A stretch of 63,402 nt of DNA, counting the filler, from Calcarisporiella thermophila CBS 279.70 (lineage: Eukaryota; Fungi; Calcarisporiellomycota), in NCBI RefSeq assembly GCF_041956535.1. It is 12 parts of 11 records of this genome, joined end to end, with 100 filler letters (N's around TTAATTAATTAA, not from the genome) between each part and the next. Parts side by side here need not be neighbours in the genome. Positions count along the whole stretch, not along the records: positions 18,042 to 23,363 come from NW_027192217.1; positions 23,464 to 27,753 come from NW_027192255.1; 10 more parts are not named here. The stretch is one strand, 5' to 3'. Every line of letters starts with the position of its first letter. The stretch's first letter is position 1. This document shows, in pieces, positions 1 to 63,402 of this stretch. Below the pieces are notes generated by a model that made no database searches, had not been told where the DNA came from, and saw nothing but the letters and a program-made list of their open reading frames with translations. Both the position numbers and the translations under genes were made by a program.

Positions 1-1990
1 CGTCTCAATTAAATTAGATTAAGTTTGAGAAAATGAAAAAACTGATAAATTCGGGAGAAAAAGTCGATCCATCAAGTTTTCCAATCCTTCTCGGGTAATC
101 TCTAAACAAGTTAACACAATTTCGAATGAAGGTGCCTCTCTGACCATCAAGTATCCAACCGACCGTAAGTTATAGTGGTTTTAGTAGTTTATTTTCCTTA
201 TACCTCACTTACGCCTATTTTTTATCATTTGCTATATTTTCATAAAAAAGAATTAAACAACTTGGTCAAGGAGAGCGAAGAAAATTCTCGCATGTACTAC
301 AAGTGCTTGACTACTAATATATACGGAAAAGAGTATCTTGATCCCGCTAAATGTGAAGCTAACAATTTCGATCTAATAAAGTAAGGAGATTAGCAATGCT
401 ATTCATAATATACTAACGTATTCTAAAATAGGGCATGTAATGAGGAAGATATGAGGTACAAACTACTTTCGGAATATTGCGACGGTATCCGAAATTTGGT
501 TGGTTGGCGTGAAACGATTAACATTATATTTTCAGTTATGTAAGAAAACGTTATCTTAAATGGCTGTTAAATGGGAAGAGAATGACAGTCAAATTGCATT
601 GTAGACCAGAGAAATATAAGAAAAAGCAACGGGGCGCTCATTAGAAATACTCCATATTCCGGATACAGCTCATATGCGCGTTGAAAAGCGATCGAGAAGC
701 GTAAGAGATTTGGGAATGATTTTGGAAGCTTTTACCTGCTTTCTCTGAAACACAACACTTCTAGAAAATTCTTTCATTTGTTTCCAAAGCAGCTCAGTGC
801 ATTATTCAAAAAAGGACTCATAAGTAAGCCGGAAAGCAGTCGAAGAGTGTAATTCTTTCAAAATTGATTTAAGATGGTATGATCAATTGAGTTTCACTTT
901 ACCTCTCTTAAGGAACTCCTTTCTTTGCTTCGCGAGGCAGCTCAATGTGTTGGGTGTGAGGTCAGTATCGGCGACCTATGCCAAAGTACTTGCAGTCAAG
1001 GTGACAGAGAATTCTGTATTTCTAGAGGTCGAAGAAGAGGTGGAAGAGGGCGTCTGGGATAATTACGAGATCGAATACGATTCTAATATGAAGCCGTGAT
1101 AAGCTTCTTTGAACAACCATAGCATTTACCCATAGTTTATATACTGCAAACATGCTGCTTGATAGGCTAAATTAGAAAACAAACTCGTCAATACCTCCTA
1201 TTGCATACAATGAACATATAAAAATCAAACTAGGATCTTTTACTAGATTCATGATCATTTTGACCTAGAGTGAACTGTGATATATTTTGTTATCTAAACA
1301 TCCCATAGATGTTTATTCTTTCCCCTCTCTAGTGCTCATTACCTAATTCTGTTTGAATTCCTCTTCGACTTTTGTCCTCTGTGCCAACAACTACTGACCT
1401 TGGATTGCGAGAAGCAGATCGGATAATAAACTATGATTGAAGGCATCATCATCGGGTTATATAGTTAATATTGTGTTTTTATTAAATAGGTAGGTTTGAT
1501 TTTGCTAATATTTCAATTAATCATTCTGATTTCCAATCTGTCCGCAGTTGATAAGTTCAACAGCATTTAGCTAAATCACGAAATTTTCGGCACGATTGTT
1601 AGTAAGATATTAAATACCAATAAAATGCAAACCAGCTATTCTTTATTTTTGTCAATCAGTGGATATAGAATTTTAGTGCCCCTGACAACTACGAGGAACT
1701 AATCCCAGATGAAGAGTAGATAGTAAATTTTGGCTAGACATGAGTGTTAGAGGAGAAGAAGGGATTCTAATGCATTGTAGTTAATTGATGAGGGAACGAA
1801 CATTTAACATTGGTTGCTATAGAATATCATGGTTTTTATCTGCCATCTTTTGCTTAGTATCCTTTCACATATATTTATAGAGCCAAATTACCAAAATTAA
1901 ACTAATATATGCTAGTCTAATTTCACATTATACTCAAATGCTAGGTATTGCAAGCATGTCCCTGCCACGAACAAATAAATTGCTCATTTG

Positions 1991-2530
1991 TCAAATTAAC
2001 AGATAGAAAATGCAAGCTGTTAGAGAGGGCCATCTTAGAGTAGGCCATTGGATAATCCAATATGATCTAGGGCGTAGAGCTTTAATAGAGTCCTGCGGAA
2101 GTCATACGAGACATAATAGTGAAATTTCTGGCATCCTTTCTGAAACTGGGTTTGTCCGAATCCAGCAAAGCGTTTTCCGTCATCCAAAGGGATGTCTGCT
2201 TTTATCTGTGTTGCTGGTACTTCTTGTTATACGAGCGTTACTTCGGGTGAACGGCCATTCTCCCAACGGGAGCCCACATTTAATAAGTATTCGCGTATCA
2301 ATTCAAAACGCTGGTTTTTTTGGATTTTAGCCACTTTGATGTCAGTAAACTCTTTGCTGGATTCATCCGAATCAAGCTCAGAAAGGATGCCAGAAATTTC
2401 ACTATAATGTCTCGTATGACTTCCGCAGGACTCTATTAAAGCTCTACGCCCTAGATCATATTGGATTATCCAATGGCCTACTCTAAGATGGCCCACTCTA
2501 ACAGCTTGCATTTTCTATCTGTTAATTTGA
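1991..2530. repeat. Long inverted repeat: 153-bp arms 1991-2143 and 2378-2530, 234-bp spacer
   Basis: The arms are reverse complements with about 2 mismatches. The ORF track shows near-identical peptides on both strands (MQAVREGHLRVG.. / MQAVRVGHLRVG..). Confidence 0.9.
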
Positions 2531-3242
2531 AAAAAAAAACAAAAGCAAAATATTTGAGAGTGATAAATGCTACCTCTTGATCAGATTGAGACTTGAATAT
2601 AAAGTATCTCGGGAAAGTTTTGGGGCAACTTAATATTTTTTTACTTAAGTTTTTTTTTTTTTTTTTCAAACAACGCCCGTATAAAAATCAGTTTTAATAT
2701 TCGAAAACTCACTTGCGCTGATACCATTGCATATACAACTGAACATCCTTTGCTAACTCTCTTCAAACGAAATATTAATGTTGGGAGTTGCCACAAAAAA
2801 TCAGGCAGAATCAGGTAGAATTCAGAATAGGTCAAAAATAATATTAAGAATTTTCGGAAGGGCTAGTTACCTGGTTCATACTTTACCGCTCGATTTGTTT
2901 TTGGAGAGGAAGTTGAGCCCTTATGATTATTCGACTGGCCCCCATACTGTCGTGTACCGTCTATATATAATAGAAAACCACGAATTAGTAAAGATAAGAA
3001 CTATATTTGTAGCAGGATGCCATATACAATAGTTCCCTTTGGGTGAGAGCCCAAGGGAAATGAAACTGGGTGCCCACCCTCCACACCCATGCAACGAGAG
3101 GCACGAGTTCAGGAGACTTCTCAAAGCTAAGGGATCGAATTAGAAGTAGATGACCAACTTATATGTTTATATTATTTTTTAGACTATTTCTTTTTTTTAA
3201 GTGTGTTGAAATCAGCAAAAAATTTATATTGGGGTTGTTCAC

Positions 3243-3342
3243 NNNNNNNNNNNNNNNNNNNNNNNNNNNNNNNNNNNNNNNNNNNNTTAATTAATTAANN
3301 NNNNNNNNNNNNNNNNNNNNNNNNNNNNNNNNNNNNNNNNNN
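3243..3342. other. Artificial contig spacer N-TTAATTAATTAA-N (also at about 6736, 12267, 17942, 23364, 27754, 31780, 34341, 56423, 58337, 60892)
   Basis: The same ~100-nt N-padded six-frame stop linker occurs 11 times. Confidence 0.97.
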
Positions 3343-3422
3343 AAATAAAAGATTAGATTTCCTTCTCGCTAGGCGATTCTCATTGGTTAAGTCCACCACG
3401 GTTCATAACAATTAATTGTTAT

Positions 3423-3494
3423 GGGGCGTTGGCGCAATGGTAGCGCGTCCGCCTCCAGAGCGGAAGGTTGGGAGTTCGAGTCTCTCACGTCCCA
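3423..3494 (+). tRNA. trnW-CCA: tRNA-Trp(CCA)
   Basis: Acceptor GGGGCGT/ACGTCCC, anticodon arm TCCGC-CTCCAGA-GCGGA, T-loop TTCGAGT, downstream T-run terminator. Confidence 0.95.
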
Positions 3495-3761
3495 CATTTT
3501 TTGGAAAAATCCAATTTATTATTGATATTTTACACTGAACTTGATTATAATTTCTCACATTCACGATTCATGTAACTCTTCAGCTATTCACAGTTAATGT
3601 CCACTAAACCAACACTTTTTGTAATAAATTCACTTTTCACGATTTGAAATCAGCGGACTTCATTATATAGAAGTTTAAAATTCCAGCACTTATATATATT
3701 TAAGTATATTTTGCCACGCCGTTTAGCACAAATCATATCCTCTTATTTCCATCTATACACC

Positions 3762-5775
<2,014 letters not shown>

Positions 5776-6308
5776 CTAAGTTTCTGAAGTATATTGGGGG
5801 AACCTGGTTTTAGAATTAGGGTGGGAAGGAATAGAGGTGAGTTTAAAGTCTATCTCTTCTAGAGGGGGATATGGGGAGGAATACGTGGTGAATTGGATAA
5901 ATTGTGCTCCGATATTTAAACTTCCTACTCGATATCACGCAATAATATCCTTTTTATGCATCATCCGGTGAAATTTCTCCTCTCCTTCCAAAAAAGAAAA
6001 TTTACGATAGAATATGAAATTATACCGTAATATAATTCGAAGACAATTCGTTATCTCAAAAAAAACAGCTAAAAGGGAACCTCCTGATCTGACTAAACAA
6101 AAGCTATGGTATATGATAATGGTAATTTTAGAAAGTGGGCAGAATTTCAAAGCTTCTATGCTTTCTTATTTACTCTATTTAATATTAACTTAAATAAATA
6201 TATTTCTATTGAAAAAAAATAAAGCATCTCCATGTAAGTTTGAAATTCTATTCAAAATTTTTAAAGTCCAATATCAGAATTATATGAAATATTTGATAAT
6301 AAAAAATT

Positions 6309-6380
6309 TGGGACGTGAGAGACTCGAACTCCCAACCTTCCGCTCTGGAGGCGGACGCGCTACCATTGCGCCAACGCCCC
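6309..6380 (-). tRNA. trnW-CCA: tRNA-Trp(CCA), identical to 3423-3494
   Basis: Exact reverse complement of the first copy. Confidence 0.95.
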
Positions 6381-6395
6381 ATTTTCTCTCTTTTT

Positions 6396-6735
6396 TGTTA
6401 CGAGATAATTGGTTTTTGTACGGGGGAGTCACAGAGGCAGTCACATAGGCATTCAGGAAGCGCGATATCTTTAAAGTGGAGCAGCCAATAGAATTGTTTA
6501 CCGCTACGTTGCCGACCCCTCGTGGTTACTCGCCGTCCTCGTGGTTACTCTTATGCTCCCTCATGGTTACTTTGTTGAGGTTGATTGCTATTTTGTTGGT
6601 TTAGCTTTATTTATCCTTGAACACCAGTTGAGCTATTTCCTTTATCTCTTAATTCTATTTAAACCCCTCTATTTTGTTTTACTGTTCCTCACCAATCTCT
6701 TATTTTTATTATTAAGGTGAGGATAAGCTATTATT
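6396..6735 (+). mobile_element. LTR (family LTR1), starting TGTTA 15 bp upstream of tRNA-Trp and truncated by the contig end
   Basis: Starts TGTTACGAG and is homologous to 62250-62527 and 23273-23342 (reverse strand). Contains repeated CCTCGTGGTTACTC. Confidence 0.75.
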
Positions 6736-6835
6736 NNNNNNNNNNNNNNNNNNNNNNNNNNNNNNNNNNNNNNNNNNNNTTAATTAATTAANNNNNNNNN
6801 NNNNNNNNNNNNNNNNNNNNNNNNNNNNNNNNNNN

Positions 6836-6947
6836 CCCAGGGATAGTCCACTACACTAACCCTCCCCCGCCATTGACATTAACTTCATGTAATATATGGA
6901 AATTAAATAAAAGTTTCCATTAATTGATCAAAAAAAAACAAAAAAAC
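6836..6947. mobile_element. Rearranged SINE-A copy: head on - strand (6836-6868) fused to tail+polyA on + strand (6870-6947)
   Basis: Both pieces match SINE-A at 57964-58301. Confidence 0.75.
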
Positions 6948-6960
6948 ATGATACTTTACA

Positions 6961-7195
6961 GTCGCCCTTGGTTGGCGTAGTGGTTTGGGACCCCGGAGCC
7001 GAATCACTAGGTTGTGGGTTCGATTCTTGTAGGTGACGCTCGTCCATGAGAGTTTGCCGGGTTTTTCTCAGGACTCAACCGCTATCAATAGTATAGCAAC
7101 AAGCAAGTAATATCAAGCGGCTACAAAAATAAGTAGCAAAAGTCCTTAGGAGAAATCTAACCACAAATATGGGAGGCCAGGGGCAATACCTGGGG
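6961..7195 (+). mobile_element. tRNA-derived SINE family C, 3'-truncated
   Basis: A box TGGCGTAGTGG and B box GGTTCGATTC. Colinear with 21840-22151. Confidence 0.8.
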
Positions 7196-7887
7196 GAATC
7201 TGATATAAAAGTCTACTCTTCCTTTCCAATATTTCACATCAAAAGACGAAATAATTTACTGTTGGGGGAGACCAAGAGGAGATTTCCCTATGTATTCCAA
7301 AAGATCAAGAGATCACTTTCAATTTGTCACCTTCCCTCTAAGAGAATTTGAGGGGTCAGTGGCAATAGTATGGCAACTGAGCAAGAAATAACAAACTGCT
7401 AAAAAAATAGGTATGAGTCTACACTTTCACTCTATTAAGATAAAAATTGGTAAGTAAACGTAGTAATCTATTCCAAATTGAGAAAATAATATATTATTTT
7501 AAGTTGCTTGATGTGAAGCATCGCAGTGAATAGCTACACAGACATTGCTGGGTAATTCATTATTTCAAATTGATCTCGTCAGGAACTCCAAAAAAAACAA
7601 GTTTTATTAATTTCTTATTATTGTATTCACTTTCATGCAAATGGAGGCATTGAATCACTGTTTTTAGAGTTGTAAACTGACTAATCACTTAGCAAAATAA
7701 GCTGTTAGTTTCATTTAATATATTTTCGCTCAAATGCGTTAATAATTTTCAATACTCGATGAGTCATTTTTTAAGGCTTGCAATATTTTGTGACGAGAAT
7801 TAAATTGAGGTGGAAAAATATCTATAAATGAGAGGAACGCTAGCTTTATAGTTTCATACTATACACTATCTTATATTTCCATATAGA

Positions 7888-8466
7888 ATGCATTTGTCTC
7901 AGATCTCCAAAGAGGAAATAATTCCTATTCCAAACACACCCTATTTACTTACTCCATACCTTTCAACAGATCGTCATGCTATGGTTAATGCCTTCGCTGA
8001 TCCAGATGTATACGCCAATGCATCACGCATTCCAATACCATACACACTTGCCGATGCCGATGAATTTCTTAATAACATCTGTAAATCTTCAGACCAATTC
8101 TGTTTTGCACTAAGACATGACAAAGATTATATCGGCTCGGTCAGCATAAAAAAAATAATACCGGATGAGGCGAAGGAACATGAAGTGGAAGAAGGCTCAT
8201 GGGAAGTTGGATACGCATTGGCAAAGGAATGGAGGGGTAAAGGTTTAATGGTGCCAGTTGTTCGTACTTTAGTGGAAGAAGTCGCATTTAAGCGGGCTGG
8301 TTTGAAGAAGATTTATGGATTTGCACGGGTCGGTAATTGGGCATCGCGTCGAATTATGGAAAAGGTCGGCTTTGAATTTTTGGGCGAAATTGAACATGAT
8401 GTCAGTAAAGTAAATCAACCTGGGGTCATGATAAGGGTCTGGAAATTTATTAGACACAACGATTAG
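7888..8466 (+). CDS. GNAT acetyltransferase, RimJ/RimL-like, intronless
   Basis: IPIPYTLADA, EVGYALAKEWRGKGLM (acetyl-CoA motif), NWASRRIMEKVGF. Confidence 0.88.
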   Translation: MHLSQISKEEIIPIPNTPYLLTPYLSTDRHAMVNAFADPDVYANASRIPIPYTLADADEFLNNICKSSDQFCFALRHDKDYIGSVSIKKIIPDEAKEHEVEEGSWEVGYALAKEWRGKGLMVPVVRTLVEEVAFKRAGLKKIYGFARVGNWASRRIMEKVGFEFLGEIEHDVSKVNQPGVMIRVWKFIRHND

Positions 8467-8717
8467 ATACTGTAGTATATTTTGAAGGATAAAGTTGATC
8501 CGCATTGCGCAGCACCTCGTAACCACTGTATCATGTAATTTACTAATAGTAGAGAAGTGTATTTGATGGATTGCATGCAACATTTTATATTTGATATAAA
8601 GAATAAATAAACAATAGATAGAAAAGTCCACAATATAAGCAGAAATTCATTAAAGTATTTTAATTTCGTATTACTATTATTTTATTAATTTCAGTAATTC
8701 GGCTTAGAATAGAGAGG

Positions 8718-9860
8718 TTTTTTTTTTTTGAATGACGCAGTTAAGACTAACTCTTTGAAAAATTTATTGAAAAGTATCCTATTCTATTAAAAAGGTAGGG
8801 TAGCTTCTACGTCAAAATCACCCAGGTAATACTCCTGGCCTACCTCGAAGGATCTGGGAGAAAGAAGGAAAAGGAAGAAAAAAGTTATAGGTGTAAGATG
8901 AAGAGAGAAAAAGTGAACGGGAAAGAGTTAGGAAAAAGAGGAAGAGAAATTAGCGTAATAAAGAAAGGGAAGGTAAAGACTGGAAAGGAATAAATGTTAG
9001 TGAGAAGGATATAAAAAGTTGGGCATCAATATTAAGATAAGTATGTGCATGAAATAATGTAAAAAGAGAAAAAAATTAAAAAAAAAGTAAAAAAAAGTGA
9101 TAAGAGAGATAAAGGAAATGGTATATATACAGCAGTGAGAGGTTGGATTCGGTTCTCAAAGCCGGAGTTGGGACTGGGATTTGAATTTTAGAGGTGTCCT
9201 GGATAAAAATCACAGATTCATCTATGATATTCACTCAGGTTCCCCGTGACCATTTATCGATGAAGTCTTTTTTCCGATCCTGTTTCATTGCCATCCACCA
9301 CCTAGACTTTACTCCTCGCTGTAGTTCGCGGTCAAGTTGTTTGGTTATGGCTACCGGGTTGGGTTGGACATCGTCCAGCATTAATTCAAGTCTCGAGCGG
9401 TATATTATCCACAGGGCTATGTCGTGGCTCAGAGCAACCACTTCGTTGAAGCGTTGACTTATTTGTTTGCCTTGTCCGAACAGTCTGTATTCTTTCGTGG
9501 ATTCGTGTGGCGGTATTCCAACTATTCGGCAGTTTATCTCATCAACTCTTTGCCAGAGTTGCGCGATAGCTGGGCAGTCTAGAAAGGCATGGGCAATTGT
9601 TTCGGGTATTCCTAAGGAGCACCTTTGCAAGTATTTGGATCTCCAGTCCATTTGCTAGTGATGATTCCGGGAACTATTTTGTGCTTCATAAGTCTCTAGC
9701 GAAGGGTTCTGGGCTTGGGTTCTGACGGACGACTTTTCCACCTGGCCCATGCCTTCGTCCATCTGGTTACATCACAGGAAACATCTTTCCTTTCCTCATT
9801 AATTTTTTTGTCCTCGGACTCGAACTCGAGCTTACTGTTCTCACCACGAATTCTTAATTC
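8718..9860 (-). mobile_element. L1/Tx1-like LINE (family A), 5'-truncated: zf-RVT C-terminus of ORF2, 3'UTR, polyA
   Basis: CKRC..ETIAHAFLDCP..LW zinc-binding motif with disruptions; T-run at the left end. Confidence 0.85.
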
Positions 9861-9873
9861 CTTATAACAAATC

Positions 9874-10188
9874 TGTTATGAGAATATTGGCTGTTGGAAA
9901 GGAAAAGCCACGTAAACAGTCACTTAGATACTTGGGAAGTGAGGTGACGGTCTTTACAGTAAGCAGGTCCACCCGAAGACATCACATGACCGAAGTTAAG
10001 GTTGTATTTTTGATCTTTTGTTGTTTCTTTATGATCGTTTGTTTTGAAAAGATGCGTTTTTAGTTTATCCTTAGGAACATCTATTTTGTCTAGTTGTCCT
10101 CACCAATTCCCTGAATTATAAAGATAAATCTCTTATTTTTATCAAGATCTGGACACCCCTCCACACAAACCTCCTTTCGCCCGTAACA
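9874..10188 (+). mobile_element. Solo LTR (family LTR2), 315 bp, 4-bp TSD AATC
   Basis: TGTTA...TAACA ends, AATC on both sides, second copy at 33947-34252. Confidence 0.88.
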
Positions 10189-10194
10189 AATCAT

Positions 10195-10554
10195 TGTTGC
10201 GTCGGATTTAAGTCTAATAAGGGTTATCCCAGCGATCCTTTAGCTATCCAAAAGCTCTCTCTATCGCTCTATATCCACCACTTCAGAAGACGTAGACGAT
10301 GCAAAGGATGGTTATATAATCAGATAATCACTAAAGCACGTCTTTATTATAAATGAAATCTCGGTCTTTTATACTGTTGTTAACGTATCACATAGGGAAG
10401 AATAATAATAAAAGTAATAAAATGTCATATTTCGATATAATAAAGTTATAATAAAATAAGGTTGGTGTAATAAACAATCGCATCAAACTAAATATTCTCA
10501 CAAAAGAGATCAGTTAAAGAGGTAAATAATAAATAATAAAATGATCAAGTAACA
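10195..10554 (+). mobile_element. Probable LTR (family LTR3); right end uncertain
   Basis: Starts TGTTG, and the first ~65 bp are homologous to the reverse complement of 18042-18110. Confidence 0.55.
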
Positions 10555-10563
10555 GAATCTAAG

Positions 10564-11997
10564 TTTTTTTTTTTCAACTAGGGAAACTTTTTATTGAAAT
10601 GTCTCCTGCACAGTTAAAACGGTAGGGTAACTTCTACGTCAAAATCACCTGGGTATTGTCCCCAGCCTACCTTGAAGTGGTTTACAAATAAGGAGAAGGT
10701 AGATAGATTGTTAGAGTTGGTTGATTTGAATGCTTGAGTATATAAGATAATGAAATGTAGATAGATAAATTTTCTTTACTCTCGCATACCGTTTGATATG
10801 CAGAGAGCAAAGGTGCTGAGAGAAAATGACATTTACTGTCGCTGTAATATATATCTAAGCTCATGTTCCATTGGGACTACTGGCCGCTTTTTCCTTAGGG
10901 AGGCTCTTGGTCATTAAGGGGCTCTTGTTCTTTGATGGGCTTTTTGGCCTAGAGATAGTTTTCTGTGTTGGGAGGTCGATCCGCGTAGGACTGAAGTCGA
11001 ACTTCATATTCTTTTGGGATGCAAGGAATTCTTGCAGGTTCACCGTTTTGATTTCGGGACTCCTCTTGGCTGGCACAGTGGATAGTTCTAAACCGGTTAT
11101 TCCGCTGAATACTTTGGATCCTAGGGGGATGGTATTAGGTGTGTTTATCTGATGAGTGCTGGATGGTTTGCTGGTATCTTCCTGTTTCTTCTCTGACTTC
11201 TCCACCTCGTTGTCTGTATTCATTCTGTCTGGCGTGATTTCGCGATTGAGCGGGGTAGGGGTTTGGACGGGTTTATATTCTTACCTCTTGATGCTGCTTA
11301 TTCTTCTTTGGACATTCTACGTGTATGTGGCCAGGAGTCTTACAGTAATTGCACACTGGAGTAGATCCTCTCCAAGAAAGGATTATTTGATCCTCATCGA
11401 TGGCCAATTGGCGAGGTAGGATATTTTCCAAAGGTCTCCGGGTTCGGTTCGAGTATGGCGTAGCAGTGGTCTTGCAACCACCCTGTGTTGCCGTAATAAT
11501 ATTGAAAGTCGATCTGGATGACTCTGGCAATCTTGGACAAGGCTGCTTCCAATTTCACTCTGAGAGTTTCCTCTTCCTGACCGGGGAGGTCATTAATTCT
11601 GACGTTTAGTACTCTCTGGGAGTTAGAGATTGTCTTAAAACACGGAACCTTCCTATCATTCGCGTAAAAACCTTCTTTGATTACTTCATGAATGTCCATT
11701 TCATTCCAGAATGCGAGAATGATGGTCTTGGACTGTCCCAGGATCTTGATAGCTGCTACTCGTTTTTGATACTTCTCGTACAGTAGCTTCACTGCCTCTT
11801 GGGATGAGAACTCAAAACGCGAAAACTTGAATGTAACCGAGTTTTTGAAAGAGGATCTCGGCGGGCTTGTGTTAACATTCTCCAGGGTAGGTTTCTCGCC
11901 TGGGTCTTTGGTTTTCTGGGTGCATGCTACGCGTAAGGCATCCGCATAGGATGGATGGATATCAGGGGGAACGCTGGTCATCCGGATTTTGATCCCG
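10564..11997 (-). mobile_element. ORF1-only non-LTR element (HAL1-like) with frameshifted ORF1, 3'UTR and family-A tail
   Basis: ORF1 runs from MTSVPPD..SYADAL (ATG 11981) through the zinc knuckle CNYCKTPGHIHVEC to a stop at 10861, followed directly by UTR and polyA. No ORF2. Confidence 0.75.
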
Positions 11998-12008
11998 TTT
12001 CCTGAATG

Positions 12009-12266
12009 TTTTTTTTTTTGATCAATCAACGGAGCTTTTATTAGTTTCCGTAGCTTACAAGAGTTTAATGATTACAATGAAATAAGAAAGGGGGGGAATA
12101 AAGGGTAAATTAGATGTATATAGTGATCGGGTATTTGGTGAAAGGTATGAAGTAAAGAGGAGGGGAGGAGGGAAAGAGCGGATTGGGAGAGAGGAAGGGT
12201 TGCTTCGTCACTCCAGTTTTAGTCTTGCTCTATCCGAACTTTCTATTACCGCTCCCTGACCGCATC
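12009..12266 (-). mobile_element. LINE family C 3' end
   Basis: (T)n-GATCAATCAACGGAG.. near-identical to 23058, 34253, 56135 and 62528. Confidence 0.9.
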
Positions 12267-12711
12267 NNNNNNNNNNNNNNNNNNNNNNNNNNNNNNNNNN
12301 NNNNNNNNNNTTAATTAATTAANNNNNNNNNNNNNNNNNNNNNNNNNNNNNNNNNNNNNNNNNNNNAATAATAATTTAAATATCTTTGTTTTATTCATAA
12401 TATACATACTGTATACAGTACAACAATAACGAGATCTTAACCAATACAATCATAATTGATATTATTGTAGTAAGTTAGCCAGAAATAAAGTAAAGGCACA
12501 CAGTGTCTATATTTCTTCTTGAAAATATAAAAACAAAATTAAGAAATGCGAGCAAATGCAAAAATGGACTTCGTTTACTGAGTCATATCCTGTATAATAG
12601 TGATGCATCAGGCAGTATATGATGGTACTTAATAGGATGTTCGGTACGTCGATTATGAAAGACGGTTTTCAATATATCTACTATAGTCAGCAACAGCTTT
12701 TCAACGTACTA

Positions 12712-13028
12712 CCCTACAAAAAGTCTGCAAGGAGAAAACATACAGAGACCGTAAAGAAGCATGTAGAAAACATGGAGAACGTTCGCGTTTCTCTATACCC
12801 TATGAAGAGCGTGCATGGAAAAAATATATACAGTAGGAAAATGTAGAAAATATAAAGAGCCTGGAACTTTTCATGCAATTTTTCTATATTTTCAATATGT
12901 TTTATATGGATGAAGAGCCTAGAAATTATTCATAAAACATAGGAAAAACGAAGTAATGGTTCCAGATTCTCCATGTTTTCTACATTTTCCTACTGTATAT
13001 ATTTTTTCCATGCACACTCTTTGTAGGG
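12712..13028. mobile_element. Non-autonomous CMC/En-Spm-like TIR element
   Basis: CCCTACAAA...TTTGTAGGG termini, long subterminal inverted repeats (12798-12867 vs 12959-13028), related to 52321-53203. Confidence 0.6.
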
Positions 13029-14007
13029 TTACTATATTATAGCAGCTCAAAAGATGCAAATACTGTATATTTCTGCAACCCTCAACATCACTCATTTGTA
13101 CCGTTAACGATACATCCACTTTTCTTTATACCCTACTCACTCTTCTCTCTGAAGGGATTACTCTTCTTCATCTCTTCAGTCTTTTCCCCATGTTTGGAAT
13201 TACAGTTGTTTAAATCTACTTACTTTCAGCTTAGTTTGCTTAGAATTTCATTTGGTCATCCTAGTCTATATATCGACAATAAGGTTGGGTTTGTGGTGTA
13301 TCTAACTACGGTATATATTTTTCTCTATCTACAGTATACCTGTAATGAAAAGAACTTAGCCAAGCTCAATATCCTTAGAATCTTTGCTTGGCAATGACCT
13401 CAACCTATCGACGACCAAGCAACACACATCCGCTTAGAACAATACAAGCTTCTTCCCAGGAAAACCTACTTCAGTTTATTACGCTTTTGCCCTTTTATAC
13501 ATTATTTAAAGCACACGATTATTTGCCAGGATTGGTTTTAGGAATTACTCAGTGCCACTTTTCCCTCGGTATTCTTTAATCGATTTTTCCTTTTTATCTT
13601 TAGAAGAAATTTTGTTTTTATTTTTATAACCAAGTCCAAGTGTCCTTCTTTATAATACCACGCACATATAGGAGCTATTTCTTACTAAAGCCTAGCGTAT
13701 GCGACGGCTTAAGGGAAATGGACAAGGCAAAGTCAGCAGTCTATTCAATATTTACCCGATATCATATTTACCTCAACCCTAAGAACAATTTTTTTTTTCT
13801 TAGGCAGCTTAATTCAGGTCCCCTAATTATGCTTCATACGGGAAGGATATTAAACAATGATTACTTCAATCATGGCATTATAAATGTATTCTACGAGCAA
13901 TGCATCTGCGATAGCACAGTAGCTACTAACCCATTTATATTTTGTAGCAGGACGACACACAGTATACAATAATTAATAAATACCATAGAACAATCTTCAA
14001 GTGCAGA

Positions 14008-14571
14008 GTCACGGATAATCCATACAATATTTCGAGTAAATTATTTAAATCTGCATATGAGAACGTGAATTATCCTTGTAAAAAATGTCTTTTATTATTG
14101 TATGGTGTTTCTCACTAGTAATTCCATTCATTTCTTTATTTTCTGCATAATGCTTTTAATTTTATTTTTTTGGATTTTTCGCCTATTTTCTACGTTACTT
14201 TAGGTGAGATTAATTTATGGATATTTTATTATTGTTATAGGTTTCTAAAAATACAAGGCCTAGCTTCTAAATTTATATTAATTTAGTCTACTCAATATTA
14301 AACCGTTTTATCTTTCGATATCCTCTTGATAACTAGGGTTCTCGCTCAGACTCTTTCGCGTAACTAATAAAAATTATGTGTAGCGATCCGAGATTAAGTA
14401 TGCTAAATTAACAAGGAAAATAAGCGATATATGTCAAGTAGAGATTAGAAGGAAATATCTCACAAAAATAAAGGGTAATCTTAACAAAGCCAACTAAAGT
14501 TCACATAGACTGAGTAGCCTATATGAATCCAATTTTTAACATACTCGAAATATCGTGTGGTATCCATTGAC
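14008..14571. mobile_element. Degenerate MITE-like element with ~35-bp imperfect TIRs
   Basis: GTCACGGATAATCCATACAATATTTCGAGTA vs the reverse complement of TACTCGAAATATCGTGTGGTATCCATTGAC. No clear TSD. Confidence 0.4.
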
Positions 14572-14602
14572 AATATGGTTCAATATATGGCTTTAATCCA
14601 TT

Positions 14603-14718
14603 ACCCGAATTAGGCGACCCGAATTAGGCGACCCGAATTAGGGTGGCCCGAATTAGGAGGCTCGGACCAGTGGGCTCGAATTAATGAGTCCAAAAGACTC
14701 GAATTGGACCCGAATTAC
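14603..14718. repeat. Short tandem repeat, CCCGAATTAGG core, about 7 degenerate copies
   Basis: ACCCGAATTAGGCG twice, followed by variants. Confidence 0.75.
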
Positions 14719-15299
14719 AGGATGTAATGAGACCCAATATACAATTGCCACCGTCGAATTACTTCGAAGTATAAATTATATAGCGTCGTTACAACCACCA
14801 ATCGCCACTATATTCTACCCTTTTTTCTTATGAAAGCGCTGAATTATAGTACACGATCTCCAACTTTTCTAATTGAGGTCTGTTAAAAAAAAAAAAAGCT
14901 GCAAACCAAATAATATTATATGATCTCTTTCTCGTTCAAAAACTCACGAAAGCCATTGTACATTTTTAACACTTTCAAGTGTCAAGTATTTTAATTTACG
15001 GTATAAATGGTCTATTAATTTTTATACTGTACAGGAACCCTCTTGTTCTCAAGTGATATACAATGGTTTGTTTGAAATCATTCGATCGATTTTGGTTCAT
15101 GTGTTTATTAAGACTTCTGATTATTAAAGCCATGCGTTAAATAACCCATCCTACTCTATTTGAATTTAAATGTTTGCTTGTAATTCGAATCATAGGTATT
15201 TACATTAAAGCAGAATTATAAAAAATTAACGCTACTGTATTGTTTAGAATCTTAATATGTGTGTTGGAAATAGTCATTGCAGACACTAATGATAACAAA

Positions 15300-16300
15300 T
15301 AAATCGAAATCCATCGAGTACAGTTTGAGATTTCTGGATATCAGCTTCCTTATCATATACGTGTTTGTAGCAATTTACCCACAGTCAACCACAAAGTATT
15401 GTTTGCGGATCTGATTACACTACACAAAAAGAACTCCATATGAGAACCGTATGAGGGCAGAGTTGATTATCAGTGATAACCCAAGATAGAACGATTCAGC
15501 ATATCGATGTAAATTCTGCTTGGCTGGAATTAGGAAGCATTGAAGTGAAAGGAAGTGCTTGCGAGAGTGAACACACACTAATTCAGCTACTTAAAACCGT
15601 AAGGCTTCTGATGCTTTTATTGCTTGTATCGAACTTTCGCTGATGCTTGAATTTTTTGGCACTCTAATTCAACAAGAAATCTCGGATCCGCATCCAACGA
15701 TGTCGTTTCGTTCAACTGGTAAAACTGCTAGTCTCGGTACGCGGTACAGCATTCGTAAAAGCTTAATACTTGACCCCAGGGTGGAATACCAAAGTCTACT
15801 AAAAACATCGAAAATTGACATTATTGCGTGATCCATAAAACTTCAAGGCGAAATATTCAAACTATCACATCATGCTTACGAAAAATTGGTTAAACTGGCC
15901 TGCTCTACGGCACCCAATCTACTCAGTTGTTTGGCAAAATTACCTAGATCATGTCCACTTGATGTTGTTTATGAGAGCAAGAGTCACGTGGGAGATATTT
16001 TTTTTAGTCTTCATTTACAAATCATTCCCATTTTTTGAATCAGCAATGCTCAGCATTCTAATGGCAATGATCCAGTCGCTGCTTTTTGCGCTCGCTCTAT
16101 GAATTTGCAACAAAAGAGAGGGATTGTGATGCTTTTTGATGTCCTGGGTTTAATCATCCGCTCTGTTATTTCTTCGGTTTGGTGCAAAAGCGGCCGAGGT
16201 AAATAAGAGGACATAAGCCGCAAATTGCGCAGATCGAAATTTGCGCTACTTGCAGAGATTTCTTTTCGGTTCCAAAGGACCTCATCCATTTATTCAGCGG
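15300..16300 (-). pseudogene. Degraded coding remnant, possibly F-box/LRR-like
   Basis: Coding-like composition with many stops; DLRNLRLMS weakly resembles an F-box end. Confidence 0.25.
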
Positions 16301-17198
16301 GGAAGAAGACTATGTCATAGAGTATAGAGGATGTGATAAACGATAAACGAGGTTAAATTATATGAAATACTGTATATTGATTAATCAATCAGTAAAAGGG
16401 TTCATTAAGGCGTTATCTGAGCTTGAAATTTCATCTTAGATGCATAACTCTCTTTTACGAGTTCATGTAGGTAGCTGGATTGGATGTGGGTAGTTGTGAT
16501 TGCTGTACGTAGCGCTAATCGTTGTAGCCTTTTTGGGAGATATAAGATGAAAAATTGAGAAAAATGAGAAAACACAGACTCTTTTGCTTAGGGGGCAGTA
16601 TACATAGAATTTTGAAGTCACATCAATTTGATTTCAGCCAATTTTTCCTATGGTGACCTTTATATAGGATCTCAATATCCAATTTTCTCACCTCTCATCG
16701 ATAAAATTTTTCCCTTCAACCCTTGTGATAAAAAAAATTTTCTCCTTGATCTTAGGCTCCTTCAAGGTGAGTCTCGAATTTATAAAGATATTTAGCATGA
16801 TGACTAACCCTCACATCCCACTATAGTGTGCTTACCCTCCTTTATTTCTTATATTACTCTCCTTGGATAATTTACTTCTCATTACCTTTTCATAATTCTT
16901 TTACCCTTAAACGTGAGTTTCAAGTCTACAGGAATAATTTATTTAACACACTAACTCACGTGTCTCATTATTCTAGTAAACTATATACTAGTTCTCTTAC
17001 CATTCGCCGCTTCTCTTCGATAACAACTTCATCTTTTCTTAATTTCCTTCAAGGTGAGTTTCAAAACTACGCTGCTTAAATTAATACATTATTCTCATAT
17101 CATAACTTAAAACAAAATCACCCTTGTTGTACATAATCAAATCCTAGACACTTTAATTAATCTTCATCTTTTCTTAATTTCCTTCAAGATTTTCAAAT

Positions 17199-17941
17199 AT
17201 GACCAATTCTGAAACCGAGTTCCAATCCTCTCTAATGTCGACGTTCCGGCTTAAGCGAGTCGATGTCAACTGCAGCAAATGCGGAGCTCTTGATTCTCTG
17301 GACATCAATGCCGACGGTCATGGGAATAAGTACTTCCGCTGCAACAAAGGATGCAAAGAATCCACCCATCGCTATGTCATGGCGCACATTCTGGGTATTC
17401 CCATTCCGGAAAATGCAAGGATTGTGAAGTCAGTGGCAAAGGCGATTAAAGCCGTGCCCAAGGAGTACCTCCAAGCACATCGCCCTCCGGCCACGGCTCA
17501 CGCGCGCACACTGGATGCAAGCATATCCAGCTCAGATAATACCCCAGCTCCAACCACCAGCCATGCCGAGATTGCTACCGCGGAAGCATCTTCTCCCCCT
17601 TCTACTCCAATATCCGCTTCTTCCCCCGGTATGCTCGCGGAGTCCGATTCGGAGGAGGAAGAAACAGGCGTGGAGAGGATCAACGACTCCTCCCAGCCCT
17701 CTAGTAAGAGAAAGGCAATTGCAGTGGAATCCTCGCCCGAGCCAACCGGCTCTTCCACCTGGAAGCAAGTGGAGAGTAAAAGAGCGAAATTGATAGAAAA
17801 ACTGGCGGAAGAAAACTCATCCCTTAGCCGGCAGAACGCTGCGCTCCAGAGTCAACTTCAAATCCTGGCAGAACGAATGGAACACATGGCCAGGGAGTTA
17901 CAAGAACTTCGGGCCAACCCACCTCGAGCTGCTTCCACCCC
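17199..17941 (+). CDS. Zn-ribbon / low-complexity / coiled-coil protein, probably a retroelement ORF1/gag; truncated at contig end
   Basis: CSKC...CNKGC, S/P/E-rich linker, coiled coil. GC-rich, and runs into a contig break. Confidence 0.5.
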
Positions 17942-18041
17942 NNNNNNNNNNNNNNNNNNNNNNNNNNNNNNNNNNNNNNNNNNNNTTAATTAATTAANNN
18001 NNNNNNNNNNNNNNNNNNNNNNNNNNNNNNNNNNNNNNNNN

Positions 18042-18110
18042 TTTTAAAAGCTTAGGGATAGCTAGAGGATTGTCGGGATAGACCTTATTAGACATATATT
18101 CGACTCAACA
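18042..18110 (-). mobile_element. LTR3 terminus 16 bp upstream of tRNA-Gly
   Basis: Ends ..TCAACA; homologous to 10195-10260. Confidence 0.65.
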
Positions 18111-18126
18111 ATTCAACAAATAGCAA

Positions 18127-18197
18127 GCATGGTTGGTTTAGTGGTATAATTGCCGCCTGCCACGCGGCAGACCCGGGTTCGATTCCCGGACCATGCA
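18127..18197 (+). tRNA. trnG-GCC: tRNA-Gly(GCC)
   Basis: GCATGGT/ACCATGC acceptor, GCCGC-CTGCCAC-GCGGC anticodon arm, GGTTCGATTCC. Confidence 0.95.
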
Positions 18198-19043
18198 TTT
18201 AGTTTTTCTAATTTTTCACAATTATAGAAACTATTTATAAGTAATTTAAATAATACACAATTTCTTGGATTGTGAGAGGGATTAGCTTAAAAGGGATCTG
18301 TGGGGTAGAGGAGTACGATGAGCTTTATACTTATAGTTAAGATATTTTTCTTATTTTTTTATTTTTTTTTCTTAGTATTCACTACTACTATTCAATCTTT
18401 AATTCACTTATTTATTTTTAAATATATACACAAAAAGCACCACATAATTAATATCGTGGTTATTATTTAATAGAGAAGATTTTTCTTTAATTACGCAAAT
18501 TGGTTGCTGACTGGGAGTAGTAATAATATGACCTTCTTATTTGTCGTTATAACAAATAAGTATGTTTTTGACTACTTGAATCTAAATTCCAAAATGCCCT
18601 CTGTATGATTAAAAGCATTTATAATGGAATTATTATGTATACTACAAAGTTAACGCGCGTCTTTCAACAGTTGTACAATTTTTTAACAGATCATTCTCTA
18701 TACGGGTGCGATTGTACATCTACATTCCATCAGAGTGATTAGAATAGTTGTAATAATTTAATGGCATAATAAATGGGAGGTAAAACATAAAATTTTGAAA
18801 TTCTGTAGAATAAAATCGTTGCTCGTATCGAATCGAAATAAAAAATTTGTGGCTTTATCGCAATTTGGTCATTTGATACTAAAAATTATAAAAATCATAT
18901 GCTTAGACTTCCAGAACAGCGGAAATATTGCATTTTTTTATTTCACATCTCATTTTCAAAACATTATTGCTTATCCTCGCTCATTTCTCCACATTATTGA
19001 TCAAAACCATTAAACCCCGCATTCGCACCAACATTTTACAAAC

Positions 19044-20259
19044 ATGGGTAATTTAAATTCCAATCCAACACAAGATAACACTCTTTACGACACTTGGCCC
19101 TCAGTGCTCTCTACCCCACTTCCGCCCCTGCCTTCTCCGGCACGAGAGGATCCCTCCTCCAAAAAAAGTTTCTTTGCTACCGCACAACTTCTCTCTCCAC
19201 CAACTGCAGCAGAAAAAAGTAAATCATTAACGCCAACACCATTGTTCTTGCGCTCGCGGCCAAAAGATATAGATAGTGGAGATGAAGTCGATTCTCCTTC
19301 GTTACTATCTATACACAGTGAATCACCATTAACCCCCAAAATGCCAATTACACCGCCGGGAGTAATGCCTCATGATAATCATATGAATAAAGAGAAAGAC
19401 TTTCACTTAGGCCATACTGAGTATTCGGGAGGAACGGACGAGAAGAAAAATTTCCAAGGGAAATCACAAGAGGTTACCGTACCCACATTGATTCATTGGA
19501 ATGGAGGAGGGAATAACGTATTTGTAACGGGATCTTTTAACGAGTGGCGATATAAAATCCCCCTTGTGAAAAGGTATAGCTATCAATGTTCATCATGGAT
19601 TGACATCTTTGACAGTTACATAAATTTTTGCTTACACGATCATCTCAAATAGTACAACGGATTTTTTAACAGTGCTAGAGCTCCCTCCGGGTACACACCG
19701 CCTCAAATTTGTAGTTGATGACGAATGGCAATGCAACTCTGAGCTTGATGAGGCAACCGACGCGGGAGGACATCTTGTCAACTTTATTCATGTGCCTCTG
19801 CCCGGCGAAGATGGCCACGATTTTGGTTCATTCGACTCGACAATAATATCTCCACTTGAATTACGTGGTTGGGAACGAGAACAAGAAGATGAGGAAGGAT
19901 ATTCTCGAGAAATACCTGCTTATCTATTACCTAGAGGAGAAGGCGGCCCTGAGGCAGAAGAGGGACGACGAAAGGTCTACGGAAAGAAGCCTACTTCATT
20001 ACCCCGTCATTTTGAAAAAGTTATGCTCAACAAGCATACGTTCAAAAATCATAGCAACCGTGATGATGTAGAAGAAGAACGAGTAGATAGCGAAGGAGAA
20101 ACAGAAGAAAGAGATGCAAGCGTGTTACCAGTACCAGCCCATGTAACGCTTAATCATCTGTATACAAGCTCAGTAAGAGACGGGGTCGTAGCTCTGGGGA
20201 TGACGGTGCGGTATCATCGCAAACACATAACGACCATGTATTATAGGCCGTTAAATTGA
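19044..20259 (+). CDS. SNF1/AMPK beta subunit (Sip1/Sip2/Gal83-like), intron 19574-19652
   Basis: N-terminal MGN myristoylation site, CBM48 (WNGGGNNVFVTGSFNEW, GTHRLKFVVDDEW), ASC domain (LPVPAHVTLNHLYTSS..RYHRKHITTMYYRP). Confidence 0.92.
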
Positions 20260-21839
20260 TTTATTTTTATACGCAAAATCAAAATAACTTTTGTACCTCA
20301 TTCTATGTATATTTCGCTCTTTTTTATTTTTTTATTGACAAACGCCTAACTGAATTCACTTGTATTATACGAAATTTTCATGTACCATAATTATTATCTC
20401 TTAATTTTCGCCCTAAATTTTTTTTTATTCTCCATGCGATAATATAAATATAAGTTAACCCATATTAATTGAATTTTGTCTTGTCACTTATACAGGTAAA
20501 AGTACATTCAGTTCACTATTCTGGTTTTGGAGTCCGATAAAATGTGAAGAGGCACTCCAGCTAACGACTCATTAATGATATCCAACCAGCTATCTCCACT
20601 CAAGGGGAAAATAAAATATTCTCTGATTAAATTAAGAAATGAACTAAGACAATTCTTACGGGCTTTTGATGAACCATACAAATATCAGGAGCAGACACTC
20701 AAAATCATTCTCGGAGGTAGTACAAAATGACCAGATGGAGAGAGTGAGGGATGAGTACTTTTACTTATACTTTTATTTCAAATATAATCTCTTATTTTAA
20801 ACTAATCTACTTTTTTTACCAAGAGCAAAGCTTTGAGTGTCACACTTATTATACATCATTTACTTTTTTGCGATGATAACGCGATTGCAGAATATTGCTA
20901 CTGTAATACTATTTTTTATCTATTCTTTTTATATATTTTTTCAAGCTTATATATAAAGTTGTCATGTAATTCGAAAAAAAGGAGCAATATAAATTTTTCG
21001 TACTTTTTGGAGCATTCTAGCGCACCCTCCACTTCCTCTAATATTCCTCATAACCTTTCTGGGGCCTCAGATAGTAAAACAAATAAGCTCATCCATTTTT
21101 TCAACCAAATATAATACTCAACTCCGAGGAAAGTTAACAATCAATCTAGCAGAAAGTCACTTGATTACTACTATTCCCTGGTAAGGCATGTTTAACCTAA
21201 ACTTAAGTGCACCCATTATAAACCAGGTTCCCCATTTTTTGTGAAAATGATGCTTTTGTTGGTTTGATTTGGTACAGGAGCTCATTTGTCGCTAGTAAAT
21301 GAAATCAAGATGCACATTCTGGGCTATCTCTAGCGCCTATTAATTTGAATAAGATCTCCTTCGTCATATCTGTGCTGCATACTGTAAGATGTCGTTCTAG
21401 ATTGGACACGCTCTCGGTCAGGTTGGTTGTCACCTAATCGCTTCAGCAGGATATGCATTTCTGACACAAACAACTCCTCTAGCTTACCCAGCTGTGAATA
21501 TCCGGTTTTCCTCGCCATTCTCCTCACCTTTCGAAGTTCCGTTTTATAATGTTTAAGGAAAGTCGATTGTAATTTCAGACAGTTTTTTTTTAACACGGTT
21601 TCTCACTATGAATCACCATTTCCACATTACAGTTCTGTTGCCATAACAAAATATAATAATTAGATTCAATTATATAACTGGTTTACTAATATGACTAAGG
21701 AATAAATTGTTTTTTATATGGACCTATTGAATAAGCCCTGGGTAGTTAAGGGATAGTGTAGACTACTACACCAAAATCGCCGAGGTTATGCTCCATGCCT
21801 ACCCTGGATATGGAATTATAACTTATGCTAAGTCCTTAG

Positions 21840-22151
21840 TTTATTTTTAACAAAAGATCTCTATTGAAAAGCCTCCTATATATGTTAGGTTAGGACAGAC
21901 TTCTACGTCAAAATCACCCAGGTACTGCCCCTGGCCTCCCATTTTTCTGGCTGGATTTCTCCTAAGGATTTTTGCTACCTATTTTTGTAGCCGCTTGATA
22001 TTACTTGCTTGTTGCTAAACTATTGATAGCGGTTAAGTTTTGAGAAAGACTCGGCAAACTCTCATGGAATGTTGTCGCCTACGGGAATCGAACCCGCAAC
22101 CCTATTGATTCGGCTCCGGGGCCCAAAACCATTACGCTAACCAAGAGCGAC
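21840..22151 (-). mobile_element. tRNA-derived SINE family C, full length
   Basis: Head with A box TAGCGTAATGG and B box GGTTCGATTCC. Tail contains CTTCTACGTCAAAATCACCCAGGTA, shared with LINE-A. Confidence 0.85.
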
Positions 22152-22614
22152 GGGGGGGGGGGGGGGATATTTTTTTGTTACGGGCGAAAGGAGATACGTG
22201 TGGAGGGGGGTCCGGATCCTGATTAAAATGCGAGATTTATCTTACTAATTCAGGGAACTGAAAAGTATCCTCATGAAGTTAATCGTTGAAGGTGAATCAT
22301 AGGTCATATGCCTTTTTGCATATTATAGCAAATTGCTGGCAGAAGTTAGAGAACAATTAATAAACAGTAATAGTAGAGTAATCAAACACGACAAGCAGAG
22401 AAAACCAGACACGACAGGGATGGCAAGCGAGGGACAGTAATGAGAGACAGTAACAATGGAAAGTCCAGGGCGACAAGACAGAGGCAATACTGATGGAAGA
22501 GCCAGACACGACAGAACGGAGAGAGTTATTGTAGTTATTGTATTGAACCAGACTGGAAAAGACAGTTAATACTAATAGAGAACATAGACACGACAAGCGT
22601 ATCGCGCTTCCTGA

Positions 22615-22748
22615 TTTTTTTTTTAAGGATCTTTATTATAAAGTATCCTTTTTTGCTAGTAAAGGAATTTGATAGATATTAAAATGTCAGAAAACCTGCA
22701 ATACATGTAAGAAACGATAGATAGTGTGAACACCTTATTTTTCAAGGA
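22615..22748 (-). mobile_element. Short 3' tail of a family-B non-LTR element
   Basis: T-run plus GGATCTTTATT..AAGTATCC..AATACATGTA, homologous to 53620-53755; flanked by TSDs. Confidence 0.75.
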
Positions 22749-22763
22749 GTATCGTGCTTCCTG

Positions 22764-23036
22764 TTTTTTTTTTTTGGAGATTAAAGGATCTTTTATTGAA
22801 AAGTCTCCTATACAAGTTAACTGCAAGGATTGTACACTCCTTCTACCATTTCTTACATGTATTGCTTTGTTTTCTGATGACTACCAATATCAAATGACTA
22901 ACGAAGTATCTTATTGCCCGGTTCCTAGTGTATGTCCCGAACCCATCTCTAGTACTGGTGCCGTCGCCGGGAATCGAACCCAGCACACACTGGTTAAGCA
23001 CCGGGTCTCTTAACCACTGTGCCATCCAAGGACGGT
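22764..23036 (-). mobile_element. tRNA-derived SINE family D
   Basis: A box TGGCACAGTGG, B box GGTTCGATTCC, polyA, family-B terminal GAGATTAAAGGATCTTTTATTGAAAAG, TSDs. Confidence 0.8.
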
Positions 23037-23057
23037 GTATCGTATTTCCTGAATGAT

Positions 23058-23272
23058 ATTTTTTGGATCAATCAACGGAGACTTTTATTAGTTTCCGTAG
23101 CTTACAAGAGTTTAATGATTAAAATGAAATAAGAAAGGGGGGAATAAAGGGTAAATTAGATGTATATAGTGATCGGGTATTTAGTGAAAGGTATGAAGTA
23201 AAGAGGAGGGGACGAGGGGAGGAGGGAAAGAGCGGACTGGGAGAGAGGAAGGGTTGCTTCGTCACTCCAGTT
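23058..23272 (-). mobile_element. LINE family C 3' fragment with TSD
   Basis: Matches the other LINE-C tails; flanked by TCGTA(T/C)TTCCTGAATGAT. Confidence 0.88.
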
Positions 23273-23479
23273 TCGTACTTCCTGAATGATTACGTGACTG
23301 CCTATTTGACTTCCCGACACTAAGATCCATTATCTTGTAACATATCATGTTGTGAGGAATTGGNNNNNNNNNNNNNNNNNNNNNNNNNNNNNNNNNNNNN
23401 NNNNNNNTTAATTAATTAANNNNNNNNNNNNNNNNNNNNNNNNNNNNNNNNNNNNNNNNNNNNCTATAATATTTTCACC

Positions 23480-26400
23480 ATGGATCATGCTGCTATTGGA
23501 AACCTCATTAATTCTGTTCATGAGTTGGCTCGGAGTGGTCGTGAACTGATGGATCACGTCAAGAAAGCTCCAGAGCAGGCGGAACGGGAGGAGAGGCATG
23601 GGTTACCTACTGTTGGTAGTATACCTGTATTCCGAGGGACACCCGAGGAAGACCCAAACGAGTGGATCTTCAGGATGGAAAGTTATTTCAAGGCTCGGAA
23701 CGTCGCTGATGATAGAAAGGTTCCATTTGCTACTACACTTTTGGACGGAGCAGCTTTGCACTGGTATCGCATAAAGTCGGGCGATTCAGTCAATGTACCG
23801 TGGAGTGAGTTTGCTCAAGGTTTGAGGAGAAATTTTGAGAACCGCGAGTATAGACATGTACTGCGTGGCCAGTTGAAGAGATTGAAACAGGGAGACTCGA
23901 TCATGGAATATATTACAAAGTTCCAGGAATATACACGTCGACTTCATTTGTCGGAGGACGAGGCAGTCGATCGATTCATCGATGGTCTAAAACCTCATTG
24001 CCGCATTGCAGTTCGGCTAAGATATCCTGAAAGTTTGGAGGAGGCAGTGGCAATTGCATCCAGGCATGAGACGGCTACAGCGCCTATCCATAGATCAGCT
24101 CTCCAAGGACCGGTATCCAGGAAAGGATATGATAATGCTGGTGGGGATCCAATGGATCTGTCGACAATTAATGTTGTCAAGGGACCTAGGCGGAAGATGA
24201 CAGAGGAGGAGGTGCGTTGTCGTCAGCAACGTCTCTGTTTCTTTTGTAAGAAACCGGGTCATATGAAAAGGAACTGTCCAAGCAAAGGGCAGAGGGCACC
24301 AGCAACCATAGCTTTAATGACAACAAGGAAAACGGAAAACTCGAATACTGAACCGGTGATTTGCCAGGAATCGGCAAAGGAAAAAGACGAAGACTCTTCT
24401 GACAATCTTCAATCTTTTGAATGCGAATCTCCGAGGAGTACTGCAACACTGTTAGAGATTCGGGAACCTCGCGTTGAAGAGCAAGGTAGTGCAATTTCAA
24501 CGGAGCCACTTATGATAGTACCGGCAAGAGTAAAGCAAAGACAGGTTAATGTCTTGGTTGATTCGGGTTCAACAAATGACTACGTTTCGGAACGGGTAGT
24601 CAAGGAATGCGAACTTCCCAGGAGACGGGAATCAACAAGTCGGTTAGTTTCGGTCGCTAACGGTAACACAATTAGAGTACGGGACAGCGCTAGTTTCAAT
24701 CTTGATTTTAAGGAAACAAGCCATCGAATTACTGCGCTAGTACTTCCTAACAGCAAGTTTGATATAATTCTTGGAAGGCCATGGTTGAAAGAACACAATC
24801 CAGAGATTGATTGGCGAGCTAATATCGTCCAGATTAGATCAACGGAACAGAAACAACGTCTCGAACCAAGAAAAACATGCAAGGATCTAGAGCAAGATTC
24901 ATATCTCAATTATGTGATCTCTAGACATGCTACGAATAAGTTGGCCAGGAAAGGAGCTCAACTTTTCGCCGCATTCTTAGTCCCACCAAAGATTACGAAC
25001 AGTGAGCAGTGTCCGATGGAAATACAGCATATATTGCAAGAGTTTTTGGGAACTGTATTTCGCGATGAACTGCCAGCAAGTCTACCTCCACGACGGGAGA
25101 TAGATCACAGAATTGATACGAGAGACGCTCAGCCTGTGTCACGAGCACCGTATCGTATGAGCCCTTTGGAGTTGGATGTCATGCGAAAACAACTAGATGA
25201 ACTCCTAGAAAAAGGCTACATACGACCGAGTGCATCACCGTGGGGAGCACCTGTCTTATTCGTCAAGAAGAAAGACGGAGATTTGCGCATGTGTGTTGAT
25301 TACCGTGCTTTGAACAACTTAACGGTGAAGAACAAGTATCCGTTGCCAAGGATAGACGAATGCTTTGACAGACTAGCCGGCGCTCGCATCTTTTCAAAGT
25401 TAGATTTGAAGTCAGGTTACCATCAGATACGAGTACATCCTGACGACGTCCATAAAACTGCATTTAACACGCGATATGGACAATTTGAATTTTTAGTATT
25501 ACCATTCGGGTTAACCAATGCACCGCCAACTTTCCAGGCCCTAATGAACAGCATTCTTAGGCCGTTCCTGGATAAGTTTGTATTGGTATACCTCGATGAT
25601 ATACTAATATTCAGTCGAGATTTAAGGGAACATAAGGAGCACTTGCGAATGGTATTGAACTCACTTCAGGAGCACCAGTTGATCGCAAATTTGAAGAAAT
25701 GTACGTTTGCTCAAAAGCAACTCGAATTCGTGGGACATATTATTTCAGATCAAGGAATATCAGTTGATCCGGGAAAAGTCAGGGCTATTCGAGAGTGGAC
25801 ACGTCCAACTTCAGTGCATGAACTTCGTCAATTTCTGGGCCTTGCATCTTACTATCGACGGTTCATTGCAGGATTTGCCAAGATTGCAGCACCACTCACG
25901 AATTTGTTGAAAGGAAATAATCGAGACATCTCGTGGGGACCAAAGGAGGAGATCGCCTTTTATACGTTAAAAGACGCACTATGTAGCACTCCAGTATTAA
26001 GTCCACCAGACCCCTCGTTGCCGTACGAAGTCGCAACAGATGCATCAGATTATGCAGTTGGAGCAGTGTTGACGCAGGACCAAGGACGCGGAATGCAACC
26101 GATTGCATTTGAATCAAGGAAGTTAACACCAGCTGAACAGAACTATCCGACGCACGAGAGGGAACTTCTTGCGATCGTTCACGCGTTAAAAGTTTGGAGA
26201 TGTTACCTAGAGGGACAGCACTTTGTTGTCAGAACCGACCATCGTTCTTTGAAGCATCTCCAACGGCAGAAGAAATTGTCTCGAAGAATGGCAAGGTGGA
26301 TGGAGGAATTGCAGGAATACGACTTTACAATCGAATATCGACCAGGGAGCATGATGACAGTTGCAGACGCGTTATCTCGACGACGTGACCTTCCGGAACC

Positions 26401-43495: not shown

Positions 43496-45710
43496 ATGGT
43501 CATTACTCGAAATTTTCAATTGTTTCATCGCCTTCGTACATTACCTACGCACCATATACGCGTTCGTGTACCATCTTTGAACCGATTTTCGCGTTCATAT
43601 ATATTATTCTTCTAAACTATATTCCTATAGAATCGCCTCGTATTATCATCTAGAATTAAGTCTAAAACAATCTACTTGCCACCTACGATACGTTATTATT
43701 CTTCAGATAGTGACCATTCCAAAGATAAGGCTTCTTCTGGAATGACACCAACATCGCAGCCCCTCTCGAATGCAGTAGAAAGCTATTGGAATGATATCGC
43801 GACCTACTTCCATGAACCAGGTTAAAGCGGACAATTCTCGACGAATTTTAATATTGTATACTGATGAGTGCAATTGGATAGGTTTTTTCCGTTTCAGCAG
43901 TGACCGTTCACAATCGGCTATTAAAGACACTGCTTTTATGCATAAGCTTCTTTCGAGTGCAATTGCTTCCCAGCGTGGACAGGGCGATTTGCTTCCCAGC
44001 GTTATAACAAGGAGTTGTTGTGAACTTTATGAGTCGTTAAACGATGTAAATATTTTTTCTCTGTTTACAAGTCATGCAAACCATCATCTGATAGTATGTC
44101 AATGTACTAGGAAGGAAAAATCGAATTTTTACGCATTTTAGCACGTGATTTTGGTTAGTATGGACTTCTTGCCACGTTAGTTTTTATCTAACACAATCAT
44201 AATATAGGTGTTCCGCGAGACAAGTCAGTAAACCTGGCGCAGGAATATATCAAAATTGCTCAGCAAGACCCTGTAAGCCCTTCGCAATTTCAATCTCTAA
44301 ATAGATCTTAACTGGGTTCCCAAAGTATTCAAAAGCAGCAATGCGAGCAGAACAAATATTACGGCATGCAATGTCTCCCTCTCACAATAAATTCTTTGAC
44401 CGTGTAAACCAACTCCCTGATGGAATGAAGTTTCTAGTGGATATGCGGGCGGATTTATTAGTAATTTCTCTCCTTGAAATATCATGTTTATATTGATTTA
44501 TAACTTTTATGGCGCCATAGAGATTCATTTCGTTGAATCGCGACGATAACTATCTTCCCATGCTTAGTAATTCTCTTAAAGAAAAGTTACAGGAGTGGCT
44601 GATTGGATTTTTAAAGCTGGAGAGAATTACGTGGAACTCTCCTGCAGTTGTCTTGGAAAAGGTTATAAGAAAAGTTAATCGTCAGAAATTAGTTTGCGTC
44701 GTATTTATGCTCAATCTTGCATACTTTTTCCAGATTTCCCAGTATGAGGCGGTACATGCTGTGAGCGACTTAGGAGACCTTAAGCGGTTAGATGTATTTC
44801 TTTTCGATAATAAGAGCACCCGAACACTAATTCTTTTCTCATCTTTATATTTGCTGTAGGCGGGTTGGCCCTGGACGCCGCGTCTTCGGGTTTTTCTTCC
44901 GCAATATGCCCAATGAGCCATTAGTATTCGTACAAGTTGCGCTTGTTCCTGAGATATCAAATAATGTACAAGAAATTCTTAATGCTCCATCTGTTCATCC
45001 AACCGCTGAGTCTATTCGCTGTGCAATTTTCTACTCCATCACAACACAAAAGGGCCTAACCGGCATTGAACTTGGTAACTTTTTAATCAAACGGGTAGTG
45101 CGAGATTTAGCGAACGAATTTCCACAGCTTCAGACTTTCTGCACTCTGTCTCCAATTCCTGGCTTTAGACGATGGTTGGAACAACTACCAAAAGCAGAGC
45201 TTCTAATTTCAAAGGAAAAAAGTACACTGCAGGATGCAGGGTTGACTATAGGCGATTTTGGGGTAGGAGATAAACATTAGTTTTAATTTCTCACTTTATT
45301 GCTTTCTCTAAATAAGTGTACTTGTGGGGGGGGGATGGTATATATAGGAACTGATTAAGAATAATGCTTGGGTTAAAGATGTTCACACAACTTCTATACT
45401 ACGCCCTATTTTGATGCGATTGTGCTCACGCTACATTCTAAAAGAGAAGCGTGGCGATCTAGCGCTTGATCCAGTGGCGAATTTTCATCTGCGTAATGGC
45501 GCATGCGCCCACCGCCTAAATTGGATGGCAGATACTTCGGTGAAGGGCCTTCACGAATCATTTGGAATCATGGTGAATTATAATTATTTGTTGAAACACA
45601 TCGAACGTAACAACCAGCGATACCTACTGGATGGAACGATTCCAGTCAGCTCGGATGACCCCGTACTGAACGAGCATTTGTGCGATAGGGTGATCAGAGT
45701 AGATGAATAG
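43496..45710 (+). CDS. MLYCD: Malonyl-CoA decarboxylase, multi-exon, divergent from UBP15
   Basis: LERITWNSPA, YEAVH, EPLVFVQVAL, FYSITTQKGLTGIELGNFLIKRVV, TLSPIPGF, DPVANFHLRNGA, GIMVNYNY. Confidence 0.9.
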
Positions 45711-46033
45711 AAAAAGCGTAGTCGTGCGAAAAGTGTATTTCACATTTTAGATCTTTTTATTGTTTATTATTTCCCTGCTTTACATATCTAATAATAAAAC
45801 TAGGATGTCTGTCAAATTTTTCCCAAACCTGCTTCTACTAAACTCTTTCGTTTTATTGGATAGGGCTAAGATTACAGTAAATCATTCAAAGAGGCAGTCA
45901 AATATCAAATATTTAAATAAAATTTCAAAATTGTCAATTATCGGTAATGAATATCATAGACCTTAGCCATTGTTCGCAGAAATTAAAGTAATTAAATATA
46001 AAATAACTTTTCAAAGCTCTACCATAAACTCTT

Positions 46034-48210
46034 CTAATCCCCTTTATACATGCTATATTTGCTTTCTTGTTCTCGCTTGTACCTTCGTCTCCCGTAATTT
46101 AATAAATCCATGTAGCTACCACTCCACATGATTAAGCACAGTACCACGATCGAGGCAATAGTGACGATGATGCAGATACGCCAAAGATACCAAATGCCTT
46201 CAGCTGCATCAAGCTCGGGGAAGCTTGTGAAGTTTGTACCGTACACTTGTTAAAAAAAAACGAAAAAGTATCGTTCTATAAGTAATTTTTTGTGAGTATT
46301 TAAGAGAGAAAACACATACCTCCTGCAATAAAAGTAAGAGGAAGGAAGATGATATTCAAAACGGAGAGAATACGCATGTCTTCTGAGGTTCTGTATGAAA
46401 TCGTATTGAAAATCTAACGGTAAGGAATAAAATACATATTCATGGTTATTCTCCATGTCCTATCCAATATTTTGCACAAAATCTTACCAAATTGATCAAA
46501 TTATCAGCCACCTTGTTTAAAGTCTCCAGCGCTTCTGTTACGCTCACAATATGGTCAAGGACGTCACAAAGATAGGTGCGTGCCGTATCGGATACCAATT
46601 TCAACTGTCCATGATCGCGTAGAGATTGAATAACTGCTAAAGTTGGAGCAATGGCCCTTTTTAATAACATTAGCTCTCCAGCTATAATGTGTAGTTCACG
46701 CGTGTACTAATGGAGAGGTATAAGCGTGAGGTTAGGTATAAGAGAAGGGGACAAACATGCGTGTACGTACTTTCATTCTTGGTTTCAGAAGTATTTTCCC
46801 CTCAAGTTCACAAATTTGCTCGCGGTATTTATCAACAATGGGCATACTGTGGTCAACCACTGCATCTATAATCGCTTGCATCAATAGTGTCGCGTCACTA
46901 GAATTTCGAAGTAATGTTTTCCGCTTTCGGAGGCGAGTTAATAATGGCCTTGTGATAAGCTGTCCAGAAGTGTTGAAAAATGTAATCAATGTGTTATCTA
47001 TTGGGTGACTACTTGTTAAATCTATCCTATTTTCTATTATTAACAAACTCATTGATAATTACCTATGGGAAGAACAAACATGAAGCATTGCTCAACCGAG
47101 ATATGCACTCTCTTTGAACGAAACTGCTCATGGGCTCTAGCGAGATGTCTTGATCTTTGTGAGATCTCGCTAGAGTGTAACGATATCCGGTGATTCGCCA
47201 TATTTCGCTGGAAAAATGATGAATGCATGGATGTGTCGCTATCTTTCTCGAGCTTAAGCAGATGTAAGCATAGGAAGAAGTGAAGCGGCTCTGCATAATA
47301 ATCTATCTTGGTACGTTGGGAGTGGAACACATCCTCAACCGCAAGTGGGTGTAAATCTGTAAAGAGGGCAGATTGAAGACACCAAGTTGAGTCCAAGTTA
47401 AAGTTCGATCATATCTAGGTTAGAGTGTTGAATTAGATCACGTACCGTAATTTAACGCGATGGATTTAACAACATCCCAGCTCAAACCGTTTACAGATAT
47501 CCATCTAACTTGCGACCACGGAGGGCGTTTCATGGCTAAAAAGACAGGTAAGGACTCGTTTATTAAATTATCATTCACTTGGATGCGCTCAGGACTGTAA
47601 TCGACCACTTGAATGTCGCATTTGCACTATATAGATCGAATTTTAATCAGTTATTAGTGAGTATATACAAAATGATAGATGACTTGGTATTCACAGATAC
47701 TGAGTAGTGATGGTAAAACTACCTTTTTTGTCATGAACATTTCGTCCATAGAATGTACATCTTCCCCTGGAGCGGCCCCGGGCTCCCATTCCGGAAATTC
47801 ACCTATTTAGTTAAGTAATTAGATTTCGAAAACAAGAAACTCCAATTATTTCTTTCTGGAGCTTACTGCTATCTCTCAGCAAGAGCAGTGTATCCGTGGT
47901 TGAGGTGACGCTGCAACTTCTTATCCTGCTGCGGGGCGTTTGAGATTGAAGTACATTTTCTGCGAAATGAGGTCTCAACATTGATGGACGCGGTGAATAG
48001 GAAGATGCTATTGCATTACAGGTTAACCATTTCCTGCTGGATTGGCTAATGGGCATAAATGTTACCTTGGAAAGTTGAGGTTTTTTCAGTACTTTCAGCA
48101 CCATCTTCCATAGTAACGTAAATGTCCGGGTCATGAGATGGTATTATCAGTTCAGGATATGGGCTTTTCCCATGGTATTGCGCTATATCCCCGCTGAGTT
48201 TCTCCTCCAT
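46034..48210 (-). CDS. CorA-family divalent cation transporter, multi-exon
   Basis: LHPLAVEDVF, LMQAIIDAVVD, YLCDVLDH, two C-terminal TM segments with YGTNF..FPEL. Confidence 0.85.
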
Positions 48211-49450
48211 CTTTGTGGAATGGATGTTAGAGATCAATGTGTGTGGAAATACTAGAAATATTCTATTTCACACAGAATAGGATGATCACTAATATTCGAA
48301 CTCATCCCCAATAAGATTTACCCAGGGTCCTACTATATTTATTTTTTGGTAACATGCCGAGGTTTTTTGTTCTTCATTAGCCCGATCTAAAATCGAAGAG
48401 CAAAAATTCAATTAGAATCGCTTCAGGTGGGAAAATATGTCTGATCGAGAAATTGGGCCGATTATGATTGTTTAATCCTCGGCTAAACTAATGTCCCTTC
48501 ACTTCTTCTCCCACAGATAATCTTCTATTTAAGCCTCGCGATCTACGCACGCGTATGCCTCTCGTCCTTGTTGCATGTATATTTACATCTATAAGTATAC
48601 ACGTGGGACCCTAACAAGTGATTCAAAAACAATACTCTTTATTTCAATATCTACCAAAGATCCAGGATGCCTTGGCTACGGCTTCTCACAATAGGAAAAT
48701 GTCAAAACATATCTTCACTTTGTACTTGATATGTACTTACCCTTGAACGAATGTAATTAAGTAAAGCTATATTTTTTATTAATTTTAACTTCCATTAGAT
48801 TTAAATGGCAATGCTGCATGGAATTCTCTCAACTAAAAGAATATCGAGAAAAAAATGACTACTATGAGTGCATTTGATTTTTCTATACCTAACTGAAGAG
48901 CATTTCATTTTTAACAAAATTAGCTTTGTTTAAAGATAGACACTTACTGCACACAGAAAGGGCTTTTTTATCTCCATCACACATACATCAAGATTTTTCA
49001 GTAGGCTGCTACAGTGAAAAAAGCTTATACACTTCGTGCAGTGAGACAAGGGAAGTTTGAGCCTAATGTGAAGACATATTCTTCCAGAGTCAACTTTGAA
49101 TGCTGACGGAGTATTTCCAACGTCTCGGCTACTATGGATACGAGGTCAGAGGTGCATGTACATAAAGCACAGGTTTATTGTAGAAGACAAGAAAAAGTGT
49201 GTTTGCATATTAGTCAATTAATATAAAGCATCAAAAATGAAATATTTGTTTATAAATCAGTAAATCCTAGTCATAACAGATCACTGATCCTATGTTGCCA
49301 ATGGGAAAAATCTGACAAAATAAGAAATTTAGCTCATGACTGACCGCTAATGAAATCGAGCCATAGTTGCATCCACAGAGCTAGAGGGACCTATGTGGAT
49401 AGCTGTAGCTAGGATCAATTAGGTTCAATTGCTACATCTCTCAATTCCAT

Positions 49451-51108
49451 CTAATGGATGATTGCATGGAAGCCAGAAGCAGCTGCACGAAGGATAGCAC
49501 AGCGTATGCATTCTCCCTCTCCGTTAATGTAACAGGTCTGTCGTAAAAAGGCCAATTCAATCATTGCAATTGCTCGGCCTCGTGGATTTTTGTCCGTGAG
49601 TATTAAGAGCAACTCCCGTCGCGATGCAGCCAACCAGGGCAAATACAGTTCACTCAGTGATGTTGGTCGCACCCATCGAGCCTCACAGCTCCAATTGCCT
49701 TTATGAGAACAAGGCCGACCCACGCACCACATGCCGGCATCATCAATGTGTAAGAAACGCTCCAGGGCTTCAGCCTCACTCCGACCATGTCTTCCAATTA
49801 TAGTCACGGCTCCACCCGCATCTGCCAATGCCATCTCTGCCCAAGCAGACTGGGGTGTGGTATCCTGGAGAGTAAGATGTACTCCCTCTCCGACTGATAC
49901 GTGACGAGGGCGTTGCCTCCATTCTTGCGGGTTTACTGGGAGTCGCCCCGGACTGAGATGATAGACTTTCAAATTCACTCGGTGGATATGCCCATGTCTC
50001 TTGGCACCAATTCCAATCCCGAAGGCTATCCCCAAAAGATAGGCATCCTGGGACGAAGCAATTCCACGACGCAAAATATGATACTCTTTCCCGGCTAATT
50101 TTCCAAGACCATTGCTAATGGCTGCGCAAATCAACGGCACACGCAGTAACTCATCAATGGCACTTGAGGGGCATCCCAGCCATTCTAAATCATTTCTTAG
50201 CTGGCGTTGACAAACTATGTCAAAGAATTTTACAGGTTTATCGTCGTGGCGTAATAAAACGACATCGGACTTTTCTGAGCAGAGTCCAATACATTGGCAT
50301 TGAGAAGCCTCGGTTAAAAACTGTGGAGAAGTGTGAGTGCCATTATCGTGGTGCCTCAGTACCCGAAGTAAGACCCTGGAACAATCCTTGACTGGGCCAC
50401 TGGGATTTTGAGATAACTCCCAGAATATTGGCACATGGATTTTATCGGAAATGTTCCTATCTTCAAGCTCCTGAAGAGGAGTTACCGACTCGAGAATCCC
50501 GGTTAGCCGAAGAAAATCGTAATGGCGGTTCAAATTAACCACAAATCCAGCATGCCCTTTCCCTCCCGATGCCACCCATTGAGCTAGAAGTGCAGCAATT
50601 ATCACTGGACCATGGCTGACACCCTTTTGCGCTATATCACACATCGTTCCGTATTCGACACGATCAATATCTGCACGATAGAAATACAAGTCCTGTGGGA
50701 TCGGAATTAGAATGTCTGAACTTAGCCATTGAGTTACTTCTCGGCAGGTCGGCTTTCCACAATCCATACATCCAATCGGGTAAATCCCATCTTTACACGT
50801 TGAGTCTACATTCTTCAGTACTCGACAGTCTTTCGTATTATGAATAGCCTCTCCAAGTTGTGCATGAATCCGTGCTAACACTCCTCCATGGCTGGATTGT
50901 TCAGGAGGATCAGATGTTTCTGCGTCTGATTCCCACGTTTTCTTTAGGATGTTTTTCTCATTCACAAGTCGCTTTTCAAATGAGAACACTTCGTTGGTGT
51001 CACGCAAGTGTCCATGCCAGCTGCATCTGCGAATAACCTTCATAACTTCATTTTGACTTTTAGGAAATGTGAGCATCTTCTCCAAGTATAGTCGTCGTAT
51101 TCCCCCCC
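49451..51108 (-). CDS. Hypothetical Cys/His-rich protein; long terminal exon, upstream exons unresolved
   Basis: More than 540 open codons preceded by a TTTCAG acceptor; ends ECIRCAILRAAASGFHAIIH. Confidence 0.6.
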
Positions 51109-52320
51109 TGAAAATAGGCTAACACTAACCAATTGGTCAACAAGGATATTAAAAAAAGGAAATGAAAATTATTAAAAAAGGTTATAAGCGGAGAGCAATG
51201 AAACATTTTTAAAGTTTCGCCATTTTCCCTCAACTTAACTCGGATCTATTTTTTCATTAGTTTGAAGAGGCTAGTCCTGATTCGGATCGAAAACCCAAGG
51301 GGGCGCCACGAAAGTAAATTTAAGAAAATCCCTGCTAAAGGTGGCGGTGGATTATGAATTCAGGAATCCAAGAGCAAGTCAGCCCATGGTTCGGTAAAAT
51401 ATTTCCAGAGGAACGCTCTAGCGAGGCTTGATTGACTCTCTTCCGAAGCATTTTACTCTTCTGCGGTTTTGAACCTGTATAGCCATGTCGGCTCTATAAA
51501 CAAGTTGACAGATAGTATTATTAGCTTTGCATCAGATATTCTTTCCTCTAGATTCGTATTGAGATCTCCTAAATCCTAAGCATTCATAAGCTCTATTTCC
51601 TCCTAGAGCTACCTTTGTTTAGATATAATAATTAAATGTTTTAGAGAGATCTAACATACGAAAACCAAGGATGTCTATCCTTTAAGTTATATGCCAATCT
51701 ATCACTTGTAATGCTGGAAAGAGAATCAGAACCAAAAGGTGGCTGTTAAAAATCATGCCGATGGCGCGGATATCGAGTCCGCGGAAATGAAGGAGCAAGC
51801 TTTGATAAAATTCTCTTGGTTTCCAAAAATATTCCCATCCTATGGCAAAAGAGAAAAGCTCTGGCAAAGGCAAGGAAGTGTAAAATACGCAAATCAGGGA
51901 TTTATGATATGAAAATCATGAAATAAGTCTATCGGCCAAATGCTAAAAAAAGTTCAATTAAAATCAAGAGGCTATGTCCAAGGCTGTGTTCGCTGTAGAC
52001 GAGATCTGACGCCCTTTAAGACTATATTTTTCGTAGTTGGGCGCTAACGGTGCTGATATATTTAATGTAGTTGATGAATTTCGTTGGAGTTAGCCTAAAT
52101 TGACGTATTGGTGTCAGACGGAAAGTGAACAGCAAATAAAATAACAAGTGATTGCCGGTGAAAGAAGAGGGATTAAGGCAAGCAAAAGTGTCTTGGCGCT
52201 CCTGAGGCGAATCACTCTACCACTCCTCAGGATCTTTTTTACCTCGTGAAACATTTATTGAGAAATCTCGAGGTAATCTGCTACCCTAAAATTGCACGGT
52301 AATATTTCCGGCCTAACATA

Positions 52321-53203
52321 CCCTACAAAAAACCCGTCTGGTGAAAACTGCTAGAAAACGTATAGGAGCATGTAGNNNNNNNNNNNNNNNNNNNNNNNNN
52401 NNNNNNNNNNNNNNNNNNNNNNNNNNNNNNNNNNNNNNNNNNNNNNNNNNNNNNNNNNNNNNNNNNNNNNNNNNNNNNNNNNNNNNNNNNNNNNNNNNNN
52501 NNNNNNNNNNNNNNNNNNNNNNNNNNNNNNNNNNNNNNNNNNNNNNNNNNNNNNNNNNNNNNNNNNNNNNNNNNNNNNNNNNNNNNNNNNNNNNNNNNNN
52601 NNNNNNNNNNNNNNNNNNNNNNNNNNNNNNNNNNNNNNNNNNNNNNNNNNNNNNNNNNNNNNNNNNNNNNNNNNNNNNNNNNNNNNNNNNNNNNNNNNNN
52701 NNNNNNNNNNNNNNNNNNNNNNNNNNNNNNNNNNNNNNNNNNNNNNNNNNNNNNNNNNNNNNNNNNNNNNNNNNNNNNNNNNNNNNNNNNNNNNNNNNNN
52801 NNNNNNNNNNNNNNNNNNNNNNNNNNNNNNNNNNNNNNNNNNNNNNNNNNNNNNNNNNNNNNNNNNNNNNNNNNNNNNNNNNNNNNNNNNNNNNNNNNNN
52901 NNNNNNNNNNNNNNNNNNNNNNNNNNNNNNNNNNNNNNNNNNNNNNNNNNNNNNNNNNNNNNNNNNNNNNNNNNNNNNNNNNNNNNNNNNNNNNNNNNNN
53001 NNNNNNNNNNNNNNNNNNNNNNNNNNNNNNNNNNNNNNNNNNNNNNNNNNNNNNNNNNNNNNNNNNNNNNNNNNNNNNNNNNNNNNNNNNNNNNNNNNNN
53101 NNNNNNNNNNNNNNNNNNNNNNNNNNNNNNNNNNNNNNNNNNNNNNNNNNNNNNNNNNNNNNNCGCTTTCTAGCAGTTTTCACCAGGCGGGTTTTTTGTA
53201 GGG
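52321..53203. mobile_element. CMC/En-Spm-like non-autonomous element spanning an assembly gap, 3-bp TSD ATA
   Basis: ~38-bp TIR CCCTACAAAAAACCCG(T/C)CTGGTGAAAACTGCTAGAAA, ATA on both sides. Confidence 0.8.
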
Positions 53204-53317
53204 ATAATTTATAGGAAATTACAAGGAAATGGGGGATCAAAAAAGGATAAAATATAGACTGGTGTATATTGAGACAGAAAGTACGACAATTTAACGAAAA
53301 TAATACATGCAACTAAC

Positions 53318-53607
53318 TTTTTTTGATCAATCAATGGAAACTTTATTGATTTTGCTATATTACATGAAGGTAATATCAATATAGCGAGATAAAGGACATG
53401 ATCGATGGGTGTGTATCGTTGTTACCTTGAATAACGGGTATGTAAAATCGATGTAAACAGTGTACTCTAGTAGAAGTGTTCTTTCCAGTAATAAAACTCA
53501 CAATTGATCAAGTGGACAGCAGTCACAAGCAGGGAGTACTGGTGGAGAAACGTTATTCGAGCTTACGCCGCTACCTTCGCTATCACTTGGTATACTACAT
53601 TATCAAA
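53318..53607 (-). mobile_element. Old, diverged SINE-A-related copy
   Basis: Colinear with 55780-56116 but with a degenerate head; same GATCAATCAATGGAAAC tail. Confidence 0.75.
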
Positions 53608-53619
53608 CCCTCTACGTGT

Positions 53620-55762
53620 TTTTTTTTTTGAGATTACAGGATCTTTATTGAAAAGTATCCTTTTTAGTAATAAAATGACTTGACAGTTCTCCGAAACAAG
53701 GAATACATGTACGTAATGGTAGAGCATGTGAATACCATCCTATTTTTCAAGGACGGTATTATACAAGAGAGAAAAAGAATATAAACAAACAAAAAAAAAA
53801 ATAAAAGGAAAAATTGGAATGCGGGTGTAGGGTATTTGGCAAGGTGGTATTGGAGCTAAGTGTTTTGGTTGAGGGATATTTCGTCTCCTTGGACTTGTAT
53901 CCAACTTCCCTTACACCAAAGCTCTTGGAAATCTTCTTATCCTTTATGGACGCTGACCACCATTTGGATCTCACGATTTTTTGCATTTCGTGACCTAGTT
54001 GTTCAGCGAGCGCTATTTCGCTTGGTTGGGCGTTATCCATTATTATCGATAATCTTGATCGATAGATGATCCAAATTGCTGCATCATGGACCGTTGACAT
54101 TACTTCCCGTTGGTAGCCCATGGTTTTGTAGTCTGTTCCAAATAGTCTGTCTTCCTTGGTTGACTCGTGGGCTCTCACTCCAAGAATGCGGCATACGAAG
54201 TTGTCTACCGTTTGCCATAACTGATTTATGGCCGGGCATTCCAGGTAAGCATGACAAATGGTTTCCACTGCGTTGGTTGTGCACCGCTTGCAAATATTAA
54301 GTTCTCCTGTCCACTTACTAGTGATGATGTTTGTCACCAATCTGTGTTTCAAGAGTCTCCATCTTTGTGTCCTATGCTTGGGTTCGCTTGGCCGCTTTTT
54401 CCAGTACATCCAAGCTACCTCCCAATTGATGGAATCGCTTGAGGTCTCTTTCCATTCCGGAGTGATATTCTCTCCTTTGCTTGTCTTGTAGAGCCTCCCG
54501 ATTTTGTGCGGAAGTTTTTGATCTTTGTGCCAGCTAGCACACATTTACCCAGCGGGAACGTGCATGGTCCTTCAATCTGTGGTATACCCTGTAGCAGGGC
54601 ATCAGCCAGTTGTGGGTTTAGTTGAATCTCTCATTTCCTCCAGTGCCACTGAAGAACTATGTAGCTGTCTCTGAATCGGCTGGAATATTGGTCGGAATAT
54701 CTCGCCACGTATTCATGGACTTCTGGTTCTACCATCGGTTTGTATGTATTAGTCCTTCGGTTGAGTTTAAGGAAGTCACCTAGTTTGACCAGTCCTACAC
54801 TTTCGCCTTTCGATTTTAATGGACATCCGCCCATTGTGAAGTAAGAGTTGTTGATTATGGCAAGAGAGAGCGTTTCTTCGATGTTGAATTTCTGGGTGAG
54901 ATCTAATTTGCCGTCCAGTCTTCTCCATACTCTCAGTAGGTGGGGCCATATTCCATCTGTTCGGATGAGCTTGCGTTGTGTGTACTGCGTTGCCAGAATA
55001 CCCATTCCCATTCCAGCTGGAGCGTAGAACTTTTTGAATATGTGTATGGTGAGTTGCACCTAAATTGGGCGGATTCCCGTAGACATTGCTGTAGCCATTC
55101 TTTGAAACCACGTGGCCAGTATCGCGTCGGTTTGATATTTCGGGTTAATGAATCCCAGGCCTTGTCCTGATGGTTGTTGGAGGATTTCCATAGATATCTG
55201 TGGGCGCCTTCCTCCCCAGATAAAGCTCCTTATGATCTTGTTCACGCACCTTAGGAATTTTGGTGGAGGAGGTATAAGTTGAGATATGTACCATAGTTTA
55301 GAGAGCAGGCGGGAGTTTACAAGATGGACTTTTCCTATCAGCGATAGGAAAAGTTGCTAGCCTGTCGTGCCTTGATCAGACGGTGAAAGTATCTCGTTGA
55401 TTTTTCCCCTTGTTCTGTCCATCTGGCTCGACTTTGAATCCTTCTTGCCTCTATTCTTTGGTTGATGAAGGACCTTTGTTCTTCCAGGAGCCGTTCACGC
55501 TCTTCTTCCATTTCTGGAGTTCACGGTGGGCCTAATTTATCGATGTCTGTGATCTCTTTCTTGTTTATCATTTGTCGTTTTTCCATGCTTTGCTTGCGTC
55601 TAGTAGCGTAGGCAACGGTGAATGTTTTGAACTTCTCCTTAGCTTTTTCTCAGAACGCTGTTGGCTCCTTCTTAGGCGATGGCTTTTCCGTTTGTAATAT
55701 CTCCCAAAATTTAACTATTCCTTTCCTATAGTCTTCCTCGCTCAAGAGTGAGGTGATTAGTT
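53620..55762 (-). mobile_element. L1/Tx1-like LINE family B; 5'-truncated and lacking the RT core; TSD CCCTCTACGTGT
   Basis: Linker motif RARWTEQGEKSTRYF is joined to LIGKVHLVNSRLLSKLWY, followed by zf-RVT CKRC..ETICHAYLECP and polyA. Confidence 0.88.
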
Positions 55763-55779
55763 CCCTCTACGTGTAGCAG

Positions 55780-56116
55780 TTTTTTTTTTGATCAATCAAT
55801 GGAAACTTCTATTTAATTTCCATATATTACATGAAGTTAATGTCAATGGATTTAACATAACGAGATATAGGTCCTTGATCGATAGACGTTCAATCTATAT
55901 GCGTGTATCGTAGTTGACGTGAATAGCATGTACGTGAAACCAATGTAATCTTTGTACTTATCGTAAGGGCGATCTTTTCAATAATCAAGACTCAGCTTCT
56001 GATCAAGTGGATAGCAGTCACAAACTAAGAGTAAGTGCTGGTGGGGGAAGTGGGATTCGAACCCACGCCGTTCTCATCGGCATCCCAGGGATAGTCCACT
56101 ACACTAACCCTCCCCC
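55780..56116 (-). mobile_element. tRNA-derived SINE family A, full length, 17-bp TSD
   Basis: CCCTCTACGTGTAGCAG at 55763-55779 and 56117-56133; A and B boxes; polyA. Confidence 0.92.
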
Positions 56117-56134
56117 CCCTCTACGTGTAGCAGA

Positions 56135-56422
56135 TTTTTTTTTTGATCAATCAACGGAGACTTTTATTAGTTTCCGTAGCTTACAAGAGTTTAATGATTA
56201 CAATGAAATAAGAAAAGGGGGGAATAAAGGGTAAATTAGATGTATATAGTGATCGGGTATTTGGTGAAAGGTATGAAGTAAAGAGGAGGGGAGGAGGGAA
56301 AGAGCGGATTGGAAGAGAGGAAGGGTTGCTTCGCCACTCCAGTTTTAGTCTTGCTCTATCCGAACTTTCTATTACCGCTCCCTGACTGCACCACCTTCTT
56401 CGGAATAGCTCTATCTCGCGTT
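56135..56422 (-). mobile_element. LINE family C 3' end
   Basis: Near-identical to 62528-62810. Confidence 0.9.
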
Positions 56423-56607
56423 NNNNNNNNNNNNNNNNNNNNNNNNNNNNNNNNNNNNNNNNNNNNTTAATTAATTAANNNNNNNNNNNNNNNNNNNNNN
56501 NNNNNNNNNNNNNNNNNNNNNNAGGGACCTAAGTCCAAGTCTCTGATACGCTGCGCCATCGATCCAAATTGTATTAATTTTCTCTAGGCAAACCTAACCT
56601 AGCAGAA

Positions 56608-56689
56608 GACAGCTTGTCCGAGTGGTTAAGGAGTGTGACTAGAAATCACATGGGCTCTGCCCGCGCAGGTTCGAGTCCTGCAGCTGTCG
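56608..56689 (+). tRNA. trnS-AGA: tRNA-Ser(AGA)
   Basis: GACAGCT/AGCTGTC acceptor, TGTGA-CTAGAAA-TCACA anticodon arm, long variable arm. Confidence 0.95.
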
Positions 56690-57439
56690 AAAATGAAATA
56701 TTTTATTAGTCGTGAAATAATTTTTTGAAATCAATTTAGCATATCCTCCTTTTGAGATTTGGATTCGTTCAGGCATCGTGCAATTCAGCACCACATAATC
56801 CACCAGCGTGGGTGACTCTCGAACAATATTCATCTTTTCTCACAAATCACCCTAACTCGTTATCTTAGCGAATCTGCTCCTCAGACGACTCTTTAGTTTA
56901 ATCCATAAATATTCTAAGGGGTTGAGATCTGGTGATTGTGCAGGCCAATCGAGAACTTGAATTTTGTAGTTTTCGAATCACCGATCAATGAGTTTGGCTT
57001 TGTGCTTAGGTATAAATGTTCTATGATATGACATGCTCTTCCAATTCTATATGAAATTATGCAACCTCATATCATTATACCTCCACCACCGTTGATCGTT
57101 GGCTGTAAATGACGCTCTTGCAGTGGTTCATTACGCCTCTTCCAGAACCACCTTCGCCTTTTAGTATCAAAAATATATATACCTGACATTCATCGAAAAA
57201 ATTACGCGGTTCCAATCTTCAATGGCCCAATTACTGTATTTGCAAATGTCGGTCTGCTTAGGCGATATCTTTTCAACAGAAAAGGTTTTTGCTCTTGGCT
57301 CTGTCTACAACCATTACAATGGAGAGCTTTACAAACAGTGTTCACGGAAATAACCTCTTTAGTCGTCTCATTCCAAAGTTCTTGCCCTATGACTGCATTC
57401 TAACACCCTCCCGTCGTCACGCTATTCATAGTAGATCAG

Positions 57440-57660
57440 GATGGATGTTGAACTTTGGCCATTCTACATGTATGTGGTCCAGGTATCTTACAGTAATTGT
57501 GCAATAAGGTAGATCCTCTCTCCAGGATAGTATCACTTTATTTCCACTTTTGTCTATCTGGCGGGAGTAAAATATTTTCTAAGGGCTCCGGAGTGTCATG
57601 ACTCGGTTCGAGTTTGGCGTAGCAATGATCTTGCAACCACCCCACGTTGCCAAAATAATT
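57440..57660 (-). mobile_element. Degenerate LINE ORF1 fragment (zinc knuckle region)
   Basis: Homologous to 11310-11500. Confidence 0.7.
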
Positions 57661-57797
57661 CCAATAAATATTGAACTTCAATGAATATATTATTATATAT
57701 TCAATTTATACTTGTTTTTTTTTTTTACTATCTGCTTAGGAAAAAATTGTTATGTAATATATCAATCAAAAGAATTAAAAATGTTACAAGATTATAT

Positions 57798-57879
57798 CGA
57801 CAGCTGCAGGACTCGAACCTGCGCGGGCAGAGCCCATGTGATTTCTAGTCACACTCCTTAACCACTCGGACAAGCTGTC
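57798..57879 (-). tRNA. trnS-AGA: tRNA-Ser(AGA), identical inverted copy
   Basis: Exact reverse complement of 56608-56689. Confidence 0.95.
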
Positions 57880-57963
57880 TTCTGCTAGGTTAGGTTTGCC
57901 TAGAGAAAATTAATACAATTTGGATCGATGGCGCAGCGTATCAGAGACTTGGACTTAGGTCCC

Positions 57964-58301
57964 GGGGGAGGGTTAGTGTAGTGGACTATCCCTGGGATGC
58001 CGATGAGAACGGCGTGGGTTCGAATCCCACTTCCCCCACCAGCACTTACCCTTAGTTTGTGACTGCTATCCACTTGATCAGAAGCTGAGTCTTGATTATT
58101 GAAAAGATCGCCCTTACGATAAGTACAAAAGATTACATCAGTTTCACGTACAGGCTATTCACGACAACTACGATACACGCATATCGATTGAAAGTCTATC
58201 GATCCAGGACCTATATCTCGTTATGTTAAGTCCATTGACATTAACTTCAGTAATATATGGAAATTAAATAAAAGTTTCCATTGATTGATCAAAAAAAAAA
58301 A
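57964..58301 (+). mobile_element. tRNA-derived SINE family A, full length, 13-bp TSD
   Basis: GGACTTAGGTCCC at 57951-57963 and 58302-58314; A box TAGTGTAGTGG, B box GGTTCGAATCC, A11 tail. Confidence 0.93.
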
Positions 58302-58436
58302 GGACTTAGGTCCCTCCCTCTCACATTTATTCCTGTNNNNNNNNNNNNNNNNNNNNNNNNNNNNNNNNNNNNNNNNNNNNTTAATTAATTAANNNNNNNN
58401 NNNNNNNNNNNNNNNNNNNNNNNNNNNNNNNNNNNN

Positions 58437-58521
58437 CTTCATCAACGACCATCTCGGATCTACTTGATTTCTTTTCCTTGTGCTTTGTAATGATGTTCTT
58501 GATTTGCGAAATTAGGGTCAT
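58437..58521 (-). CDS. N-terminus of an unknown gene (MTLISQIKNIITKHKEKKSSRSEMVVDE), truncated
   Basis: Paralogous to 60807-60891 at the protein level. Confidence 0.55.
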
Positions 58522-58628
58522 GAGTAAGAGAATGAGCCAAGGCGCGAAGTTTGTGTACGAGAAGGAGTTTCAATTTTAGGCTTTGGAGAAAATAGGCGGT
58601 GATGGAGGATGGCATTATGCCCTAGACA

Positions 58629-60425
58629 ATGGAGTCAAAGACCCAAGGGCCAATCATAGGCCTTGCTCGACTCCTTTCCCTGCCGCCGCAATTCGGACTA
58701 GGGGCCGCAGCGAAAGTGGCCAATCCGAACACCGTCTTGGCCGCTGGCCATCCTCAGCCGCAGCAGACTCAAAAGGGAGAAGGATCGCTGAGGCTCGAAT
58801 TAGAGAAATTCCCGATCGATTTGATCAGCCTCTCAGCATCCCAACCGGTCGCTCGAGAACTCGCCGTATGTAGCTGCGCGCATGATCACGGACCGGGTGT
58901 GGCTAGGTCTGATGATTTCCCAATTGCCACCGTTTCGATTTCTCTCTCTTGTCCCAGCTTCTTTCTTGCTTCTCTCCTCCTCAAATACACATCATTTTCG
59001 CCTTCGCACTTTTTGCAAGTGTGGCATCAACCAATGGGGGCGCACATAAGGGTGATGGAGGAGCAGGGTAATGCAGTTGAGCAAGGCGGCGGTCAGAAGA
59101 ATTGGAATGGTGAGTTGCCCCATTTAAGAAATGCCCACAACAATTAGCCTAACCCCTTCTCTAATCATGTAGATCCGCCACAGAGCTCTGAGCTCCCGCA
59201 AGTCCGGCTCAACGACGCTCTTGCTCTCCAATCACAATATAACTCACTTGTGCGCAAAATGAATCCCTATGTCATATCCCATTCCGAACAGGTCCATGTC
59301 TCACAGCTCTCAAGCTCCTCCCTCCATACCACCAGCGAGACCAAAGGTAAGGCGTCCTACCGCGAACGCAAGTGGTTTTACCGCACCAATTCCGGTGAGC
59401 TCCGGACGATTCTCGCCCTGGAGGGCGAGCGGTCGCAGCTGCACGAGGAGCTGGAGCAGACGCGCAAAGAGCTGATCAGCCAGAAGTCGACGCATGCCAA
59501 GCAAGTAGAGAAGCTCGAGTCGCAGCTAGAGTGGCTGCAGTCGTGTGTGGATGCAGCCTCCACCCGAATCGAGGATCTGGAAAAGATCAACGCCCGTTTA
59601 CGCGAACATCAGAGAGAGGCCAACGCATCACGCTCGTCTCCAGGGCCGGCCAGAGACGAAGAGCGAGTGGGCGAGTTGACGGAGCGCTGCACTCGTTTGG
59701 AGGCGGCCAAGCTTGCTCTGGAGAAGCGTCTTCAAAACGCTACAAAAGACTTGCGTGCGCTGCACGAAGAATACGACTCAATCCAATTTGCGAGGCAGGA
59801 TTATAATCGCTTGCAGGAGTGCTACAAGAAGCTGACGGAGCATGTGTGGGAGCTCGAACGACAGGTGGAGGAGCAGCGGGTCCAAATCGAGATGCGCTCT
59901 CCTCCTTCGCCGGCAGACACCGACTCGACGGATGAGGACGAGTATGAAGAGTGCCGCATTGACGTCCCCGGGGATAGGGAGGAGGGCATGCGAAGACGGG
60001 CGCGGAGAGACGGGCCGAGACGAGCCCTTCTTACCGAGCTGGAGCAGGAGTGGATCAAAGAGATACAGGCCACCCGAAGAATCAATAGCTCGGCCTCGAT
60101 GGAAGGCCCTGCCTCCTCGGAGAGCTCCCCACTTCCCCAGCAAGGAAAGCTAATCGACCGTGCCCCCAGGAGCAACTGGCGCACCCTCACGGAGATAGGC
60201 AATTCGGTGTTCGATGCCGTGATAGATGGCACCGTCGGCTTGGTATGCTTCGTCACCCGCCAAACCCAATATGCTGACTCCTTGCGAGCCGCAGTGCGAC
60301 GAGGGGTGGCTGGGTTGCTTCTGCGGCTGGTGAGAAAGGTGTTTACATTTGTATTTCGGTGGTGCGCGTTCGTCGGGCTGCTGGTTTGCGCTTTTGCTAA
60401 GGAGCTGTGGCGAGGGCCGACCTAA
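58629..60425 (+). CDS. Coiled-coil protein with hydrophobic C-terminus, unknown function; 5' exons uncertain
   Basis: 391-aa ORF with heptad-rich segments, GC-rich, upstream GT-AG introns. Confidence 0.7.
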
Positions 60426-60806
60426 TCTCATTCCTAAATTTGTGTATAGTTTGTTTAAAAAAGAATATGTATATATGGTATGCATTTTCGGTCATACAGA
60501 CTCTATCTATCACTTAAGCTCAGCACATATGCAACATATCACGGCAGTTATCTAGCCTCTATAGTCCCCAGTTTGTTATCCGTTTCATTACCGTCTGTTC
60601 TTATTCCTCTTTTAATGATAAGCAACCCTACCATTGAAGTATGCAATGATCGGCTCTCAAAGATGAGGGGGATTCGGTTTTTACCCGCCCAACTCTAAAA
60701 GTTCAACCTCCGCTTGGTTGAGCAATGCGAGATATCCCAGTCCCTCTGCCAACTCAGCTAAAGCGCCGCCCACTTTCCCTCTCCATCCCATTCCCTTTTT
60801 ATTTAT

Positions 60807-60891
60807 ATGACCATCCTTGCTCAAATAAAAAATCTTCTCATCAAAAGCACAGGAAAGAGGAAAAAAAGAGTTGAGATGGTCGTTGACGAGG
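60807..60891 (+). CDS. N-terminus of an unknown gene (MTILAQIKNLLIKSTGKRKKRVEMVVDE), truncated
   Basis: Paralogous to 58437-58521. Confidence 0.55.
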
Positions 60892-60991
60892 NNNNNNNNN
60901 NNNNNNNNNNNNNNNNNNNNNNNNNNNNNNNNNNNTTAATTAATTAANNNNNNNNNNNNNNNNNNNNNNNNNNNNNNNNNNNNNNNNNNNN

Positions 60992-61008
60992 ATCAATCAA
61001 CGGAGACT
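60992..61008 (-). mobile_element. Extreme 3' tip of LINE-C, 87 bp upstream of tRNA-Asp
   Basis: ATCAATCAACGGAGACT is an exact match to the LINE-C terminus. Confidence 0.6.
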
Positions 61009-61095
61009 CAGAAAAGAAAATTTTTTTGGCTCATGGCGTAGTTATCTGGCTATATGAAATACTGATATTTTAGTTTAAATTCTATCCGATAGATT

Positions 61096-61167
61096 TCTTC
61101 GGTAGTATAGTGGTTAGTATTCCCGCCTGTCACGCGGGCGACCCGGGTTCAATTCCCGGCCGGAGAG
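61096..61167 (+). tRNA. trnD-GTC: tRNA-Asp(GTC)
   Basis: TCTTCGG/CCGGAGA acceptor, CCCGC-CTGTCAC-GCGGG anticodon arm, T-run terminator. Confidence 0.95.
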
Positions 61168-61369
61168 ATTTTTTCATTTTTCATTTTTATAGCATCATCA
61201 GATCTATTATTTTATTATTTTTTTAAAGTAAAGCAAAATTGTAAATATCAACATTTTTAGGGAAAAAAAGGAAGGATTATTTTTGTTAAATGGCATGATA
61301 ATAAAAAGAATAATAAAATATAATAAAGGAGGAAGACAAAAAAAAGAATTAGACTCAAAAGGAGGACAA

Positions 61370-62527
61370 CACGGCATTTCCTTCTAGACCCTTTAGAATG
61401 TCATTGATATGGCAAAGCGTATACGTGCCTTTCTTTGTCACCTTATAATGTTTCCGAAACGTAACACAAGATCGAATCTTTCCGTTCTTCTTTTCCGTCA
61501 GAGCAATATGGAAATCCGAAGGGATATAGCTCAATGATCCCTTGCCAACCTTCCTTCGATCTCCTGTTTGATATTCTTCTGATCCTGTCCTAACCCCGTG
61601 GGGCTAAGGCGTACATTTAATGGGTTTCGCGTCTTCATGCTCAGCCTGCTGCTCTATAGTTGCGTTTCATCGCACTTCTTAGAGCATATCCTTATATTCT
61701 ACCAATTAAGCATTCAACATCACTTGTCCCGCGATTGTTAACAACGTGGGATCCTCTTCCTACTCCTCCTATTTCTCGTCCGGGATATTTATTAATACAC
61801 CCCAACTGTGACATCTCTCTCCCGAATGGCCTCCGCAACGCTTGTTCATTGCAGTCGATGTCGGGATGTCTACGGTTAGAATTGAGCCAATTGTTGCCAA
61901 AAAGGATACAATCGTTCTCAGTCCAAAAAAAAATTAACATAATAGAACCAAGGATACCTTTCGCCATGATCGGTACAGTCGTTACCAATCTCAACATCTG
62001 AATTTTTACCTTCATCCGCACTAGCTAAAGTTCCAGGCCGGTTGATCAATCTGTGGGTTTAAGTTGTGTAAAAAACCCTTAGCAACTTGCTCTTGAGTCA
62101 AAGATAGATTCGATTGGTTGGTCGTTGATGGTGTCCCCACTTTGGTTTCTGTGAAATCGCCCATATCAAATTTGTCCTCATCCAAACCTACATCCAGATT
62201 GATCACATTCATCCCAAAGTAACTCTATGCAATAATTCCGTAAGATCTCACCATAAGAGATTTATCTTAATTATTCAGGGAATTGGTGTTGAACATTAAA
62301 ATAAACCGAAGGGTTTAAATAGAATTGCGATCAAAGGAGAATAATTCTCACTGGTGTTCAAAGATGCGATAGATAAGACAACAAAGTATCAATCAACATC
62401 AATAAGATAGCCATGAGGGAGTATAAGAGTAACCACGAGGCCGGCGAGTAACCACGAGGGGTCGGCAACGTAGCGGTAATCAATTCTATTGGCTACTCTA
62501 CTTGAAAGATATCGCGCTTTCTGAATG
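61370..62527 (-). mobile_element. Degraded Ty3/gypsy internal region plus LTR1 (about 62250-62527; LTR continues after 63382)
   Basis: RT-like remnant PFGFP..RKDRSCVTFRKHYKVTKKGTYTLCHINDIL near 61390-61530. LTR homologous to 6450-6710. Confidence 0.7.
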
Positions 62528-63381
62528 TTTTTTTTTTTGATCAATCAACGGAGACTTTTATTAGTTTCCGTAGCTTACAAGAGTTTAATGATTACAATGA
62601 AATAAGAAAGGGGGGAATAAAGGGTAAATTAGATGTATATAGTGATCGGGTATTTGGTGAAAGATATGAAGTAAGGAGGAGGGGAGGAGGGAAAGAGCGG
62701 ATTGGGAGAGAGGAAGGGTTGCTTCGTCACTCCAGTTTTTAGCCTTGCTCTATCCGAACTTTCTATTACCGCTCCCTGACTGCACCACCTTTTTCGGAAT
62801 AACTCTATCATTCGTCTTTTACGTGCCTTTATCAGTTCAGCTCCGATAGCCTCCTCGATGTCCATTTTGGCACGGAAGATGATTGTCTCGGGTGATGCTC
62901 GAATGGATTCGAAATGGTACGCGATTCGGTCCCGATGGATTTGCCATAGCACTGAATCGAAGACGATTTGAGCCGCGTGTCTTACTGTCCTCGGGGCTTC
63001 TGGTAGGTCGCCAAGTACGAGATTCCTGGGGTTCAGCACCTGAGTGTTTAGGGGGCCTGAGATGGTGTTGATACACCTTTCCGTCCAATGCCACACTGGA
63101 GTGAGTTCGGGACATTCGAAGAAGGTGTGCCGGATTGTGTCCCTCGGAGCCTTACAGCGGGTACATTTCGGGTCATGGCCAGGAAATGTCGAGTTTGTAA
63201 TTACACGCTCTACGAGGATTCGCCAGCGTAGTGTGCGGTGTTTTGGGAGTGTTGGCCGTTTTTGGATGGAGGTCCAGACCTTTTCCCATTCCTTTGCCGT
63301 GGATGCAACCTCTGGCCAGGATTGGGGCGTCAGCGTTTCTGGTTCCGGAGAGCCATTTCGCTGGAAGTGCCTTCCCCGTCG
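62528..63381 (-). mobile_element. LINE family C, 5'-truncated, 17-bp TSD
   Basis: ATCGCGCTTTCTGAATG at 62511-62527 and 63382-63398; zf-RVT CTRC..DTIRHTFFECP; polyA. Confidence 0.93.
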
Positions 63382-63402
63382 ATCGCGCTTTCTGAATGTC
63401 TA

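Follow-up and report, generated by a model that had tools for sequence, protein, structure and literature searches.

The window, by which we mean the whole 63,402-nucleotide stretch of DNA that was analysed, contains at positions 18042-23363 a short eukaryotic contig with a G+C content of ~37.5% that is transposon-rich from ~21700 to its end. Leftward of the stack of insertions described below, this piece carries the following features.

18127-18197, plus strand: tRNA-Gly(GCC) gene, identified by the tRNA search; the only tRNA gene in the piece
19044-19573 (exon 1) and 19653-20259 (exon 2): AMPK/SNF1 β-subunit gene, with a GT-AG intron of 79 nt at 19574-19652
21330-21596, minus strand: 88-codon ORF, lacking both a Pfam match and an exact record
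21707-21835, minus strand: truncated SINE, a 5′-truncated copy of the second SINE that retains the 3′ part only and adjoins the decayed A-tail of the latter
21836-22153, minus strand: second SINE, a diverged tRNA-derived element of a related family, whose head and tail align with those of SINE-D (see below); it lies just left of the host repeat

Searched separately, both exons of the β-subunit gene matched AMPK1_CBM and exon 2 also matched AMPKBI; the best relatives of known structure are SIP2 and AMPK β. A word search with exon 2, confined to a length window in which full-length relatives do not fall, gave a single hit, at 37% identity. The gene is of an ordinary housekeeping type; its product starts with MG, a candidate myristoylation site. 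The 88-codon ORF could represent a small gene or else an exon located between the AMPK β gene and the transposon zone. An exact-product look-up with three ORFs of the piece returned no record.

The stack is located within a host repeat (22176-23342, no strand assigned) that the first-pass annotation had called an LTR. Read directly, the repeat starts with TGTTAC and ends with GTAACA; these TG...CA termini with their 6-bp inverted repeat fit a putative LTR and are weak evidence taken alone. After subtraction of the inserts and the extra target copies, the repeat measures ~496 bp, made up of 423 bp on the left, a 20-bp target and 53 bp on the right. Its 5-bp flanks differ (TTTTT versus TATCA), so there is no flanking duplication; neither a primer-binding site nor a polypurine tract was found adjoining it (no TGG-type site follows 23342), and no second copy was found elsewhere in the piece. 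A transition-tolerant pattern scan with the uninterrupted target gave nothing in metagenome, prokaryotic-genome and viral collections, and the block most conserved between the B-tail and SINE-D inserts gave nothing in the same three collections. Internally, the host repeat contains ACACGACAAGC-like motifs at 22368-22396 and 22570-22598, as well as tandem units of 13 nt (1.9 copies, 22429-22453) and 9 nt (2.1 copies, 22524-22542). A pure G15 run (22152-22166), followed by ATATTTTTT, separates the host repeat from the 5′ end of the second SINE and lies 9 nt from the start of the repeat; it could be an expanded homopolymer, a polypurine-tract remnant or an assembly problem.

Within the host repeat, copies of a short target alternate with three inserts, as listed here from left to right.

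22599-22614, plus strand: target copy 1, GTATCGCGCTTCCTGA, triplet CGC, 16 nt including the A at 22614
22615-22748, minus strand: B-tail, 134 bp, with T10, ~35 nt of direct SINE-family 3′ tail and ~70-95 nt of inverted SINE body
22749-22763, plus strand: target copy 2, GTATCGTGCTTCCTG, triplet TGC, 15 nt
22764-23036, minus strand: SINE-D, a complete tRNA-derived SINE with tRNA-like head (right end), body, 3′ tail and T12 on the plus strand
23037-23056, plus strand: target copy 3, GTATCGTATTTCCTGAATGA, triplet TAT, 20 nt including AATGA
23057-23272, minus strand: LINE-C, a 216-bp fragment whose short A-rich tail reads TATTTTTT on the plus strand and whose 5′ part is pyrimidine-rich
23273-23289, plus strand: target copy 4, TCGTACTTCCTGAATGA, triplet TAC, 17 nt, running into the right flank TTACGTGAC

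On direct reading, the four copies represent one target consisting of GTATCG, three variable bases and TTCCTG, with an AATGA extension in the later copies. The A at 22614, which closes copy 1, is the base that follows CCTG where the target is uninterrupted (CCTG-A-ATGA). The four copies had been noticed in the first-pass annotation and are borne out here by direct reading, by a repeat search that independently recovers them as families D1 and D10, and by the core TCGNNNTTCCTG, for which the piece contains four exact matches, all on the plus strand and all in the stack; shuffling gives an expectation of 0.04, with at least four matches in 0/100 shuffles. The only variable sites in copies 1-4 are the adjacent positions 7, 8 and 9 of the 15-mer, which read C/T/T/T, G/G/A/A and C/C/T/C, respectively. 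The succession of states described earlier (CGC, TGC and then a TA common to copies 3 and 4) can be read directly, and all three differences are transitions, as had been claimed. Reading copy 4 from 23270, as in family D10, gives GTT for GTA and adds one A/T transversion, which the start chosen for this copy in the first-pass annotation conceals. The chance that three variable positions among 15 are consecutive is 13/455 (~0.03), and their adjacency suggests either that the local context is mutable or that the events depended on one another.

All three inserts lie on the minus strand, the A-tail being visible on direct reading as a T-run right after the left target copy. The elements differ from one another, and every one of them has a tail of its own and is bracketed by its own two target copies, so three independent insertions into one target site are supported.

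The leftmost insert, B-tail, matches SINE-D in two parts. The segment 22615-22649 aligns with 22766-22809 in the same sense (32/35 identical, reached in 1/500 shuffles), and the segment 22667-22736 aligns as the reverse complement with 22895-22825 (55/66 identical, 0/500 shuffles); the two elements share an inverted repeat of 35 nt, 22698-22732 against 22831-22865. In terms of the RNA, using the SINE-D numbering, the direct part corresponds to 22766-22809 and the inverted part carries on at 22825-22895. The inverted segment adjoins the 5′ target copy (copy 2), with its 22825 end toward that copy, which is the geometry of twin priming, and the duplications around the insert (target copies 1 and 2) are intact. 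On these alignments, B-tail is a truncated SINE-family copy carrying a 5′ inversion of the twin-priming type.

The region 22764-23036 combines a head containing A and B boxes with an A-tail and a flanking duplication, and is a tRNA-derived SINE on these grounds. The A box (TGGCACAGTGG, A-box-like, at ~23014-23024) and the B box (GGTTCGATTCC, 22969-22979) are separated by ~45 nt. The head matches the T-arm of tRNA-Gly in the same piece perfectly over 15 nt and can be folded with acceptor, anticodon and T arms (z = -2.4). The A-tail is represented by T12, and copies 2 and 3 form a duplication of 15 nt with 13/15 positions matching. The head is too degenerate for a tRNA call by ARAGORN or Rfam. 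The SINE heads were also considered as tRNA genes and rejected, neither program making a call.

The likeness of LINE-C to the SINE-D tail is limited to the 3′ ~57 nt (42 identical, with 14 gap positions) and is marginal, being reached in 1/500 shuffles for the last 80 nt and in 9/500 for the whole element; alignment with the second SINE (21836-22153) revealed no similarity. The name LINE, as applied earlier to 23057-23272, is unproven: these 216 bp contain no ORF with family evidence and are too short for a reverse-transcriptase or endonuclease coding test, and no LINE coding sequence was found in the piece 18042-23363. The 3′ tail common to B-tail and SINE-D, and marginally to LINE-C, would fit the use of one reverse-transcriptase machinery. 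Stem-loops in only 2/4 of the 3′ tails fold better than shuffled sequences, which is not taken as a sign of a conserved structure.

Left of the host repeat, the truncated SINE shares 91 identical positions with 21841-21977 of the second SINE (0/500 shuffles). Comparison of the flanks recognised no duplication flanking the second SINE and no second re-used target in this pair. Both copies (21707-22153) lie outside any copy of the target motif, so the family does not seem strictly specific for the target sequence, this being a weak test with a diverged subfamily. The flanks of the truncated SINE (21668-21699 and 21814-21832) share AATTATA(TA)ACT and TATG(A)CTAAG, with a 10-nt gap on the left side, and may constitute a long, decayed target duplication. 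The minus orientation common to all five retroposon copies hints at polar targeting.

The arrangement was probably produced by three separate target-primed reverse-transcription (TPRT) events in which poly(A)-type retroposons inserted on the minus strand at one ~20-bp hot spot. The plus strand was the primer strand; its nick followed CCTGA in the case of B-tail, CCTG in that of SINE-D and CCTGAATGA(T) in that of LINE-C, and the second-strand nick lay 15-17 nt leftward, before GTATCG in two cases and before TCG in one. Each event would duplicate the target and leave one further copy. Following an insertion, the left copy would run into the T-run of the inserted element, and an intact first-nick context would be present only at the right copy, where the target is joined to the original right flank AATGATTACG. 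Because only the right copy would retain both sides of the first nick, a site determinant at or right of the nick would cause that copy to be recut, and its re-use would have a mechanical reason without any tRNA gene. The determinant might be a sequence preferred by the endonuclease or a landmark past the contig end. Between the events, C7>T and then G8>A would have arisen and been passed to the later copies, with C9>T last, in copy 3. With respect to the nested re-duplication proposed in the first-pass annotation, serial insertion into one re-duplicated target stands, but the re-use of the right copy on each occasion is something that we infer from this scheme.

For the order of arrival, the sole informative site in an unrooted comparison is position 8 (G,G | A,A), which separates copies 1 and 2 from copies 3 and 4; position 7 (C | T,T,T) counts as a singleton unless a root is supplied. 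Parsimony applied to the target copies of this stack ranks the order given in the first-pass annotation (B-tail, SINE-D, LINE-C) best when the root is CGC, with three steps compared with four for the SINE-D-first orders and 5-6 for LINE-C first. With a free root, however, four of the six orders tie at three steps, those with SINE-D first among them, and the one-step lead obtained with root CGC consists of a CpG transition, the likeliest change to recur. The six orders were also compared by likelihood, using a 64-state model of the three sites with context-dependent CpG transitions and integration over insertion times, which gave the following posteriors.

Root CGC, no CpG excess: full order B-tail, SINE-D, LINE-C, 0.62; SINE-D before LINE-C, 0.88; B-tail before SINE-D, 0.74
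Root CGC, CpG 5×: full order, 0.37; SINE-D before LINE-C, 0.93; B-tail before SINE-D, 0.44
Root CGC, CpG 15×: full order, 0.22; SINE-D before LINE-C, 0.94; B-tail before SINE-D, 0.27
Free root: full order, 0.14-0.16; SINE-D before LINE-C, 0.85-0.89; B-tail before SINE-D, 0.18-0.22

LINE-C first receives a posterior of at most 0.12 under every setting, and SINE-D very probably inserted before LINE-C, a result that is robust across all settings. The later half of the annotated order is in this way upheld (0.85-0.94), but its first step, B-tail before SINE-D, hinges on an assumed ancestral CGC and on CpG not being hypermutable, and is not settled by the substitutions.

In most settings the substitutions fit as well or better with SINE-D having arrived first; B-tail would later have gone into the copy on its left and LINE-C into the one on its right, whichever of these two came earlier. 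Under this reading, copy 2 and copies 3 and 4 would have gained their T at position 7 by two parallel CpG C>T changes, or else the T was already present before insertion. Jointly, the two orders of this kind obtain 0.26, 0.55 and 0.72 with root CGC (no CpG excess, CpG 5× and CpG 15×, respectively) and 0.68-0.76 with a free root. Against them, apart from the extra step with root CGC, they would require the first nick to be made in an altered context, CCTG followed by a T-run, and an extra A at 22614 that by chance equals the original target base. This A is explained with no extra assumption only if B-tail preceded SINE-D, since CCTG then still stood before AATGA, and it favours that relation with a weight of ~3-5 to 1. 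A forward replay of B-tail, SINE-D and LINE-C reproduces all boundaries without an extra assumption, AATGA appearing only from copy 3 on; the other orders also reproduce the boundaries, with the exception of the A at 22614 if SINE-D preceded B-tail. When this junction base is considered together with the substitutions, the full order reaches ~0.45-0.78, and B-tail, SINE-D, LINE-C emerges by a modest preference as the most likely succession, while the arrival of SINE-D first is a tentative alternative. Three serial TPRT events in the order B-tail, SINE-D, LINE-C are accordingly put forward, with confidence slightly above even, as the best explanation of the locus as a whole.

A loosely specific endonuclease would not strike one 6-nt window three times by chance, which argues for real targeting, and the scatter of the first-strand nicks over 5-6 nt is unlike that of precise site-specific endonucleases. 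What steers the elements here may be a preference for the sequence or a landmark on the right; the two predict the same physical order and we weight them about equally. According to the latter, the site would be set by its distance from a Pol III gene or similar landmark just past the right contig end, in the manner of TRE5, so that the sequence of the site itself is not the cue and newcomers land at the same distance, pushing older elements to the left. We consider this possible, if short of an even chance. All five of the retroposon copies at 21707-23272 are on the minus strand (1 in 16 for random orientation), the 5-6 nt spread of the nicks resembles a distance window, and two related SINEs occupy unrelated sequence just left of the host repeat. 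The host repeat ends 21 bp before the contig does, and a tRNA gene at that point would match the 13-33 bp spacing given for DGLT-A (PMC5911963); dictyostelids offer documented cases of elements integrating serially at one tRNA gene (PMC5006619). At its other end, the contig starts 85 bp upstream of tRNA-Gly, possibly because a repeat had inserted in front of this gene and interrupted the assembly; if so, retroelements of this genome sit near tRNA genes. The landmark itself is entirely unseen. Rightward of the nick, 74 bp are visible up to the contig end at 23363, and these contain neither a tRNA gene nor any other Pol III gene; a spacing greater than the 44-54 bp known for TRE5 would therefore be needed, and the sole tRNA gene of the piece (18127-18197) is 4.4 kb leftward of the stack. 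It is very improbable that the stack is an assembly artefact, that short repeats gave rise to it by unequal crossing-over, or that it was put together as a composite at another place. The piece is indeed a short contig ending in repeats, but the intervening elements are mutually different, each having its own tail by the left copy and its own 5′ end by the right copy, and the boundaries of 16, 15 and 17 nt, with AATGA from copy 3 onward only, are those predicted by stepwise duplication. Returning to the serial TPRT events, a LINE/SINE system steered to a short window in the end of the repeat, either by a Pol III landmark or by the sequence of the repeat, is a rather doubtful further proposal. 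If integration were steered to one window, stacks would be in strict age order, and nested target copies would provide, at many loci, a readable record of the order of insertion and of the local mutation spectrum.

The changes in the target copies had also been attributed to methylation-driven decay. In the nested model the only change at a CpG is C7>T; G8>A follows in a TpG and C9>T occurs in a CpT, and the neighbouring CpG (C5G6) is unchanged in 4/4 copies. The observed/expected CpG ratio is the same for the transposon zone and for intergenic DNA (0.77 each), compared with 0.84-1.03 for exons, and so gives no sign of transposon-specific CpG decay. A RIP-like or CpG-decay signature of the transposon zone was rejected, the indices being the same there as elsewhere in the piece. 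All of the changes being transitions, methylation-driven decay is consistent with them, but with only 1/3 of them at a CpG and the ratio equal in both zones it receives no specific support. It also pulls in the opposite direction to the annotated order, the posterior of which falls from 0.62 to 0.22 as the CpG rate is raised from 1× to 15×.

The stack shows a real insertion hot spot, the copies of which fix only part of the order of arrival. A target that is re-duplicated with each insertion stores, on a small scale, the succession of events at its own locus. Should stacks of this kind be numerous, they would yield relative ages for retroposon families without a family consensus and reveal whether integration has a polarity with respect to a landmark. 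At this locus the record amounts to three adjacent bases and fixes one of two order relations. Shared CpG transitions are poor markers of common descent, and genome-wide use of such records would require the ancestral state and a context-aware model.

The structure is of a known kind, retroposon hot spots, the stacking of elements and twin priming all having been documented. R1, R2, Tx1 and TRAS are sequence-specific non-LTR retrotransposons; as with these, one short site has been used repeatedly here and each insertion regenerates a usable site, but the nicks vary by 5-6 nt and two related SINEs lie at unrelated sequences. Twin priming is reportedly the origin of the 5′ inversions of LINE-1 insertions. 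B-tail resembles these in having a direct 3′ segment with an A-tail together with an inverted segment from the RNA immediately upstream; it differs in being a 134-bp SINE-family/LINE-tail copy in a compact non-mammalian genome and in having a target that is not the T-rich nick site of L1.

In dictyostelids, the elements TRE5, TRE3, NLTR and DGLT-A are targeted to tRNA genes and integrate repeatedly at a single tRNA gene, according to the available text of two reports (PMC5006619, PMC5911963). The pile-up at one position, the fixed orientation and the displacement of older elements by newcomers are similar, as are the duplications of ~15 nt and the scatter of the insertion point by a few nucleotides. 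Unlike the dictyostelid stacks as portrayed in those portions, this one has no Pol III gene visible beside it (74 bp to the right); it also contains tRNA-derived SINEs and a triple re-duplication of one target, neither of which is described for dictyostelids in the accessible text of PMC5006619 and PMC5911963. Independent arrivals of more than one retroposon at one locus are likewise known from the EhLINE/EhSINE hot spots (PMC1635306) and from CanSINE (PMC4084570); in contrast to those cases, insofar as the available passages describe them, there were three arrivals here, with the same bases duplicated in a single haplotype, and the copies record the history. Among fungal tRNA-derived SINEs, AfuSINE2 (PMC5063351) resembles SINE-D by description in its tRNA-like head, which contains A and B boxes, in its A-tail and in being flanked by duplications. 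The duplications are 15-17 bp in length here, compared with 4-14 bp in AfuSINE2 (PMC5063351).

What the first reader, a model, noticed from the sequence alone, without database searches (positions are those of the whole stretch)
57798..58314. LINEs and SINEs integrate at a fixed distance and orientation about 70-87 bp upstream of tRNA genes (a TRE5-like system in a fungus)
Seen: SINE-A has its TSD 72-84 bp upstream of tRNA-Ser, 5' end facing the tRNA. The LINE-C tip joins 87 bp upstream of tRNA-Asp in the same polarity. The LTR1 sequence used as target at other loci (ATCGCGCTTCCTGAATG) lies empty 70-86 bp upstream of tRNA-Trp (6450-6466). The targets (GGACTTAGGTCCC, ATCGCGCTTTCTGAATG, CCCTCTACGTGTAGCAG) are unrelated to each other, so specificity is positional rather than sequence-based. 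Known: Dictyostelium TRE5-A (L1 clade) inserts about 50 bp upstream of tRNA genes with the same polarity via ORF1p-TFIIIB contact. Inference: an independent fungal L1/Tx1 lineage, plus its SINEs, is tethered by the Pol III machinery. I know of no fungal description, but I cannot search the literature here.
Basis: partly seen in the sequence, partly recalled or inferred. Interest (0 to 1): 0.92.

Follow-up and report, generated by a model that had tools for sequence, protein, structure and literature searches.

The report
SINE inserted upstream of tRNA-Ser gene
A young tRNA-derived SINE really does sit 72-84 bp upstream of a tRNA-Ser gene, head-to-head, but one insertion cannot show that the Pol III machinery guides it, and the site also lies inside what looks like the inverted repeat of a dead Tc1-like transposon.

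Summary
The part of the observation that lies in this piece is correct to the base. A 338-nt SINE on the + strand (57964-58301) has a tRNA-like head with A and B boxes and an A11 tail. It is flanked by a perfect 13-bp target-site duplication, GGACTTAGGTCCC. That duplication lies 72-84 bp upstream of tRNA-Ser(AGA) (57798-57879, - strand), and the two are transcribed in opposite directions.

The general claim, a fixed-distance, Pol III-tethered, TRE5-like LINE/SINE system in a fungus, cannot be tested here. The piece holds one insertion and no LINE. No other copy of the SINE or of this genome could be retrieved from any collection.

The tRNA-Ser gene and its 84-bp upstream flank form a perfect 167-nt inverted repeat with a second copy (56524-56690). 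That second copy looks empty at the same site. The two arms bracket a decayed Tc1/mariner transposase in the layout of long terminal inverted repeats.

A known alternative therefore fits equally well: Tx1-type LINEs and their SINEs that aim at sequences inside mariner or LTR elements. Chance nesting also remains open.

Rough odds for why the SINE landed here: positional Pol III targeting about 0.3, TE-sequence targeting about 0.2, chance about 0.4, assembly artefact about 0.05. Interest is moderate.

The parts
56524..56690 (.). Left arm of a perfect 167-nt inverted repeat: the 84-bp upstream flank, tRNA-Ser and 1 nt beyond. It runs to the edge of the piece.
   Evidence: I1, 100% complementary; the two flanks are identical
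56524..56536 (-). Unoccupied copy of the SINE target (reverse complement of GGACTTAGGTCCC), 72-84 bp upstream of the left tRNA-Ser. The next base, 56523, pairs with the post-SINE flank base 58315, so this arm looks empty. That rests on one base only.
   Evidence: I3, 14 nt
56608..56689 (+). tRNA-Ser(AGA) gene, copy 1. T-runs follow at 56700-56703 and 56722-56727.
   Evidence: 56.7 bits
56723..57634 (-). Decayed Tc1/mariner-type transposase. The DDE_3 motif reads ...[18 protein letters not shown]..., and there is a weak HTH_Tnp_Tc3_2 match. Many stops and frameshifts are present, and the longest stop-free stretch is 65 codons. The ends are approximate.
   Evidence: DDE_3 E=3.8e-7, 30.5 bits against a cutoff of 28.6
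57797..57963 (.). Right arm of the inverted repeat. Its outer end is the SINE junction.
   Evidence: I1
57798..57879 (-). tRNA-Ser(AGA) gene, copy 2. A T5 terminator follows on the - strand at about 57776-57780.
57951..57963 (+). 5' copy of the target-site duplication GGACTTAGGTCCC (-72 to -84 from the tRNA 5' end)
   Evidence: D2
57964..58301 (+). Full-length tRNA-derived SINE, 338 nt. The head is 57964-58041 (box A 57974-57984, box B 58017-58027, encoded CCA). The body is 58042-58290 and the A11 tail 58291-58301. There is no internal T4 terminator.
   Evidence: clan CL00001 match 57964-58041; cloverleaf-like fold, -34 kcal/mol, z -2.0
58302..58314 (+). 3' copy of the target-site duplication
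   Evidence: D2
58315..58336 (.). Flank distal to the SINE, possibly the outermost 21-22 nt of the Tc1-like inverted repeat. The piece ends ...TTCCTGT, whose reverse complement ACAGGAA... resembles the terminus of L009.
   Evidence: comparison with L009; inference

Best explanation
Shown: a recent, full-length retrotransposition of a Pol III-type, tRNA-derived SINE by LINE-mediated target-primed reverse transcription. From the geometry of the duplication, the first nick was on the - strand, which is the tRNA-sense strand. It fell between -71 and -72 (5'-GTCC^AAGT-3'), and its 3' end primed on the A-tail. The second nick on the + strand fell between -84 and -85, giving the 13-bp duplication. 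The result is a head-to-head pair of Pol III units 84 bp apart.

Inferred, about 55% likely: the landing site lies inside one arm of a Tc1/mariner-like transposon whose long inverted repeats (about 190 nt) each carry a tRNA-Ser(AGA) gene. The other arm is still empty.

Why the SINE landed there is not decided by this piece. My ranking is as follows:
- Untargeted nesting in TE-rich DNA that happens to hold a tRNA gene: about 0.4.
- Positional guidance by the Pol III complex (TRE5-like): about 0.3.
- Sequence-specific targeting of a site in the transposon repeat (Tx1-like): about 0.2.
- Assembly artefact: about 0.05.
For: The perfect 167-nt inverted repeat, whose left arm matches the post-SINE flank for one more base, comes. 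The Tc1-type transposase remnant lies between the arms on the - strand. Mapping against the intact relative P0090 puts the transposase stop about 33 nt from the left arm and its start about 163 nt from the right arm. P0090's own element, L008, has inverted repeats of about 200 nt lying 12 nt after its stop and 177 nt before its ATG. The piece ends in ...CCTGT, which as a reverse complement reads ACAGG.... The Logan contig L009, which is a whole Tc1-like element, starts in a similar way with ACAAGT.... Without the SINE, the inferred element would be about 1.48 kb, against 1.24 kb for L009 and 1.6 kb for L008.
Against: The arms are 100% identical while the transposase is badly decayed. That is not expected for old inverted repeats, and in L008 the arms are only 75-80% alike. 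It needs gene conversion, a recent inverted duplication, or collapse by the assembler. A complete, functional-looking tRNA gene inside a Tc1 inverted repeat is unusual, and I found no precedent. The TA duplication and the left terminus lie outside the piece. Emptiness of the left arm rests on a single base. The ranking of site-choice mechanisms is prior-driven, because there is only one insertion.
Confidence: 0.6

Rival explanations
1. TRE5-like positional targeting. The partner LINE's integration complex is tethered by the Pol III machinery (TFIIIB/TFIIIC) on the tRNA gene. It nicks at a set distance upstream in a set orientation whatever the sequence, and the SINE borrows that machinery.
For: The insertion is upstream of a functional-looking tRNA gene in the opposite transcriptional orientation, as stated for TRE5 in PMC5911963. 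The first-strand nick site GTCC^AAGT lies in a 50% GC patch and is not T-rich, although AT-rich sequence is close by. That argues against a simple L1-type AT preference. A TATA-like TATTAAT at about -37 to -31 would place TFIIIB between the tRNA gene and the nick (sequence reading).
Against: Only one insertion is visible. The distance, -72/-84, is not the -44 to -54 of TRE5. The identical second tRNA-Ser target appears unoccupied. The finding was selected because of the coincidence. As an illustration with assumed numbers, about 10,000 SINE copies and about 300 tRNA genes in about 50 Mb would give a handful of such neighbours by chance. No LINE or ORF1 is available. The target lies inside a repeated unit, which also suits other models.
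Confidence: 0.3
2. Tx1-type sequence-specific targeting of another transposon. The partner LINE's endonuclease recognises a sequence in the Tc1-like inverted repeat, around the near-palindrome GGAC-TTAG-GTCC. The closeness to a tRNA gene then follows only because that repeat carries the gene.
For: Documented precedent: SINEU and Tx1-Mar insert at set positions and orientation into Mariner-N4_AMi, other Tx1 families insert into LTR elements and Harbinger transposons, and Xenopus Tx1 inserts into Tx1D (PMC4494074). Here the target sits in an inverted-repeat arm flanking a Tc1-like transposase. The nick site is GC-rich and non-canonical.
Against: The second copy of the same 13-mer, in the left arm, seems unoccupied. 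The clade of the partner LINE cannot be checked. According to that paper the Tx1 clade is described from animals. Again there is only one insertion.
Confidence: 0.2
3. Assembly artefact. The inverted repeat, or the placing of the SINE next to this tRNA copy, was produced by collapse or mis-joining of repeats in a fragmented assembly.
For: The arms are exactly identical and the piece stops one base past the branch point between SINE and empty site. That is where a graph assembler would break.
Against: The 1106-nt spacer is not palindromic, so this is not a simple fold-back. The SINE has both junctions with a perfect duplication in one contig. At least one tRNA-Ser copy with this flank must therefore carry the SINE.
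Confidence: 0.05

Closest known systems
Dictyostelium discoideum TRE5-A (non-LTR retrotransposon aimed at tRNA genes)
   Same: Insertion is upstream of a tRNA gene in the opposite transcriptional orientation. The mechanism is target-primed reverse transcription with an oligo(A) end. The nick site shows no obvious sequence motif (PMC5911963; PMC5006619).
   Different: TRE5 inserts about 44-54 bp upstream, whereas this insertion is at 72-84 bp. TRE5 is an autonomous LINE in an amoeba and its behaviour is proven over many copies and by assays. Here there is one SINE copy, no LINE in view, and an unidentified host.
SINEU / Tx1-Mar insertion into Mariner-N4_AMi (crocodilians) and other target-specific Tx1-clade LINEs
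   Same: A SINE, with its LINE, lands at a defined place and orientation inside a Tc1/mariner-type DNA transposon. Related families use LTR elements as targets (PMC4494074).
   Different: Those SINEs have snRNA-derived heads and the hosts are animals. Specificity there is shown over dozens of copies. Here the head is tRNA-like, there is one copy, and the target transposon carries a tRNA gene.
Yeast Ty3 / Ty1 and dictyostelid DGLT-A (LTR elements aimed at Pol III genes)
   Same: The tRNA-upstream region serves as the landing zone. These are the known tRNA-gene-targeting elements in fungi.
   Different: They integrate through an integrase, carry LTRs, and sit at other distances (Ty3 at 0-20 bp). 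They do not use target-primed reverse transcription and are not SINEs.
AfuSINE2 tRNA-related SINEs of Aspergillus fumigatus
   Same: Fungal SINEs of 140-493 bp with a tRNA-related head, A and B boxes, an encoded CCA at the end of the head, and 4-14 bp target-site duplications (PMC5063351).
   Different: The text searches of that paper found no mention of tRNA genes as neighbours. No sequence relationship was tested.
Tc1-like transposons with long inverted repeats, such as the element in Logan contig L008
   Same: A DDE_3 transposase of about 340 aa is flanked by inverted repeats of about 200 nt, placed just after the stop and about 170 nt before the start.
   Different: The arms of L008 carry no tRNA gene and are only 75-80% alike. 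The transposases are at most about 41-47% identical over the matched part.

Membership tests
tRNA-derived SINE (non-autonomous non-LTR retrotransposon) | 5' head related to tRNA with internal Pol III A and B boxes | tested here: met
   Box A is TAGTGTAGTGG (57974-57984) and box B is GGTTCGAATCC (58017-58027). The fold is cloverleaf-like. Rfam gives a tRNA-clan match at 57964-58041, below the tRNA gathering score. ARAGORN does not call it a tRNA.
tRNA-derived SINE (non-autonomous non-LTR retrotransposon) | 3' A-rich tail and flanking target-site duplication | tested here: met
   A11 at 58291-58301 and a perfect 13-bp duplication
tRNA-derived SINE (non-autonomous non-LTR retrotransposon) | Many dispersed copies, and a 3' end shared with a partner LINE | not testable with these tools
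   There is one copy in the piece. Two SINE-head patterns found nothing: the 24-mer in metagenome contigs and the 27-mer in GTDB genomes and IMG/VR. No sequencing run was listed. No LINE is in the piece.
TRE5-like Pol III-directed non-LTR integration | Narrow distance distribution upstream of many different tRNA genes | tested here: inconclusive
   One insertion at -72/-84. The identical second tRNA-Ser site appears empty.
TRE5-like Pol III-directed non-LTR integration | Constant orientation opposite to the tRNA gene | tested here: inconclusive
   The one insertion is in the opposite orientation (the TRE5 rule is given in PMC5911963). A single case has a 50% chance of that.
TRE5-like Pol III-directed non-LTR integration | Independence from target sequence | not testable with these tools
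Only one target sequence is available.
TRE5-like Pol III-directed non-LTR integration | Element protein contacts TFIIIB, and targeting depends on the B box | not testable with these tools
   This needs the LINE's ORF1 and experiments.
Tx1-type target-specific LINE/SINE | Recurrent insertion at the same sequence inside a repeated element | tested here: inconclusive
   The target lies in a repeated arm. Of the two copies of the 13-mer, one is filled and one appears empty.
Tc1/mariner DNA transposon | DDE_3-type transposase with an N-terminal helix-turn-helix domain | tested here: met
   DDE_3 E=3.8e-7, 30.5 bits against a cutoff of 28.6. HTH_Tnp_Tc3_2 is weak (E=0.0066, below its cutoff). 1583 library proteins match the 41-aa motif piece. 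The gene is dead, with many stops.
Tc1/mariner DNA transposon | Terminal inverted repeats flanked by a TA duplication | tested here: inconclusive
   A perfect inverted repeat of at least 167 nt sits in the expected layout. The termini and the TA lie at or beyond the edges of the piece. The right end reads ACAGG... as a reverse complement.
Eukaryotic tRNA-Ser gene | Cloverleaf with a long variable arm, anticodon AGA, and a downstream T-run | tested here: met
   Rfam 56.7 bits with all pairs standard; ARAGORN; T-runs read; 94% identical to tRNA-Ser genes in metagenome loci L001 and L004.

The most novel reading that the evidence does not exclude
A non-dictyostelid, probably fungal, LINE/SINE system reads the Pol III transcription complex. 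It integrates about 70-90 bp upstream of tRNA genes in divergent orientation. Some of its landing pads are themselves mobile, being tRNA-Ser genes carried in the long inverted repeats of a Tc1-like transposon.
Probability: 0.25. Interest if true: 0.75.

Novelty: new member of a known kind. Interest (0 to 1): 0.4.

Why it matters
If positional targeting were confirmed, it would be a further independent origin of tRNA-gene targeting by a non-LTR element, and the first outside social amoebae. It would also be the first to involve a SINE. That would give a second system in which to ask how a target-primed reverse transcription complex reads TFIIIB/TFIIIC. If the inverted-repeat reading is right, a DNA transposon that carries tRNA genes would be a route for spreading tRNA genes, and Pol III landing pads, around a genome. 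As it stands, the piece documents only an ordinary young SINE insertion in an unusual neighbourhood.

Tried and rejected
- **Other copies of the SINE or genome.** The look-up of sequencing runs on the whole piece listed no run, so read laying could not be used. A SINE-head 24-mer found nothing in metagenome contigs. A 27-mer spanning head and body found nothing in GTDB genomes or IMG/VR.
- **Protein look-ups.** Ten ORFs of the piece, including one inside the SINE body, are not in the 15-billion-protein collection. The 65-aa helix-turn-helix piece had no homologue. The 41-aa DDE piece had only two distant short hits. Its hits in the representative library are at most 75% identical over about 30 residues, so the genome seems absent from these collections.
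- **tRNA-Ser relatives.** A tRNA-Ser 33-mer fetched seven short metagenome loci. They share only the tRNA with the piece. None has the SINE or the upstream flank.
- **RIP as the cause of transposase decay.** Rejected. TpA/ApT is 0.74 and (CpA+TpG)/(ApC+GpT) is 1.34.
- **Simple fold-back chimera.** Rejected, because the 1106-nt spacer is not palindromic.
- **A second retroelement ending in the A13 tract at 57714-57726 (- strand).** No target-site duplication was found, so this was left open.
- **Literature.** Searches found no fungal non-LTR element or SINE aimed at tRNA genes. They also found no Tc1 element with tRNA genes in its inverted repeats. The library is incomplete, so this does not prove absence.
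- **L010.** This locus is a 100-Mb chromosome-scale record of a large eukaryote. It was not used.

Full report
**What is in the piece.** The piece spans 56523-58336 (1814 bp, 40% G+C).

It holds two identical tRNA-Ser(AGA) genes. One is at 56608-56689 on the + strand and the other at 57798-57879 on the - strand. ARAGORN calls both, and Rfam scores each at 56.7 bits against a gathering score of 29, with every pair standard. Both are followed by T-runs.

The genes are part of a perfect 167-nt inverted repeat, 56524-56690 against 57797-57963. Each arm holds the tRNA gene, one base past its 3' end, and the 84 bp upstream of it.

**The SINE.** Directly outside the right arm lies a 338-nt element, 57964-58301 on the + strand.
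- Its first 78 nt fold into a cloverleaf-like structure.
- They match the tRNA/tmRNA clan in Rfam but fall below the tRNA threshold. ARAGORN does not call this stretch a tRNA.
- The head carries box A (TAGTGTAGTGG, 57974-57984) and a perfect box B (GGTTCGAATCC, 58017-58027), and it ends in an encoded CCA.
- A 249-nt body without a T4 run follows, then A11 (58291-58301).
- The element is flanked by the exact 13-nt direct repeat GGACTTAGGTCCC at 57951-57963 and 58302-58314.

About 0.03 such repeats are expected by chance in 1.8 kb, and this one abuts both element ends. This is a textbook full-length tRNA-derived SINE with a target-site duplication, and the perfect duplication and intact tail point to a young insertion.

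The duplication lies 72-84 bp from the tRNA 5' end at 57879, and the SINE's 5' end faces the tRNA gene.

**How it got there.** This is inferred from the standard geometry of target-primed reverse transcription. The first nick was on the - strand at the tRNA-proximal edge of the duplication, 5'-GTCC^AAGT-3', between -71 and -72. The second was on the + strand between -84 and -85. The primer end (...AAGTCC-3') cannot pair with poly(A), and the site lies in a 50% G+C patch although very AT-rich DNA is nearby. The endonuclease therefore does not behave like a simple TT|AAAA-preferring L1 enzyme. A TATA-like TATTAAT sits at about -37 to -31, so a TFIIIB footprint would lie between the tRNA gene and the nick.

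Between the two tRNA genes, on the - strand, lies a dead Tc1/mariner transposase.
- A 41-aa stretch (...[18 protein letters not shown]...) passes the Pfam DDE_3 cutoff (E=3.8e-7, 30.5 bits against 28.6).
- A 65-aa stretch matches HTH_Tnp_Tc3_2 weakly.
- 1583 library proteins match the motif piece.
- No stop-free stretch exceeds 65 codons.
- Dinucleotide indices give no sign of RIP.

Mapping onto the intact 339-aa relative P0090 places the transposase stop near 56723 and its start near 57634. That is about 33 nt from the left arm and about 163 nt from the right arm.

P0090's own element, Logan contig L008, has inverted repeats of about 200 nt. They lie 12 nt after its stop and 177 nt before its ATG. 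The layouts match.

The piece ends ...TTCCTGT, which as a reverse complement reads ACAGGAA.... L009, a Logan contig that is exactly one Tc1-like element, begins in a similar way with ACAAGT.... That is what is expected when an assembler stops at the terminus of a repeated element.

Without the SINE, a symmetric element would be about 1.48 kb. I therefore think it more likely than not (about 55%) that the arms are the long inverted repeats of a Tc1-like transposon, and that each carries a tRNA-Ser gene.

Three points argue against this reading:
- The arms are 100% identical although the transposase is badly decayed, whereas the arms of L008 are only 75-80% alike.
- A whole tRNA gene in such a repeat has no precedent that I could find.
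- The TA duplication is out of view.

A recent inverted duplication, gene conversion between the arms, or collapse by the assembler could account for the identity.

The left arm's copy of the target is followed, in the outward direction, by the base that follows the SINE on the right (56523 pairs with 58315). That arm therefore looks unoccupied, but on the strength of one base.

**Can the general claim be tested?** No. The LINE-C/tRNA-Asp junction, the LTR1/tRNA-Trp site and the other target sequences lie outside the piece. No LINE is present. Every route to more copies failed:
- no sequencing run was listed;
- two SINE patterns found nothing, the 24-mer in metagenome contigs and the 27-mer in GTDB genomes and IMG/VR;
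- none of ten ORFs is in the protein collection;
- the transposase pieces have only distant relatives;

A tRNA-Ser pattern did retrieve seven metagenome loci. They share only the tRNA with the piece (89-97% identity over the aligned parts) and carry no SINE.

The host could not be identified.

**Comparison with what is known.** According to the review read (PMC5911963), TRE5 elements insert about 44-54 bp upstream of tRNA genes in the opposite transcriptional orientation. TRE5-A ORF1 protein contacts TBP, Brf1 and Bdp1, and targeting needs an intact B box. [quoted passage not shown] The insertion here shares upstream position and orientation, but not the distance.

My searches of the open literature found no fungal non-LTR element or SINE aimed at tRNA genes. 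If the claim were true it would be a new variant.

A documented alternative fits the local context at least as well. In crocodilians, SINEU families and the Tx1-Mar LINEs insert at set positions and orientation into a mariner family. Other Tx1 families aim at LTR elements or Harbinger transposons, and Xenopus Tx1 aims at Tx1D (PMC4494074). A LINE of that kind aimed at a sequence in the Tc1-like repeat would place its SINE at a fixed distance from the tRNA gene without any role for Pol III.

Chance also remains open. The finding was picked out because of the coincidence. With thousands of SINE copies and hundreds of tRNA genes, a few such neighbours are expected in any genome. Short contigs of a fragmented assembly are also enriched in nested repeats.

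**Verdict.** The anatomy is solid. It consists of a young tRNA-derived SINE inserted by target-primed reverse transcription, 84 bp upstream of and divergent from one of two identical, inverted tRNA-Ser genes that bracket a dead Tc1-like transposase.

The cause of the site choice is open. My rough odds are chance nesting about 0.4, Pol III-guided positional targeting about 0.3, sequence-specific targeting of the transposon repeat about 0.2, and assembly artefact about 0.05.

A genome-wide histogram of distance and orientation, together with inspection of all copies of the tRNA-bearing repeat unit, would settle it.

Noticed in passing
window 56524-56690 and 57797-57963: A perfect 167-nt inverted repeat. 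Each arm is a tRNA-Ser(AGA) gene plus its 84-bp upstream flank, and the repeat ends exactly 1 nt past the tRNA 3' end. The arms bracket a dead Tc1-like transposase in the layout of long terminal inverted repeats. This may be a DNA transposon that carries tRNA genes. A recent inverted duplication with a breakpoint at the tRNA gene is the alternative.
   Followed up: partly
window 56691-57796: The decayed transposase shows no RIP signature (TpA/ApT 0.74, (CpA+TpG)/(ApC+GpT) 1.34). Decay is by scattered stops and frameshifts. If the host is a fungus, it does not seem to apply RIP to this repeat.
   Followed up: partly
window 57714-57726: A T13 run on the + strand, which is A13 on the - strand, lies 71 nt downstream of the 3' end of the right tRNA-Ser. 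No flanking duplication was found. It may be an old retroelement tail or just AT-rich spacer.
   Followed up: partly
window 58036-58041: The SINE head ends in an encoded CCA after the acceptor stem. This suggests the head derives from a processed, mature tRNA-like RNA rather than from a tRNA gene. The same feature is annotated in the AfuSINE2 elements of Aspergillus fumigatus (PMC5063351).
   Followed up: no
L001 442-605 and L004 1039-1122: The closest metagenomic tRNA-Ser(AGA) genes (94% identical) lie in contigs of 21% G+C. There a tRNA-Val gene ends 4 nt before tRNA-Ser, and a tRNA-Lys gene is nearby. This is a tightly packed tRNA cluster in an unidentified AT-rich eukaryote.
   Followed up: no
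L008 1-204 and 1413-1615: An intact Tc1-like element in a Logan contig has inverted repeats of about 200 nt. The terminal motif AATTGTCCACAT recurs at the inner end of each repeat (inner and outer binding-site layout).
   Followed up: partly
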